64,000 nt of DNA from Bacteroidota bacterium (GTDB taxonomy: Bacteria > Bacteroidota > Rhodothermia > Rhodothermales > Bin80): positions 72,264-136,263 of the forward strand of contig JAPOTS010000136.1 in NCBI GenBank assembly GCA_026709065.1, written 5' to 3'. The notes beneath the pieces are model-generated. The model was not told the origin of the DNA. It worked only from the letters and a program-made list of their open reading frames with translations, and made no database searches. Position 1 is the stretch's first letter. Each line of letters begins with the position of its first letter. Made by a program: the position numbers and the translations under genes. Shown here one piece after another: positions 1-64,000 of this stretch.

Positions 1-843
1 TTAAAGGGAGATTTTGGAGATGGAAAAATTGTAAATGTGAATAAACTAAAGGATCTTGAAGAACTACAGATTGACCTAAACAATTTAGAAAATCGCAATA
101 ACGATATTCGTGTAATCTTTGCAGTTAATAAGTTAAATGAAGGGTGGGATGTATTAAATCTTTTTGACATTGTGCGCTTATATAACACTCGCGATAGTAG
201 GGGTACCAACCCAGGGAGAACCACTATTTCGGAGGCACAACTAATTGGAAGGGGGGCTAGATATTTCCCATTTACGGACGCGAATCTTTCAGAGTCCTCA
301 CCTGAAAAGCGCAAATATGATAATAATTTACAGCATCCTCTAAGAATTTTAGAAGAACTACATTATCACTGCTCTCATAACCCAAGATACATCGATGAAA
401 TTAAGCGTGCCCTCATTAAAACAGGAATGGTAGATGAAATTAACGAATCTGTATCTCTTCGCCTTAAAGAAAGTTTTAAAGAGTCAAAATTTTATAAAAT
501 TGGCTATGTATTGGTAAATAAGAAGGAAGCGAAATATTCGCGCTACAATGCCGATAGTTTAAGCTCGTACGAAATTGCAGAATATTTTATTTTTCCTCGA
601 CCATTGGCCACTGGGATAGTACATGAAATGTCAGCCTTTGATAGTAGACAAAATCAAGATCAGCCCAGTAATGAAGAAGTCAATGCAGAAGATTTTAGTA
701 TTGCAAGTTTCAGTAAGCCCATTCTTGATTTTGCTATGGATTCCAACGAGTTTTTTCACTTTGTCAATCTGAAAAATTATTTTCCTAAGCTTAAGAGTGT
801 TTCTGAGTTTCAGACTATGGATTCATATCTGGGAAAGGTATAG
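1..843 (+). CDS. Type III restriction-like (Res-type) SF2 helicase, C-terminal helicase lobe. The 5' end lies outside the window and the ORF ends at an in-frame TAG (841-843).
   Basis: Frame 1 is open from nt 1. The translation has helicase motif V-like 'FAVNKLNEGWDVLNLFDIV' and motif VI 'QLIGRGARY', as in ResIII/Helicase_C restriction helicases. The region is AT-rich. Confidence 0.6.
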   Translation, partial: LKGDFGDGKIVNVNKLKDLEELQIDLNNLENRNNDIRVIFAVNKLNEGWDVLNLFDIVRLYNTRDSRGTNPGRTTISEAQLIGRGARYFPFTDANLSESSPEKRKYDNNLQHPLRILEELHYHCSHNPRYIDEIKRALIKTGMVDEINESVSLRLKESFKESKFYKIGYVLVNKKEAKYSRYNADSLSSYEIAEYFIFPRPLATGIVHEMSAFDSRQNQDQPSNEEVNAEDFSIASFSKPILDFAMDSNEFFHFVNLKNYFPKLKSVSEFQTMDSYLGKV

Positions 844-915
844 ATTCAAGTTCGTGGGATACCAGAAGACCTTAATAATCTGACTAGTCATCAGAAGATA
901 AAGATCGCACAATAT

Positions 916-1542
916 GTGCTCAACCAGATTGAAGTAAATTTAAAACGTCGGAGTAGAGAATTTGTCGGGAGCACTAAAGCCACAAAAGTTAAAATAAGTG
1001 ATTGCTTTACCGACAAAACAATTAAAATGAGTATTACAGCAGGTGAAAAAGAACATGGGCTATCTTGGAAAGAAAGCAAAGTAAAGGATCTCAATCTGAT
1101 TAATCCGACTGATCAAGATTGGTATGCCTATGATAACATCTATGGAACTGAAGAAGAAAAACGCTTCATTGAATTTCTTTATCATAAGTCAAATAAACTT
1201 AAGCAGAATTATGAAGAATTTTTTCTTCTAAGAAATGAGAAGGCTATTAAACTATACTCTTTCCAGGAAGGAAAAGGGTTTGAACCTGATTTTATTCTCT
1301 TTTTAAGAAAAAAAGGCTCAGAAGTTGGTGAGGTGCTCCAGTTATTTATTGAACCGAAGGGAAAACACCTAATTGCACATGACAGCTGGAAGCAGGACTT
1401 TCTGACCGAAATTCAATGGCGAGACGAAATACAGGAAATTTTTCAAGAGGACAAATATATAGTGTACGGGTTACCATTTTTCAATCATGAAAATCAACAA
1501 GAATTCAAGATAGCATTTCAGAGATTCTTGGAAGCCAATTGA
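916..1542 (+). CDS. PD-(D/E)xK endonuclease-like domain, probably the downstream fragment of the same Res-like gene
   Basis: It is in the same frame as 1-843, and no further stop lies between the TAG at 841 and nt 1542. 'EPDFILFL...LQLFIEPKG' gives a D...ExK nuclease motif like the C-terminal nuclease of Type III Res subunits. Confidence 0.55.
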   Translation: MLNQIEVNLKRRSREFVGSTKATKVKISDCFTDKTIKMSITAGEKEHGLSWKESKVKDLNLINPTDQDWYAYDNIYGTEEEKRFIEFLYHKSNKLKQNYEEFFLLRNEKAIKLYSFQEGKGFEPDFILFLRKKGSEVGEVLQLFIEPKGKHLIAHDSWKQDFLTEIQWRDEIQEIFQEDKYIVYGLPFFNHENQQEFKIAFQRFLEAN

Positions 1543-2042
1543 TGCTTTCACCTAATACATCAAACTCACCATATATCACGATAGAATTGTAGTTCAAAGC
1601 CAAAATTTAGTCAAACTAAACCTAAAATTTACGATTGAGTTTAACGGCTAAATTGAATATTACATTGTCTTAAATAAACAAACTCTGTCTGTGGATTGAA
1701 TCACTGCAACTTCAGAATCCAGATCCGCCGACTTTCGGGCCAATATCTTATCGTAACTAAATTATCATATCACTTACAATTAGCGCAACACACGGCGGCT
1801 ATTGGTTTGACCAAAAGAGAGTCTTTCTGAAAACCTACTGTAACTTCTTATTCTATTTTGAAACAATCAATGTCTTAAATCTACAAGAAGAATAGTTCAT
1901 CAAAGTTCATAGATTTTACTTTAACATATTCGGTGTTTGACCAATGGAATATATGTCTTCATTGATTCTCATATAAGCCAGTATATACTGTCAAACGAAT
2001 AAGTCAATCAGTCCCTTAATCTTAAAATTTCACCTTCCATGA

Positions 2043-3144
2043 ATGCTTTCTAAACCAGAAATTGAAAATTTACTGGAGCGCGCCTATGCGCTCGGAGGCT
2101 ATCTTTGACGTTGATAAACGGTCTGAGAAAGTTGAAGAACTCAGTCAGAAACGATTAGCTCCAGACTACTGGGATAATGCAGAAGCCGCCCAAGATAATG
2201 AACGGGCCATCGCCTCAGAAAATGCGTGGATAGATAATTATCGCACAGTTAAAGATCACGCCGAAGATATATCCGTCCTGATTGAACTTTCAGAGGAAGA
2301 ATCCGAAGATCTTGATGCAGAGATTGCAGAATCCTGCAATGCATTGCTTAAATCCCTAGAATCCCTAGAACTGCGAAGCATGCTTTCAAGCGGAGATGAC
2401 AAACGTAATGCCATTTTGACGATTAACCCTGGGGCTGGAGGCACTGAAAGCCAAGATTGGGCCGAAATGCTTCTGCGGATGTATACCCGCTATGCCGAGC
2501 GACAAGGATTTAAGATTCTCCTTCTTGGGCATCAACCCGGAGAAGGCGCTGGAATTAAGAGTGCATCCCTAAGTATTCAAGGAGACTATGCCTATGGGTA
2601 TCTTAAAGCCGAATCCGGCGTACATCGATTAGTTCGGATCTCTCCATTTGATTCAAATTCTCGCCGACACACATCGTTCGCTAGCGTCTTTGTCTATCCA
2701 GAAATCGATGACAGCATCGAAATTGATCTACGTTCAGCAGACATTGAACTACAAACGTTTCGCTCAGGGGGTAAAGGGGGACAAAATGTGAATAAACTTG
2801 ATACAGGTGTGCGTTTGATCTGGGAAGGGGCCCTCTCCAATGGCGAACAGGTTCGTGTCGCTGCCGAATGTACCGAAGAGCGTAGCCAACTTCAGAATCG
2901 AGAGCGTGCAATGACCATGCTTAAAAGCCGAGTTTATCGACTAGAATTGGCCATCCAAGAAGAGGAAAAAAATAAGCGGGAATCACAAAAGAAACGAATT
3001 GACTTCGGAAGTCAAATACGATCTTATGTCTTCCAACCCTACACCATGGTCAACGATCATCGCACTGAACTTAAAATACCAGATGTTCAGTCAATCATGG
3101 ATGGTGATCTTCATCAATTCATCAAAGCATTTCTACTACAATAA
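2043..3144 (+). CDS. prfB: Peptide chain release factor 2, expressed through a programmed +1 frameshift (ORF0 2043-2105, then 2107-3144)
   Basis: A short ORF 'MLSKPEIENLLERAYALGGYL*' ends at the canonical 'CTT TGA C' slippery site (2103-2109), preceded by an SD-like GGAGG. The +1 frame continues into a full RF2 with 'SPF' and 'GGQ' ('SGGKGGQNVNK'). Confidence 0.95.
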
Positions 3145-3147
3145 TTA

Positions 3148-4749
3148 ATGGCTACCCGTCACGAGTACGATTATCTCGTTCTAGGAAGTGGTATCGCCGG
3201 TTTATGGTTTGCTCTTGGAGTGGCTGATCAGTCCACAGTTGCAATCATCACGAAAAAAGAAACCGCAGAATCAAATACAAATTATGCCCAAGGTGGCATT
3301 GCAGGTGTCTGGGACGAAAATGACTCCGTAGATAGTCATAGTCATGACACTCTAACAGCAGGTGCTGGCCTATGTGATATTGATATTGTCCGTGATGTGA
3401 TCACAGAAGGACCCAAAGAAATTCAATCTCTCATTGAAATGGGAGTGACCTTCACGCAAAGTAATGGACAGTTACATCTTGGGCGTGAAGCGGGCCATGC
3501 ACGCCCAAGAATACTTCACGCAAAAGATGCCACGGGGCGTGAGATCGATCGGGTGCTGTTAGATAAAGTGATGTCACATCCTAACATCACCGTATTAGAC
3601 TATCATTACACCGTTGATCTAATTACCGATCATCATCTTGGACAACATGTGACAAAATTGAGGCCTGATATCAATTGCTACGGTGCATATATTCTTGACG
3701 AAAAAAACGAAATCATTCATACTTTTCTGGCCCGTGTCACCGTATTAGCAACAGGAGGCTGTTGCGCAGTCTATCAGCATACCACAAACCCTCCCATTGC
3801 CACTGGAGACGGTGTAGCAATGGCCTATCGGGCAAAAGCACGCGTCGCAAATATGGAATTTATTCAATTCCATCCAACAGCGCTGTATCAGGGTAGCACT
3901 CATAAAGGACGAGCATTTCTCATCTCCGAAGCAGTTCGTGGTCACGGTGGCATCCTTTTGAATCAGAGTGGAGATGCCTTTATGAAGCAATATGATTCAC
4001 GTGCTGAATTAGCCCCACGCGATATTGTTGCTCGGGCTATTGATGATCAACTCAAACATCGTGGAGAAGATTATGTCTTACTTGATGTTTCTCATCTTGA
4101 AGCATCCAGAACTGAAGAAGCGTTTCCACTCATTGTCAACACATGTCGTAATTTCGGCATAGATCCAGTGAAAGATCCAATTCCAGTTGTACCTGCGGCC
4201 CATTATCAATGTGGAGGTGTCCAAACAGACCCAATGGCTAGAACCAGCATAGCGGGGCTTTTAGCCATCGGAGAGGTAGCCTACACTGGACTTCATGGAG
4301 CCAATCGTCTTGCTAGTAACTCCTTATTAGAAGCATTGGTTTTTGGTCAACGAGCTGTTCAAGTTGCACCGCAAATCGCAAAAGATAGAATCTTCCAAGA
4401 AGCTACCCCTGACTGGGATGCTTCTGGGACTGAGCTCCCACGTGAATGGGTTCTGATTTCACATAATCGGGAAGAGTTACAGCGAACTATGTGGAATTAT
4501 GTTGGAATTGTACGCTCCGATCTAAGACTAGCCCGTGCACTGCGTAGGACCCGTCTCCTCTATGAAGAGGTAGAAGAATTTTATAATCGGACACGAATAT
4601 CGAGTCCACTCTGTGAGCTTCGAAATCTGATCGCTGTTTCCTACCTCATCATTCAAAGTGCTCAAATGAGAAGAGAAAGTCGAGGCCTCCACTATACATT
4701 AGATTATCCCGAAGCAGTTGATAATGAGAGAAGACCCACTCTCGTTTGA
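3148..4749 (+). CDS. nadB: L-aspartate oxidase
   Basis: N-terminal FAD fold 'DYLVLGSGIAGL', with succinate DH/fumarate reductase flavoprotein-like motifs ('HYQCGGV', 'NRLASNSLLE'). Confidence 0.9.
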   Translation: MATRHEYDYLVLGSGIAGLWFALGVADQSTVAIITKKETAESNTNYAQGGIAGVWDENDSVDSHSHDTLTAGAGLCDIDIVRDVITEGPKEIQSLIEMGVTFTQSNGQLHLGREAGHARPRILHAKDATGREIDRVLLDKVMSHPNITVLDYHYTVDLITDHHLGQHVTKLRPDINCYGAYILDEKNEIIHTFLARVTVLATGGCCAVYQHTTNPPIATGDGVAMAYRAKARVANMEFIQFHPTALYQGSTHKGRAFLISEAVRGHGGILLNQSGDAFMKQYDSRAELAPRDIVARAIDDQLKHRGEDYVLLDVSHLEASRTEEAFPLIVNTCRNFGIDPVKDPIPVVPAAHYQCGGVQTDPMARTSIAGLLAIGEVAYTGLHGANRLASNSLLEALVFGQRAVQVAPQIAKDRIFQEATPDWDASGTELPREWVLISHNREELQRTMWNYVGIVRSDLRLARALRRTRLLYEEVEEFYNRTRISSPLCELRNLIAVSYLIIQSAQMRRESRGLHYTLDYPEAVDNERRPTLV

Positions 4750-4886
4750 TTGGAACCACAATCATAGTCTTCCGTAAAATCTTTTCTGTGCAACTAGTCG
4801 CATAGTAACTACTACTTGCTTCTGGATGCTCGACGGTAGAGAGGCGCTCAATTTGAGGGCTTTTTTTTGTATGATTACTTGAACTC

Positions 4887-4918
4887 CGCCCGTCACGAAT
4901 GCGAGACTGGGCGTTTTT
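4887..4918 (+). terminator. Possible intrinsic terminator downstream of nadB
   Basis: A 'cgccc'(4887-4891)/'gggcg'(4909-4913) stem is followed by T5 (4914-4918). The stem is short and the loop long. Confidence 0.35.
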
Positions 4919-4932
4919 AACATAATTCACTT

Positions 4933-5394
4933 ATGGAAACGGTTGGATTTGAGGAGCATGTTCGCTCCTTAGTTGAAGACTTACTGAGCAAGGGACCAGT
5001 GTATTTAGTGGATCTCTCCGTTCGTGGTAGCCGTGGCTCCCACGCAGTGGATGTCTTTGTTGAAAGTGATGATTCTCTCAATGTTGATCTTCTCGCAGAA
5101 CTTAGCCGAGAAATTGGATTTTTGATGGAGACTACAGACATTATGCCAGGCCCTTATACACTTAATGTCTCAAGCCCTGGTGCTGATCGCTCCCTTAAAA
5201 TTCCCCGTCAGTACCGTAAGCATCTCGGTCGTGAGCTACGGGTTCACTATCGCAGAGATGAAGAGTCATTCACCGAGGTTCAAGGAAAATTAGTAGATGC
5301 CCAAGACTCCTTGATCCACATTCAAAATGGTAAGTCAGAGGTTGAGATTCCTTTTGAAGATATCCTTTGGGCGAAAGTTCAGTTACCATGGTAA
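4933..5394 (+). CDS. rimP: Ribosome maturation factor RimP
   Basis: About 150 aa, immediately upstream of nusA-infB in the conserved operon. Contains 'LNVSSPGADRSL'. Confidence 0.85.
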   Translation: METVGFEEHVRSLVEDLLSKGPVYLVDLSVRGSRGSHAVDVFVESDDSLNVDLLAELSREIGFLMETTDIMPGPYTLNVSSPGADRSLKIPRQYRKHLGRELRVHYRRDEESFTEVQGKLVDAQDSLIHIQNGKSEVEIPFEDILWAKVQLPW

Positions 5395-5414
5395 TAATTC
5401 TTTGATATTTCGTA

Positions 5415-6692
5415 ATGAATAATAGTGATCTTGTTTCTTCATTTGCAGAGATTGCCCGTGAAAAAGGTATTGACCGGGATTCCCTCCAACTCATCGTTGA
5501 AGATGTCATGCGGGCCATGATTCGAACCCGTTTTGGCTCTGATGAAGCCTTTGAAATCATTTTCAATCCTGATCATGGTGACATGCAGATTCTTCACCTA
5601 CGTGAGGTCGTAGATAATTATGATCTTGTTGACCCAGTGACTCAAATTGAGCTTAAAGATGCGGTCAAAATTGAAGATGATTATGAGGTTGAAGATGAAG
5701 TTGCTGAAGAAATCTCAGTTTCTGATTTTGGAAGACGCGCAGTGCAAACAGCTCGCTATACATTCCATAATCGAATTCGAGATCACGAAAAAGAACATAT
5801 CTATGACGAATATTCAGAGCTCATTGGAGAATTAGTTGTTGGCGAAATCTACCAGATTAGGCGCCGCGAAATACTGGTCATTCATAATCGGGTAGAACTG
5901 ATCATGCCTCGTGAAGAGCAGATTCCAAGAGATCGTTACCGGAAAGGGGATATGGTTCGTGCAATCGTTAAGGAAGTTCGCAGGGATGCAGGTAGCAATC
6001 CACAAGTGATCATTAGCCGGACCGCACCACAGCTGATGGAGCGCCTGTTTGAATTAGAAGTCCCAGAAATTGATGAAGCGATCGTAGAAATCAAATTGAT
6101 TGTCCGTGAGCCAGGAGATCGGGCAAAGGTTGCTGTCATCACTCACGATGAACGTATTGACCCTGTTGGGGCATGTGTGGGACTCAAAGGCAATCGCATT
6201 CACGCGGTGGTCCGTGAACTCAGTAATGAAAACATTGATGTGATGGAGTGGACAGAAGATCCTATCCTGCTCATTAAACGTGCTTTATCACCATCTACAC
6301 CAGTATCAGTGACTATCAATGATAGTGTTGCTCCACCCAAAGCTAAAGTCATCGTAAAAGCCGATGAGGTTAGTCAAGCTATTGGAAAAGGTGGAATCAA
6401 TATCCGACTTGCCGCCCGAATGACTGGGGTTGAATTAGATATATTCAGAGAAATTCCGGCAGATGAAGAAGATGTAGAAATTGGAGAGTTCGCAGATGAA
6501 TTCTCTAGAGAAATTATTGACAGATTGCGCGAAATTGGATGTGATTCGGCCAAAGCAGTTCTCCAGTTATCCGTTGATGAACTGATTCGTCGCAGTGGAC
6601 TCAATGCAGATTTAGCGCAGCAAATCATGAATTCAATTAAGTCTGAATTTGAGGAAGAGGAGGAAGAATTGGAGGAGGAATTCAATTTATAG
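5415..6692 (+). CDS. nusA: Transcription termination/antitermination factor NusA
   Basis: S1 and KH domains ('GACVGLKGNRI', 'AIGKGGINIRLA') and conserved operon position. Confidence 0.95.
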   Translation: MNNSDLVSSFAEIAREKGIDRDSLQLIVEDVMRAMIRTRFGSDEAFEIIFNPDHGDMQILHLREVVDNYDLVDPVTQIELKDAVKIEDDYEVEDEVAEEISVSDFGRRAVQTARYTFHNRIRDHEKEHIYDEYSELIGELVVGEIYQIRRREILVIHNRVELIMPREEQIPRDRYRKGDMVRAIVKEVRRDAGSNPQVIISRTAPQLMERLFELEVPEIDEAIVEIKLIVREPGDRAKVAVITHDERIDPVGACVGLKGNRIHAVVRELSNENIDVMEWTEDPILLIKRALSPSTPVSVTINDSVAPPKAKVIVKADEVSQAIGKGGINIRLAARMTGVELDIFREIPADEEDVEIGEFADEFSREIIDRLREIGCDSAKAVLQLSVDELIRRSGLNADLAQQIMNSIKSEFEEEEEELEEEFNL

Positions 6693-6730
6693 TGCGGTTT
6701 TCTACCCACTGTAAACTCAACAAAGCCTAG

Positions 6731-9592
6731 ATGCCGTCAACTGACAAAATCAAAAAATTCAAAAAGGTTCCTCTGCATAAAGTGTCTCTGGAGTTGAACC
6801 GGACAACGGACACAATTGTCAGTTATTTGGAAGAGAATGGGTATGCGGATGCTCTATCAGGATCAGGAATTAGGGCTGCCATTACTTCCGAAGATGCGTA
6901 CCTTGATCTCTTGGAGCATTATTCCGATGATCGCGAGGTTCATGAACGCGTAGTGGAACTCCGCTCAATCAGAGAAGCGCAGCGTGCAGAAGAATCCATC
7001 AAAATTGAAGAAGAGGAGCTAATAGAGGTCACACCCCCAGAAATTCCATCCGAAATCCCCACCGAGGATGAAGATGCTCAATCAATATCTGAACCTGAAC
7101 CAGATATTACCATTGATGAAGAAACAGATTCAGTACCCGAAACAGTAGAGGACGACACCGATGAGGTAGATCTCACCATAGAAGAATCGGATGAATCTAT
7201 TTCAGAAGAGATTACTGATGAACGAGATGATGAGTCAGTTGGCTCTGATCAAGAGGACATTTCGGATCATCAACAGGTATCCCCCTCTATTACCGCTACC
7301 GAGGAAGTTGTGGATCACCTGTTAGACTCAGATGAATCCACTGATGAGATTGAAACAGTAGAGGATGAACCTCAACAGATAGATCAGGGGACTGAGCAAT
7401 CAGAATCGGAGGACGAGGCTGGTGCCCAAATTGATGAACCTGAATTATCTCACGAAGAGGAAATTCTCTCAGCAGATAGATACCAACTTCAGGGGACAAA
7501 AATTATTGGTAAGATTGATCTTGCAACTGTCAACACCGATGAAGATCCTTCCAAACGACGAAGGACTAAGCGTAAACGCAAGCGCAAGAAGGTGCCATCA
7601 ACTCAGAAGTCTGTAGCTCAATCCGAAGATAAGTCAACAGATCAAAGCACATCTACTAAGTCAAAGCGCAAGCGAAAGTCTAAAGTAGATTCGGAAGCTG
7701 TCGGTCAATCTGTTCAAGAGACCTTAAGAAGTTTAGATCAGGGAACGGACCGAGTACGTCAGCGACGCAGGCGCGCACGTCGTCAGCAACGCGCTGAAGA
7801 GCGAATGAATGTTGAGGTTGAACAAGAAGAAAAAAGCCGTCACATAAGAGTTACGGAGTTTATTTCAACTGGCGAGCTTGCCGACTTGATGGGTATCCCT
7901 GTGACGGAAATCATTAGTATGCTTTTTAGTTCGGGGATGATGGTTTCCATCAATCAGCGCCTTGATGCTGATACCATTGCCTATGTGGCCGATGAATTTG
8001 ATCATACCATTGAATTTATAACCGAATTTGGTGCTGAGGAAATAGACACCGAGGAAGAATTCCCAGAAGATTTAATGCCCCGTGCTCCAGTAGTGACCGT
8101 GATGGGACATGTAGATCACGGAAAGACCTCATTGCTTGACTATGTTCGTAACGCAAGCGTTGCCGCTGGCGAATCAGGAGGAATCACTCAGCATATTGGT
8201 GCCTATAAGGTATCTCTGACGGATAATCGTATAGTAACATTCCTAGATACCCCCGGTCATGAGGCATTTACGGCTATGCGTGCACGTGGTGCAAAAGTAA
8301 CCGATGTAGTCATTCTAGTTGTAGCAGCCAATGATTCAGTGATGCCGCAGACTATTGAAGCCATCAATCACTCTAAAGCTGCAGGAGTTCCTCTGATCAT
8401 TGCCATAAATAAAATTGATTTAGATCAGTCAGATGTTCAGCGTGTAATGAAAGAGCTTTCGGATTATGGGGTCTTAGTTGAGCAATATGGGGGTAAGGTT
8501 CAATGTGCATTCGTTTCTGCCAAGACAGGAGAGGGGATTGACGATCTTCTTGAAAAAGTAATTCTTGAAGCAGATCTGATGGAGTTGAAAGGGAATCCTC
8601 AGCGCCAAGCTCAAGGAATTGTAATTGAGAGCCGATTAGATCGAGGACGGGGCAATGTAGCCACAGTTCTTGTTCAAAACGGGACGCTCAGAGTGGGAGA
8701 TCCGTTCGTTGCTGGGATCTATGGCGGGCGTGTGCGTGCGATGTTTGATGAGCGGGATAATCAGATTAAATCTGTCGGGCCGAGCGAACCAGCTCTGGTC
8801 TTAGGCCTTCCTGGTCAGCCCACTGTAGGAGATCAACTAACGGGTATGAAAGAGGAATCTGAAGCCCGTGAAATAGCCCAACGTCGTCAACAGATCTGGC
8901 GTGAACAGAAGATTCGTCAATATAAACATGTCCGACTTGAAGATGTTGGCCGCAGAATGGCGCTCGGTGACTTTAATGAACTGAATCTCATTATTAAAGC
9001 GGATGTGGGTGGTTCTGTAGAAGCTATCAGTGATTCTCTTCATAAAATTTCTACAGATGAAGTCGCCGTCAATATTATTCATGCTGGTGTAGGTGCAATC
9101 ACCGAAAGTGATGTCATGCTTGCCTCTGCATCAGATGCGGTGATCATCGGTTTTCAGGTTCGCCCTACCGCCGGTGCACGATCTGCGTCAGAGCGAGAGG
9201 AGATTGATATTCGTACGTACTCAATCATTTATGATGCAATTGAAGATATTCGAGACGCACTTGAAGGACTCCTCACACCAGAAGAATCAGAAAAAATCAT
9301 TGGAGTTGCAGAAGTGAGGGAGGTGTTCAAAGTTCCTAAAATCGGTGCTGTTGGAGGCTGTTATATCTCCGAAGGCCGAATTCGCCGCGCAGATACAGTT
9401 CATGTACTGAGAGAGGGAATCGTCATCTACAAAGGACGGCTTGCATCTCTACGTCGCTTTAAGGAAGATGTACGGGAAGTCCTTACAGGTTATGAATGTG
9501 GAATTGGTGTGGAGAAATACAACGATATCAAGGTCGGCGATCAAATTGAAGCGTTTGAGATGGTTCAGACAAAACGCACCCTTGAAGTGTAA
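6731..9592 (+). CDS. infB: Translation initiation factor IF-2
   Basis: GTPase motifs '[12 protein letters not shown]', 'DTPGH' and 'NKID'. It has a long acidic, then Lys/Arg-rich, low-complexity N-terminus. Confidence 0.97.
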
Positions 9593-9600
9593 CCCATATC

Positions 9601-9957
9601 ATGAGTGTGCGAACGCGACGCGTTGCCAAATTGATGCACCGCGAAATTGCGGAAATCCTTGCACGCGATTTTCCTACCCCTACGATCGTCACTGTCACTG
9701 GAGTTCGCATCACTAGTGACCTCTCAATAGCCAACATTGATCTGAGCATCATGGATGATTCTTCGGATACTCGACGAGAAATCTTTGAGTCAATGGTGAA
9801 TCAGATTCCAGCTATCCGTAAATCCTTAGCAGTCAGAGTACGACATCAAATGCGTGCAATACCTACAATCCGGTTTTTTCTTGATGATTCTCAGGAGCAT
9901 ATTCAAAAAATTGATGCACTGTTTGAGAAGATAAACCAGAGAGAGTCTAATCCATGA
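9601..9957 (+). CDS. rbfA: Ribosome-binding factor A
   Basis: 118 aa after infB. The N-terminus 'RRVAKLMHREIAEIL' is typical of RbfA. Confidence 0.9.
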   Translation: MSVRTRRVAKLMHREIAEILARDFPTPTIVTVTGVRITSDLSIANIDLSIMDDSSDTRREIFESMVNQIPAIRKSLAVRVRHQMRAIPTIRFFLDDSQEHIQKIDALFEKINQRESNP

Positions 9958-10069
9958 CTAGATCTTGAAGTGTGTATATTCAAGTTAATACCTCAGATTG
10001 AGAGACTTAAGTTTTTCAATCTTTATTGACATGTTCAGGATGAGTAAGATCGGTTAATAGAACTCAATA

Positions 10070-10804
10070 ATGAAGCCTGAAAAATCTGAAGGGTTAGATG
10101 TGTTTGATGCTCCGGCGATCATCAATATCCGGGACGTAACAGACATGATTGGATCTGTGCTCTTACTTGATAAGCCTAGTGGATGTACATCCTATGATTG
10201 CATCAGAAGACTGAAAAGGTATTTTCCCAAGTCAACTAAAATTGGCCATGCGGGTACTCTTGATCCATTAGCAACTGGCTTATTGATTCTTCTTTTTGGC
10301 AAAGCAACCAAGTCACAGCAACGGTTTATGAATCTAACTAAAAGATATGAAGCAACGATGCGACTCGGTGAAACGACTTCATCAATGGACTCTGAAACCG
10401 AAGTGATAGAACATAAGGCTATTTCTGGGATCACTCCCGACCAAATTCAAGCTGCTATTGAAAAGAAAATTGGTGTCATTGACCAAATTCCCCCAATGTA
10501 TTCCGCCATCAAAGTTAAAGGTGAACGACTCTATAAAAAGGCACGCCGGGGAGAAGTGATTCAGAGAAAACCTAATCGTGTCACCCTATATTCAATAGAA
10601 TTATTAGATATTAATGGAGCTGATGTTCGTTTTTCAGTGAAGTGTAGCAAAGGGACTTACATCAGAGTATTAGCTCACGACTTAGGACAATCCTTAGGTG
10701 TTGGAGGACATCTAATTCAGTTACGGCGAACTGCCATAGGCAACTATCATGTTCAGAGAGCATCAACACTGGATACTTTGACCAACTTCTTTGAGAGATC
10801 ATGA
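10070..10804 (+). CDS. truB: tRNA pseudouridine(55) synthase
   Basis: The catalytic motif 'GHAGTLDPLATGLL' and the 'PPMYSAIKVKGERLY' motif. Confidence 0.95.
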   Translation: MKPEKSEGLDVFDAPAIINIRDVTDMIGSVLLLDKPSGCTSYDCIRRLKRYFPKSTKIGHAGTLDPLATGLLILLFGKATKSQQRFMNLTKRYEATMRLGETTSSMDSETEVIEHKAISGITPDQIQAAIEKKIGVIDQIPPMYSAIKVKGERLYKKARRGEVIQRKPNRVTLYSIELLDINGADVRFSVKCSKGTYIRVLAHDLGQSLGVGGHLIQLRRTAIGNYHVQRASTLDTLTNFFERS

Positions 10805-11736
10805 TTTTTGAGCAGGGGCTTGATTCCATTACTCGGAATGATCACAGTGTTGTTACAGTTGGAACCTTTGATGGGGTTCATTTAGGGCATCGTAAGATCA
10901 TTTGTGACCTCATTGACCGAGCTCAACAATACAAGGGACTCAGTACCGTCATCACTTTTGACCCCCATCCCCGTGAAGTGCTATTACAAGAAAAATTGAC
11001 GAAGCTTACGACAATTCAAGAGCGGGCATCAATTTTGTCCTCGTTAGGCTTGGATCGACTGGTTGTCGTCCCGTTTACTCAAGAATTCTCTCAGATCAGT
11101 CCAGAAAGATTTGTGACTGAATTTCTTTTTGAAGCGATAGGACTTCAGTCCATCGTGATAGGCTATGATCATCGATTCGGAAAAGACCGCAAAGGTGATA
11201 TCAATCTTCTGAATTCTCTGGGGCAACGTCTTGACTTTAGTGTCCGGGAGATTGCACCTCATGTAGAAGATGGAGGCGTAGTTTCTTCGCGTGCAATTCG
11301 GAATCTACTTCATAAACATGGAGACATTGTTCAAGCGACAAAACTACTTACATACCCTTACACACTCACTGGAACTGTGATTACTGGAGATGGGAGAGGC
11401 CGTGAGCTGGGATACCCGACAGCAAACATTCGCCTCATTGACCCAGATAAAGTGATACCAGCTCATGGGATTTACGTTGTGCATGTTGATGTATCTGGGA
11501 TCAAAAGAGGTGGCCTAATGAGTATAGGAACGCGCCCCACGATTCTGGATAGTAAGGGGGTGCACTTGGAGGTGAATATACTTGATTTTTCAGAATCTAT
11601 ATACGGCCAAGAGTTGACCGTATATTTCATCAAGAAAATTCGGGATCAGCAGCATTTTGATACATTAGATGAACTCAGAACTGCTATGATTGGCGATGAA
11701 GAGATTTCTAGGGAGATTTTGGAACACTCAAAATAG
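10801..11736 (+). CDS. ribF: Bifunctional riboflavin kinase / FAD synthetase
   Basis: 'TVGTFDGVHLGH' nucleotidyltransferase motif and a C-terminal riboflavin kinase domain ('GRELGYPTAN'). It overlaps the truB stop in an ATGA. Confidence 0.95.
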   Translation: MIFEQGLDSITRNDHSVVTVGTFDGVHLGHRKIICDLIDRAQQYKGLSTVITFDPHPREVLLQEKLTKLTTIQERASILSSLGLDRLVVVPFTQEFSQISPERFVTEFLFEAIGLQSIVIGYDHRFGKDRKGDINLLNSLGQRLDFSVREIAPHVEDGGVVSSRAIRNLLHKHGDIVQATKLLTYPYTLTGTVITGDGRGRELGYPTANIRLIDPDKVIPAHGIYVVHVDVSGIKRGGLMSIGTRPTILDSKGVHLEVNILDFSESIYGQELTVYFIKKIRDQQHFDTLDELRTAMIGDEEISREILEHSK

Positions 11737-11851
11737 GTAGGCGTTATATGGTCAAATTATATCTCGGTTTGACAAAATAACATTGTGATCAGCCTTTCAT
11801 TGTAGACGTTTGACTGGGATTTGATAACACAAGGCTTTCAATGATAAACGA

Positions 11852-12118
11852 ATGATAACCAAAGAACAGACACAAGATTTTGCTGAAAAATACGGTAATG
11901 GGCCTTCGGATACGGGTACAGCAGAAGTTCAGATAGCAATTTTTTCAGAACGGATTCGTCATTTGACACAGCATCTCAACAGAAACAAGAAAGATCATGC
12001 AACGCGACGCGGATTATTGAAGCTAGTTGGAAAGCGTCGTAGAATGCTCAATTATTTAATGAATAAAGATATTGAGCGTTATCGTAATATAACAAAAGTA
12101 CTAGGCTTACGTAAGTAG
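11852..12118 (+). CDS. rpsO: 30S ribosomal protein S15
   Basis: 88 aa with 'GSTEVQIA'-like '[21 protein letters not shown]' and '[22 protein letters not shown]'. Confidence 0.97.
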
Positions 12119-12126
12119 GTATAGAG

Positions 12127-12158
12127 TCTCTGAACGTTTTCATACGGTAGTTCAGAGA
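12127..12158 (+). promoter_or_regulatory. Perfect 9-bp stem-loop in the rpsO-pnp intergenic leader
   Basis: 'tctctgaac'(12127-12135) pairs with 'gttcagaga'(12150-12158) around a 14-nt loop, with no U-tract. It sits 21 nt upstream of the pnp ATG, where E. coli has an RNase III-processed pnp leader hairpin. Confidence 0.5.
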
Positions 12159-12179
12159 ACATTAACATAAAGAGGAAAG

Positions 12180-14414
12180 ATGAAACCACAAGCAATCACG
12201 GTGCAGATAGAATATGCACCAGCTAAGACAATCACACTGGAAACTGGCAGGCTTGCCAAACAGGCTGGAGGCGCAGTCATTATGCGGGCAGGAGACACTA
12301 TGGTCCTTGCGACTGCTGTCATCTCCGATTCTGCTCGCCCTGGACAAAACTTTTTCCCTCTCACAGTGGATTATCGTGAAAAATTCTCATCAGGGGGCAA
12401 AATCCCTGGTGGATTTATTAAAAGAGAGGGGAGATTAAATGATAAGGAGATACTCACATCTCGACTTGTCGACCGTGCGATTCGTCCGTTGTTTCCCGAA
12501 GGCTTTCTTAATGAAGTCCAGTTAATCGGATCTGTGATATCCGCAGATGGAGACAATGATGGAGATATGCTCTTTGGCATCGGCGCATCAGCGGCTCTGT
12601 TACTTTCTGGTTCACCTTTTGACGGCCCGATAGTTGAAGTCCGGATCGGTAGGATTGACAGCACATTCATTGTAAATCCGACCGTTGATGAATTGAGATC
12701 TAGCGATTTCAATTTGGTGGTCGCTGGGAAAATAGATTCCATCATGATGGTTGAGGGGGAAATGAGTGAGAGTTCAGAGGAAGACATTGTTGAGGCGCTA
12801 ACCACAGCTCACCAAGTCATCAAAAAGATTTGCCAAGCCCAACTTGATCTACGTGATCAATTTGAAGCAATCCATGGCCCGATTGAATCTATAGAATATG
12901 AATTAGATACACCTGAATCAGAGATGGTTGAGAGAGTCAGAAACCATATTCAATCAAAGATAGAATCGCACATTCGCGCCCCTTATGAAAAGAAAAAATT
13001 CTATGGAGGGCTGTCTGACCTAATTGATGAGGCTGTGGAAACCATCTCTGCTGAATTTTCTGACGAAGATGATGATTCAATTGAATATCACATTCGTAGT
13101 GCCGCATCGGTTGTCTCCCGAGATGCCATGCGTGAAATGGTCTTATCAGATCGTAGAAGAATTGACGGGCGTGATCCAGAATCTGTTCGTCCTATATGGT
13201 GTGAAGCAGGGTATCTGCCGCGAGTCCATGGTTCATCTATCTTTACTCGGGGCGAAACTCAGGTCATGGCATCGGTGACTCTTGGTACAACAAGAGATCA
13301 ACAGCCTGTCGATCAAGTTTTTGATCAAGAAGACAAACATTTCTTTCTCCATTATGAATTCCCACCCTTCTCTACTGGAGAGGTCAAATTTTTGCGAGGC
13401 GCAAGTCGGCGTGAGATTGGTCATGGATATTTAGCTGAACGTGCATTACAGGGAATGATCCCTGATCAGGAAGAATTCCCTTATACGATTCGTATCAATG
13501 CAGATGTTCTGGAATCCAATGGATCGTCCTCAATGGCGAGTGTTTGTTCTGGAAGTCTTGCCCTGATGGATGCTGGTGTACCTATTCGTAAAGCAATTGC
13601 TGGTGTCGCAATGGGAATGGTTGCTGATGAAACTCGGCATGTTGTATTAACAGACATTCTCGGTACAGAGGACCATCTCGGGGATATGGATTTCAAGGTC
13701 ACTGGCACTCGAGACGGCATTACGGCCTGCCAGATGGATATTAAAATTAGTGGACTTTCTAGAGATGTTATGTTGCAGGCACTGCAACAAGCCAGAGATG
13801 CTAGATTACACATCCTAGATGTAATGGATCAGACGTTACAGACACCTAGAGATCAAATGTCGCCCCATGCACCACGACTTACCCAAATCACCATCGATAG
13901 CGATTTGATTGGTGCAGTGATTGGACCGGGTGGCAAGACTGTCAGAGGAATTCAGGCTGATACTGGGGTGATCATTGAAGTAGAAGAAAGGGACAACTTA
14001 GGATATGTCACTATTGCGGGATCAGATGAACGCTCAGTTGAACAAGCGATTGAAATTATTCACTCGTTAGTCGTCATGCCTGAGATAGGGGAAGAGTACG
14101 ATGGGACTGTACGTAGCGTGACAGATATTGGCGTGATTGTTGAGATTCTGCCTGGAAAAGAGGGCATGGTTCACAAGAGCGAGCTTTCATGGGAATGGGT
14201 GACCAGCCCCCATGATTTTGTACAGGTCGGAGATAAACTTAGAGTTCGGCTAATGGAAATTCGCGATCGTGGACGACTTCGGTTGAGCCATAAAGTGACT
14301 GTCCCCCGACCGGCCAATTACAGACAAAATAGTCGACCTCCAAGAGGCGCACCTCCTCATAATCGGGGAAATAGACGTGGTGGTCATTCTCGAGGCCCGC
14401 GTCGATACAATTGA
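12180..14414 (+). CDS. pnp: Polyribonucleotide nucleotidyltransferase (PNPase)
   Basis: Two RNase PH domains, a KH domain ('IGAVIGPGGKTVRGI') and an S1 domain, plus an Arg/Gly-rich tail. Confidence 0.97.
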   Translation: MKPQAITVQIEYAPAKTITLETGRLAKQAGGAVIMRAGDTMVLATAVISDSARPGQNFFPLTVDYREKFSSGGKIPGGFIKREGRLNDKEILTSRLVDRAIRPLFPEGFLNEVQLIGSVISADGDNDGDMLFGIGASAALLLSGSPFDGPIVEVRIGRIDSTFIVNPTVDELRSSDFNLVVAGKIDSIMMVEGEMSESSEEDIVEALTTAHQVIKKICQAQLDLRDQFEAIHGPIESIEYELDTPESEMVERVRNHIQSKIESHIRAPYEKKKFYGGLSDLIDEAVETISAEFSDEDDDSIEYHIRSAASVVSRDAMREMVLSDRRRIDGRDPESVRPIWCEAGYLPRVHGSSIFTRGETQVMASVTLGTTRDQQPVDQVFDQEDKHFFLHYEFPPFSTGEVKFLRGASRREIGHGYLAERALQGMIPDQEEFPYTIRINADVLESNGSSSMASVCSGSLALMDAGVPIRKAIAGVAMGMVADETRHVVLTDILGTEDHLGDMDFKVTGTRDGITACQMDIKISGLSRDVMLQALQQARDARLHILDVMDQTLQTPRDQMSPHAPRLTQITIDSDLIGAVIGPGGKTVRGIQADTGVIIEVEERDNLGYVTIAGSDERSVEQAIEIIHSLVVMPEIGEEYDGTVRSVTDIGVIVEILPGKEGMVHKSELSWEWVTSPHDFVQVGDKLRVRLMEIRDRGRLRLSHKVTVPRPANYRQNSRPPRGAPPHNRGNRRGGHSRGPRRYN

Positions 14415-15658
14415 AATCAAAGACCGTGGTTAAAAAGACAACACTGCCAAGTGGTGTCCGAATCCTCAGCGAGTCGATTTCAACGGTGAGGTCAATTGCT
14501 GTGGGAATTTGGGTCAATTCTGGAAGTCGGGATGATCCAGAGGGCAAGTCGGGTATCAGCCACTTCGTTGAACACGCGGTCTTTAAGGGGACGAAAAAAC
14601 GAAGGATGCATCAAATTGCCAATCGTATGGAATCGGTTGGTGGCTATCTTAATGCATTCACATCCAAAGAGCATACTTGCTATTTTACGCGGGCGCTGGA
14701 TTCATATCTTGATAGGGGAGTTGATTCGCTCTGTGACTTAGTTGTGTCACCGATATTTCCAGAACGAGAAATTGAGAAAGAGAAAAGTGTTGTACTTGAA
14801 GAGATCAAGATGTATGATGATGCTCCTGAGGAGTATATCATTGATCAATTTGAATCAATGATATACCCATCTCAATCCATTGGCCGCCCAATCGTTGGGT
14901 ATCCCGATTCCGTATCTCATCTCCGCCGTGAGGATCTTCTGGATTATGTATCCACTCAGTATATTCCCTCCCAAATCGTAGTGGCGGCTTCGGGAAATCT
15001 TCGCCACGAGAAATTGGTTAAAAGTGTCTCTAAAGCATTGAAAGATTTGAGGACTACGAGTGCACATATTTCAAAACAAATCAAGCCAACCTTTTCAGAT
15101 TCAACCGAGATAATCTTACGCAGGCCGATTCAGCAGGCACATTTGATTTTAGGGCGAGATGCGATTTCAATTCACTCCAAAGATAGGCCTATCATTCAAT
15201 TAATGAATATTATTCTGGGTGGGGGGAGTTCAAGTCGTTTGAATCAGAAAATTCGGGAGCGATATGGCTTTTGCTATCACATTGGCTCATTTCTCAATCT
15301 ATATTCTGACTGTGGAGATTTTGGAATCTATTTGGGAATAGATCACACAAAAATAAATCATGTACTTCGCTTAATTTTTCGTGAATTTGATCGTTTAGTT
15401 CAGCGCCCTGTGAGTAGTCAAGCGCTCTCACGCGCAAAGGGACAGGCTCGTGGGGCACTTGCACTTGGATTAGAGAGCATGTCTAATCGGATGACGCGCT
15501 TAGGCAAAGAGGAAATATATTTTGGTAACGTAATTTCTGTTGATGAAATAATTGAGGAGTTAGAATCCGTGACTCCTGAGGATATTCAACTATTTGCTTC
15601 ACAATTTCTGGTCCCTGATGTATTTTCTCGGGTGATGCTTGTCCCGGCTTCAACATAG
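14411..15658 (+). CDS. M16 family zinc peptidase (pitrilysin-like)
   Basis: The inverted zincin motif 'HFVEH' ('GISHFVEHAVFKGT'). About 415 aa. The TTG start overlaps the pnp stop, and the exact start is uncertain. Confidence 0.85.
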   Translation: MKSKTVVKKTTLPSGVRILSESISTVRSIAVGIWVNSGSRDDPEGKSGISHFVEHAVFKGTKKRRMHQIANRMESVGGYLNAFTSKEHTCYFTRALDSYLDRGVDSLCDLVVSPIFPEREIEKEKSVVLEEIKMYDDAPEEYIIDQFESMIYPSQSIGRPIVGYPDSVSHLRREDLLDYVSTQYIPSQIVVAASGNLRHEKLVKSVSKALKDLRTTSAHISKQIKPTFSDSTEIILRRPIQQAHLILGRDAISIHSKDRPIIQLMNIILGGGSSSRLNQKIRERYGFCYHIGSFLNLYSDCGDFGIYLGIDHTKINHVLRLIFREFDRLVQRPVSSQALSRAKGQARGALALGLESMSNRMTRLGKEEIYFGNVISVDEIIEELESVTPEDIQLFASQFLVPDVFSRVMLVPAST

Positions 15659-15897
15659 ATTATCTGAAAATTCATACCCAGCCAAGTTCTCAAAATGCAA
15701 GAACAAAATATCTTGAGCCAACAAAAATGATGACCGTGTTGGGTAAAGTATGGTGAGCAATAAGATTTATACAAACGATGGCATGTCGGTAAGCTATTGG
15801 ATTAATTGGGGAAGAAACCCTAATTTTAGGGAAGAATATTCGCTCTTAGATGTGAATAGTTGAGTAACCACCATCCCATAATTTACAAAAACATCTC

Positions 15898-16824
15898 ATG
15901 AATCACCGGATCGTATCTCTTATTCCAAGTGCCACCGAGATTATATGTGCCTTAGGGTTTGAAGAAAACCTTGTTGGTAAATCTCACGAATGTGATTATC
16001 CATTATCAATCAAACAACTCCCGGTGTGCTCCTCTTCAAAGGTTCATACTGAATTAGCTAGCGCTCAAATAGATGATTTGGTTCGTGACATTGTTTTAGA
16101 AGGCTTCTCAGTTTACAATGTTGATTCAGATTTATTAGACCAACTTGCACCTACGATGATCGTCACACAAACACAATGTGAAATTTGCGCAGTGAGTCTC
16201 AGTGATGTTGAGAAAGCCATATCTGAGCTAGTGACTTCTACACCTACAATTGTTTCACTTGAACCGATGACACTTGAAGATGTCTGGTCAGACATCCAAT
16301 GGGTTGCTGATAATTTAGGTCAGACTCAAGGGGGCGAAGAATTAATTGCTGATCTAAAAGGTCGGTTGAACTTACTTTGTGCTCAGACGAAGAAGATCAC
16401 TCACAAACCCAAGGTCGCTTGTATTGAATGGATAGATCCACTCATGATTGCTGCGAACTGGGTTCCTAGCCTTGTGGAATTAGCAGGAGGGGTAAACCTC
16501 ATAAGCGAGTATGGAAAGCATTCACAGTATCATTCTATGAATGACCTGTTGATTGAACAACCCGATGTCATAGCAATCATGCCTTGTGGATTTGATATAG
16601 AGCGTTGTTTGCAAGAGATGAAACCGCTCACTTCTGACCCTATTTGGAACGATTTGTCGGCAGTCAAGAACGGGCGAGTTTATGTGACTGACGGGAATCA
16701 ATATTTTAATCGACCAGGACCAAGGGTTGTAGAATCAGCTGAAATTCTCAGTGAATGCTTTTATCCTGAGACTTTTGATTTTGGGCACAAAGGATCAGGA
16801 TGGATTCCTTGGATGCCCTCGTAG
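15898..16824 (+). CDS. BtuF/FhuD-like (cobalamin/siderophore-type) binding protein, no obvious signal peptide
   Basis: The N-terminus 'RIVSLIPSATEIICALGFEENLVG' and a two-lobed periplasmic-binding-protein type 8 pattern. Confidence 0.7.
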   Translation: MNHRIVSLIPSATEIICALGFEENLVGKSHECDYPLSIKQLPVCSSSKVHTELASAQIDDLVRDIVLEGFSVYNVDSDLLDQLAPTMIVTQTQCEICAVSLSDVEKAISELVTSTPTIVSLEPMTLEDVWSDIQWVADNLGQTQGGEELIADLKGRLNLLCAQTKKITHKPKVACIEWIDPLMIAANWVPSLVELAGGVNLISEYGKHSQYHSMNDLLIEQPDVIAIMPCGFDIERCLQEMKPLTSDPIWNDLSAVKNGRVYVTDGNQYFNRPGPRVVESAEILSECFYPETFDFGHKGSGWIPWMPS

Positions 16825-16984
16825 CATCCATCGTCAAGAGAATCCAAATCACTTTTCGTCCAATCAGTGTCCGTAGTCATGCGGTAGCCTGAAATTTAAT
16901 TCAGATTCAATCCGCAGTTTTCATCTGAGGTGATTCAGGTATCAGTTTGATTCCAAGGATTTATCCTTAACACCCCACAAATCT

Positions 16985-17983
16985 CTAACTTTCTTCTTTA
17001 ATGATTTGAAGGTGGGGGAACGGGATCTCAATTCCAGCTTGATTTAACCCTTCTTTGATTGCTTCGGTGTAATAGTAGATGATTTGGCGCTCAGAGCTTG
17101 GATTAGAGACATATACCCAAAGGCTCATGTCAACACTGCTATCATTTAGGGCAACAACAATGACTCTCGGCTCAGGATCCGTCAGAAGGCGAGGATCATC
17201 TTTCGTTAATTCTAAAACAACTTTTCGAGCCTCGGCAGGATGTTCTTTATAGGCAATGGAGAAAGGAATTTCAATCCTTAGATCTCCACCGATGGTATGA
17301 TTTAGAATACGCTCGTTTGACATCTGCTGATTGGGGATCACTAGGACTTCGTTTTTTGGAGTTCTTAGGCGTGTAGTGCGTAATGTAATATTCTCAACCA
17401 CACAGTAAATTCCTGAAACAATAAGTGTATCGCCTATACGAAAAGCCTTATCTGTGAGGATATTTACTCCAGACAATATATTTTCAACTGTATCGCGCGC
17501 AGCCAAACCAAAAGCAATTCCAGCAACCCCTATCCCAGCAATCAGAGCAGCAAGATCAACCCCGAGGGTTTGTAGAATCGTTATCCCGATCAAAATGAAT
17601 GACAGCAGTCTGAACGACTGCATGGCTAAGGTTTGGAGTCCAGCTTGGAGTACATTACTTCGTTTGAGAATTTTACGAAGTAGATTGTATAGAATTCGAT
17701 AAGCGGTATAAAAAATGATAAAGACCGCGATCGCTCCTAATAATTTTGGAGGCAGATCAGCGATTCCAGAAACAATATCTATTGATATAGCACTCCATGC
17801 CTCAGAAAATCGTCCCTCATATACAAGAGTACCCGCATCCATGAATGCCTGCGGGATATTAGATGTTTCTACTCCCAGTGAATCAACCTGACTAGGCATA
17901 GCTAATGAGTCACTGGCGGTCAAAGTTGTGTCAGCAACCTGAGCGGTATCAACAGACTGAGCTTCTTGGGTAGTGGATTCCAT
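16985..17983 (-). CDS. Mechanosensitive ion channel (MscS family)
   Basis: TM helices followed by the MscS beta-domain 'FRIGDTLIVSGIYCVVENITLRTTRLRTPKNEVLVIPN'. Confidence 0.85.
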   Translation of the reverse strand: MESTTQEAQSVDTAQVADTTLTASDSLAMPSQVDSLGVETSNIPQAFMDAGTLVYEGRFSEAWSAISIDIVSGIADLPPKLLGAIAVFIIFYTAYRILYNLLRKILKRSNVLQAGLQTLAMQSFRLLSFILIGITILQTLGVDLAALIAGIGVAGIAFGLAARDTVENILSGVNILTDKAFRIGDTLIVSGIYCVVENITLRTTRLRTPKNEVLVIPNQQMSNERILNHTIGGDLRIEIPFSIAYKEHPAEARKVVLELTKDDPRLLTDPEPRVIVVALNDSSVDMSLWVYVSNPSSERQIIYYYTEAIKEGLNQAGIEIPFPHLQIIKEES

Positions 17984-18855
17984 TAAAAATTACGTGTAGC
18001 TGCAATTAAGGTATTATTCAACAGCAAGGCAATGGTCATAGGGCCAACGCCACCCGGAACTGGTGTAATATAACCCGCTATGTCGGATACAGCTTCATAG
18101 TCAACATCTCCCGTGAGACGATATCCACGTTTTTTAGAAGGATCATTGACACGATTAATCCCCACATCAATCACAGTAGCCCCTGGTTTTATCATATCCG
18201 CTGTGACAAAATGAGCCCGTCCAATTGCCGCAATTAGGATATCGGCTTGTTGACAGATGTCTGGAAGATTTTGTGTACGACTATGACAGATCGTGACCGT
18301 AGCATTAACATCCTTTCTAAGTAATAGGCTACCAAGAGGCCGTCCTACGAGATTAGATCGTCCTATAATGACAGCATGTTTTCCCTGGGTAGGTATATTA
18401 GATCTACTGAGAAGTTCTACAATCCCGGCAGGAGTACAAGGGACAAACCCGGGTAAATCAGTGGCTAATCGACCTGCATTAACTGTGTGTAATCCGTCAA
18501 CATCTTTGTTTGGATCTAACGTAGCAATCACATTTGATGCATCAATATGATCAGGAAGTGGGAGTTGGACTAAAATCCCGTTCACATTTGGGCGGTCATT
18601 CAATTTCCGAATAAAATCAAGGAGGTCTTTTTCAGAGATTGTTGCATCAAACGAATAAGTTTCTCCATCAATTCCTGCATCATGACTGGCTTTTATTTTC
18701 CCTCGAACATAGGAGGCAGATGCTGGATTATCTCCAACCAATACGACGGCAAGGAAGGGGGGGGGGTGTCCCAGTGAAGTCCATTTTTCGACGTTGATTC
18801 GCACTTCATTCCTTACTTCGGAGGCAATCGCTTTGCCATCAATCACTATAGCCAC
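17983..18855 (-). CDS. folD: Bifunctional methylenetetrahydrofolate dehydrogenase / methenyl-THF cyclohydrolase
   Basis: 'LAVVLVGDNPASASYVRGK', 'GILVQLPLP' and 'VIIGRSNLVGRPL'. Confidence 0.95.
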   Translation of the reverse strand: MAIVIDGKAIASEVRNEVRINVEKWTSLGHPPPFLAVVLVGDNPASASYVRGKIKASHDAGIDGETYSFDATISEKDLLDFIRKLNDRPNVNGILVQLPLPDHIDASNVIATLDPNKDVDGLHTVNAGRLATDLPGFVPCTPAGIVELLSRSNIPTQGKHAVIIGRSNLVGRPLGSLLLRKDVNATVTICHSRTQNLPDICQQADILIAAIGRAHFVTADMIKPGATVIDVGINRVNDPSKKRGYRLTGDVDYEAVSDIAGYITPVPGGVGPMTIALLLNNTLIAATRNF

Positions 18856-19051
18856 GTCAGAATACCGTTTAATTCAACCATTTTAACGCACAACATTTAC
18901 TTTGGATACAAATCATTGGGTAAATGTTAGGTAGAAGTATTTAATTGGCCATCAGATGAGAACAATTGGTTTCCGAAAACTTCCTTAGGGTGCTATCGAT
19001 TAATATTAGATGATAGCAGAGGGATCTAAACCGAGAGATCACTGATGACCA

Positions 19052-20074
19052 TTACGAATTGGCATGTCCATTGCTTCGTTGTAGAACCAACAGTGTTACA
19101 TCATCTTTTAATGGTCGGCCAGCCCGCCAAGCAACTCCAGCTTTTCGGATATGAGCAATAATTTCATTTGGAGAGCGGTGCGCAGCTTCACTGAAGATAC
19201 GCCTGACACGATCAATCTGAAACATTTCCCCAGATGGACTTAACAAGTCCAAGAGCCCATCACTCATAAAGAATACTGTATCTCCAACTGCGAAAGGAAT
19301 TTCAATTTGTTCGTAAGGAAAATCGGTATAACTACCAAGGGGCATACCTTTGAGAATAATATCTTCAACTGTTTTACTTGAAGCCCGATACATAAACAGT
19401 GGAGGCATTCCAGCACCAACTAGCTTGAGAATTCCATCCTCATAACGTGCCAAGGTGAGATGCATGAAAGTGCTTGGTAGGTTGACGCATTTGATTGTTT
19501 TGGACATCCCTCGGATGATCCCCAGAAGATCACAATCATGTGCTGAGCCTTGAAAGAGTGCTTTGGTAGCAGCGACCATCATACCTGCAGTTGTTCCGTG
19601 CCCTGTAGCGTCACCAATGGTAAGGGTCATGACTCCTTGTTTGGAGAGAAAGAAATCATAGTAATCTCCGCTGAGTTCAGTTGCAGACTTGAGAAATGCA
19701 TCAATCTTCAGTTCTGGGTGAGATGGAATTATTGGAGCGAGCATTTCTTGCTGAGCTTGTCGGGCACTATCAAGTTCATTTGATTTCCGCAGGTAATCGG
19801 AGCTCTGTTGATCTGGAAGTGCTATATCTTCAATAAAATCATCAGGTCCTTCCTCATTATAGCGGATAATGATCTCACGAATCATTGATAGACTGTAACC
19901 AGTGACCTCAGAAATATCCTGAGAATGCTTTCCCTGACTTTTGAGATATATAATCTGCCAATGAGTCCTAGCTGCACCTCCACGCGTCTGGCGGTAACGA
20001 TCAAAAATCTCGTTTCTTGAAAGTGTATCTGCAAGAGGGATAAACCCTTCTGGTGTGTGAGTTGTATTTATCAT
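19052..20074 (-). CDS. PP2C/SpoIIE-family phosphatase with an N-terminal IS630-type helix-turn-helix domain
   Basis: The C-terminal 230 aa carry 'SGDYYDFF', 'IGDATGHGTTAGMM' and 'FFMSDGLLD'. The N-terminal ~75 aa, 'THWQIIYLKSQGKHSQDISEVTGYSLSMIREIIIRYNEEG', resemble HTH_Tnp/winged-helix modules. Confidence 0.75.
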   Translation of the reverse strand: MINTTHTPEGFIPLADTLSRNEIFDRYRQTRGGAARTHWQIIYLKSQGKHSQDISEVTGYSLSMIREIIIRYNEEGPDDFIEDIALPDQQSSDYLRKSNELDSARQAQQEMLAPIIPSHPELKIDAFLKSATELSGDYYDFFLSKQGVMTLTIGDATGHGTTAGMMVAATKALFQGSAHDCDLLGIIRGMSKTIKCVNLPSTFMHLTLARYEDGILKLVGAGMPPLFMYRASSKTVEDIILKGMPLGSYTDFPYEQIEIPFAVGDTVFFMSDGLLDLLSPSGEMFQIDRVRRIFSEAAHRSPNEIIAHIRKAGVAWRAGRPLKDDVTLLVLQRSNGHANS

Positions 20075-20429
20075 TTTCTGGTCAATTCAAGATACATATA
20101 CACAGAACGGTTCCATAATATGCAATTGGAATTAATGATCAGTCCATTCAAGATGGGTATTATGGAATATTACTACAAAATCCAGTTGGCAACAGTAGTA
20201 GCAAGGATGAGGCTGATCAGGTTAGATGCGGAGCTTACTTAGAAAAATACTGAAAGCACTGGTAATTGAAAACCTGTATTTCAATTACAAGAGAAGAATA
20301 GAAAGATTGAATCAATGTGTCCAACGGTACCTCTGCAGAACTGTTAGATATTTGATTGAAGTGCAATGAGCAGGTTTGAGAAAAAAAGAATCTTGTTGCA
20401 AAACAGACCTCAACTAAATGCTGTGCAAC

Positions 20430-20484
20430 ATCAAAAAACAAATCAAACAGATGCGCAGAGCAAGCTCCTCTCCGCATCTGTTTG
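20430..20484 (-). terminator. Rho-independent terminator of the porin-like gene
   Basis: A perfect 12-bp stem pairs 20444-20455 with 20473-20484. On the minus strand it is followed by 'atttgttttttga' (the A-run at 20433-20438 on the plus strand). Confidence 0.65.
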
Positions 20485-20510
20485 AGAATTACAATGATGA
20501 TTAAGCCAGT

Positions 20511-21230
20511 TTACGGACTGAGCGAGAAACCGAAAACTAGATATGACTTGTTAGTGTCAGTATTAAGAATATAACCAGCGGTTAGAGGTAATGCAAATGA
20601 TTCAGTAATCTGAAGATCTTTACTAGCTGAAATTCCTAAATTTACTAATGCAAAATCTTCGGTTCCATAAAAACCACTTTCCCCTGCAACGACACCTAAC
20701 GTAAACCCTAAATCTACATCAGAAACTGAAAAAGGTACAGATGCTTCTAAGTAGATAGAATCATCTGGATCGTTATGTACCATGAATGCTGCTGCCAGAG
20801 TCAATGGAAATGATTCTGGTAATGTCACTGATCCCATTAATTCAATGAAATGTGCACCTTCTTCATCATCAAAATTACTCCATTCACCAGCTTCACCAGG
20901 AGTGTTCGGGAAATAATAATCTGTAACTGCAAAATCAACACTCCCAGACCCCGGAAGCGCAATGCTGTATGATGCATAGATGTCATGTTCGTTGGCGGAT
21001 GCTCCATCTGCACTAATGGAATAAGAACCCCAAGTTCCAAGAGTAAACCCACCAGCACTCACTGAAAGATCTGGTTGGATGCTGAATGAGTCTCCAAAAT
21101 CATAACCACGCCAGACATACCGGTTGAAAAAATCAGCCCCTAAACTCACCGATTGAGCTTGTGTGAGAAATGGTGTCATGAGTACTGGTAAAAGGGCAGC
21201 AATTTGTAAGAGGTTGAAGCGATTATTCAT
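20511..21230 (-). CDS. Outer-membrane beta-barrel protein (TorF/Gcw_chp-like putative porin)
   Basis: A signal peptide 'LLQIAALLPVLMTPFLTQAQS', then alternating amphipathic strands with 'NRYVWRGYDFGD'. Confidence 0.65.
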   Translation of the reverse strand: MNNRFNLLQIAALLPVLMTPFLTQAQSVSLGADFFNRYVWRGYDFGDSFSIQPDLSVSAGGFTLGTWGSYSISADGASANEHDIYASYSIALPGSGSVDFAVTDYYFPNTPGEAGEWSNFDDEEGAHFIELMGSVTLPESFPLTLAAAFMVHNDPDDSIYLEASVPFSVSDVDLGFTLGVVAGESGFYGTEDFALVNLGISASKDLQITESFALPLTAGYILNTDTNKSYLVFGFSLSP

Positions 21231-21577
21231 GTTCAGTAATAATTTTAATTAATTGATTAGAATTGGGCGAATTAATACGACGTAGGCAATCAGATATTGA
21301 TGAAAAGATCAGACACCTCGCGTCTCTTATCAGAGAAAGATACGAATAATTTGTGAAAAATTGGTAAAGACAAATAACAATAAAAAATAATTATTAAGGA
21401 ATTTTGTATAATTATCCTTAATTATTACGGAAAAATAAATATTTAATTAATAAAATAAGGAATTTTAATAATATTGCCATAATAGACATTTTTCTGCATT
21501 CAACAAATCTTGCATAATCGGAGTATAATCCGTTTATTATATAGCCCAATCAATTAATACGCATTGAGCGGTCAATC

Positions 21578-24500
21578 ATGGATAGGCTGAAACAGAAGAC
21601 GGAATTACGAGGATTATATGATCCTGCATTTGAACATGATGCCTGTGGAGTAGGGCTTTATTGCCGTATTGACGGAAGCCCCTCACATAGAGTTGTAAGC
21701 AAGGGAATTCAAATCCTTGAAGAGCTTAGTCACAGGGGAGCATGCAGTTGCGATGAAACCACGGGGGACGGTGCAGGCATTCTATTACAAGTGCCTCATG
21801 AATTCTTTGAAAAAGAAATTACATCTTTGCCAGAGCTGGGTGATTATGGGGTTGGAGTTATCTTTATTCCGCCAGATCATCAATCTGCCTATAAGTTATT
21901 AATTGAAGAAATCATACAGTCTTTAGGTTTTTCATGTATAGGGTGGAGACAAGTCCCCGTAAAATCAGATGTGCTTGGACTCAGTGCTAAAATGACCGAG
22001 CCAACAATTTGGCAATGCTTCATTCAGCGTAACGATGATTTAGCCCTTGATGTATTTGAGCGGAAATTATATCTGATTCGGAAAATTTTTCAGAATTCTG
22101 TTAATGAGCATCACCTCTCAGGTGCATACATCGCCAGTCTATCGGCAAAAACGATCGTCTACAAAGGGATGCTAATGCCGACTCAGTTGATTAGCTATTT
22201 CCCCGACCTTAGCTCAACCCGACTCAAAAGTGCCATTGCCATGGTGCATTCACGGTTTAGCACCAACACATTCCCAGAATGGTCATTAGCACAGCCATTT
22301 AGATATCTCTGTCACAATGGCGAAATCAATACCCTTCGTGGAAATATCAATCAGATGCACGCTGCCGAAGCTATGTTCCGAAGTGATCGCTTCGGCCAAG
22401 ATATACGGAACCTAGCTCCTGTGATTCATGAAGGAGGCAGCGATTCAATGGCATTGGATAACGCATTGGAATTATTGTATCATACTGGACGCTCCCTGCC
22501 TCATGCAATGATGATGCTTATCCCAGAAGCATGGGAACGTGCTAAACACATGACAGATGATAAGCAGGCTTTTTATCAGTATCACAGCAACCTGATGGAT
22601 CCATGGGATGGGCCTGCCGATGTGCTATTTTCTGATGGTCAATATGCAGGAGCATTACTTGACCGGAATGGATTGCGACCCTCAAGATATACGATTACTA
22701 AAGATGGTCATGTCATCTTGGCATCCGAAACCGGAGTCGGAGATATCCCCGAGTCAAATGTTCTTCAGAAAGGTCGACTCAAACCGGGTAGAATGTTCCT
22801 CATCAATCTTGAAGAAAGGCGCATCATTAACGACGAAGAGATCAAAGAACAAATTTCAACTCGTGCCCCATATCGTGTTTGGCTAAATGAGCATCAGACC
22901 ACCCTAGATATGCTCCCGCCCGCGGAGCCAAGAGCGATTCAATATCCATTGGTGCAACTTCAGCAGATGTACGGATACTCGCTTGAAGACCTACGTCTTC
23001 TTATGGCACCGATGGGGCAAAACGCAAAAGAGCCCCTTGGAGCGATGGGGAATGATACACCACTTGCAGTCCTTTCAGATAGGCCGCGACTACTCTACGA
23101 TTATTTTAAGCAGTTATTTGCTCAGGTCACCAATCCACCGTTGGATGCCATTCGCGAGTTTATGGTGACATCGTTAGCGATGAATTTAGGAAGTAGTGGA
23201 AATCTATTTTATGAAACACCCCGCCACTGTGCAAAACTACGTCTTGAACAGCCAATTCTTACTGAGGCTGACTTAGCGTCAATCAATACTGGGATATCCG
23301 GGGTTGCAACATTGAATATGTGTTTTCAGCAGGGCCAGTTAGCAATGGCCTTAGAACAGTTGCAGGAAGAAGCTGCACAGGCAATTAGTCAGGGTTGTAG
23401 TTTAATTGTACTCTCAGATAGGGAAGCTGGTGAAGATGAATTTCCAGTTCCTGCTCTTTTGGCAACCGGAGCAGTACATCACTATCTAATCAATAAAGGG
23501 TTGCGCCTTCGTTGTGGATTAATCGTTGACAGTGGTGAACCCCGAGAGGTACATCATTTTGCTATGCTGATTGGGTTTGGTGCAGAAGCGGTATGTCCAT
23601 ACGTGGCTCTGTCAAGCGTGCGAAATATGGTGCGCAATCAGATGATCACAGATCTATCGGAATCGGAGGCAACCCAAAAATATATTAAGTCGATCGGTAG
23701 TGGGCTATTAAAGGTGATGTCAAAGATGGGTATATCCACCTTGCAGAGTTATCGTGGTGCCCAAATTTTTGAAGCCCTCGGACTCGGTTCTCATGTCGTA
23801 AACGAGTATTTTTCTGGGACATCATCACGGATTGATGGAATTGGTCTTGATGTGATTGCTCAGGAGGTCAAAATGCGCCATGAACGCGCATTCCCCCCTA
23901 AACAGATCTCAGGGGTTTATCCATTAGATGTAGGAGGGGTTTACCAATGGCGCAGAGGTGGCGAACGCCATGCATTTAGTCCTAGTGCAGTAGCCAATAT
24001 GCAGGAAGCTGCCCGTACGAAATCACATGAATCTTACAAAGCATTTTCAGACGAGATTAATCAAGGTGCGACGAATACACTAAGAGGCCTCCTGAGGTTT
24101 GATTATAAAAATGCCACACCGGTTGACATTGATCAAGTGATGTCTTGGACAGAAATCGTTAAGCTTTTCAAGACTGGAGCCATGTCTAATGGTTCAATTA
24201 GTGGGCAAACTCATGAAGCACTTGCAATTGCCATGAATCTCGTCGGTGGAAAGAGTAATACAGGTGAAGGGGGAGAGGGACCTGAGCGGTATGGGCGTGA
24301 TAATCCTCGTAGGAGTCGGATTAAACAAGTGGCATCAGGCAGGTTTGGTGTCACCATTGATTATCTCGAGAGTGCAGATGAGATTCAAATTAAAATTGCT
24401 CAAGGCGCTAAGCCAGGTGAAGGGGGACAACTCCCAGGTAAGAAAGTCTTTCCATGGATCGCAAAATTGCGACATTCTACGCCGTATGTAGGTCTGATTT

Positions 24501-26053
24501 CGCCTCCTCCACACCATGATATCTATTCTATTGAAGATCTTGCTCAGCTCATTCACGACTTAAAAAATGCAAACCCTAATGCCAGAATTAGTGTGAAGCT
24601 GGTTTCCGAAGTTGGTGTTGGAACTGTTGCCGCTGGAGTTGTCAAAGCTAAGTCAGATGTTGTCCTTATTAGTGGAACCGACGGTGGTACTGGCGCGTCA
24701 CCCAAAACCTCCATCATGCACGCAGGACTTCCATGGGAACTCGGACTTTCTGAGACGCATCAAACCCTAGTCCATCACGGACTACGTAGCCGAGTCGTTG
24801 TTGAATGTGATGGGCAAATGAAAACAGGACGAGATGTAGCTATTGCAGCACTTTTGGGTGCTGATGAGTTTGGCTTTGCAACTGCACCATTAGTTGCTCT
24901 TGGGTGCATCATGATGCGAAAATGCCATCTCAACACTTGCCCTGTTGGGATTGCGACACAAGATCCAGAGCTTATGAAGAAATTTGCAGGACAACCTGAA
25001 CATGTTGTCAATTATTTGCACTTTGTTGCAGAGGAGCTCCGGCAAATCATGGCTAAATTGGGTTTTAGAACCCTTAAAGAGATGTGTGGACGTGTAGATA
25101 TGCTCAAACCAAAGCGGAATGTCACACACTGGAAAGCGCGCCGTTTGGATCTCTCGCAAGTATTAGTTCATCCTCAAGTCCCTGAAATACTCAAGAAATT
25201 TAGCGTTACTCAGCAAGATCATGGATTAGACAATGCACTTGATCACTCATTGATAAAATTAGCACTCCCTGCTCTCAATCATAGAAAACAGGTGGTCGCA
25301 GATCTTCAAATCAGAAATACGAATCGCACGGTCGGTACGATGCTCAGTCATGCGATTTCACAACGTTATCAAAATAATCCCTTAGAAGACGACACGATTA
25401 CATTTAACTGTACTGGTTCAGCAGGGCAGAGCTTTGCAGCATTTGCGAATAAAGGAATCACATTTAACATCCTTGGGGATGCCAATGATTATTTTGGAAA
25501 AGGACTTTCTGGTGCTAAGATCATTATTTCTCCACCTCCCGAAGCAACCTATATTCCTCACGAGAATATCACGGTTGGTAATGTTGCATTTTATGGGGCT
25601 ACAAGTGGAGAAGCGTTTATTCATGGTGGAGCGGGTGAACGATTCTGTGTCAGAAATAGTGGAGTTCTCGCAGTCGTTGAAGCGGTAGGAGATCATGGTT
25701 GTGAGTATATGACCGGAGGCCGTGTGGTAGTTTTAGGAGAAACGGGCCGAAATTTTGCTGCTGGAATGAGTGGAGGCATTGCCTATGTGGTTGATGGAAC
25801 CTATGAGTTCAGAAATGGCCGCTGTAATATGGAATCTGTTGAGCTGTTACCAGTAGACCAAGAAGAGTATATTTTAGAGCTACATGCCTTGATTGAAAAG
25901 CACCTGCACTTAACTGGTAGTAATGCGGCCGCTTGGACGTTGGATAATTGGGAGCTTGCATTAACTGATTTTGTGATGGTGATGCCAGTAGAGTATCGGA
26001 AGGCTTTAGAGCGAATCGCCAAGGAATCTAACTCCGTTGAAATTGCTGTTTAA
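21578..26053 (+). CDS. gltB: Glutamate synthase large subunit
   Basis: 1491 aa. The Ntn amidotransferase start 'HDACGVG', plus FMN/3Fe-4S and GXGXG domains. Confidence 0.97.
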   Translation: MDRLKQKTELRGLYDPAFEHDACGVGLYCRIDGSPSHRVVSKGIQILEELSHRGACSCDETTGDGAGILLQVPHEFFEKEITSLPELGDYGVGVIFIPPDHQSAYKLLIEEIIQSLGFSCIGWRQVPVKSDVLGLSAKMTEPTIWQCFIQRNDDLALDVFERKLYLIRKIFQNSVNEHHLSGAYIASLSAKTIVYKGMLMPTQLISYFPDLSSTRLKSAIAMVHSRFSTNTFPEWSLAQPFRYLCHNGEINTLRGNINQMHAAEAMFRSDRFGQDIRNLAPVIHEGGSDSMALDNALELLYHTGRSLPHAMMMLIPEAWERAKHMTDDKQAFYQYHSNLMDPWDGPADVLFSDGQYAGALLDRNGLRPSRYTITKDGHVILASETGVGDIPESNVLQKGRLKPGRMFLINLEERRIINDEEIKEQISTRAPYRVWLNEHQTTLDMLPPAEPRAIQYPLVQLQQMYGYSLEDLRLLMAPMGQNAKEPLGAMGNDTPLAVLSDRPRLLYDYFKQLFAQVTNPPLDAIREFMVTSLAMNLGSSGNLFYETPRHCAKLRLEQPILTEADLASINTGISGVATLNMCFQQGQLAMALEQLQEEAAQAISQGCSLIVLSDREAGEDEFPVPALLATGAVHHYLINKGLRLRCGLIVDSGEPREVHHFAMLIGFGAEAVCPYVALSSVRNMVRNQMITDLSESEATQKYIKSIGSGLLKVMSKMGISTLQSYRGAQIFEALGLGSHVVNEYFSGTSSRIDGIGLDVIAQEVKMRHERAFPPKQISGVYPLDVGGVYQWRRGGERHAFSPSAVANMQEAARTKSHESYKAFSDEINQGATNTLRGLLRFDYKNATPVDIDQVMSWTEIVKLFKTGAMSNGSISGQTHEALAIAMNLVGGKSNTGEGGEGPERYGRDNPRRSRIKQVASGRFGVTIDYLESADEIQIKIAQGAKPGEGGQLPGKKVFPWIAKLRHSTPYVGLISPPPHHDIYSIEDLAQLIHDLKNANPNARISVKLVSEVGVGTVAAGVVKAKSDVVLISGTDGGTGASPKTSIMHAGLPWELGLSETHQTLVHHGLRSRVVVECDGQMKTGRDVAIAALLGADEFGFATAPLVALGCIMMRKCHLNTCPVGIATQDPELMKKFAGQPEHVVNYLHFVAEELRQIMAKLGFRTLKEMCGRVDMLKPKRNVTHWKARRLDLSQVLVHPQVPEILKKFSVTQQDHGLDNALDHSLIKLALPALNHRKQVVADLQIRNTNRTVGTMLSHAISQRYQNNPLEDDTITFNCTGSAGQSFAAFANKGITFNILGDANDYFGKGLSGAKIIISPPPEATYIPHENITVGNVAFYGATSGEAFIHGGAGERFCVRNSGVLAVVEAVGDHGCEYMTGGRVVVLGETGRNFAAGMSGGIAYVVDGTYEFRNGRCNMESVELLPVDQEEYILELHALIEKHLHLTGSNAAAWTLDNWELALTDFVMVMPVEYRKALERIAKESNSVEIAV

Positions 26054-26055
26054 TC

Positions 26056-27510
26056 ATGGGAAAGACGACTGGATTTATTGAATACGAACGGGAGATGCCA
26101 GCCCACCGGCCGGTAAGTGAACGCATTCATGATTGGCGTGAAGTATATGCTCCATTTTCTGAGCAACGCCTCCGTAAACAAGCTGCTAGATGCATGGATT
26201 GTGGAATTCCATTCTGTCAGTCAGGATGTCCACTAGGAAATGTCATTCCTGACTGGAACGATTTAGTCTATCGAGGTGACTGGAAGGCGGCTTATGAGCG
26301 ACTCATTGCCACGAATAATTTTCCAGAATTTACAGGACGAATCTGCCCAGCCCCATGTGAGACTGCTTGTGTTTTAGGAATTATTGACGATCCTGTAACG
26401 ATTGAACAAATTGAAAAAGAAATTATTGAGTATGCCTTTGAAGCAGGTTGGGTTCAATCTCAGCAGCCACTCAGAAGAACTGGAAAAAAAGTAGCAGTCA
26501 TCGGATCAGGTCCCGCTGGACTTGCCGCAGCTGATCAATTAAATCGGGCGGGGCATCGCGTGACTGTATTGGAGAGAGATGATCGAATTGGTGGGCTTCT
26601 TCGATATGGAATCCCTGATTTCAAACTCGAAAAGTGGGTATTAGATCGACGCTTGGAGGTGATGAAGAAAAGTGGAATCCAGTTTATCACTCGCGCAGAT
26701 GTGGGAGGATCCTATGCGTCATCTCGACTTAATGAATTTGATGCAGTCGTCATTTGTACAGGAGCCACTAAGCCAAGAAATTTACCTGTTCGTGGCCGCA
26801 AGCTAGATGGTATTCATTATGCATTTGATTACTTGCGTCAGCAGAATAAACTCAATGAAGGTGATGATTTGCGTCGAGAAAATATTACTCGCATCAACGC
26901 TCAGGGCAAACATGTCATTGTAATTGGAGGAGGAGATACTGGTAGTGATTGCGTAGGAACCGCTAATAGACAGGGAGCCAAATCTGTGACGCAATTTGAA
27001 TTACTTCCGACTCCCCCCGAAGATCGTCCACTCCATCAACCATGGCCCTATTACCCGATGATTCTTCGCACGAGCTCATCCCATCAGGAAGGAGCCAATC
27101 GGCATTGGAGCATTATGACAAAAGAATTTTCAGGAACCAATGGAGAAGTCAACTGCTTGAAGACACTTCGCACAGAATTCAAAGATCAGAAAATTGTTGA
27201 ATATCCCGAATCAGAACAAACATGGCCTGCTGATCTCGTTCTTCTTGCAATTGGATACTCTGGGCCAGAATCTGACAATATCGCTGGCCCGCTTGGCTTG
27301 AAGCTTGATCATAGAAGCAATTACAAAACAAACCGTGAATACCAAACCAACGTTCCAGGAATCTTTGCTGCAGGAGATGCACGTCGTGGTCAATCGTTAG
27401 TGGTTTGGGCGATTAGCGAGGGGCGCGAGGCCGCACTACATGCGGATGCATACCTTTCAGGATTCATTGCGCTACCCACCAAAGGACTAGGCGATTTAAC
27501 TCGCAGGTAA
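26056..27510 (+). CDS. gltD: Glutamate synthase small subunit (NADPH)
   Basis: Cys clusters 'CMDCGIPFCQSGCPLGN' and a Rossmann fold 'VAVIGSGPAGLAAA'. Confidence 0.95.
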   Translation: MGKTTGFIEYEREMPAHRPVSERIHDWREVYAPFSEQRLRKQAARCMDCGIPFCQSGCPLGNVIPDWNDLVYRGDWKAAYERLIATNNFPEFTGRICPAPCETACVLGIIDDPVTIEQIEKEIIEYAFEAGWVQSQQPLRRTGKKVAVIGSGPAGLAAADQLNRAGHRVTVLERDDRIGGLLRYGIPDFKLEKWVLDRRLEVMKKSGIQFITRADVGGSYASSRLNEFDAVVICTGATKPRNLPVRGRKLDGIHYAFDYLRQQNKLNEGDDLRRENITRINAQGKHVIVIGGGDTGSDCVGTANRQGAKSVTQFELLPTPPEDRPLHQPWPYYPMILRTSSSHQEGANRHWSIMTKEFSGTNGEVNCLKTLRTEFKDQKIVEYPESEQTWPADLVLLAIGYSGPESDNIAGPLGLKLDHRSNYKTNREYQTNVPGIFAAGDARRGQSLVVWAISEGREAALHADAYLSGFIALPTKGLGDLTRR

Positions 27511-27555
27511 TCCTTTTCTCATGGATAAATTCATGAAGATTTACGACTATTCGTT

Positions 27556-27870
27556 TTGATTTGATAGATTTTGATTTAAGCAACACTTCTCTAAGTATTC
27601 ATAGATTTTTGTAATCTTTGTTGCTTTACTTGCTAAATTAGAATCTTGCAGGTTGATGACAATATGAAAATAGATGTCAGGCGACAACAGTAGATGATGA
27701 TGTGTAGGATCTGTACGCATTCAATGATCCATTTACAATCTGAAAGCGGAGATAATGATGGACAAATCCAAGAGATTAAAACTATGGTAGAAGATGCAAC
27801 AAATTTGAAATTTTTAGATTGCTATTCTCTTTATGGTAGTCTGCATCTCGTCACACGATTTGTGATATAA
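27556..27870 (+). repeat. Left copy of a diverged direct repeat bracketing the methyltransferase island
   Basis: It aligns by eye with 30831-31092 at roughly 75-80% identity, with one ~35-nt indel. Shared blocks include 'tagaatcttgca', 'acagtagatg', 'gaaagcgga' and 'cacacgatttgtg'. Confidence 0.8.
27694..27870 (+). CDS. Small ORF (58 aa) inside the left repeat: 'MMMCRICTHSMIHLQSESGDNDGQIQEIKTMVEDATNLKFLDCYSLYGSLHLVTRFVI'
   Basis: It falls below the 60-aa cutoff of the ORF track. Its first ~30 codons are conserved in the right repeat copy, and differences concentrate at third codon positions (12 of 17). Confidence 0.4.
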   Translation: MMMCRICTHSMIHLQSESGDNDGQIQEIKTMVEDATNLKFLDCYSLYGSLHLVTRFVI

Positions 27871-27913
27871 TTGAGTAAATGATAGATTTCTTTCTTATAA
27901 TCTGACATAATCA

Positions 27914-30805
27914 ATGTCAAATAATTCGGAAAGGATAGTTAATGGGAAACTTGCGGAGTGTCTCAGGAGCAAACTCTGGGATTGGAGTGTGGATGCGGAG
28001 CAGACGGATGTTTTTGTTGACCGGCAAAAGCAACCGGATCTAGTGATCTCCCATGCAGGTGGGCTGACCGTGATTTTGGAGACAGAGTTTTCGCCTGCCC
28101 ACGGCGTTGAAGCCGATACGCGTCGGCGATTGGGTCAAACGGTCAATGCGACGAGTGAACAAATTGAGCAGTGCATTGCTGTCAAGATGCCGGTATCACT
28201 TCGTAAGGTAGAGCAGAAGCATCTGGAGATGGCCATAAAAACGGCTCGTTACAATTATGTGGTCTTCACCTTTGATGGGAAAGACGAATTATATGATCAC
28301 ATAGAGCGGTGGCCGGGTAGTGGCTGGCTTGAAGGGGGTTTAGATGATTTAGCCAGCTGCATAGAGACGGTGGCACTGTCAGAGCGAAGAGTTGCCAAGG
28401 GTGTAAAGATCTTGGAGCGGGGAGTCAGTCAAGCGGCGGGGTATTTGCAGTTTCATGCGCCCGGATATGTTCTGGATGAGCTGGCTGAGGAGCTTCATCA
28501 ACAAGGGGGCGAGCAAACCACCCGCATGGCGATGGCGATTTTAGCCAATGCTGTGATCTTCCATATGCGATTAGCCCGGCATCACGCGAAGATAAAGTCA
28601 TTGAGTCATACCAAGAACGAACTTGGAACGATCATCCAGTCGGATGTGATAGAAGCGTGGCGTGCGATTCTAAAAATCAATTACTGGCCAATATTCAGAT
28701 TGGCATCTGATCTTTTTCTGATTCTTCCAGAAAGAGAGTCCCAAAAGGTGATCGCCATCTTAAACGATATGGCAGCGCAGTTAGAGCGTTTTGGGGCAGC
28801 AGATATTCAGGACTTATCGGGTCGGATGTTTCAGCAACTCATCACAGACCGTAAGTTTTTAGCCACATTTTATACGCTTCCCGCATCGGCGACGCTGCTT
28901 TCAGAGTTAGCGGTATCACGCATAGGGGTGAACTGGTCATCAAGTCAAGAGGTGACCTCTCTACAGGTTTGTGATTTAGCATGTGGGACGGGTGCATTGT
29001 TAGGGGCAACCTACCATGCGTTTGCATCGCGCCATCGGCGCGGGGGCAAGGATGATCGGCGGTTGCATGCCAAGATGATGGAGCGCGTATTGACTGCGGC
29101 AGATATCATGCCATCCGCCGTGCATTTGACGGCTGCGACGCTATCGGGGATGCATCCTGATAAACCCTACGGGCATACACGCATTATCACGATGCCGTAT
29201 GGAGAGGACAGCAAAGAAAATGGGATATCAATAGGATCATTGGATTTAATGGAGGCCAACGAGACGAGGGCGATTTTTGGGACGGGGCGTAAGGCGCTTT
29301 CAGGGAAGGGGGCAGCGGTAGAAGATTCTAAGGGAATGGTGGTTGAGGTACCCCATCAATCAATGGATTTGGTGGTCATGAATCCGCCATTTACTCGTCC
29401 AACCAACCATGAGGCGACCGAGGTTCCGGTGCCGTCGTTTGCTGGGTTCCAAACACAAAAGCAAGAGCAGTCTAAGATGTCGGCCCGTCTTAGAGAGATT
29501 CGGAAAGGGTTGTCTTATCCGGCAGGGCATGGGAATGCGGGTCTTGCCTCAAATTTCATTGATTTAGCTCATGCCAAGCTTCGTCCTGGGGGAGTACTGG
29601 CGTTGGTTCTACCGGCATCATTTATGCAGGGAAAGTCTTGGGAGAATGCCCGGACACTACTACGCAGATGTTATGAGGATATATTGGTGGTAAGCATTGC
29701 AGCGGAGGGGAATACCGATCGTGCATTTTCTGCAGATACAGCGATGGCGGAAGTGCTGGTCGTAGCGACTCGTAAGGTAGAAAACAATAAACCAGACAAT
29801 GACATAAGTATTGCAAATCTACATCAGAGGCCTGCGACTCAGTTGGAAGCTTTAGTGCTTGCGGATTTGATTGAGCAAAGTCGTATAGATCCGTCACAAC
29901 CGGGGGGAAGGCTTGCATTAACTGAGACGGAGATGGCTGGGAGTTTTTTCCGTACAAGCGATTGGGGCGGATTTGGGATCAGAGAATTAACGCTGTTGAA
30001 GTGTATGAATGCACTTGAAGACGGGGAATTACTATGGCCGAGGATGGGAGGATCAGAGTCCATACCTGTGTGCCAACTTGGTGAGCTTGGACGGCGCGGG
30101 TTATTGAGCAGAGATATCAATGGTCTCAATAGCGATGGAACGCCACGAGGCCCGTTTGAGATTGTGTCTATGACCGATGGAACGCCTGAATATCCTGTAT
30201 TGTGGGGTCATGATGCAACTCGGGAGCAACGATTCGTGGTAGAGCCGGATCAACAGGGAATGGCCCGCAGTGGATATCGGCAGCAGGCGGCTGAGAAGTG
30301 GCGTAATGGAGCCTCGAGGTTGCACTACAATGTGGATTTTCAACTGAACTCTCAGCCCTTAGCGACATGTATCACCGAAAAGTCTTGTTTGGGAGGCACG
30401 GCATGGCCGAATTTTATCACCCAAGAAAAGTGGGAGATTCCTCTGGTCCTATGGGGGAATACGACTCTTGGTTTAATTGCTTTTTGGTGGATAGGTACAA
30501 GGCAGCAACAAGGGCGATCAAGGCTCTCAATATCTCGCATGCCTGAGCTAATATCAATGGATCCGAGGCAATTGACTCAGAAGCAGTTAGATCAATCGCA
30601 GGAGATCTTTGATCAGTTTAAGGGCAGAGATTTTTTGCCAGCAAATGAAGCCTATCGGGATCAAGCCCGCATAGATTTAGATCATGCAGTCATGGTGTCA
30701 CTGTTAGGAGTCCAAGAGCAAATACTTGAAAATCTATCAATCCTTCGTCAGCAATGGTGTGAAGAACCGAGCGTCCATGGCGGAAAAGCAACAAAACCAG
30801 TGTAA
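27914..30805 (+). CDS. Single-polypeptide gamma-class N6-adenine DNA methyltransferase with a nuclease-like N-terminus (MmeI-like Type IIG/IIL architecture)
   Basis: Motif X 'FYTLPASATLL' (aa 319), motif I 'VCDLACGTGALL' (aa 352-363) and motif IV 'VMNPPFTRP' (aa 488-496) occur in the order X-I-IV. The N-terminus has 'PDLVI...VILETEF', a PD...ExE pattern. About 450 aa follow motif IV. G+C is higher than in the flanks. Confidence 0.75.
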   Translation: MSNNSERIVNGKLAECLRSKLWDWSVDAEQTDVFVDRQKQPDLVISHAGGLTVILETEFSPAHGVEADTRRRLGQTVNATSEQIEQCIAVKMPVSLRKVEQKHLEMAIKTARYNYVVFTFDGKDELYDHIERWPGSGWLEGGLDDLASCIETVALSERRVAKGVKILERGVSQAAGYLQFHAPGYVLDELAEELHQQGGEQTTRMAMAILANAVIFHMRLARHHAKIKSLSHTKNELGTIIQSDVIEAWRAILKINYWPIFRLASDLFLILPERESQKVIAILNDMAAQLERFGAADIQDLSGRMFQQLITDRKFLATFYTLPASATLLSELAVSRIGVNWSSSQEVTSLQVCDLACGTGALLGATYHAFASRHRRGGKDDRRLHAKMMERVLTAADIMPSAVHLTAATLSGMHPDKPYGHTRIITMPYGEDSKENGISIGSLDLMEANETRAIFGTGRKALSGKGAAVEDSKGMVVEVPHQSMDLVVMNPPFTRPTNHEATEVPVPSFAGFQTQKQEQSKMSARLREIRKGLSYPAGHGNAGLASNFIDLAHAKLRPGGVLALVLPASFMQGKSWENARTLLRRCYEDILVVSIAAEGNTDRAFSADTAMAEVLVVATRKVENNKPDNDISIANLHQRPATQLEALVLADLIEQSRIDPSQPGGRLALTETEMAGSFFRTSDWGGFGIRELTLLKCMNALEDGELLWPRMGGSESIPVCQLGELGRRGLLSRDINGLNSDGTPRGPFEIVSMTDGTPEYPVLWGHDATREQRFVVEPDQQGMARSGYRQQAAEKWRNGASRLHYNVDFQLNSQPLATCITEKSCLGGTAWPNFITQEKWEIPLVLWGNTTLGLIAFWWIGTRQQQGRSRLSISRMPELISMDPRQLTQKQLDQSQEIFDQFKGRDFLPANEAYRDQARIDLDHAVMVSLLGVQEQILENLSILRQQWCEEPSVHGGKATKPV

Positions 30806-30830
30806 TAGGTTTTCCTACTATTTCTCTGGA

Positions 30831-31092
30831 ATTGATTGATTTTGATTCTACAATACTTTTCCATGTATTGTAGAATCTTGCAAGTCGTGATAATATGGAA
30901 TTAGGTGTAGTCTACTACAGTAGATGGTTAGAGTCTGCATGCATTCTATGATCCATTTTCAATACGAAAGCGGAGAAAATGACGGACAGATTCAAGAAAT
31001 CAAAACTATCGGTAGAGGATACAACAAATTTTCAGATTTACCATTCTATTCTATGGTTATCTGCATCTCTATCCACACGATTTGTGGTAGAA
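30831..31092 (+). repeat. Right copy of the diverged direct repeat
   Basis: See the left copy. It contains an 8-bp perfect hairpin 'tacaatac...gtattgta' that is absent from the left copy. Confidence 0.8.
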
Positions 31093-31169
31093 CATGCATG
31101 AAAAGTTGCATTTTATTCGAAAAAAAAATCGAAACAGTGAAACTTTTTAAAAAATTTATTGTATATTAG
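30924..31169 (+). CDS. Small ORF in the right repeat (81 aa as read), a paralog of 27694-27870 that is frameshifted relative to it after codon ~28
   Basis: 'MVRVCMHSMIHFQYESGENDGQIQEIKTI' matches the left-copy N-terminus. A 1-nt indel ('atcggtaga' versus 'atggtaga') then changes the frame. Confidence 0.3.
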   Translation: MVRVCMHSMIHFQYESGENDGQIQEIKTIGRGYNKFSDLPFYSMVICISIHTICGRTCMKSCILFEKKIETVKLFKKFIVY

Positions 31170-31189
31170 GCATTGTACGTTGCCGTACA

Positions 31190-31310
31190 GTTCATCAAGA
31201 AGGGTGGAGGGTTCAGGCCCTATGAAGCCCTGGCAACCCCCTACGAGGCGTGGACTCCTCGTATGGATGGTGCCACTTCCTGCCCTGCTTTTGCAGGGAT
31301 AGATGAGCGG
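31190..31310 (+). promoter_or_regulatory. SAM-I riboswitch aptamer upstream of metY
   Basis: 'uUCAUCAAGAAGGGUGGAGGGUUCAGGCCCUAUGAAGCCCUGGCAACC...GGUGCCACUUCCUGC...AGAUGAG' matches the SAM-I (S-box) consensus, including the P1 closing pair and the 'GCAACC' and 'GGUGC.A.UUCC' elements. Confidence 0.9.
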
Positions 31311-31436
31311 AGGGGTGTAAACCTGTCAAGGTTTCAGTCCAACCTCTTCCGTCCATCCTTCCAAGAAGAGGTATCTATGGGATAGTCAGAACTTTTTGAT
31401 AAAAGGTCGGCATTGTGCGTTCACAAATTGACATAA

Positions 31437-32789
<1,353 letters not shown>

Positions 32790-32801
32790 ACTCTCTTAAA
32801 T

Positions 32802-32831
32802 CGGTGGCGTACCCTAATGGGTGCGCCACCG
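32802..32831 (+). promoter_or_regulatory. GC-rich 13-bp stem-loop between metY and metX
   Basis: 'cggtggcgtaccc'-'taat'-'gggtgcgccaccg' (one G-U pair), with no U-tract. It lies 15 nt upstream of the metX ATG. Confidence 0.5.
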
Positions 32832-32846
32832 TGAACAATCAGATAG

Positions 32847-33917
32847 ATGCCTAGAATTTCAATCATACCATCTTTTGAATTAGATAGTGGGGCTGTTCTA
32901 GAGGATGTTTCTATAGGATTTGAGCGTTGGGGAGAGTTGAATGATGCGGGGACTAATGCTATTGTAATAGGTCATTCTCTGACTAGCTCTCCAAATGCGA
33001 AGTCTTGGTGGTCATCATGCGTTGGGCCAGGGAAAGCTTTGGATACCGACAAGTATTTTGTTGTGTGTGCGAATGTTATCGGTTCTCCTTATGGGAGTAT
33101 CTCCCCTTTATCTATTAACCCATCAACGGGAAAAACTTATGGAGCTACACTTCCGCAAGCCACAGTAAGAGATACAGTTCGTCTACACAAATTGCTCTTG
33201 GATAGTTTAGGAGTCAAGAAGATTGCTTTTGCTATTGGCGGAAGTATGGGTGGAATGCAGGCACTTCAATGGGCACTCTACGGACCGGACTACATTCATG
33301 GGTTTGTCCCCATTGCTGTTGGGGCGCATCATTCTCCCTGGTGTATTGGTTGGAGCGAAGCACAACGCCAAGCAATTTATGCAGATCCTAATTGGAAAAA
33401 CGGAACCTACGCACCGAATGCCCCTCCAATGGATGGATTAGCCGTCGCACGAATGATGGCTATGGTTTCATATCGTTCATTTTCTTCATTTGATTCCCGA
33501 TTCGGGCGCACCCGCCATCCATCGGGTTCATTTAACGCTGAGACTTGGATTCAGCACCATGGACAGCAGCTTGTTAATCGGTTTGATCCTGCATGCTATG
33601 TGTATCTTACCCATTTAATGGACACTCATGATATGGCTCAAGGTGGAAAATCCCTTCATGCTACTCTTTCATCCATCACCCAGCCAGCACTTGTGGTTGG
33701 AATAAGGTCAGATGTCTTATATCCTCTTGAAGAACAGAAAGAGCTTTGTGATGCTCTGCCTAACGCTGAACTTGCTATCATGGAAGGTCCCCATGGTCAT
33801 GATACATTCCTCATTGATCAAGATGAACTCAATGATATTGTGCTCCAGTGGCGATGTCAACACATTGATGGTTTGATTGATTCTCAAGTCTCGGATGAGG
33901 TCAATTGTATTGTTTGA
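32847..33917 (+). CDS. metX: Homoserine O-acetyltransferase
   Basis: An alpha/beta hydrolase with the nucleophile elbow 'GGSMGGMQAL'. The N-terminus 'GAVLEDVSIGFERWGELN' is typical of MetX. Confidence 0.9.
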   Translation: MPRISIIPSFELDSGAVLEDVSIGFERWGELNDAGTNAIVIGHSLTSSPNAKSWWSSCVGPGKALDTDKYFVVCANVIGSPYGSISPLSINPSTGKTYGATLPQATVRDTVRLHKLLLDSLGVKKIAFAIGGSMGGMQALQWALYGPDYIHGFVPIAVGAHHSPWCIGWSEAQRQAIYADPNWKNGTYAPNAPPMDGLAVARMMAMVSYRSFSSFDSRFGRTRHPSGSFNAETWIQHHGQQLVNRFDPACYVYLTHLMDTHDMAQGGKSLHATLSSITQPALVVGIRSDVLYPLEEQKELCDALPNAELAIMEGPHGHDTFLIDQDELNDIVLQWRCQHIDGLIDSQVSDEVNCIV

Positions 33918-34028
33918 AATTGGCTAAACTCAAAGTTCAACATTCAAAAAGCGTCATTTTGTAACTTGCAATATAGGCACATTTATCATTGATCTCAGTA
34001 CCAATTAATAAGAGATCTATATACTGAG

Positions 34029-35084
34029 ATGAATGTACTTAGAGCTGGAATTTTAGGAGCAACAGGTGCTGTGGGTCAGAAGTTTGTGGAGCTTTTGGAA
34101 GATCACCCATGGTTTCAAGTAAGCGCCCTCGTTGCATCTGATCAGTCTGCGGGGCATCAATACAAAGATGTTGTCAATTGGATTGGTACAGCGTCAATTC
34201 CTAAACTCATTGCCTCAATGGAAGTCTTACCATTGAGTGACCGCCTTCCGTGTGATTTTGTTTTTTCGGGATTACACGCGTCGGTTGCAGATCATGCGGA
34301 GCCCAATTTGGCAAAAGCTGGATACCCTGTGATTTCAAATGCCAAAAGTTTTCGGATGCATGAAAATGTCCCTCTTCTGATTCCTGAAGTCAATCCAGAT
34401 CACACCGCTCTGATTCGTCATCAAGATTGGCAGAGTAAGGGCTATATTGTTACGAATCCAAACTGCTCCACTGTGGGGTTGACCTGTGCACTAAAACCCC
34501 TTCATGATAAATTCGGGATTGAAGCAGTTCAAGTTGTAACGATGCAAGCCCTCTCAGGTGCTGGTTATCCTGGTGTCTCAGCCCTAGATGCAGTCGCAAA
34601 TGTGGTTCCATTTATTGGTGGAGAAGAGGATAAGTTAGTAAATGAACCAAATAAATTACTCGGTACTATCGTTGACGGTCAATTACATATGGAAACATTA
34701 ACGATTAGTCCACAATGTAATCGCGTCCCTGTTCTTGAAGGGCATCTTGAATGTGTAACGGTAAAGTTAAAATCTAACCCTAGTCAAAATCACGTCCGAC
34801 AAGCGTTCAACGATTTTGTCAGTCCAATTGCAGAGTTAGACTTACCGAGCGAGCCAGATCGTTTAATTCATGTATTTGATGATGAACGGTTTCCCCAACC
34901 TCGTAGACATTTAAACTTAGGCAATGGAATGACTGTGAGTATAGGTAGGATTCGCCCCTGTGAGATATTAGATTATAAGTTTATTGTCCTTTCACATAAT
35001 ACAGTTCGAGGTGCAGCTGGGGGAGCGATCTTAAACGCTGAGCTATTAGTAAAACAGGGTTTTCTTAGATCATTTACTTCATAG
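34029..35084 (+). CDS. asd: Aspartate-semialdehyde dehydrogenase
   Basis: 'ILGATGAVGQKF', the active-site 'NPNCST', and 'HNTVRGAAGGAILNAELL'. Confidence 0.92.
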   Translation: MNVLRAGILGATGAVGQKFVELLEDHPWFQVSALVASDQSAGHQYKDVVNWIGTASIPKLIASMEVLPLSDRLPCDFVFSGLHASVADHAEPNLAKAGYPVISNAKSFRMHENVPLLIPEVNPDHTALIRHQDWQSKGYIVTNPNCSTVGLTCALKPLHDKFGIEAVQVVTMQALSGAGYPGVSALDAVANVVPFIGGEEDKLVNEPNKLLGTIVDGQLHMETLTISPQCNRVPVLEGHLECVTVKLKSNPSQNHVRQAFNDFVSPIAELDLPSEPDRLIHVFDDERFPQPRRHLNLGNGMTVSIGRIRPCEILDYKFIVLSHNTVRGAAGGAILNAELLVKQGFLRSFTS

Positions 35085-35126
35085 TTCTGGAACAGATCAT
35101 TCCTAATATAGTCTAACACCTTTCTT

Positions 35127-35199
35127 GCGGGAATAGCTCAGTTGGTAGAGCGTCTGCTTGCCATGCAGAAGGTCGCGAGTTCGAATCTCGTTTCCCGCT
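35127..35199 (+). tRNA. tRNA-Gly (anticodon GCC)
   Basis: It folds by hand into a cloverleaf: acceptor gcgggaa/ttcccgc, D arm gctc/gagc, anticodon stem tctgc/gcaga with loop 'ttGCCat', and T arm gcgag-ttcgaat-ctcgt. CCA is not encoded. Confidence 0.95.
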
Positions 35200-35466
35200 C
35201 TGGTCATCTCTTCTAGATAATTGATCCATTCCCATCATAGCTGATGAATCAAAGAAATTCATTTTATTCAGAGATCAATTTTATCTAATCACATCTCATT
35301 TAATTGAAGGATACCCACTCGCATTGAACTACCAATGAGATCACGGGCACCAAAACTCTATACTTGTGAGTAATACTTTTCCCGTAGAAGAGTATCAAAT
35401 TAATATTGTAAGCGTGCCAAAACCCCCTTTTCAGAAAGTATTTGAAAAGAACCAATAACTTATCAA

Positions 35467-36081
35467 GTGAAAACGAAGTCTGTTAGAACTAGAAATTTTA
35501 TCATTAGGGCGGGATCTCCCTTGATCTTGACATCTATCTGTTTATGCCTTGTGTTGATTACAGGATCCTGCACGCATCATGATTTCTCTATGAGTTCAGA
35601 CTCACCGCCATCAGGTTTGAATAAAGAGAGTTGGGATGTTAAAATTCAACTATCTCAGGGGAGATCAGATACCAGTGGGAGCTTTCCAAGACTCAATATC
35701 TTGGCTGATCATGTTCAATGGATTGGAGAAGGTGATTCAATCATTCAGCATCTAAATGGTATTGAAAATAAGGTAGAAATTGAAATTTTTGATTCAATCG
35801 GTGTTATGTCTGCTTTTTTAATAGCAGACCAAGTTTCGTATTATGAAAACGAAGACTACTTCTCAGCTAATGGAGCAGTTAAAATTGAATCCAAAGATGA
35901 CAGAATATTACTGACTGAATGGATTGAATGGTGGGAAAGTGATCAGATCTTGCGGACAGATAGTTGGGTTGACATACGTACACCTGAGGAAGTGCTTTCA
36001 GGGATTGGTCTAGAAGCCACAGAAGACCTCAGTTCCTATCAAATTGGTAAGTTTGAGGCCAAGATGATTTCTGAGCAATGA
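35467..36081 (+). CDS. LptC-like membrane-anchored/lipoprotein component of LPS export
   Basis: An N-terminal hydrophobic anchor ends in 'LITGSC'. It is ~200 aa and beta-rich, and overlaps the next OstA-like gene, which is followed by lptB. Confidence 0.55.
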   Translation: MKTKSVRTRNFIIRAGSPLILTSICLCLVLITGSCTHHDFSMSSDSPPSGLNKESWDVKIQLSQGRSDTSGSFPRLNILADHVQWIGEGDSIIQHLNGIENKVEIEIFDSIGVMSAFLIADQVSYYENEDYFSANGAVKIESKDDRILLTEWIEWWESDQILRTDSWVDIRTPEEVLSGIGLEATEDLSSYQIGKFEAKMISEQ

Positions 36082-37460
36082 GGGCGATTGCATTATGGTT
36101 GCTGGTGATTTTCCTGATTCCGAAGTCATCAACCCCTCAGAAAGATTCAGAGTATTATGCTTTTGCAGATACTGATTCAGTGTTTGTTCAGGGAAACTCT
36201 CTCATCGGTCAGCAAAATGAGAATGAGTTTCTACAATTTATTACTGGGGATGTACTTGTGACATATAGGACGAATAAGGTCACCGCAGATCGGGCGGTAC
36301 GAAATGTCACTAAGCGCCGCACTTCGTTCACGGGCAATGCAGTCCTGATAGATCAAGGAGATACATTGCAAGCAAATTCCCTGGATTATGATGAGGAGTT
36401 GGATGTGGGGCGTGCTGAGGGGAATGTTCGCTTGTCAGATGGAGATATCATTGCTCATTCATCATTAGGTATTTATTATGCTGATGAAGATAGAGTTGGG
36501 TTTCCTGACGGACTGACCTTAATCGATTCTACAATGACTCTCACTGGAGATAATGGTCAATACTGGACAGATCAAAAGGTTGCTGATGTTGCTGGAAATG
36601 TCATGATGGAGTCAGAACAAGGGATATTATTTTCAGATTCACTGCTTCATTATCGGGAAGTTTCCATCTCTAAGGCTCAAGGATCTGTTCGCTATGTAAC
36701 CGTTAATGATACTGATTCAACATGGCTAGCAGGAGAGCGGTTAGAGTACAATGCGGAGGATTCGTTGAGCATAATTCGTGGTAATCCGGTTATGGTGAAT
36801 TTGAGTCATGATTCGTTATCTGTCGATACGCTGATCATCCGTGCTGATGTGATTCACATCAGAGACAAGCAGAGCAGTTCTAGACTTGATGCGGTTGATA
36901 ACGTTAGGATATGGAATGGCTCACTCTCAGCGACCGCCGATTCAATTGCCTATGACCGTCAATCTGAGCGGTCGTCTGAACTTATATGGCTATTTGGGCA
37001 ACCATACATTTGGTTGAATGTCACTCAATTGACAGGAGATACAATGAAGGTAGTCATTGAAGATGGTCAAATAGATTCAATGATGATCTGGGGCAATGTA
37101 TTTGTCGCTGAGCAAGATAGTTCCATCAATCGTATCAATCAGGTCAAAGGGCGCACTCTTGTAAGTAGCCGACAGAGAGATTCTCTCCGCATATTTAGAA
37201 TCGGGCCGAATGCAGAGGCCATTTACTTTAGCACTGATGGAGCACTTGAAGCCTCAGGCGATGCTATTCGTATGGAATTTGAAGGAGATACACTCAAAAC
37301 ACTTTCATTTAGTACTGATGTGCAGGGAATGCGTTATCCACAAAATGCTTTACCAAATGATTTGAGCCTTGATGGATTGCAATGGAAATCAGAGAAAAAG
37401 CCCTCTAAGGCCCAACTGCTTGGGGATTTAAATCTTAAAATTGAACAATGGGAGCATTAA
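36078..37460 (+). CDS. OstA/LptA-like periplasmic protein, extended form (460 aa)
   Basis: A signal-like N-terminus, then repeated OstA_N-like beta-jellyroll segments ('GNAVLIDQGDTLQANSLDY', 'GNVRLSDGD', 'GNVMMES'). It overlaps both neighbouring genes. Confidence 0.6.
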   Translation: MRAIALWLLVIFLIPKSSTPQKDSEYYAFADTDSVFVQGNSLIGQQNENEFLQFITGDVLVTYRTNKVTADRAVRNVTKRRTSFTGNAVLIDQGDTLQANSLDYDEELDVGRAEGNVRLSDGDIIAHSSLGIYYADEDRVGFPDGLTLIDSTMTLTGDNGQYWTDQKVADVAGNVMMESEQGILFSDSLLHYREVSISKAQGSVRYVTVNDTDSTWLAGERLEYNAEDSLSIIRGNPVMVNLSHDSLSVDTLIIRADVIHIRDKQSSSRLDAVDNVRIWNGSLSATADSIAYDRQSERSSELIWLFGQPYIWLNVTQLTGDTMKVVIEDGQIDSMMIWGNVFVAEQDSSINRINQVKGRTLVSSRQRDSLRIFRIGPNAEAIYFSTDGALEASGDAIRMEFEGDTLKTLSFSTDVQGMRYPQNALPNDLSLDGLQWKSEKKPSKAQLLGDLNLKIEQWEH

Positions 37461-38188
37461 AACTTAGGGCTGAAAAATTAACCAAAAAGTTTAAAAAACG
37501 GACGGTTGTCAATCAGATGTCTCTGAATGTGGAATGTGGAGAAGTTGTTGGCCTACTTGGACCCAATGGTGCAGGCAAGACGACATCGTTCCATATGATT
37601 GTAGGATTGGAACGACCTAATCAAGGCAGAATTTATCTTGGTGACCAAGATATTACTGGACTGCCAATGTATCAACGTGCTAGACAGGGGCTTGGGTATT
37701 TAGCGCAAGAAACGAGCGTCTTTCAGCGTTTGACAGTAGAACAAAACCTACATGCCGTTTTGGAGTTCCAGAAAATTTCCAGACAAGAGCGTGATGATAG
37801 GGTAGATGAGTTGATTTCACAGTTTGGGTTAGAATCGATTCGTACATCAAAGGCATATACGTTATCGGGTGGAGAGCGCAGGAGAACCGAAATTGCACGC
37901 TCCATGGTTCTTAAACCTAAGTTTTTTCTTCTTGATGAACCCTTTGCAGGAGTTGATCCGATTACTGTTGAATATATACAAGATATCATTTGCCAATTGG
38001 CTCAAATGAACATCGGTATATTGATTACCGATCATAATGTCCATGAAACATTGGCCATCACTGACCGGGCCTATCTTTTGTTTGATGGAAAGATTATGAA
38101 GTCTGGAACGGCAGAACAGTTAGCATCCGATCCGCAAGTTCGTCAGCATTATTTAGGTGAGAAATTTGCACTTGACCGTTACCGCTGA
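37448..38188 (+). CDS. lptB: LPS export ABC transporter ATP-binding protein
   Basis: Walker A 'GPNGAGKTT', signature 'LSGGERRR', Walker B 'FFLLDEPF'. About 245 aa. Confidence 0.9.
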   Translation: MGALKLRAEKLTKKFKKRTVVNQMSLNVECGEVVGLLGPNGAGKTTSFHMIVGLERPNQGRIYLGDQDITGLPMYQRARQGLGYLAQETSVFQRLTVEQNLHAVLEFQKISRQERDDRVDELISQFGLESIRTSKAYTLSGGERRRTEIARSMVLKPKFFLLDEPFAGVDPITVEYIQDIICQLAQMNIGILITDHNVHETLAITDRAYLLFDGKIMKSGTAEQLASDPQVRQHYLGEKFALDRYR

Positions 38189-38236
38189 ACGCCTTTGTAA
38201 GGGTAAAGTTAAATTCGTTAAACATTGATTAGTGCT

Positions 38237-39247
38237 ATGGTTGTATTTATGAAGAATAATGCCTCGGAAGAAGAGGTGGAAGCAGTAATAAAAAAACTTA
38301 ATGCGTTTGGATTTGATGTTCATCGTTCAAGTGGAGTGAGTCAAACTGTCTTGGGGGCTATTGGGGTTTCACCTGGATTTGATCATAGAATTTTCCGCGG
38401 ATTAAGTGGGGTAGCTGATGTGCAGCGTGTGACTGAGCCTTACAAGTTAGCAAGTCGTGTGGGACGTGACACTTCAACAGTCGTTGATGTAGATGGGGTC
38501 AAAATGGGTGGAACCGCGATCACGGTCATTGCATCTATCACTAGTTTAGAGAGCATCCTGCAACTTAAGCAAATTGAACCAAAACTCCGGTCATCTGGTG
38601 TCTCATTGATTCAAGGGACTGTACTGAAACCTAGAACATCCTTTTACGATTATCACGGTGTGGAAGAAGAGCACTTGATGTTGATGCATCAAATTGTTGA
38701 TGAGTGTGGATTTAAATTGATGTTAGAAGTGAGCACCTCTGACCTAGCTGAAAAGACTGCAAACTATGCGAGTATGTTGTTGGTAGGGGCTAGAAACATG
38801 CAGAACTTTGGTTTATTACAAGTGTTGGGAGAGATCAATAAGCCTGTTTTGCTTGAGCGCGGTTTTGCTGCAACAGTTGAGGAATGGATTATGTCTGCAG
38901 AATATCTCATGAGAGCAGGGAATACTAACATCATTTTGTGTGAGCGGGGAATTAGAACTTTTGAGGTTGCGACTCGCTACACATTGGATCTCTCAGCTGT
39001 TTCAATCGCAAAGTCTAAGAGTCATCTTCCAGTTTTTGTGAATCCTTCTCAAGGCGTAAGGCTTCGAGATCATGTTCGTCCGATGGCATCTGCAGCTATC
39101 GCAGCTGGAGCTGATGGGGTTGTCATTCATTTACAAAATGAATCGATGAATGTCACCAAGAGTGTTTCGGAGGCACTTAATTTAGATCAGTTTAGGGGTT
39201 TAATTGAAGAGGTTAAGCAAATTGGCCAAATAATTGGCCGTACCTGA
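38237..39247 (+). CDS. 3-deoxy-7-phosphoheptulonate (DAHP) synthase, type I-beta, with an N-terminal ferredoxin-like regulatory domain
   Basis: The N-terminus 'MVVFMKNNASEEEVEAVIKKLNAFGFDVH' resembles the Thermotoga-type DAH7PS regulatory domain. The TIM-barrel part has 'LLERG' and 'ILCERGIRTF'. The ATG at 38237 is preferred over the TTG at 38225. Confidence 0.85.
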   Translation: MVVFMKNNASEEEVEAVIKKLNAFGFDVHRSSGVSQTVLGAIGVSPGFDHRIFRGLSGVADVQRVTEPYKLASRVGRDTSTVVDVDGVKMGGTAITVIASITSLESILQLKQIEPKLRSSGVSLIQGTVLKPRTSFYDYHGVEEEHLMLMHQIVDECGFKLMLEVSTSDLAEKTANYASMLLVGARNMQNFGLLQVLGEINKPVLLERGFAATVEEWIMSAEYLMRAGNTNIILCERGIRTFEVATRYTLDLSAVSIAKSKSHLPVFVNPSQGVRLRDHVRPMASAAIAAGADGVVIHLQNESMNVTKSVSEALNLDQFRGLIEEVKQIGQIIGRT

Positions 39248-39320
39248 TTCCCATATTTTCTACTCTTCAATAATCCTTTCTTGAATATGGCACGCAAAGA
39301 TTTTGGATTAAATATTGGTG

Positions 39321-40028
39321 ATGATTCTCTTAATTGATTACGATAATCTTGGAAAGTTGAGGAGAAGAAGCCTCAGTCAGATTATTCAAATACTTTTAGA
39401 TCAAATCCCTCAACAGAATTACACTCCTACCGATATAGAATTAAACTGTCGATTATATGGAGGCTGGTTAGACAAAAGAAATAAGTACACAAAACTTGCC
39501 CAAAATCTATTTACAGAAATTAAACAGAATTTTCCCTGTGAGATTAAGATATTCAATCACTCAAGAAAAGTTGATGCACCAGAATTAGCCACATCTCTTG
39601 CATGTGATTCAGGCAATGACTTTCCATATACATACAGAGCCCGTTCTGTACCACCTGGGATCAGGGCCAAGCGTTTCCCGCCCCGACGCTGTATATCTAA
39701 GGATCATTGTTCTATCTCTGAAGTTAACATATTTTGGAATGATGGAAAGTGTTCAAACTCAAAATGTCCTGTCGGACTCTCAGAAACCTTCTTTCGACCA
39801 GAACAAAAACTTGTTGACTCAATGATAGTCGTTGATTTAATTCACTTTGCCACTATCCACAAAGAGCATGTGGTATTAGTATCTGGGGATGATGATATGT
39901 GGCCAGGCATACGTTATGCTTTACTCTCTGATACCTCTATTACTCATTTGATTCCAAAATCCCAAACAAGCGGGAAGAATATTTACACACATCTAACTAC
40001 AAATCGTTATTATATCCAGAAGTATTAA
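39321..40028 (+). CDS. NYN/LabA-like (PIN-fold) predicted nuclease with a Cys4 insert
   Basis: 'LLIDYDNL' (strand 1 acidic residues), 'RLYGGW', 'KLVDSMIVVDL' and 'VVLVSGDDDMWPGIRYA' match the NYN acidic signature. The insert is 'C-x5-C-x13-C-x4-C' (ORF-track aa 126-151). The ATG at 39321 is preferred over the TTG at 39315. Confidence 0.65.
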   Translation: MILLIDYDNLGKLRRRSLSQIIQILLDQIPQQNYTPTDIELNCRLYGGWLDKRNKYTKLAQNLFTEIKQNFPCEIKIFNHSRKVDAPELATSLACDSGNDFPYTYRARSVPPGIRAKRFPPRRCISKDHCSISEVNIFWNDGKCSNSKCPVGLSETFFRPEQKLVDSMIVVDLIHFATIHKEHVVLVSGDDDMWPGIRYALLSDTSITHLIPKSQTSGKNIYTHLTTNRYYIQKY

Positions 40029-40039
40029 TTTGTTTTGAG

Positions 40040-42349
40040 ATGCTATTTAAGGACTTTGAAAGAGTATTAAAGACATTTGCCGACGATGATAGTGAAGCGA
40101 TCGTAGATAATGGAGAGTTTTTGGTATATATCCGAGGAAAACCAGTACAGGGCAGACTAAAAAGTGATCCTAGCACAGGGATTACCGTTATTCACGAGGA
40201 GGAAGAAAGTTTGGCAACTCAATGGGTTTTTCGTTATCTAGCAAAGCTTGATAGGCTTGCAGATAGAATCATTGATTACATTCGTCCTCCTGAAAATTAT
40301 GTTTCTCCAAAGATTCATCTTCGTGACTGGAATAATCAACCAAATCAGGTTTTTAGCGCCGATAATTCTACGACTCGGCTGAGAGACTGTCTAACTAACT
40401 TTCATGGAGGGGTTACTTCGATATCTTTTTTGACATCTGATGCTGGCGAAGGAAAAACATCTTTGATTGAAAAAATTTCAGTGGAGCAAGCCCATGCTTT
40501 CAAAGCAAATAAAACAGGAACTTTGATATTGCCCGTCGCATTGGGTGGACGATCTTTTTTACGCTTTGATGCAGTTGTGATTGCTTCCTTGATGAATCGA
40601 CTTCGGTTTTCATACTTATACTACGATTCATTTATTGAACTCATCAAATTAAATGCAATTATTCCGGCATTTGATGGATTTGAGGAAGTCTTAGTAGATG
40701 TCAATTCTAATGAGGCGGTTTCAGCCCTTGGTCATCTAGTCAATGAACTGTCTTCATCGGGGACTATTCTAGTTGCCGCTAGGAAAGCATATTTTGACAG
40801 ATCACTTGATTCTCAATCCAAATTACTAGACTCAATCAGCTCAGATCAGAATGTAGCTCTCCAACGATATGACTTAGAGAGATGGGATCAGTCAGTATTC
40901 TGTAAATATGCAATTAAGCGCGGAATTCGCTCACCAGACAGTCTCTATAACCAAGTAAAAAACGGACTGGGTGGGAATGAATCTCACTCCGTTTTGACAA
41001 GGGCCGTTCTAGTACGAAGGTTGATTGATGTGGCTCAGAATGAGAATGATTTAAATAAATTTTTGCTGAGGCTAGGTGAGTCGCAGGTAAATTATTTCTT
41101 TGATTTTATAGAGACAATTATTGAGCGTGAGGCTAACGAAAAATGGATTAATCGGTCAGGGAATACACCTCTGCTAACCATAGATCAACACCACGAATTA
41201 CTTTCCATAATTGCATCTGAAATGTGGATTAGTGCTGTGGACGCTCTAGGATCTGATGTAATTCAACTCGTTATTGAATTTTTCATCTCCGAAAAAAATA
41301 AAAATAATGATGAAGAGCGTCAAATAGCCAGACGTATTGAAACTCATGCTCTTTTTCGTGAAGATGACTCACAGGGACTTACTAGATATGGTCGAATTCG
41401 ATTTGATCACGAAGATTTTCAAGAATTTTACTTAGGGCAAGCATTAGCTCGAAGCCTCTGTTCGCGTGATAGATCTAATGTAAGATTGATTTTAGATGCT
41501 AATTCACTTACTCAACCAGTAATTCTTGAAGCCACGCGTTATATCCTTGCTCAAAACCAGATAACGATAGATGATATTTGGAATGATCTCAAGCAATTAT
41601 TAAAGGGGGAACGTAGAGTTTCTTACATTCGGGAGAACTGTGGGATGTTAATGCTTGAATTGGCGCAACGCACCCAAAACCCTTACTCAATTAATGAAAT
41701 CAACTTTCCGCCTAATGCATTACAACAGAGGAATTTATCTAAACTTAGAATATATCATTCTTTGTTTAGTTCAACAACTCTTGAGAATACAAAAATTGGT
41801 GGATGCTCATTTATTGATTGTGAGTTTTCAGAGCTTATCTTTAACAATGTACAATCGCATAAAATTTATGATACAGTTTTTGAAAATTGTACGTTTAATT
41901 CTGTATCCATTGATAGTGACACTGAAGATGATCTGCGCAAGTATTATACTCCCTCTAAAGTCTTAGCGCTACTCACTAGTAAAGGGCTGGATTTAAGATC
42001 AAGTACCAACCTAGATGCTAACAATCAACATTCTGTTTCTGATGAAATGGACAATGATATGAAAACAGCACTTAAGGTTATTCGTTTGTTTAGCCGGTCT
42101 ACTACAATTACTGATAAAGTAATTCAACAGCGTCTGGTAAAACAATCAAATTATTTTATGTCTCAAATTCTTCCAAAACTCATCAAAGCTGGATTGATAG
42201 AGGTAAATCATCAATCAAATAAAAGTTATCGATTGATGGTTCCGCTATCAGAGATTGATAGGCTTGTAGACATATCGGGAAGTATTTTTGAAGAATTTAT
42301 TCAGCATGCTCAAGCCCTTAAGCGATCACAGCCACTAGCCCCTCATTAA
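40040..42349 (+). CDS. NACHT-type STAND NTPase with a pentapeptide-repeat-like segment and a C-terminal winged-helix-like domain
   Basis: Walker A 'DAGEGKTS' (aa 134-141), Walker B 'IIPAFDGFEEV' (aa 207-217), 'TILVAARKAY' (aa 242-251), and 'RFDHEDFQEFYLGQAL' (aa 454-469), which resembles the NACHT FxHxSFQEFLAA motif. Pentads with a central F, 'CSFID CEFSE LIFNN ... TVFEN CTFNS VSIDS', run over aa ~575-626. The tail 'ITDKVIQQRLVKQSNYFMSQILPKLIKAGLIEV' is wHTH-like. Confidence 0.7.
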   Translation: MLFKDFERVLKTFADDDSEAIVDNGEFLVYIRGKPVQGRLKSDPSTGITVIHEEEESLATQWVFRYLAKLDRLADRIIDYIRPPENYVSPKIHLRDWNNQPNQVFSADNSTTRLRDCLTNFHGGVTSISFLTSDAGEGKTSLIEKISVEQAHAFKANKTGTLILPVALGGRSFLRFDAVVIASLMNRLRFSYLYYDSFIELIKLNAIIPAFDGFEEVLVDVNSNEAVSALGHLVNELSSSGTILVAARKAYFDRSLDSQSKLLDSISSDQNVALQRYDLERWDQSVFCKYAIKRGIRSPDSLYNQVKNGLGGNESHSVLTRAVLVRRLIDVAQNENDLNKFLLRLGESQVNYFFDFIETIIEREANEKWINRSGNTPLLTIDQHHELLSIIASEMWISAVDALGSDVIQLVIEFFISEKNKNNDEERQIARRIETHALFREDDSQGLTRYGRIRFDHEDFQEFYLGQALARSLCSRDRSNVRLILDANSLTQPVILEATRYILAQNQITIDDIWNDLKQLLKGERRVSYIRENCGMLMLELAQRTQNPYSINEINFPPNALQQRNLSKLRIYHSLFSSTTLENTKIGGCSFIDCEFSELIFNNVQSHKIYDTVFENCTFNSVSIDSDTEDDLRKYYTPSKVLALLTSKGLDLRSSTNLDANNQHSVSDEMDNDMKTALKVIRLFSRSTTITDKVIQQRLVKQSNYFMSQILPKLIKAGLIEVNHQSNKSYRLMVPLSEIDRLVDISGSIFEEFIQHAQALKRSQPLAPH

Positions 42350-42495
42350 TTATGTCACTGAAGATCCATTAATGAATTGTGGATCTGAGATGAGATAAAA
42401 CGGAGAGGTGAGTCTGAATAATTCCATTATAGAAAATATTTATCCCTGAAAAATCAAACCATGAATGAGCCAATATCATACACGCATGACATTGA

Positions 42496-43575
42496 ATGAT
42501 GATTGATTTAGACAAATTGTGTGAGGTTAAGGATCGATTTCATGAGATAAATAAGATCATTTCTGATCCGAAGACTGCCTCAGATCCCACTCAGATGGCA
42601 GATCTTGGGCCAGAGCATCGTGAGCTATCTGAGGTTGTGGTAGCAATTGAACGGTATGAAGCGACGCTCAGCGAAATAGAAGAAATGCAGACATTGATCT
42701 CTACTGAGCTAGATGATGAACTTGTTGCGTTAGCACGTGAGGAATTGGTCAATCTTAATTCTAAGCTGCCGAAATTAGAGGAGACATTGAAGCGGGCACT
42801 GATTCCCAAAGACCCAGCGGATTCACGCGACGCGATCATGGAAATACGCGCAGGTACTGGTGGAAATGAAGCTGCTCTCTTTGCTGCTGATCTCTATCGT
42901 CTCTATGAACGCTACATTGCAAGGAAAGGGTGGAAACTTACCCCTATCAATAGTTCAGTAGGAAGTGTGGGGGGATATAAAGAAGTCGTTTTTGGAATTT
43001 CTGGAACGAATGTATTCGGAAGTCTCAAATATGAAAATGGAGTTCATCGCGTTCAACGAGTACCCCAAACTGAGTCCAGCGGCAGGCTCCATACTTCGGC
43101 AGCAAGTGTTGCAGTACTTCCCGAGGCCTCCGATATAGAAATTGAGATTGCTACAAATGAATTGAAGGTAGATGTCTATCGGTCCAGCGGGCCAGGAGGA
43201 CAAAGCGTTAATACAACGGACTCGGCGGTTAGGATTACTCATATTCCAAGTGGACTCGTGGTCACCTGTCAAGATGAAAAAAGTCAACATAAAAACAAAG
43301 ACAAAGCGATGAGAGTACTTCGCTCACGACTTTATGAAAAGAAAATGTCTGAAATTAATGCGCAACGTGATGAAGTTCGTAGACAGGCAGTTGGTTCAGG
43401 TGACCGTTCAGTTAAGATTCGAACCTATAACTACCCACAAGACCGTGTGACAGATCATCGATTAGAAGGAAACTTGAAGAATTATCCATTACGTAAGATC
43501 ATAGAGGGAGAGTTAGATGAATTACTCAATGCTTTACAGACTGCAGATTATGCTGACAGGATGGCTAATGCTTAA
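42496..43575 (+). CDS. prfA: Peptide chain release factor 1
   Basis: The 'PQT'-type tripeptide region 'RVQRVPQTESSGRLHTS' and the GGQ motif 'SSGPGGQSVNTT'. Confidence 0.95.
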   Translation: MMIDLDKLCEVKDRFHEINKIISDPKTASDPTQMADLGPEHRELSEVVVAIERYEATLSEIEEMQTLISTELDDELVALAREELVNLNSKLPKLEETLKRALIPKDPADSRDAIMEIRAGTGGNEAALFAADLYRLYERYIARKGWKLTPINSSVGSVGGYKEVVFGISGTNVFGSLKYENGVHRVQRVPQTESSGRLHTSAASVAVLPEASDIEIEIATNELKVDVYRSSGPGGQSVNTTDSAVRITHIPSGLVVTCQDEKSQHKNKDKAMRVLRSRLYEKKMSEINAQRDEVRRQAVGSGDRSVKIRTYNYPQDRVTDHRLEGNLKNYPLRKIIEGELDELLNALQTADYADRMANA

Positions 43576-43685
43576 AAATGGAACATCATCTGTATGACAT
43601 GGGTATAAAGGTTTTCTTGCCCTGCTCCTGTGCGATACTGGGGCATGACCAATAAACATTAACTAGTCATTCCGAAGGGATAAGT

Positions 43686-44066
43686 ATGAGTATGAACCGC
43701 AAGATGTACGAACTTACGTACATCCTCACTCCTGTGCTTTCAGTAGATCAAACTGCCGAAGTTGTAGCACGAATCAACGTCATTATCGAGGGTGCTGGCG
43801 GCACTATCATTGAGGTTGATCAATGGGGAACAAAGAAGCTTGCATACCCTGTTGATAAGAAACGTAATGGGTATTATGTGAACCTATATTTTGAAGGTCC
43901 AGGCACTATGATTCCTCGTATTGAGCGTGCACTTACCATTGATGATAATGTACTACGCTCTCTCATTTTAGTAATGGACAAAAGCATGATCGCTCATTAT
44001 CATGCTAATAAATCAAAAACGAAAACTTCTGTTGTAGAAGAAACTGAACCAAGTAAAGATGGCTAG
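43686..44066 (+). CDS. rpsF: 30S ribosomal protein S6
   Basis: 'YELTYILTP', '[10 protein letters not shown]', and operon position with S18 and L9. Confidence 0.93.
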
Positions 44067-44244
44067 ACAATACATTGACTATAAGGATGTAGACTATCTC
44101 AAGCTCTTTATCAATGAACAAGGTAAGATGCTTCCCCGTCGAGTTCTTGACATCCCTGCAAAAAAGCAGCGATTAATTGCTCGAGCGATTAAACGTGCTA
44201 GGCATCTTGCACTACTACCATACGTCGCCGATTCGGTACGTTAA
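44059..44244 (+). CDS. rpsR: 30S ribosomal protein S18 (short N-terminus)
   Basis: '[23 protein letters not shown]' and '[15 protein letters not shown]'. Confidence 0.9.
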
Positions 44245-44261
44245 TCATTAACGATCAAAAG

Positions 44262-44717
44262 ATGAAGGTAATCCTATTAACAGATGTCCATAATCTTGGC
44301 AACGAGGGGGATGTCATTTCAGTAAAGAATGGTTACGGACGTAACTGGCTCATTCCTCAAGGACTTGCACTACTAGCAACACCCAGTGCGGTTCAGGCTT
44401 TTGAAGATCAATTACGCCAGCAAGCGAGGCGGCGTTCTCAGGAGCTCAATAATGCAGAGGAGATTAAGGGGCAACTTGATAACGCGAGTGTAAGTATTGA
44501 AGCAAAAGTCGGCTCTGAAGACCGTATTTTTGGTTCAATCACATCTCAACAAGTCGCTCTTGCGTTGGCACTACAAGGTTTTAATATTCATCGTAGGGCC
44601 ATCACTATTGATGAGGAGATTAAAGTACTCGGTGAGTATACCGCCACCATAAAGTTACATTCCGATGTACATGCCCAGCTCACCGTCCATGTGGTTCCAG
44701 AGGGTAGTCAGACCTAA
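44262..44717 (+). CDS. rplI: 50S ribosomal protein L9
   Basis: 'MKVILLTDVHNLGNEGDVISVKNGYGRNWLIPQGLA'. Confidence 0.95.
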   Translation: MKVILLTDVHNLGNEGDVISVKNGYGRNWLIPQGLALLATPSAVQAFEDQLRQQARRRSQELNNAEEIKGQLDNASVSIEAKVGSEDRIFGSITSQQVALALALQGFNIHRRAITIDEEIKVLGEYTATIKLHSDVHAQLTVHVVPEGSQT

Positions 44718-46599
44718 GGTTTTTTGCTTACTCACATCGTTATTTTTAGTTTTTGCGACTGAGCATTCCCTCGCTCAATCCATAGTTAACTGGAATCTTA
44801 GTGCTGAATATTATGGCATTGACGCTCGAATCGTCCTAGAAGGGCAATTACCTAGTGATGATCCCCGTGGGGGGGCTTGGCGAATGTATGCCGTTGATTC
44901 TCCACCACCGAGTCGGGCACTCAGTGTTCAGTTTGATTCTCTACCCATCGGGCTTACGTTGCGGGATTCATTAAAACAAATTGGTATACAGTCTGGGTAT
45001 GATCCATATTTTGACAATGTTGTTAGTTATTTTAATCAGAGAGCATTAGTCTGGGCAGATTACATTATTGACTCAAATTTTGTGGGAGGGGAGGTGACTG
45101 CGGATATTGAATCCATGATTTGCAATGACATCATTTGTCTGCCACCTAATGACATCACAATCTCATCTACATTTGTTGAAACCCAAGATCCATTTATTGA
45201 GATACCTACTCCATCTCATGCCCCTATAAGTCTAACAAGGCTTACACCTCCTTTTAACTTCCAAGATCTTCCACTTTCGGACATGGAAGACAGTACATCA
45301 ATGTGGGGATTTATATTGCTCGCTATCGGTGCAGGATTTGCCGCACTTTTGATGCCGTGTATCTATCCGATGATCCCTCTTACAGTTTCATATTTCAGCA
45401 ATCATTCAAAAGGTGCACCTTTACGATTAGCATTATTATATGGGTTTTCAATTGTCGGAACATTCACGGCTTTAGGAGTTGGACTTTCGGTTATTATGGG
45501 AAGTACAGGTGCGCTAATTGTTTCGGCAAATCCTTGGGTGAACTTAGCAATTGCGATTGCATTCATCATTTTTGGACTTTCATTGATTGGAGTGATTAAT
45601 CTCCGTCTTCCGTCGTCATGGACCAACTGGTTCAACCGAAAAGGGGCTGAGCGACAGGGATATATCGGTGTGTTATTCATGGGACTGGCGCTCACATTGG
45701 TTTCATTTACCTGCACTGCTCCATTTATAGGGATTTTGCTTCCGAGTATTGCTGAGGGAGAGTGGTTTTATGGGATCATCGGAATGGCAGTGTTCAGTGG
45801 AACATTTGCTCTTCCGTTTGTAGGATTTGCGTGTTTTCCTCAGGCGCTCAACATACTGCCAGGCAGTGGTAGATGGATGCGTGAAGTTGCAGTGGTCGTC
45901 GGATTTATAGAGATTGCAGCCGCAGTGAAATTCTTCTCTAATGCTGATCTGGTATGGGGGCTGGGATTAATAGACAGGTCACTTGTAATCTCATTGTGGA
46001 TTGTATTAGCTGCCTTAGCAGGATTATATCTAATTGGACATCTTTCTACAACTCTTAATACCGAATCTCAGCGTATTGGAGCAGGGAATCTCATGTTTGG
46101 TATTTTATTTTTTGGACTCGCAATTTACCTAGTACCTGGTCTTTTTGGTGCGCGACTCGGATGGATAGATACCTATTTACCACCTCGCATGGAAAACACT
46201 GCTAACTTCTTTGGAACGGACATACATCAAGAATGGATTACCGATGATTTACCTAAGGCATTTTCTGAAGCCGTACAATTAGATCAGCCTCTGTTCATTG
46301 ATTTTTCTGGGTACACATGCACAAACTGTCGTGGGATGGAAGTAAATGTATTTGAGAAAGAAACTGTGAGTGAGATTCTGTCGCAGAATTTTGTGCTCAG
46401 TCGCTTGTATACTGATGGGCCTCATGGTCGTGAATTTCAAGCGATACAGGAGGATATTACAGGAACTGTGGCACTGCCAACATATGCAATCATGGATGGT
46501 TCGGATGAGAACCAACCAATTACTCAGCTCAGTGGGGTTGTTTCCAAGGAGGAATTTGAAACTTTTCTCAGATATGGTTTGCAAAAATTCTCAGATTAA
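44689..46599 (+). CDS. dsbD: Thiol:disulfide interchange protein DsbD-like
   Basis: A signal peptide, then a DsbD transmembrane core with 'LLMPCIYPMIPL' and 'SFTCTAPF', and a C-terminal thioredoxin fold with 'CTNC'. The ATG at 44689 is preferred over the longer ORF start at 44665 inside rplI. Confidence 0.85.
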   Translation: MWFQRVVRPKVFCLLTSLFLVFATEHSLAQSIVNWNLSAEYYGIDARIVLEGQLPSDDPRGGAWRMYAVDSPPPSRALSVQFDSLPIGLTLRDSLKQIGIQSGYDPYFDNVVSYFNQRALVWADYIIDSNFVGGEVTADIESMICNDIICLPPNDITISSTFVETQDPFIEIPTPSHAPISLTRLTPPFNFQDLPLSDMEDSTSMWGFILLAIGAGFAALLMPCIYPMIPLTVSYFSNHSKGAPLRLALLYGFSIVGTFTALGVGLSVIMGSTGALIVSANPWVNLAIAIAFIIFGLSLIGVINLRLPSSWTNWFNRKGAERQGYIGVLFMGLALTLVSFTCTAPFIGILLPSIAEGEWFYGIIGMAVFSGTFALPFVGFACFPQALNILPGSGRWMREVAVVVGFIEIAAAVKFFSNADLVWGLGLIDRSLVISLWIVLAALAGLYLIGHLSTTLNTESQRIGAGNLMFGILFFGLAIYLVPGLFGARLGWIDTYLPPRMENTANFFGTDIHQEWITDDLPKAFSEAVQLDQPLFIDFSGYTCTNCRGMEVNVFEKETVSEILSQNFVLSRLYTDGPHGREFQAIQEDITGTVALPTYAIMDGSDENQPITQLSGVVSKEEFETFLRYGLQKFSD

Positions 46600-46704
46600 A
46601 ATGGATCATCACATATTCGTTCTTAAAGTTTATTCATCATTCGTTGAACTTTTTGCGAATCAATTAAGGACTGACGCTTCTCGTTAAACTAAATTCTGCA
46701 TACG

Positions 46705-48165
46705 ATGCAATTTTTCTGGTATGATTATGAAACTTGGGGTAAATATCCTTTAAGTGACCGAATCGTTCAGTTTGGCGGTATACGGACAGGTGAGCAATTA
46801 GAGATGATTGGCGAACCCATTGAATATTTATGTCAACCGGGATTAGATTTTTTCATTGGTCCTGGGGCCGTAAATATTCATGGGATCATGCCCATGAAGG
46901 CTTACAAGGAAGGATTACCAGAAAATGAATTTGCAGCACGCATTCACCAAGAATTGATTCAGGATGGGACCTGTAGTGTTGCCTATAATGGAATGAGCTT
47001 TGATCATGAATTTACCAGAGTTTTGTTCTATCGAAATTTACGAGATCCTTATGAGTGGGAATACAAAAATGGTAATTCAAGATGGGATACATTAGAACTG
47101 ATGCGAGCTACTTATCTCTTGAGACCTGATGCTCTTGGCGATTGGCCCCAAAAAGAGACAGGAGGCCCATCGTTTCAGTTAGAGGCTTTGACTCGTCAAT
47201 TTTTAGATGAGGATCAATTGATCAATCAACATGATGCCGTATCGGATACAATTCAAATGTGGTTAATTGCAAAATTAGTTCGTGAAAAGGTTGAAGATCT
47301 CTGGAATTATGGATTAACTTTACGCAATAAGAATGTCGTGAATTCAATTATGAGTAGTCAAGAGCCTGTACTATACACTGTTGGAAAGATTCCAACGTAT
47401 CGGTCTTGTTCAACAGCTCTGAGTCCTTTGAAATTTCAAGAATATAATTCCCTATATGGATTTGATCTATTTGTTGATCCAGCCCCTTTTCTAAAGCCTT
47501 TTGATCAGTGGTCGCAATCCGATAAAACCTCAGCGCGTAAAGCTATCTTCTCATTTAATTCAGGGAAGGCACCGTTTTTAGTGTTATGGCCAGATATACA
47601 AAGATTACTGCCAAATAAATGGTCAATGAATCATCTTCTTACTAAAATCAAACTCAGCGAGCAAGATATTTTGGCGCGCCATGAACTGATTCAAAATTTT
47701 GATGACACTAAATATCCAAATCCATTGATTGAATTTGTTAAGTTTCAATCATCTCAGTCCAAGGCAAAATATTCTTCTAAGCGTTCAGATCCAGATGAAG
47801 CAATTTATGATAATTTCTTTTCTCATGACGACATGTATATGATGTCGCAAGTGATAGAGCAGGGGCCGAATTTTGATTGGCGTTCAGTCAAATCTACTGA
47901 TTATCGAGTAGAGCCACTCATATTCAGATATATTGCTCGAAATTATCCAGATTCACTTGATGAACAAGGAAAAGAGCGTTGGCTTAATTATTGTCGTGAA
48001 CGGCAATTACTTCGCACACATAAGCGCTGGGTTAACCCTGACCAAGTATTTAGTTATGAACTTCGAGACTCGGCTAAGCCGTGGGGTAATCTCAATGAGG
48101 CGGATGTGAAAGATTTATTAAAGTGGCAGGATAGAGTGCGAGAGCGCCTGAGACAACCAAATTAA
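46705..48165 (+). CDS. sbcB: Exodeoxyribonuclease I
   Basis: The DEDDh N-terminus 'FFWYDYETWGKYPLSDRIVQFGGIRT', 'YNGMSFDHEF', and 'HDAVSDT'. Confidence 0.9.
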   Translation: MQFFWYDYETWGKYPLSDRIVQFGGIRTGEQLEMIGEPIEYLCQPGLDFFIGPGAVNIHGIMPMKAYKEGLPENEFAARIHQELIQDGTCSVAYNGMSFDHEFTRVLFYRNLRDPYEWEYKNGNSRWDTLELMRATYLLRPDALGDWPQKETGGPSFQLEALTRQFLDEDQLINQHDAVSDTIQMWLIAKLVREKVEDLWNYGLTLRNKNVVNSIMSSQEPVLYTVGKIPTYRSCSTALSPLKFQEYNSLYGFDLFVDPAPFLKPFDQWSQSDKTSARKAIFSFNSGKAPFLVLWPDIQRLLPNKWSMNHLLTKIKLSEQDILARHELIQNFDDTKYPNPLIEFVKFQSSQSKAKYSSKRSDPDEAIYDNFFSHDDMYMMSQVIEQGPNFDWRSVKSTDYRVEPLIFRYIARNYPDSLDEQGKERWLNYCRERQLLRTHKRWVNPDQVFSYELRDSAKPWGNLNEADVKDLLKWQDRVRERLRQPN

Positions 48166-48464
48166 ACTCTCCTCCGAAGATCTATTACCTGAAGGGTGAG
48201 ATACCATAATACGCCGATAGATTTTTGAACAGCTCTATGTGATTTATATACTGATAACTTCCCGAGTTTGAACTTCTTCTTAATGCATCTGTGATCAGAT
48301 GAAAGTCGGTAAGCAAACGTTCTGGGGATGATCTGCTACTTTCTGAGGGAGCTATCATAAAGGGAAGTTAGAAGTGATGGGTGACGATTAACTCTTTGAT
48401 GAGCTACAGTCACTCTTACATCGTTACAATATTCATTCTAATTCTCTATAATGACTGATGTCGT

Positions 48465-49430
48465 TTAAGTATTATATTGTTCCCACGCTATAGAAGCTGC
48501 CCCTAATGTGACACTGTAATCAGGGTGTTCTGAGATTTCAATGAGAATGTCTCGGTCATGAGGAAATTTAAATGTAGATTGATTCACATGTGCGCGGACT
48601 GACTTAATAAAGGAAGATGCACTCGCTACTGCACCACCCCCGAGGATGATGATTTCAGGTGAATACATATGAACGACGCTGACTAAAAACCATCCTAGTT
48701 CAGTTCTCCATTTTTGCAGAGCATCTATGCACAAACGATCTCCTTGATCCGCACCCTCAATGACGCATTTAAAATCAATGCTCAGGGGGTTATCAAAATA
48801 CTGCTCATTCAAAATCGAGGGCAGTCCTCTTGCTAATCCATCTCGCACCAATAAGGTTAATGCGGTGGCGGAGCATAGGAGGTTTGCTGTACCACGAGCG
48901 TTGGTTATACAGAGTCGATCACTCTTGGAATTCTGGACGATATGACTTGCTTGTGTGCCAAATTGAAGATACGAGTCCCGAAGAATAGTGCCGTCTAACA
49001 TGATACCAGAACCGACACCAGTTCCCAGTGTAATTGAAACAGCCCAGTTATAGCCGACGGCTTTACCATAACGAGATTCTGCAATGATCGACAGTCGTCC
49101 ATCATTATCTGCTATCACTGGAATACTGAGGGACTCGGAGAGATGTTTGACAATTGGAAATCCTTCAAGATCCAACTTTCCAGGCAACATGACAATCCCT
49201 TGTTGAGGATTCACCACTCCTGGAAATCCAAGCCCCAATCCTAAAGGTTGGTTACCCATTTGAGATTGGAGGAATTGGATTTCTGCCATCAGAGATTCCT
49301 GAATCTCTTGGGCGGATAGATGATATCCAGAGGGGATGATCCGTGTCTGTTTTAACGTACCATCACGAGTTACCGCAGCCATTTTGATGCGGGTTCCCCC
49401 TACATCAATTCCAATGACATATTCACTCAT
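48465..49430 (-). CDS. ROK family sugar kinase
   Basis: 'IGIDVGGTRIKMA' and the ROK glycine-rich 'LGTGVGSGIMLDG'. It lacks the Cys-rich zinc motif pattern only in part, so the substrate is unknown. Confidence 0.8.
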   Translation of the reverse strand: MSEYVIGIDVGGTRIKMAAVTRDGTLKQTRIIPSGYHLSAQEIQESLMAEIQFLQSQMGNQPLGLGLGFPGVVNPQQGIVMLPGKLDLEGFPIVKHLSESLSIPVIADNDGRLSIIAESRYGKAVGYNWAVSITLGTGVGSGIMLDGTILRDSYLQFGTQASHIVQNSKSDRLCITNARGTANLLCSATALTLLVRDGLARGLPSILNEQYFDNPLSIDFKCVIEGADQGDRLCIDALQKWRTELGWFLVSVVHMYSPEIIILGGGAVASASSFIKSVRAHVNQSTFKFPHDRDILIEISEHPDYSVTLGAASIAWEQYNT

Positions 49431-50199
49431 TCACAAATAAATGAGATAAACTTTTCCTGTATGAGTCATAAAAGAACTCAAGTTGCTCTTCAGCAGATGT
49501 ATTACCAATAAACTGGTGACTTGGCAGTAAAACTGGAGGATGGCCTAATTGCAGAAGTTTCTCAGCTACAGATACCCTTAACATATTCATTAACATCCCA
49601 CCAGTTACAGTTGATAGAGGTCCTGTCCGCCATTCGAGTCCTTCAAGTTCAATGATACAGTCACCAGGGGGACATTGATTATCAATGACGATATCAGCAA
49701 TATCAATGAGTTTTTTTCCTGACTGATGAGATGCGCTGGTGGCTTCACTGTGCGCTCTGGCAACAACGGCAATCAGGGGCATCTGTCGCTGTTTTACACC
49801 CTCAGCCATTTCTACGATGAGTGGGCGAATACCACTGGTAGAAATGATAATAAATCCATCATTGGGGCCAAAGCGAAAACTCTTCAATATTTCCTCGGCA
49901 TATCCACTGACCTTTTCAAGATGTAGAGGTCCCCTGAGTCCATTTGGCCCAACGATAGCTGAATGGTTAGAGATTGCTAATTCAACAAGTGCATAAAACC
50001 CGACAAATCCTCCTTGCCGGGGAGTCATTTCTTCGCACATCATTCGAGAATGTCCAGCACCGAAGCAGAAAATAAGCCCACCCTTTGCAATGCGATCAGC
50101 ACATAAATCAGCAGCCTGATCAATTACATCGGACTGAGTTTCGTGCAAGAGCTTTAATCGTTGAAGGGCCTTCTCAAAATATTCTGAAGCCGCACTCAT
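49423..50199 (-). CDS. SIS-domain protein (UPF0309-like)
   Basis: 'GGLIFCFGAGHSRMMCEE' and 'IIISTSGIRPLIVEMA'. It overlaps the ROK gene start. Confidence 0.75.
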   Translation of the reverse strand: MSAASEYFEKALQRLKLLHETQSDVIDQAADLCADRIAKGGLIFCFGAGHSRMMCEEMTPRQGGFVGFYALVELAISNHSAIVGPNGLRGPLHLEKVSGYAEEILKSFRFGPNDGFIIISTSGIRPLIVEMAEGVKQRQMPLIAVVARAHSEATSASHQSGKKLIDIADIVIDNQCPPGDCIIELEGLEWRTGPLSTVTGGMLMNMLRVSVAEKLLQLGHPPVLLPSHQFIGNTSAEEQLEFFYDSYRKSLSHLFVNE

Positions 50200-50221
50200 A
50201 GATCAAACTCCGTTGAAGAAT

Positions 50222-51271
50222 CTAATTTCGAATAATATATACCCATGAATCTTCGGGTATCTCGCTCAGACTTTCTTTTAAAGCGAGAGCTTCAGGAATC
50301 GTAGAAACTTGACCAATTGCAATGCGATGTTGATTTCCAGTGCCAATCAAGGTATCAACAGGGAGGGTAGGGTAGATTGTGCGGTATCTCTCTACAACAG
50401 ACATTGCCTGTGCGGGGGTATTAAACGATCCAATGATTAAGGTATAGCCTCCAGACTCGCGGTCAAGTAAATTAACAGGGGCTAAACTTGATTCTGATTG
50501 AGAAGTTTGCGGTGGTTCTGTGGTGGATAGGTTTTCATTTTGAGGGGTATCAGACACCGATGAAGGCGCTTCGCTTTGGTCAGTTTCATTGACCGAAGTT
50601 TCTAGCTCATCTGATGGTATTTCATCTTCCTCGGATACAACCGTCTCAATACTATCGGTCACCAACGTTATTGATTCCGAACTTTCTTGCTCGTTATTGC
50701 CAGTTATGCCTTGAAGGAGAAAGTATCCGACGATGGCTAGAATCACTACCATGGGGATCAATATGGCAGCCCATGGACTTCTCTGTTCGGTAGTGGGGAA
50801 GGATGTTCGTTTTATGTTCTGAGCTGGGACAGTAGTCTTATCAATCTCAACTGGGGTCAGCTCAGAATATATTCCAACGATATGGTTATTGAGTTTAGTA
50901 TCAGCAGTAAATTGGAGTTGATCATTTGATTTCTTGAATGTTCCAAGTTCGGGGATTGTGACTGGAAGTTGAGATAAGATCTCCTTAGAGAAAATCGTGA
51001 TCGTTTTTTCCGAAGCTTCATGAGAAATGCCTAGGGTTGAAGCTAATCCTGATATCAAAGTCGTATCGGTGGGAGTACTCGGGTTTGATTCAAGAACAAT
51101 TTCTTTTTTTGGTGGATGAACACTAAATTTGTCTGCATTTAATGACTTAGATTCACTTGGTTTTGAGATTACCTTAAAAATTCCTAATTCAGAAATAGCT
51201 ACCTGACTGTATCGGGCTAACCTTTCGCGAATGATCGTGACCAACTCAAACACTACTTTTTGACTTTCCAT
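50222..51271 (-). CDS. HU-like N-terminal domain / SPOR C-terminal domain membrane protein
   Basis: One TM helix 'WAAILIPMVVILAIVGYFLL', an acidic/Ser-Thr-rich linker, and a SPOR-like C-terminus 'GGYTLIIGSFNTPAQAMSVVERYR'. Confidence 0.65.
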   Translation of the reverse strand: MESQKVVFELVTIIRERLARYSQVAISELGIFKVISKPSESKSLNADKFSVHPPKKEIVLESNPSTPTDTTLISGLASTLGISHEASEKTITIFSKEILSQLPVTIPELGTFKKSNDQLQFTADTKLNNHIVGIYSELTPVEIDKTTVPAQNIKRTSFPTTEQRSPWAAILIPMVVILAIVGYFLLQGITGNNEQESSESITLVTDSIETVVSEEDEIPSDELETSVNETDQSEAPSSVSDTPQNENLSTTEPPQTSQSESSLAPVNLLDRESGGYTLIIGSFNTPAQAMSVVERYRTIYPTLPVDTLIGTGNQHRIAIGQVSTIPEALALKESLSEIPEDSWVYIIRN

Positions 51272-51387
51272 TGACTCTAAAAAATTTCAACAACTATGAT
51301 TAAATGAAAAAAAATGAGTGTACTACAAACATCAACGCACATAGATAATTAAAATAAAGATATAAAAATTTATTGTATTTTCTTGAT

Positions 51388-52323
51388 ATGAGTATTCTCA
51401 TTGTTGGCACACTTGCTCTTGACACTATTGAAACACCTACTGATAAAGCTGAACAAGTTCTTGGAGGAAGTGCTACCTACAGTGCATTCGCTGCACATTC
51501 TTTCGCAACTCCAATTGCAATTGTTGCGGTGGTTGGTAGAGATTTTCCAGAGCAATACCATCAAATCTTAAAGTCCATTAAACTAGATCTTTCTGGTGTA
51601 GAGATCTCTAAGGAGCACGATACATTTGCTTGGGGGTGTCAATACAGGGATAATCTTAATATTCGAGATACGACCTTCACCCATTTAAATGCTTTACAAC
51701 ACTTCAGTCCAGTTGTTCCAGAGGCATTTAATAATTGTCAAGTCATATGTTTAGGGAATTTACATCCTCAAATTCAAAGTGATACTTTAAGTCAAGTGGG
51801 CGATGCATCATTTGTAGCATGTGATACAATGAATTACTGGATTCAAGAGACTCCAGCAGAATTGATCCAAGTATTAAAAACAGTTGACTGTCTGGTAATT
51901 AATGATGAAGAGGCATTGCAGATGACCGATGAATTTAATCTATTTAGTGCAGCGCGGAAGATTTTATACTTAGGTCCTAAATCTTTAATCATCAAAAAAG
52001 GGGAGCATGGTGCTATGTTGTTTGTTGAAGATCAGGTGTTCATTATTCCCAGTTTTCCGATTAGCAAAGTTAAGGATCCCACTGGCGCAGGTGATGCGTT
52101 TTTAGGTGCTATGGCAGGTAGTTTGAATTATGAACGTCATATTGGATTAGATGCACTCAAGCGTGCAGTGGTTTATGGTAGTACAGTTGCTTCATTTTGT
52201 GTTGAGCATATTGGCCCATACGAACTCCTTAATCTGACGCAATCCGACATAACAAAACGTGCAAAACAGTTTAATGGGGTAACGGAATGGCCAGTACTAA
52301 GTGTTTTATCCCCTCTTGCTTAA
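51388..52323 (+). CDS. PfkB-family carbohydrate/nucleoside kinase
   Basis: 'GGSATYSA' and the signature 'DPTGAGDAFLGA'. Confidence 0.85.
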   Translation: MSILIVGTLALDTIETPTDKAEQVLGGSATYSAFAAHSFATPIAIVAVVGRDFPEQYHQILKSIKLDLSGVEISKEHDTFAWGCQYRDNLNIRDTTFTHLNALQHFSPVVPEAFNNCQVICLGNLHPQIQSDTLSQVGDASFVACDTMNYWIQETPAELIQVLKTVDCLVINDEEALQMTDEFNLFSAARKILYLGPKSLIIKKGEHGAMLFVEDQVFIIPSFPISKVKDPTGAGDAFLGAMAGSLNYERHIGLDALKRAVVYGSTVASFCVEHIGPYELLNLTQSDITKRAKQFNGVTEWPVLSVLSPLA

Positions 52324-52400
52324 TGCTCCACATGTCTTCAATAATGTTCGCTCAATTAATCGGACTCTTCTCATTTTGTGTTAATTTTCACTGATTGGGA

Positions 52401-52760
52401 ATGCATTTAATTCGACTAACCAATGCGACTTTTTTTGCCCATCATGGTGTACCATTGGAGGAAAAGAAAACGGGCAATCGATACGAAGTTGATGTTGAGG
52501 TGAAGTTTGATTTTGAGACTGCTGCACGAAATGATGATCTTCAACAGACTGTGTGCTACGAGTCAATGTATAAAATCGTTGAAACAATAATCACTGAAAA
52601 AAAGTTTGACTTGATAGAGAGTATTGCTTATTTGATCGCTAAGCATGTTCTTGAACTATCACCCGATATAGAATATGCAGAAGTATCCGTTAGAAAGCGA
52701 AATCCCCCTATCAATGGAGTGGTTGACTATTCGGAAGCCGTTTATAGAGGTTCTCATTAA
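52401..52760 (+). CDS. folB: Dihydroneopterin aldolase
   Basis: About 120 aa with 'FFAHHGVPLEEKKTGNRYEVDVEV' and 'VRKRNPPI'. Confidence 0.85.
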   Translation: MHLIRLTNATFFAHHGVPLEEKKTGNRYEVDVEVKFDFETAARNDDLQQTVCYESMYKIVETIITEKKFDLIESIAYLIAKHVLELSPDIEYAEVSVRKRNPPINGVVDYSEAVYRGSH

Positions 52761-53350
52761 AACTCAATTAAATCATCAAAATACTTAGATAAGAGGATAT
52801 ACAACCTCCTAAGTGGTAGTCCTACAACATTATTGTAATCACCATTAATACGTTCAATCAATAAAGCCCCAAGACCATCTTGAATCCCGTAAGCACCGGC
52901 TTTGTCCATTGGCAAGCACGTTTTAACATACTTCAATATTTCGTGATCCGTCAGTTCTCCAATAGTCACTTCGGTTGATTCAACATGTGTCACAATTCGC
53001 TTAGATTCATGGTGGACCAGTGCGATTCCAGTATGTACGATATGGGTTATACCACTCAATTTACGCAGCATTTGACTTGCCTCATGTTGATCTCGAGGTT
53101 TTCCGAATATTACTCCACGCGAAACAACCAGGGTATCGGCTCCAAGGACCAGTGCATTGGGTTTTTCTGTCACGATGGACATCGATTTTTTGAGGGCCAA
53201 GTGTTCAGCAACCTTTTCAGGCGTATATTTGATATCGGGTGTCTCATCAACCGAGGCAGGGATGGTGGTAAATCGTATTCCGATTTGCTGTAGCAGTTGG
53301 GCTCTACGAGGGGATTGAGATGCGAGTACAAATTCAATAGAAATATTCAT
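52757..53350 (-). CDS. maf: Maf-like nucleoside triphosphate pyrophosphatase
   Basis: 'VLASQSPRRAQLL', 'GADTLV' and 'KAGAYGIQ'. The internal ATG at 53350 is preferred over 53386. Confidence 0.88.
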   Translation of the reverse strand: MNISIEFVLASQSPRRAQLLQQIGIRFTTIPASVDETPDIKYTPEKVAEHLALKKSMSIVTEKPNALVLGADTLVVSRGVIFGKPRDQHEASQMLRKLSGITHIVHTGIALVHHESKRIVTHVESTEVTIGELTDHEILKYVKTCLPMDKAGAYGIQDGLGALLIERINGDYNNVVGLPLRRLYILLSKYFDDLIEF

Positions 53351-53402
53351 TAAATGTTTAGTGAGACCGTAGAATAAGTTCTTCAATTATCATATCCATT
53401 TT

Positions 53403-54170
53403 ATGTCAATAATCACAGTTTGTAATCATAAAGGCGGTACTGGAAAAACAACCACCTCGATGCATCTTGCCGCAGCATTAAATCTCGTTGGATATAAGAC
53501 ACTTGTGATTGATCTTGATCCACAAGGATATTTAACATGTATGATGGATGTTGAGACTTCGGAGATTAAATACGCATCGCAAAACCTGTTTGATTCAGGG
53601 GGTAGCCTTATAGGTATAGAAGTACTCAATTTACCCTCTTTTGATTTATTGCCTTGCACCGATGGGATGATTAGTAAAGCTCAAAAATTGACGAGTGTGA
53701 CCGATATGTTTCGATTAAAAGAATCGCTCATGGGTCAATCAAGTTATGATCTCATTATTTTAGATACGGCTGCAGCCATTACAGTATATGTATTGAATGC
53801 ACTTGTTGCATCAGATATATTGATGATTCCCGTCACTCCCGAACTTCAATCCGTACATGGTGCTCAGCAGACATGGGATACGGCCAAAGAGATTCGAGAA
53901 AAATGGAATCCAGGCCTCAAGGCAGCAATGTTTGTTCTTACGAATGTTCATGGCCGAAAGAAAGTTCATCGCCAATACAGCAAATACATGCGACAAAAGT
54001 ACGGTGATTTAGTTATGGATACCCAGGTACGCACTTGTTCCTCAATGGCTGTTGCATGTACAGATGGGCGTACCGTGTTTGAAACTCATATTCTCTCTCG
54101 TGGGGCTAGAGATTATGCTGCTGTTGCTGATGAATTGATAAAGCATGTACTCACTCCATTTAATCAATAA
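53403..54170 (+). CDS. ParA/MinD-family ATPase (orphan, no adjacent parB)
   Basis: The deviant Walker A 'NHKGGTGKTTT', 'VIDLDPQG', and Walker B 'LIILDTAA'. Confidence 0.85.
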   Translation: MSIITVCNHKGGTGKTTTSMHLAAALNLVGYKTLVIDLDPQGYLTCMMDVETSEIKYASQNLFDSGGSLIGIEVLNLPSFDLLPCTDGMISKAQKLTSVTDMFRLKESLMGQSSYDLIILDTAAAITVYVLNALVASDILMIPVTPELQSVHGAQQTWDTAKEIREKWNPGLKAAMFVLTNVHGRKKVHRQYSKYMRQKYGDLVMDTQVRTCSSMAVACTDGRTVFETHILSRGARDYAAVADELIKHVLTPFNQ

Positions 54171-54183
54171 ACTGTAAAATATT

Positions 54184-56598
54184 TTGCTAAAGTTTGTTTT
54201 TCAATTAATTTGGGCACCTTTGATACTCTGGGCCTTGCATCTTGGTCCAGGTGGAATTGCCCCTGTGGGTCATCTTATAGATCCACTTCGAGGCTTATAT
54301 CACAATGCTCGAATCGCTGAGCATAGTGTTGAACAGTCAGACGTTTTGTCTGGCTTGGATTCCCCCGTCACCATAGAGCGAGATGAGAGGGGAGTCCCAC
54401 ATATATTTGCCGAAAGCGATAAAGATGCCGTGATAGCATTGGGATATGCAACTGCGCAGGATCGACTGTTTCAGATGGATTTTATTAGTCGTGTTGCTGC
54501 TGGTCGTATGTCTGAAATGTTCGGACCGGGTTCTGTTGAAACAGATCGATACCTGCGAGGAACGGGCATGAACTGGGCAGCAAAGCAGATTCTGCAAGCT
54601 CATATTGAGGAACAGAGCCTTGACTACCAGACAAGTAGCTGGTTTGCTCAAGGTGCAAATTCATTTATCAATGATCTTTCATATGCGCAATGGCCGATTG
54701 AATTCAAACTGTTCAATCTTGCTCCAGAGCCATATTCCCCATTGAAATCAATTCTTCTGGTTCAGTACTTTGATTATGATTTATCCTTTGGAAACCAAGC
54801 TCCGGCCTACGCTCGTGCCCTTAATCGCCTCAGTGCTGATGAATATGCTGAGTTATATCCACGCCACGATTCACGTTATGTCCCGATTATTCCTCCACAG
54901 AATACGGTGACCCAGAACGCAATTGATTCAGTTGCCAGTCACCATTCTGTTGCATCTAACGATGTGATCAGTCTCATCGATCGCATGTATGATACATTAC
55001 GGGATAGCGGCATAGAAGGTTATAGACCTTCAAAGGGATCAAACAATTGGGCGGTTGCTGGAAATAGGTCGGCCACTGGTGCTCCAATTTTAGCGGGTGA
55101 TATGCATCTTGCACTGACCTTGCCATCAATATGGTATGAAGTGCACATGGTCACCCCATCTATGAATACCTATGGTGTTGTTTCCCCAGGAACGCCTGTT
55201 CCGATTGAAGCCTTTAACGATCATGTCGCATGGGCATACACGAACTCTCATATAGATGGAATTGACTACTATCAGCTTAAACTAAGCCAAGATAAAAAGA
55301 GTTATAGATTTAATGGATATGGGCGCCTCCTCCAACTATTGCCTGATACAATCTTTATCAAAGGTGAAGAGCCTGTTATTGATACCCTCCGAATTTCTCA
55401 CTTTGGACCAGTTATCATGGGTTCTGAAAGTGCCCTTGCCATCAAATGGGTTGCACATAACAAAAACTACATGTTAAAGGCACTATGGGATATGAATCAT
55501 GCTCAAAATGCGGCTGAGATTGATAGCGCTTTAATGAACTGGAATTCTCCATCTCAGAACGTTTTATACGCAGATACAGAGGGTACAATTGGAATTCGGG
55601 TTGCAGGCACTATTCCAATTCGTGCCTCAGGTCATGGGATTGGGATTCTAGACGGCAGTACAATTGCTACTAAGTGGACAGGGAAGATTCCCTTTGAAGA
55701 ATTGCCTCATGCAATTAATCCAGATCAAGGTTTCTTAACGTCTACGAATCAGCAACCTACAACCGCTGACTACCCGTATTATCTGAATCATGATTGGCCC
55801 GCGGCTTATCGCTCATTAAGAATTCACGAACTTCTAACCAACAAATCCTTACACACCTTTGAAGATATTACCCGTTATCAGGGAGATATTTATGTCGGTC
55901 AATTTGATGCATTTGTTCCGATACTACCATCAGGCGAGACATTATCACCTGATGCCAAGAGAGTACGAGACATTTTATCTTCATGGGATGGATACGCAAC
56001 TCTTGATTCTCAGGCACCCTTGGCTTTACACGAATACCTTATTGCCCTCAAGCAATTGACATGGGATGAGGAAGTCTTTAGGGGACTTCCCACCCCTTCA
56101 GAAACAATTTTATTACAGTTCCTTGAACATGGATCTAAGTGGTTGGATGTTCAAGAGACTTCGGAAATTGAAGATGCTGACATGCTAATGACTATGGCGC
56201 TTGAACAAGCTGCCATCACACTCAGTGACGAGTATGAAGAAGATTGGACTTGGGGACGGCATCATCAGGTGATATTTCGACATTTAACACAAACTGAAGC
56301 CCTAGATATGCTTTGGCGAGGCCCTTATGAATATCCAGGATTTGATGATACCTTAGGACCGGCTGATGGATTACTGGTTACTCACAGTGCAAGCTGGCGT
56401 GTTGGGGTAGAATTTAGTCAAAAATATCCAGTTGGAAAAGGTATTTATGCAGGCGGGCAAAGTGGAAATCCAATGAGTAAGTATTATGATTTACATATGG
56501 ATGACTATATCAGCTATAATTTGTACCCATTACATAAACCCCGGAGTGCAGGAGAATTAGATTCTGTGTCTTCCACTTTAAATTTGCTGACACAATGA
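54184..56598 (+). CDS. Penicillin acylase family (Ntn-hydrolase) protein
   Basis: About 800 aa. The predicted autoprocessing site 'KGSNNWAV' (Ser nucleophile) and the N-terminal 'IERDERGVPHI' motif. Confidence 0.85.
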   Translation: MLKFVFQLIWAPLILWALHLGPGGIAPVGHLIDPLRGLYHNARIAEHSVEQSDVLSGLDSPVTIERDERGVPHIFAESDKDAVIALGYATAQDRLFQMDFISRVAAGRMSEMFGPGSVETDRYLRGTGMNWAAKQILQAHIEEQSLDYQTSSWFAQGANSFINDLSYAQWPIEFKLFNLAPEPYSPLKSILLVQYFDYDLSFGNQAPAYARALNRLSADEYAELYPRHDSRYVPIIPPQNTVTQNAIDSVASHHSVASNDVISLIDRMYDTLRDSGIEGYRPSKGSNNWAVAGNRSATGAPILAGDMHLALTLPSIWYEVHMVTPSMNTYGVVSPGTPVPIEAFNDHVAWAYTNSHIDGIDYYQLKLSQDKKSYRFNGYGRLLQLLPDTIFIKGEEPVIDTLRISHFGPVIMGSESALAIKWVAHNKNYMLKALWDMNHAQNAAEIDSALMNWNSPSQNVLYADTEGTIGIRVAGTIPIRASGHGIGILDGSTIATKWTGKIPFEELPHAINPDQGFLTSTNQQPTTADYPYYLNHDWPAAYRSLRIHELLTNKSLHTFEDITRYQGDIYVGQFDAFVPILPSGETLSPDAKRVRDILSSWDGYATLDSQAPLALHEYLIALKQLTWDEEVFRGLPTPSETILLQFLEHGSKWLDVQETSEIEDADMLMTMALEQAAITLSDEYEEDWTWGRHHQVIFRHLTQTEALDMLWRGPYEYPGFDDTLGPADGLLVTHSASWRVGVEFSQKYPVGKGIYAGGQSGNPMSKYYDLHMDDYISYNLYPLHKPRSAGELDSVSSTLNLLTQ

Positions 56599-56660
56599 TT
56601 CGTGTATTTCGAATGATGATCATAAGATGTCTGGATAGTCATTGATCCAGTCTTCCAATC

Positions 56661-58172
56661 GTGATGATGGCATCTGATACGCCAATTAGTAAACAACGCT
56701 TTACCTCTCGATGGGGCATGTTGTTGGCCGTTTTGGGGATGGCAGTTGGGACTGGAAATATCTGGAGATTTCCCCGGATTGCGGCGACCAATAGTGGGGA
56801 TGACGGAGCGGGTGCATTTTTAATTGCATGGCTCGTGTTTTTGTTTGTATGGAGCATTCCGTTAATCATAGCAGAATATGCTCTGGGGAGAAAAGGGCGT
56901 TTGGGTGTTATTGGGACATTCACAAAGCTTGCAGGCGATCGTTATTCTTGGATGGGGGCTTTCTGTGTGTTTGTTGCTGCGGCTATTTTGTTTTATTACA
57001 CTGTGGTCGCCGGGTGGTGTTTTTTCTATTTGGGGCGGATGGTTTTTCAGGGCCCAGATCTATCGATCGCGGCAGCTCAAGGTGCTTGGGATGGATTTCA
57101 AAGTAGTTACTTTCCAGTTCTTTTCCATGCTCTTGCGGTCGGACTCGGTTCATGGGCGGTATGGAAAGGTGTCCGAGGGATTGAGCGAGTCAATAAAGTA
57201 TTAGTGCCCGCCTTACTTGTGATCGTGGTCATTGCGTTATTTCGAACATTCTTTTTAGAAGGAGCAGGGGAGGGATTAGCATTCCTCTTTACTCCAGATT
57301 GGTCAACATTATCTTATCCTAAACTATGGCTTGAGGCGCTCACTCAAAATGCATGGGATACAGGAGCAGGATGGGGATTGGTCTTGACCTATGGGGCCTA
57401 CATGCAAAGTAGACATGGGGTTGTTCAGAACGCGGTTATTACTGGTGCAGGCAATAATACCGTGTCCCTGTTTGCTGGAATGATCATATTCGGGACGGTC
57501 TTTGCGATTCTTGGCACTGAGATGTCGCGACCAGAAGTTCTCGAAATCATGCAATCCAGTGGACCAGCAGCGACTGGACTTACTTTTATCTGGATGCCCC
57601 AATTATTTGCAACCATGCCAGGTGGTCATGTGTTTGCCATCCTTTTCTTCTTAGGTTTATCGTGTGCTGCACTCAGTTCACTGATATCAATGATTGAGAT
57701 AGTCGTCCGTTCGGTGATTGATTTTGGTGTAAACCGCTCACATGCCATTATTGGGGTCTCATTAGCAGTTCTGGTATTAGGCATTCCTTCGGCAATCAAT
57801 TTAGGATTTTTTGAGAATCAGGATTTTGTATGGGGATTAGCGCTGATCATCTCTGGAGCATTCATGGCGTTCGTTGTGATTCGGCAGGGGGCGCGATCAT
57901 TTCGAGAGAAAGAGATTGACAATCTCAGTAGTGATTGGAGTTGTGGGCGGTCTTGGGATATAATGATGAATTATATTGTCCCTGTGCTTGCATGTGCCTT
58001 ATTGGGTTGGTGGTTATGGCTTTCTGGTACAGTTTATGCGCCCGATACATGGTATAATCCATTGGATACATTCAGCCTTATGACTTGTATTGCACAGTGG
58101 GGGGCAGTGATTGGCATTCTATTGGTTCTGAATCGTATGATTTCAAAACGGATTCTCAGCATCAATCAATAG
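56661..58172 (+). CDS. Sodium-dependent transporter, NSS (SNF) family
   Basis: 'AVGTGNIWRFP' near the N-terminus and ~11-12 predicted TM segments. Confidence 0.9.
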   Translation: MMMASDTPISKQRFTSRWGMLLAVLGMAVGTGNIWRFPRIAATNSGDDGAGAFLIAWLVFLFVWSIPLIIAEYALGRKGRLGVIGTFTKLAGDRYSWMGAFCVFVAAAILFYYTVVAGWCFFYLGRMVFQGPDLSIAAAQGAWDGFQSSYFPVLFHALAVGLGSWAVWKGVRGIERVNKVLVPALLVIVVIALFRTFFLEGAGEGLAFLFTPDWSTLSYPKLWLEALTQNAWDTGAGWGLVLTYGAYMQSRHGVVQNAVITGAGNNTVSLFAGMIIFGTVFAILGTEMSRPEVLEIMQSSGPAATGLTFIWMPQLFATMPGGHVFAILFFLGLSCAALSSLISMIEIVVRSVIDFGVNRSHAIIGVSLAVLVLGIPSAINLGFFENQDFVWGLALIISGAFMAFVVIRQGARSFREKEIDNLSSDWSCGRSWDIMMNYIVPVLACALLGWWLWLSGTVYAPDTWYNPLDTFSLMTCIAQWGAVIGILLVLNRMISKRILSINQ

Positions 58173-58195
58173 TGATTCTTAGGATGTAAACCCGA

Positions 58196-59167
58196 GTGCC
58201 CGTCTCACAAATCAACATCTGTCCAAGTAATCACGTGACACTTAACGAAATTGAGACTCAATTTACAGAGCTCACTACATCAGATCAGTTTCATCGTTTT
58301 GAAGTCGTTATAGAGTCCCATCAGAGGGCACACTGCGAGGTTTATAGCCGTTACGGACGTAAGTATTTACCAATTGCAGCATTTAAACATGCTGATGTAA
58401 CGACATTCCCGATTAGCGAGGCCGAAGATATATTTATGAGTAGTTCTACAGGTGGAAATGAGCGAAGCCGTCACTTTATTCGGAAAATGTCGATTTACCA
58501 AGATGCGGTATGCGCAGGATTTGAATCGGTATTCGGCCCAGGCCCCTTTACAATTTGGGCGTTCTTGCCAGGCTATATTCCGAATTCCTCATTAGTTAGA
58601 ATGTTAAAAATCCTAATAGAGAGATATGGACATGATAACAGTCAGTTCTTCCTATCAGATCATCTCCCACAAATTGAGTCACATGATCCTCCATTAATAT
58701 TTTTTGGAGCGGCTTTTGGGTTATTAGACTTAGTTGAATCAAATATATACAGGTTGCCAGGTGATGCTCGGATTGTTGAAACGGGGGGAATGAAAACTCA
58801 TCGTCGTGAGATGACGCGTGCTGAATTACATGCTCAATTGGCCAGAGGCTTTGGGTTGCAAGAAAATCGGATTTGGAGTGAATATGGGATGTGTGAACTT
58901 TTGAGCCAGGCCTATGCTAAGGGAGGTGGTGTGTATTATCCCCCACCATGGATGCGAGTCATCATCGTAGATCCTTTAAATCCTGAGCAGATACTTCCAG
59001 AGGGAGAGGCAGGGTTATTAGCCATTACGGATCTGGCCAATATTCATACAGTTTCCAGTATACTTACCGAGGATCTGGGCGTAAAACGAGGCCATGGATT
59101 TGAAGTGTTAGGGCGTTTTCCTGGAAGTGCACTTAGAGGCTGTAACTTTTTATTGGACTCTGGATGA
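58196..59167 (+). CDS. LuxE/PaaK-family acyl-protein synthetase-like adenylating enzyme
   Basis: 'FMSSSTGGNERSRHF' (a degenerate SSGTTG-type motif), 'ETGGMK', and the C-terminal 'GRFPGSALRGCN'. It is paired with a LuxC-like gene. Confidence 0.65.
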   Translation: MPVSQINICPSNHVTLNEIETQFTELTTSDQFHRFEVVIESHQRAHCEVYSRYGRKYLPIAAFKHADVTTFPISEAEDIFMSSSTGGNERSRHFIRKMSIYQDAVCAGFESVFGPGPFTIWAFLPGYIPNSSLVRMLKILIERYGHDNSQFFLSDHLPQIESHDPPLIFFGAAFGLLDLVESNIYRLPGDARIVETGGMKTHRREMTRAELHAQLARGFGLQENRIWSEYGMCELLSQAYAKGGGVYYPPPWMRVIIVDPLNPEQILPEGEAGLLAITDLANIHTVSSILTEDLGVKRGHGFEVLGRFPGSALRGCNFLLDSG

Positions 59168-60210
59168 AATCATTAATCATAGGGTTGTCCGATGTAGCTC
59201 AACTATGGAGTACTTTGGATACATATCCACTCAGAGATGATGCGGTCAGATCCACGCTATCGGCCCCTAATCACTTTACATCAGAAGCGATCATGTATGC
59301 AATTGATCAGCAAATGAATGCGATCAATGAGGCTACAATCATACACTGGTTGAACGATAGAGTACCAAATTGTAAGCATCAAGTTGGAGTCATCAATGCG
59401 GGTAATATTCCGCTTGTAGGATTGCAGGATTTATTAGCGGTGATCTTATGTGGGCATGCATACATCGGTGTGTTATCAAAAAAATCACCATATCTCATTC
59501 CTGCCTTTTGTGAAACTATCAATCAGCAAGGATTTGATCTTGATGTGAGGTTTGTTGAGATGGATGAGATATGGAAGCAGGCTGAGAGTCTCATTGCAAC
59601 AGGAAGTGATGCATCAATCGCACAGATTCAAGGTATAGCTAAGTCTCATGGCATCCTAAGAGAAAAGAGCTTATTTCGTAGTAATCGGTTTGGCATTGCG
59701 ATACTAGATGGTGATGAATCAGAGGATGAATGGTCAGACTTAGCATTGGATATTCTACTTCATGAGGGGATGGGTTGTCGTAATGTCGCATTGATTTTCG
59801 CACCGACAGATTTAGAGCCTGACCGATGCCTGCATCACCTTGCTCAGACGCGTGCAGTATTCCCTGCTCATCCAACAACTTCGGGCAGACTTGCCATTCA
59901 ACAGGCTTATTTGGATGCCACCAACCAGCCTCATGCATACGGGGAAGGGCTAGAGTTTTTACTTAGTAAGGGAGCGGCAGAACCTCAAAGCCCAGGACAT
60001 GTAAGGTGGGTAGAGTATCAAAGCCTTGATGAAGTGATAGCGATCATCAATGGACTCATCAATCAGATACAATGTATCTTAGCTAGTCCAACGGCGACAA
60101 GGACATTACCAAAAGATTGGAACGTCGAACCATTGGGAAGTACACAGACCCCTGAACTTAGCTGGAAGCCCGATGGCAAAGATACAATTGATTTTCTGTG
60201 TAATTTGTAG
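59164..60210 (+). CDS. LuxC-like acyl-CoA reductase family protein
   Basis: About 350 aa, overlapping the LuxE-like stop in an ATGA. 'GCRNV' around the conserved Cys ('HEGMGCRNVALIF'). Confidence 0.6.
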   Translation: MKSLIIGLSDVAQLWSTLDTYPLRDDAVRSTLSAPNHFTSEAIMYAIDQQMNAINEATIIHWLNDRVPNCKHQVGVINAGNIPLVGLQDLLAVILCGHAYIGVLSKKSPYLIPAFCETINQQGFDLDVRFVEMDEIWKQAESLIATGSDASIAQIQGIAKSHGILREKSLFRSNRFGIAILDGDESEDEWSDLALDILLHEGMGCRNVALIFAPTDLEPDRCLHHLAQTRAVFPAHPTTSGRLAIQQAYLDATNQPHAYGEGLEFLLSKGAAEPQSPGHVRWVEYQSLDEVIAIINGLINQIQCILASPTATRTLPKDWNVEPLGSTQTPELSWKPDGKDTIDFLCNL

Positions 60211-60260
60211 AAACAACTCTATGGGTAAATGGGTTTACTCTCCTCTTTACAAAATTTACA

Positions 60261-60656
60261 ATGGTCAGTGAGGAAAGAAAAAAAAGAAAGTCTGACCGCA
60301 TTACGCTACATTCCAAAGAACTATACAGGAATTTGCATGAATGGGTAGAACTCAAAATTCAACTCACTGTATCTGAGTTTCGTGATTCCATTTGGGATCA
60401 GCGAAAAAAAATCGTTTTAGCTATTATCGTATGCTTTTCAATTCTTCTCTCTGTGGTATTTCTATTGATTGCAACCGCAATATGGCTGGGGAATATATTA
60501 AATAATCTGATATGGGGATTTTTAATCACAGCTCTATTGATGAGTGTCGCTTCATGGCTCATCTATCATCTAGCACTCAAAACACCTAACATAGATATTG
60601 ATCAACCTAATCAACTCACTTCTGAAACTCATGGACAACCAAGATCAAAAGCCTAA
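60261..60656 (+). CDS. Small two-TM membrane protein (YqjE / holin-X-like)
   Basis: A charged N-terminus, then two hydrophobic helices ('IVLAIIVCFSILLSVVFLLIATAIWL' and 'WGFLITALLMSVASWLI'). Confidence 0.55.
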   Translation: MVSEERKKRKSDRITLHSKELYRNLHEWVELKIQLTVSEFRDSIWDQRKKIVLAIIVCFSILLSVVFLLIATAIWLGNILNNLIWGFLITALLMSVASWLIYHLALKTPNIDIDQPNQLTSETHGQPRSKA

Positions 60657-60861
60657 CAGTCGTGACTTACGCTCGTCACTCAACGATGGTGTCGAAAAAA
60701 TTGATAAACACATTAGAGAACTTCGCCAAGAGATATCTAATGTCGTGCCTCCTGTGAAAGATTTTATGGTTAAACATCCTGTTGGTACCCTCTCAACTGT
60801 TTTTGGGATAGGATTTGTCATTGGTTGCTTCATTGCAGGCAGTCAAAATAATGACGATTAA
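60631..60861 (+). CDS. Tail-anchored small protein (DUF883/YqjD-ElaB-like)
   Basis: A helical N-terminus and a C-terminal anchor 'KHPVGTLSTVFGIGFVIGCFIAG'. The internal ATG at 60631 is preferred over the 60598 start. Confidence 0.5.
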   Translation: MDNQDQKPNSRDLRSSLNDGVEKIDKHIRELRQEISNVVPPVKDFMVKHPVGTLSTVFGIGFVIGCFIAGSQNNDD

Positions 60862-61024
60862 GCGATTGAAGATTCATTTTAATGAGTTAGAATACTGAAG
60901 AATTGAAATCATTGACGAATCCTGCAGACACATTTCATCCCTTGAGGTGAACGGATATAATCACTACTAAAACATTTTGATTACTACAATTTCATAGATC
61001 ATCGATTCAATAGATAATTTTATT

Positions 61025-61543
61025 ATGGCAGAACACCCCCCCAACAAGTCAACCGATGAGATTCGAAAAGAATTAGGTGACCGCGAGGCAAGCATTGATC
61101 ATCATCTCTCATCTCTGAGAAATGAATTTACCAATATACTTCCTCAAGTAAAGAACATCATTGAAAAACATCCAATTGGGAGTGCTGCAACGGTTTTAGG
61201 TGTGGGAGTTGTTTTGGGGTATCTAACGTCCAAGACTCAAAGTAGGGGGGGATCCACTCGGGAGTCATTGCTCCAATCTGCTCTGGATCCAGCTCTTGAG
61301 ACGGTTAAAGAACATCTCAATCAAGGAGGACATTTGCCCGGCAGAGATGTGAGTCCCATTCTAACGCCTGCCATTGAAGCCGCTGAAAAACATCTCATTG
61401 AATCAAAGAGTACAACCACCCAAAATACATCCTCCCTTAAGCAGAATAGTGTAATCAGCGATCTAGTTAGAATGTTAGTCCCCATCGGCATTCAGATGGG
61501 TCTTAAGGCACTTGATAAGAATGACAAGTCAGATCAAGACTGA
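61025..61543 (+). CDS. Paralogous DUF883/YqjD-like protein with a C-terminal extension
   Basis: 'LRNEFTNILPQVKNIIEKHPIGSAATVLGVGVVLGYL' aligns with 'LRQEISNVVPPVKDFMVKHPVGTLSTVFGIGFVIGCF' from the preceding gene. Confidence 0.5.
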   Translation: MAEHPPNKSTDEIRKELGDREASIDHHLSSLRNEFTNILPQVKNIIEKHPIGSAATVLGVGVVLGYLTSKTQSRGGSTRESLLQSALDPALETVKEHLNQGGHLPGRDVSPILTPAIEAAEKHLIESKSTTTQNTSSLKQNSVISDLVRMLVPIGIQMGLKALDKNDKSDQD

Positions 61544-62189
61544 TTTAGACATAGACTATCGACTTGTATTTCTGGGGCCTCCTGGATCGGGTAAGGGTAC
61601 GCAGGCAAGACTTCTGGCATCTCGGTTTGGTATGAAGCATATCTCAACAGGTGCAATTCTACGTGGGGAAATTGATGCAGGGACTTGCCTGGGTATTGAA
61701 GCAAAAAAATACATTGAGAATGGTCAATTAGTTCCAGACCATCTTGTACGCTCGTTGGCTGAAAATGCGATAAAATCTGAGGATTGTAAAGGGTTTATCC
61801 TTGACGGTTATCCGCGAACTATTCAGCAGGCGCTATGGCTATGTGAGTTTATGGATGCTGAGGCGGAATCTTTGACTGCGGTCATTAATTTGACGATCAG
61901 CAATGAAGATGTTGTTTCAAGGTTATCCCAACGGCGAATTAATTCCTGTACTGGCGAGAATTTTCATCTGTCAAACAAACCGCCTCCTCAGGAGCAATCA
62001 AAATTTATTGTTATTCGCAGTGATGATCAACCTGATGCAATTCGGCAGCGACTCAAAATTTACCATGAACTGACTCATCCTTTGGTTGAGTACTATTCTA
62101 AGAAGAAATTACTGATTGCTGTGGACGCTTTGGGCTCATTCGGTGCAGTGAATTCAGAAATTTGCCGCGTCTTAAATTTCCCTGGATGA
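61521..62189 (+). CDS. adk: Adenylate kinase
   Basis: P-loop 'GPPGSGKGTQ' and 'GFILDGYPRT'. The lid lacks a Cys4 zinc site. Confidence 0.93.
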   Translation: MTSQIKTDLDIDYRLVFLGPPGSGKGTQARLLASRFGMKHISTGAILRGEIDAGTCLGIEAKKYIENGQLVPDHLVRSLAENAIKSEDCKGFILDGYPRTIQQALWLCEFMDAEAESLTAVINLTISNEDVVSRLSQRRINSCTGENFHLSNKPPPQEQSKFIVIRSDDQPDAIRQRLKIYHELTHPLVEYYSKKKLLIAVDALGSFGAVNSEICRVLNFPG

Positions 62190-63160
62190 TGACTCAAAAA
62201 ACAACTCTCGTACATCTTCAATCTGAGATTGAATCCAGTCTTACAGGCCTAGTTAAGGATCATCGCCCGGATGAATTGTATGATTCGGTCCGATATGTGA
62301 TATCAGGAGGTGGAAAGCGCCTTCGGCCTGTTTTATTACTTCTGTCAGCTAAAATTTTTGACGTGAGCATCAAGCGGGCCATGCCTCTTGGACTCGCAGT
62401 AGAACTTATTCATAATTTTTCTCTCGTTCACGATGATATTATGGATCATGCTGATAGCAGAAGGGGGCGGAAGACGGTTCATGTTTTGTGGGGCATTGAT
62501 ACTGCGATTCTATGCGGGGATGTTCTGTTAGCATTAGCCTCCGAATGTATCAGTCAGGCCAGTGACTCTAACCAAAGTCATTTAACCCGTGTCTACGGGA
62601 CTATGATCAGAGAATTATGTGAGGGGCAGGCTCTTGATATGCATATCGGACTCAAGCCAGATCTGACCACAGATGATTATTTGCATATGGTGGATGGGAA
62701 AACTGGCGGATTAATTTCAGCATCCCTTGAAATGGGAGGGATTATCGGCAACGTAAGTTCAGAAACATGTATGGTATTAAGAGAGGCTGGTAAATCCATT
62801 GGTCGTGCGTTTCAGATCTTAGATGATCTATTGGATTTGGTTGCAGACGACCATCGTTGGGGTAAGGTTCAGGGAGGCGATTTGATCGAGGGTAAAGGAA
62901 CCTACCTGCTTGCTGAATCTCGCCTGAGATCCAAGGGAAAGGATGCTGAATTCTTTGCTAAGATTCGCCCGGGTGATGGGCTTTCTCCTGACGAAATTCC
63001 AGTGGCACGATCAAAAATGGAGGCGCTTGGTGTATTATATAATGCCCGACAACAGGTGCAAAACTATACGAATGACGCATTAACAAAGATTAAGTCTATC
63101 TCTGGGAATACCGAAGAATTAGAAGCACTCATCACTGATATGGCTCAACGGATTTATTAA
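62186..63160 (+). CDS. Polyprenyl diphosphate synthase (trans-IPPS)
   Basis: The first DDxxD-type motif 'LVHDDIMDHADSRRG' and the second 'FQILDDLLD'. The start overlaps the adk stop in an ATGA. Confidence 0.88.
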   Translation: MMTQKTTLVHLQSEIESSLTGLVKDHRPDELYDSVRYVISGGGKRLRPVLLLLSAKIFDVSIKRAMPLGLAVELIHNFSLVHDDIMDHADSRRGRKTVHVLWGIDTAILCGDVLLALASECISQASDSNQSHLTRVYGTMIRELCEGQALDMHIGLKPDLTTDDYLHMVDGKTGGLISASLEMGGIIGNVSSETCMVLREAGKSIGRAFQILDDLLDLVADDHRWGKVQGGDLIEGKGTYLLAESRLRSKGKDAEFFAKIRPGDGLSPDEIPVARSKMEALGVLYNARQQVQNYTNDALTKIKSISGNTEELEALITDMAQRIY

Positions 63161-63383
63161 CTCAAACCATATAAGTTGATCAACTTTCTTGTGACTCTCC
63201 ATCTTCTTTATTGATGTTGGAGCAGTGTTTTGAAATTTTCTTGATGAAATTTGAAGAAGTACAAACATCAAATTCTTTAATCCTCAACTTTCGCATGATC
63301 ATTCTCTGTCAAGATTCCCCATGATTAACTGAAGAATAAAAATTGATCTACACTCAGTAATAATAATTCTAAACATCCATTAA

Positions 63384-64000
63384 ATGACAAAAGATACAGT
63401 GGGCCAAATTGATCACGAAGGGATGTACGAAGCTGTTTGCAGTTTTCCGCAATATCTCAAATCAGGGCGCGAACGAGTCTTAAATGAAATCCCTTCTAAT
63501 TGGCCAGGTGATGGTGTTCAAGCAGTCGTGATTGCCGGGATGGGGGGAAGCGCAATTGGAGGTGATATATTATCCGCATTAGCCATTGACCACGCGCCCC
63601 TCCCTGTAACTGTCTGTCGCAGTTACACTTTACCTAAATGGGTAGGGACTGAAACAGCAGTAATCGCTTCAAGTTATTCTGGTAATACAGAAGAAACTTT
63701 ATCTGCTTTTGATGATGCCATTACTCGTAGCGCTAGAGTACTGGCCATTACAACAGGTGGAGAATTAGAAGCGCGTGCTCTCGGTAATCATGTTCCCTGC
63801 ATTAAGCTTCCGTCGGGTATTCAACCCCGTGCTGCGCTCCCATTTTCACTATCGGCTTTGCTCACGATTTCAGAGCACTTGAATTTGACTCCTACCAAAT
63901 CTGATGATTGGCATGAAGCGGTAGAGGTGACTCAGCAATTGTCAAATCAACTCTCAAATCTATCTGATCCCGAAAATTTAGCGATCAACTTGGCAAATGT
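63384..64000 (+). CDS. Bifunctional phosphoglucose/phosphomannose isomerase-like SIS protein (3' end outside the window)
   Basis: Not in the ORF track because it runs off the window. My translation gives 'MTKDTVGQIDHEGMYEAVCSFPQYL...VVIAGMGGSAIGGD...ASSYSGNTEETL'. Confidence 0.75.
   Translation, partial: MTKDTVGQIDHEGMYEAVCSFPQYLKSGRERVLNEIPSNWPGDGVQAVVIAGMGGSAIGGDILSALAIDHAPLPVTVCRSYTLPKWVGTETAVIASSYSGNTEETLSAFDDAITRSARVLAITTGGELEARALGNHVPCIKLPSGIQPRAALPFSLSALLTISEHLNLTPTKSDDWHEAVEVTQQLSNQLSNLSDPENLAINLAN

What the first reader, a model, noticed from the sequence alone, without database searches (positions are those of the whole stretch)
39248..42495. Two-gene NYN-nuclease + NACHT-STAND cassette inserted between DAHP synthase and prfA: candidate undescribed defence-type system
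Two co-directional genes, separated by only 11 nt, sit between two core housekeeping genes.

Gene 1 (39321-40028) carries the acidic signature of NYN/LabA-like PIN-fold nucleases: 'LLIDYDNL', 'KLVDSMIVVDL' and 'VVLVSGDDDMWP'.

Gene 2 (40040-42349) is a NACHT-type STAND NTPase. It has Walker A 'DAGEGKTS', Walker B 'AFDGFEEV', 'ILVAARK', and an 'FDHEDFQEFYLGQAL' motif like the NACHT FxHxSFQEFLAA. It also has a ~130-aa N-terminal domain with no motif I recognise.

Pairing a STAND sensor/switch with a nuclease effector is the logic of Avs/bNACHT-type antiphage proteins. Here the putative effector is a separate NYN gene and the sensor end is unusual (see the next finding). I do not recognise this pairing as any named system.

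The cassette is also more AT-rich than its neighbours. My hand spot counts on single 100-nt windows gave 27% and 43% G+C inside the cassette and 50% in the adjacent DAHP synthase gene.
Basis: partly seen in the sequence, partly recalled or inferred. Interest (0 to 1): 0.85.

Follow-up and report, generated by a model that had tools for sequence, protein, structure and literature searches.

The report
NYN nuclease plus NLR-like defence cassette
Two tightly linked genes, a predicted NYN-type RNA nuclease and an NLR-like (NACHT-type STAND) ATPase with a pentapeptide-repeat tail, form a mobile cassette found across many bacterial phyla, often inside restriction-modification operons, so it is very probably an unnamed and untested anti-phage system.

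Summary
Genes at 39321-40028 (235 aa) and 40040-42349 (769 aa) lie 11 nt apart between DAHP synthase and prfA, in the lowest-GC 3-kb stretch of the window (37.3% against 42.6%).

Gene 1 belongs to a family in which 24 of 27 members hit Pfam NYN. All acidic motif residues and a four-cysteine insert are invariant. Fold searches did not confirm the fold.

Gene 2 gets no significant Pfam NACHT hit. Its confident AlphaFold model matches only NLRs in the Foldseek top 50 (NLRC4 8.5e-14), and it carries the NACHT D-G-h-E-E Walker B.

Among 76 reference-genome loci with upstream DNA, spanning more than 10 phyla, 65 have a full NYN gene directly upstream on the same strand. Eight more have a split or partial copy.

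Four relatives with identical synteny have an empty DAHPS-prfA junction, and at least seven have it occupied, so the cassette is an insertion.

The pair sits between hsdS and hsdR in five loci and beside type I R-M genes in four more. Elsewhere it neighbours GmrSD, Dsr1, DarG and other defence genes. No PADLOC model or paper found names it.

Best reading: a new two-gene variant of bacterial NLR-like immunity with a separately encoded RNase effector. No experiment supports this yet.

The parts
39248..39320 (+). 73-nt intergenic region between the DAHP synthase stop and the gene 1 start; presumed promoter region of the cassette
   Evidence: Sequence read. The sigma-70 scan found no site here. 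No repeat pairs this region with the downstream border.
39321..40028 (+). Gene 1: stand-alone NYN-like (PIN-like) predicted nuclease, 235 aa
   Evidence: ORF. Pfam NYN E=6.8e-4 for the window protein and 24/27 homologues at E<=0.01. The family has 1254 representative clusters, and the top 150 are all stand-alone, mostly ~235 aa (193-341 aa).
39327..39350 (+). NYN motif 1, LLIDYDNL (D6, D8 and N9 invariant)
39690..39767 (+). Four-cysteine insert, CISKDHC...CSNSKC (C124, C130, C144, C149 invariant), a zinc-ribbon-like insertion in the NYN core
   Evidence: Invariant Cys columns. Lower-confidence insert at about aa 100-160 in the model. A divergent paralogue in L021 lacks this region. Zinc binding is inferred.
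39807..39839 (+). NYN motif 2, KLVDSMIVVDL (D166 and D172 invariant)
   Evidence: This is the region matched by Pfam NYN profile positions 74-113.
39870..39905 (+). NYN motif 3, VVLVSGDDDMWP (D190 and D192 invariant)
40029..40039 (+). 11-nt spacer between the two genes, implying an operon
   Evidence: In the 65 related loci with a full upstream NYN gene, the end of the NYN alignment lies a median of 33 nt before the NTPase start.
40040..42349 (+). Gene 2: NLR-like (NACHT-type) STAND NTPase with a pentapeptide-repeat and winged-helix-like C-terminus, 769 aa
   Evidence: ORF. More than 1179 homologues of uniform length. AlphaFold2 model with pLDDT 83.6 and pTM 0.79. Foldseek top 50 all NLRs, NLRC4 8.5e-14.
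40040..40294 (+). N-terminal alpha/beta domain (aa 1-85) of unknown fold; proposed adaptor for the NYN partner
   Evidence: Confident in the model (block pLDDT 83-92). Conserved, mean column identity 0.47. No Pfam, PADLOC or NCBIfam hit. The adaptor role is inference only.
40436..40462 (+). Walker A, SDAGEGKTS (K139)
   Evidence: Invariant G136 E137 G138 K139 T140.
40658..40687 (+). Walker B, IIPAFDGFEE (D212-G-F-E215-E216), a NACHT-type D[GAS]hDE-like signature
   Evidence: Invariant P209 A210 D212 G213 E215. Signature definition read.
41402..41419 (+). FDHEDF motif in the winged-helix subdomain (H457 invariant)
   Evidence: Assignment to the winged-helix subdomain comes from the model's secondary structure.
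41675..41947 (+). Pentapeptide-repeat beta-helix (aa 546-636), presumed sensor surface
   Evidence: Pfam Pentapeptide_4 4.5e-5 and 26/28 homologues. The family profile hits MfpA and AlbG in PDB at 2.3e-5. Short-strand ladder at aa 549-635 in the model. Among the more variable regions, identity 0.36.
42050..42328 (+). C-terminal domain (aa 671-763) with winged-helix-like topology
   Evidence: Secondary-structure order H-E-H-E-E-H-H in the model. No profile hit. The fold name is an inference from topology.
42350..42495 (+). 146-nt intergenic region before prfA; right border of the insertion
   Evidence: Empty junctions in relatives are 40-66 nt. No terminator-like site found here.

Best explanation
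The two genes form one operon that encodes a two-component anti-phage (conflict) system of the bacterial NLR-like kind.

Gene 2 is the sensor and switch. It is a NACHT-type STAND NTPase held inactive in the ADP-bound state. Its variable C-terminal half (pentapeptide-repeat beta-helix plus a winged-helix-like domain) recognises an infection cue. Nucleotide exchange then drives oligomerisation.

Gene 1 is the effector. It is a free-standing NYN (PIN-like) metal-dependent nuclease with a zinc-ribbon-like insert, most probably an RNase. It is recruited or released through the conserved N-terminal domain of the NTPase. It then degrades RNA, stopping phage replication at the cost of the infected cell (abortive infection).

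What is shown: gene structure, family-level domain assignments, obligate pairing, insertion polymorphism and defence-type neighbourhoods.

What is inferred: the trigger, the contact between the N-terminal domain and the NYN protein, the RNA substrate and the abortive outcome.
For: Domains. NLR-like fold: Foldseek top 50 against PDB are all NLRs, with NLRC4 8.5e-14 and NOD2 2.4e-12, on a confident model. Walker A, NACHT-type Walker B and the FDHEDF histidine are invariant. The NYN profile hits 24/27 family members and the aspartates are invariant.

Obligate pair. Of 76 loci with upstream DNA, from more than 10 phyla, 65 have a full NYN gene directly upstream on the same strand, 8 have a split or partial copy, 2 have one nearby and 1 has none. 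A second pair at only 23%/33% identity keeps the same arrangement in L021.

Accessory and mobile. The DAHPS-prfA junction is empty in L164-L167. It is occupied in the window, L004, L005, L007, L010, L012, L168 and L169/L170. Junction copies are not monophyletic in a neighbour-joining tree. The cassette has the lowest GC in the window. L004 and L012 hold tandem copies. The NYN gene is interrupted by ~1.2 kb in L009, L011 and L018, where the L011 insert encodes an ISL3 transposase, and it is frameshifted in L005.

Defence context. The order hsdS-NYN-NTPase-hsdR is seen in L055 and L060. The same order with one or two extra ORFs between the NTPase and hsdR occurs in L056, L059 and L080. Type I R-M genes are adjacent in L032, L041, L047 and L081. 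Immediate neighbours hit PADLOC HEC-05/GmrSD, HEC-06, Dsr1, DarG, NsnA, PD-T4-2, PDC-S01, PDC-S02 and PDC-M72A. A GmrSD gene follows the pairs in L004.

Variability. The NTPase core is the most conserved part (0.63) and the C-terminal half the least (0.23-0.40), as expected for a sensor.

Precedent. A STAND sensor with a separately encoded nuclease effector exists in Avs2-trypsin plus MBL.
Against: No experiment exists.

No PADLOC or NCBIfam defence model hits either protein.

The NYN fold is not confirmed by structure search. The best PDB match has E 0.03, and LabA-like and NYN-annotated viral proteins reach only E about 0.4.

Pfam NACHT is not significant. Weak hits favour nSTAND_NTPase5 (14/28, best 0.0033) over NACHT (1/28).

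There are no homologues on plasmids or phages in the collections searched. No integrase or flanking repeats were found.

In this lineage the pair persists at one junction between core genes in at least seven genomes, which also fits long vertical retention.

No NYN-NTPase fusion protein appears among the top 150 NYN relatives, so a physical partnership has no support from gene fusions.

The neighbourhood evidence is not compared with a genome-wide baseline.
Confidence: 0.6

Rival explanations
1. The pair is a toxin-antitoxin-like or addiction module. The NYN nuclease is a toxin kept in check by the NTPase. The pair persists because losing it is harmful, or it stabilises the islands it sits in, without sensing phage specifically.
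For: Strict two-gene linkage with short spacing. Persistence at one chromosomal junction in several genomes. Location inside R-M operons, which are themselves addictive. Frequent inactivation of the NYN gene rather than the NTPase gene, in L005, L009, L011 and L018, as expected if the nuclease is the harmful partner.
Against: A 769-aa multidomain STAND protein with a variable repeat sensor is far more elaborate than known antitoxins. STAND proteins of this build are signal-activated switches. The two readings overlap, since many abortive-infection systems are toxin-antitoxin-like.
Confidence: 0.15
2. The pair is a host regulatory module. The STAND protein is a signal-dependent regulator in the manner of MalT or AfsR, using its C-terminal winged-helix-like domain to bind DNA. 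The NYN protein is an RNase acting in regulated RNA turnover. Neither has a role in defence.
For: Winged-helix-like topology at the C-terminus. Chromosomal only, with no plasmid or phage copies. Retained next to translation and envelope genes in a Rhodothermales lineage. No hit to defence model libraries.
Against: Patchy distribution over more than 10 phyla in unrelated contexts. Empty junctions in close relatives. Tandem divergent paralogues. Pseudogenised copies. Insertion between hsdS and hsdR, and defence neighbours. No conserved regulated target gene next to the pair.
Confidence: 0.1
3. It is a defence system, but with the roles reversed or different. The NYN-like protein would be a nucleic-acid sensor or processing factor (or a DNase), and the output would reside in the NTPase, for example in its uncharacterised N-terminal domain or through partners sequestered by the pentapeptide DNA mimic.
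For: The N-terminal 85-aa domain has no recognisable fold and is conserved. The NYN protein carries a zinc-ribbon-like insert that could bind nucleic acid. Structure search did not confirm a canonical NYN active-site fold. Solved pentapeptide-repeat proteins matched by the profile (MfpA, AlbG) act as DNA mimics on gyrase (plus established knowledge).
Against: All acidic residues expected of an active NYN/PIN nuclease are invariant across the family, which argues for catalysis. In bacterial NACHT proteins the enzymatic effector usually sits N-terminal of the NTPase, which is the side on which the NYN gene is encoded here.
Confidence: 0.1

Closest known systems
Bacterial NACHT / NLR-related anti-phage proteins (bNACHT; Kibby et al., bioRxiv 10.1101/2022.07.19.500537)
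   Same: Central NLR-like STAND module with Walker A, a D-G-h-acidic-acidic Walker B and a winged-helix histidine. A C-terminal superstructure-forming repeat acts as the presumed sensor, and pentapeptide repeats are listed among bNACHT sensors. Genomic association with other defence genes.
   Different: bNACHT proteins are described as single polypeptides with the effector fused at the N-terminus. Here the predicted effector is a separate upstream gene, and the N-terminus carries an 85-aa domain of unknown fold. No PADLOC v2 model matches. Pfam NACHT is not significant. NYN is not among the effectors listed in the text read.
Avs (antiviral STAND) systems, especially Avs2-trypsin with a separately encoded MBL nuclease (bioRxiv 10.64898/2026.08.25.746987)
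   Same: The same logic: a STAND sensor recognises a phage cue, oligomerises and switches on a nuclease encoded by a neighbouring gene.
   Different: Avs sensors are TPR-based, and the NTPase belongs to other STAND clades. Avs2 activates MBL by proteolysis through a fused trypsin domain. Here there is no protease domain, the repeats are pentapeptide and the effector is NYN-like. No Avs model hit.
HEC-09, a single-gene NYN-domain candidate embedded in Hma systems (Payne et al., bioRxiv 10.1101/2024.01.29.577857)
   Same: An NYN-type predicted RNase found by 'guilt by embedding' inside another defence system. The present pair is likewise embedded in type I R-M operons.
   Different: HEC-09 is a single protein with an N-terminal HTH-like region and gave no protection against the phages tested. 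The PADLOC HEC-09 model does not hit gene 1. Gene 1 is always paired with a STAND NTPase and has a four-cysteine insert.
PrrC-type anticodon nuclease embedded in a type I R-M locus (established knowledge, not tested here)
   Same: An RNA-targeting abortive-infection nuclease with an NTPase component, encoded between the subunit genes of a type I R-M operon. Here the order hsdS-NYN-NTPase-hsdR is seen in L055 and L060.
   Different: PrrC is one protein with an ABC-type NTPase domain and is regulated by the R-M enzyme itself. Here there are two proteins, a STAND NTPase and an NYN nuclease. Most copies, including the window's, are not next to R-M genes.

Membership tests
NYN domain (Pfam PF01936; PIN-like nucleases) | Profile match to PF01936 at or above the curated threshold | tested here: inconclusive
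   The window protein scores 20.6 bits, E 6.8e-4, below the 24.2-bit cut-off, and only aa 162-200 align. Across the family, 24/27 homologues hit at E<=0.01, best 1.6e-8. Many homologues carry a precomputed PF01936 assignment.
NYN domain (Pfam PF01936; PIN-like nucleases) | Conserved acidic residues at the first strand (DxxN-type), the central helix, and an SGDxD-type motif after the last core strand | tested here: met
   D6, D8, N9, D166, D172, D190 and D192 are invariant in 27 sequences down to 31% identity. Their placement on strand 2-6, helix 164-180 and the loop after strand 184-187 comes from the model.
NYN domain (Pfam PF01936; PIN-like nucleases) | Three-layer alpha/beta PIN-like fold similar to solved NYN/LabA structures | tested here: inconclusive
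   Foldseek against PDB: nothing below E 0.03. The family profile against PDB sequences gave no hit. In BFVD, a LabA-like protein (E 0.39, TMt 0.53) and an NYN-domain protein (E 0.42) appear among weak hits. The insert of roughly 75 residues (aa ~85-160) may mask the core.
NYN domain (Pfam PF01936; PIN-like nucleases) | Metal-dependent nuclease activity | not testable with these tools
   Needs purified protein and RNA/DNA substrates.
NACHT clade of STAND NTPases | [quoted passage not shown] | tested here: met
   G136-E-G-K139-T and D212-G213-F-E215-E216. All are invariant except E216 (at least 90%). Glu replaces the signature's Asp. The definition was read.
NACHT clade of STAND NTPases | NBD, helical and winged-helix architecture that resembles solved NACHT proteins more than other NTPases | tested here: met
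   The Foldseek top 50 against PDB are all NLRs (NLRC4, NOD2, NLRP3, NLRP2/7/9/14, NAIP), E 8.5e-14 to 4.5e-8, probability 1.0. Global TM is only 0.2-0.37 because relative domain positions differ.
NACHT clade of STAND NTPases | Profile match to Pfam NACHT PF05729 | tested here: not met
   No hit for the window protein. 1/28 homologues hit at E 0.0041. nSTAND_NTPase5 hits 14/28 (best 0.0033) and AAA_16 hits 8/28, all below threshold. The family profile finds no solved NTPase by sequence. The clade within STAND is therefore not settled.
NACHT clade of STAND NTPases | Nucleotide-dependent oligomerisation | not testable with these tools
   Needs biochemistry or cryo-EM.
Named anti-phage systems in PADLOC-DB v2.0.0 (including bNACHT/NLR, Avs, HEC and PDC candidates) | Match of either protein to a system model | tested here: not met
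   Gene 1: no hits. Gene 2: only a chance-level Csm2 hit, E 0.031. NCBIfam: only a pentapeptide-region hit to HalA at 17 bits against a cut-off of 250.
Defence systems in general (operational criteria) | Accessory, patchily distributed, and located in defence islands or embedded in other defence operons | tested here: met
   Empty against occupied junctions. More than 10 phyla. The pair lies between hsdS and hsdR in L055, L060, L056, L059 and L080. PADLOC defence hits occur among immediate neighbours. No genome-wide baseline was computed.
Defence systems in general (operational criteria) | Protection against phage on expression | not testable with these tools
   An experiment is required.
Pentapeptide-repeat proteins | Tandem A(D/N)LXX-type repeats forming a right-handed beta-helix | tested here: met
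   Pfam Pentapeptide_4 at 4.5e-5, below the cut-off of 38 bits, and 26/28 homologues at E<=0.1. The family profile hits MfpA 2bm4 and AlbG 2xt4 at 2.3e-5. Ladder of short strands at aa 549-635 in the model.

The most novel reading that the evidence does not exclude
This would be a new, widespread family of split bacterial NLR-like immune receptors. A DNA-mimicking pentapeptide-repeat helix plus a winged-helix domain would serve as bait for phage DNA-binding proteins. A previously unseen N-terminal adaptor domain would recruit a free-standing zinc-ribbon NYN RNase in trans. That would be a sensor-adaptor-effector split analogous to receptor-caspase recruitment in inflammasomes, and distinct from all fused-effector bNACHT and Avs families.
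Probability: 0.2. Interest if true: 0.75.

Novelty: new variant of a known kind. Interest (0 to 1): 0.58.

Why it matters
If confirmed, this adds a common two-gene member to the bacterial NLR-like immune repertoire. The NTPase has more than 1100 clusters at 90% identity. The NYN partner has about 1250 clusters at 50% identity, spread over more than 10 phyla.

It would be the first such system to use an NYN-type RNase as a separately encoded effector and a pentapeptide-repeat helix as the sensor.

It offers a tractable case for asking how a STAND switch controls an effector it is not fused to.

It also shows that current defence-finder models and Pfam NACHT miss a sizeable STAND family. That matters when annotating environmental and symbiont genomes.

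Tried and rejected
1. Sequence searches of the NTPase family profile against PDB found only pentapeptide-repeat proteins and no NTPase. The NYN profile found nothing.

2. Foldseek of the NYN model against PDB and BFVD gave no significant match.

3. PADLOC and NCBIfam scans of both proteins found nothing useful.

4. tblastn against the plasmid and phage collections found no match, so there is no evidence of carriage on those elements.

5. The prfA scan of JGI metagenome contigs found no close relatives (best 65-66%). Its one useful locus, L084, has metabolic genes in the DAHPS-prfA gap (glmS, flavin reductases, a luciferase-like monooxygenase), which says nothing about the cassette.

6. I looked for insertion scars. 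There are no direct or inverted repeats bracketing the cassette and no similarity between the borders and the empty junctions.

7. The promoter and terminator scans showed nothing above the shuffled expectation. Rfam found no RNA family in 38000-44000.

8. I looked for NYN-NTPase fusion proteins as evidence of partnership. None occur among the top 150 of 1254 NYN relatives.

9. Literature searches for a named NYN plus NACHT/STAND system found none. The supplementary tables of the 2026 STAND survey were not available.

10. I at first described L003 as Planctomycete-like because of its PSD-domain neighbours. I dropped this, because a Rhodothermales locus has the same domains and the L003 NTPase is nearly identical to a Vicinamibacterales copy.

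Full report
**1. What is in the window**

Two co-directional ORFs lie between DAHP synthase (38225-39247) and prfA (42496-43575). Gene 1 runs 39321-40028 (235 aa from the ATG) and gene 2 runs 40040-42349 (769 aa). Eleven bases separate them. The flanking genes are identified by strong Pfam hits.

The cassette is 37.3% G+C against 42.6% for the whole window. It is the lowest-GC 3-kb stretch in the 64 kb.

No Rfam family, no convincing promoter or terminator, and no bracketing repeats were found.

**2. Gene 1 (NYN-like)**

The window protein alone is below Pfam's NYN threshold (20.6 against 24.2 bits). It belongs to a uniform family of proteins of about 235 aa:
- 140 clusters were found in the first search.
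- A full HMMER scan of 1.84 billion representatives found 1254 representative clusters at E<=1e-3.

Of 27 aligned members, 24 hit PF01936, the best at 1.6e-8.

Invariant residues are D6, Y7, D8, N9, E161, Q162, K163, D166, D172, D190 and D192. Four cysteines (C124, C130, C144, C149) in an insert are also invariant. This is the acidic constellation expected of an active PIN-like/NYN nuclease, plus a zinc-ribbon-like insertion (zinc binding is inferred).

The AlphaFold model is confident in the core (pLDDT 83.3). Foldseek found no significant match in PDB. In the viral library it found only weak full-length similarity to proteins annotated LabA-like and NYN (E about 0.4).

I therefore treat 'NYN-like nuclease' as supported by profile and motifs but not confirmed by structure.

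**3. Gene 2 (NLR-like STAND NTPase)**

Pfam gives no NACHT hit, only sub-threshold pentapeptide repeats. PADLOC and NCBIfam give nothing meaningful.

The protein has more than 1179 homologues, all 750-770 aa and all unnamed. An alignment of 28 shows these invariant features:
- Walker A: G136-E-G-K139-T.
- Walker B: P209-A-F-D212-G-F-E215-E.
- The histidine in F455-D-H457-E-D.

An AlphaFold2 model built on that alignment has pLDDT 83.6 and pTM 0.79. Its 50 best Foldseek matches in PDB are all animal NLRs. Examples are NLRC4 at 8.5e-14, NOD2 at 2.4e-12, then NLRP3, NLRP2/7/9/14 and NAIP.

The Walker B fits the D[GAS]hDE-type signature that Kibby et al. use to separate NACHT from other STAND clades.

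Sequence profiles remain ambiguous. Among the 28 members, nSTAND_NTPase5 is hit weakly by 14, AAA_16 by 8 and NACHT by 1, all below threshold. 'NACHT-type' is therefore the best structural description, but the exact clade within STAND is open.

Domain map from the model:

| Region (aa) | Assignment |
|---|---|
| 1-85 | alpha/beta domain of unknown fold |
| about 125-280 | NTPase core |
| 281-545 | helical and winged-helix subdomains |
| 546-636 | pentapeptide beta-helix |
| 671-763 | domain with winged-helix-like topology |

The pentapeptide assignment is supported by family-profile hits to MfpA and AlbG at 2.3e-5. Conservation is highest in the NTPase core (0.63). It is lowest in the C-terminal half and the linkers (0.23-0.40).

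**4. The two genes are one unit**

A scan of one genome per species returned 80 loci. They come from Rhodothermales, several Acidobacteriota orders, Binatia, Thermodesulfobacteriota, Longimicrobiales, Latescibacterota, Myxococcota, Verrucomicrobiota and Phycisphaerales. They also include a Heliomicrobium MAG and many Proteobacteria, among them Pseudomonas, Lonsdalea, Thauera, Polaromonas, Lysobacter, Dyella and Methylophilus.

Of the 76 loci with enough upstream DNA:
- 65 have a full-length NYN homologue directly upstream on the same strand.
- 8 have a split or partial copy.
- 2 have one nearby.
- 1 has none, and its NTPase is itself degraded.

In L011 the NYN gene is interrupted by an ISL3 transposase. 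In L005 it is frameshifted.

L021 carries a second pair on the other strand, at only 23% (NTPase) and 33% (NYN) identity. That NYN lacks the cysteine insert. The arrangement is therefore older than the subfamily.

**5. The cassette is an insertion, not a core feature**

It is not.

The order asd-lptC-lptA-lptB-DAHPS-prfA-rpsF-rpsR-rplI-dsbD-sbcB is shared by a set of Rhodothermales genomes.
- **Occupied junction:** the window; conspecific contigs (L168, prfA 99%); L169/L170 (84%); L004 (88%, two tandem pairs followed by a GmrSD gene); L005; L007; L010; and L012 (one NYN gene and two NTPase genes).
- **Empty junction:** L164, L165, L166 and L167 (prfA 76-80%), where DAHPS and prfA are 40-66 nt apart.

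L164 is the same genome as L009, so that genome keeps a pair elsewhere.

In a neighbour-joining tree without bootstrap support, the junction copies fall into three groups. Copies from other genomic contexts sit between them. This fits repeated gain or exchange at a hotspot rather than simple vertical descent. Long retention with loss cannot be excluded.

**6. Evidence for a defence role**

Clustering all flanking ORFs across loci gave only three recurrent non-syntenic neighbour families. They are hsdM, hsdS and hsdR.

The pair sits between hsdS and hsdR in five loci from five different lineages:
- L055 and L060 have tight spacing.
- L056, L059 and L080 have one or two extra ORFs between the NTPase and hsdR.

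The pair lies next to type I R-M genes in L032, L041, L047 and L081.

Among about 150 immediate neighbours, PADLOC also finds HEC-05/GmrSD, HEC-06, Dsr1, DarG, NsnA, PD-T4-2, PDC-S01, PDC-S02 and PDC-M72A. Embedding inside other defence operons is the criterion Payne et al. used to find new systems.

These are associations. I did not compute a baseline, and there is no experiment.

**7. Most likely mechanism**

This follows the known behaviour of NLR-like STAND proteins, as read. The NTPase is a nucleotide-gated switch, and its variable C-terminal repeat region detects an infection cue. Oligomerisation then activates an effector.

Here the effector is encoded separately, upstream. That is the side on which fused effectors normally sit in bacterial NACHT proteins.

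The conserved but unassignable N-terminal domain is the obvious candidate for holding or recruiting the NYN protein. NYN enzymes characterised elsewhere are RNases (established knowledge), so RNA cleavage and abortive infection are the expected outputs.

What is shown: the domains, the pairing, the mobility and the context.

What is inferred: the trigger, the contact, the substrate and the outcome.

**8. Comparison with known systems, and novelty**

The logic matches bNACHT and Avs immunity. The closest precedent for a STAND sensor with a separately encoded nuclease is Avs2-trypsin with MBL. HEC-09 is a single-gene NYN candidate that gave no protection.

Neither protein matches any PADLOC v2 model. 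No paper in the library describes an NYN plus NACHT/STAND pair.

A 2026 survey sorted prokaryotic STANDs into 589 clades and called 198 of them defence-associated. This family may be one of those clades, but the tables were not available.

I therefore class it as a new variant of a known kind: widespread, unnamed and untested.

**9. Verdict**

- Observation: confirmed.
- Interpretation: supported.
- Confidence in the defence-system reading with the NYN protein as effector: 0.6.
- Interest: moderate to high. The family is large and missed by current tools, and it gives a clean case of a split sensor-effector NLR-like system. The overall logic would not surprise a specialist.

Noticed in passing
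L004:7283-15736 (OZ244857.1, Rhodothermales MAG; also L001/L002): At the same DAHPS-prfA junction, this 71% relative carries two tandem NYN+NTPase pairs. The second is only about 48%/41% identical to the window's proteins. A GmrSD_N restriction gene (PADLOC HEC-05-like) follows them. The junction therefore behaves as a small defence island.
   Followed up: partly
L021:12821-15782 (- strand; OZ253576.1, Vicinamibacterales MAG): A second, very divergent NYN-like + NACHT-like pair lies a few kb from the first, on the opposite strand. The NTPase is 23% identical (E 2e-33) and the NYN is about 33% identical and lacks the four-cysteine insert. This points to a wider superfamily of such pairs.
   Followed up: partly
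L011:6596-7819; also L009 about 6532-7775 and L018 about 6361-7670: The NYN gene is split by an insertion of about 1.2 kb in three genomes. In L011 the insert encodes an ISL3-family transposase. In L005 the NYN gene is frameshifted. It is the nuclease gene, not the NTPase gene, that is repeatedly disrupted.
   Followed up: partly
L055:3043-13399, L060:990-8907, L056, L059, L080: The pair is embedded between hsdS and hsdR of type I R-M operons in five unrelated lineages: Bacteroidales, an uncultured bacterium, Victivallales, Myxococcota and Chthoniobacterales.
   Followed up: yes
Record titles of L008, L022, L027, L031, L050, L026: Many of the closest relatives, across several phyla, come from MAG sets whose names suggest sponge or coral metagenomes (bin80, bin61, SB0661_bin_8, RHO3_bin_5, Plut_88870). 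That reading rests on my recollection of those datasets. If right, the cassette may be shared within host-associated microbial communities.
   Followed up: no
L005:6203-7204: In this syntenic relative the DAHP synthase is only 42% identical to the window's, against 57-73% in the other syntenic genomes. The greedy ORF call there is short. This suggests a replaced or degraded copy next to the cassette.
   Followed up: no
L167:1838-4408: In one empty-junction relative, an 856-aa LRR protein with a Por secretion tail is inserted between the lptC-like and lptA-like genes. This is a second variable spot in the otherwise conserved gene order.
   Followed up: no
window:35127-35200: A tRNA-Gly(GCC) gene lies between asd and the lptC-like gene. 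It is the only tRNA in the window and is 4 kb from the cassette, so it is not its insertion site.
   Followed up: no
L164:14347-14879: Fragments of an ISL3 transposase (a Zn-ribbon piece and a DDE piece called as separate short genes) lie downstream of sbcB in the genome with the empty junction. The same IS family interrupts NYN genes elsewhere.
   Followed up: no
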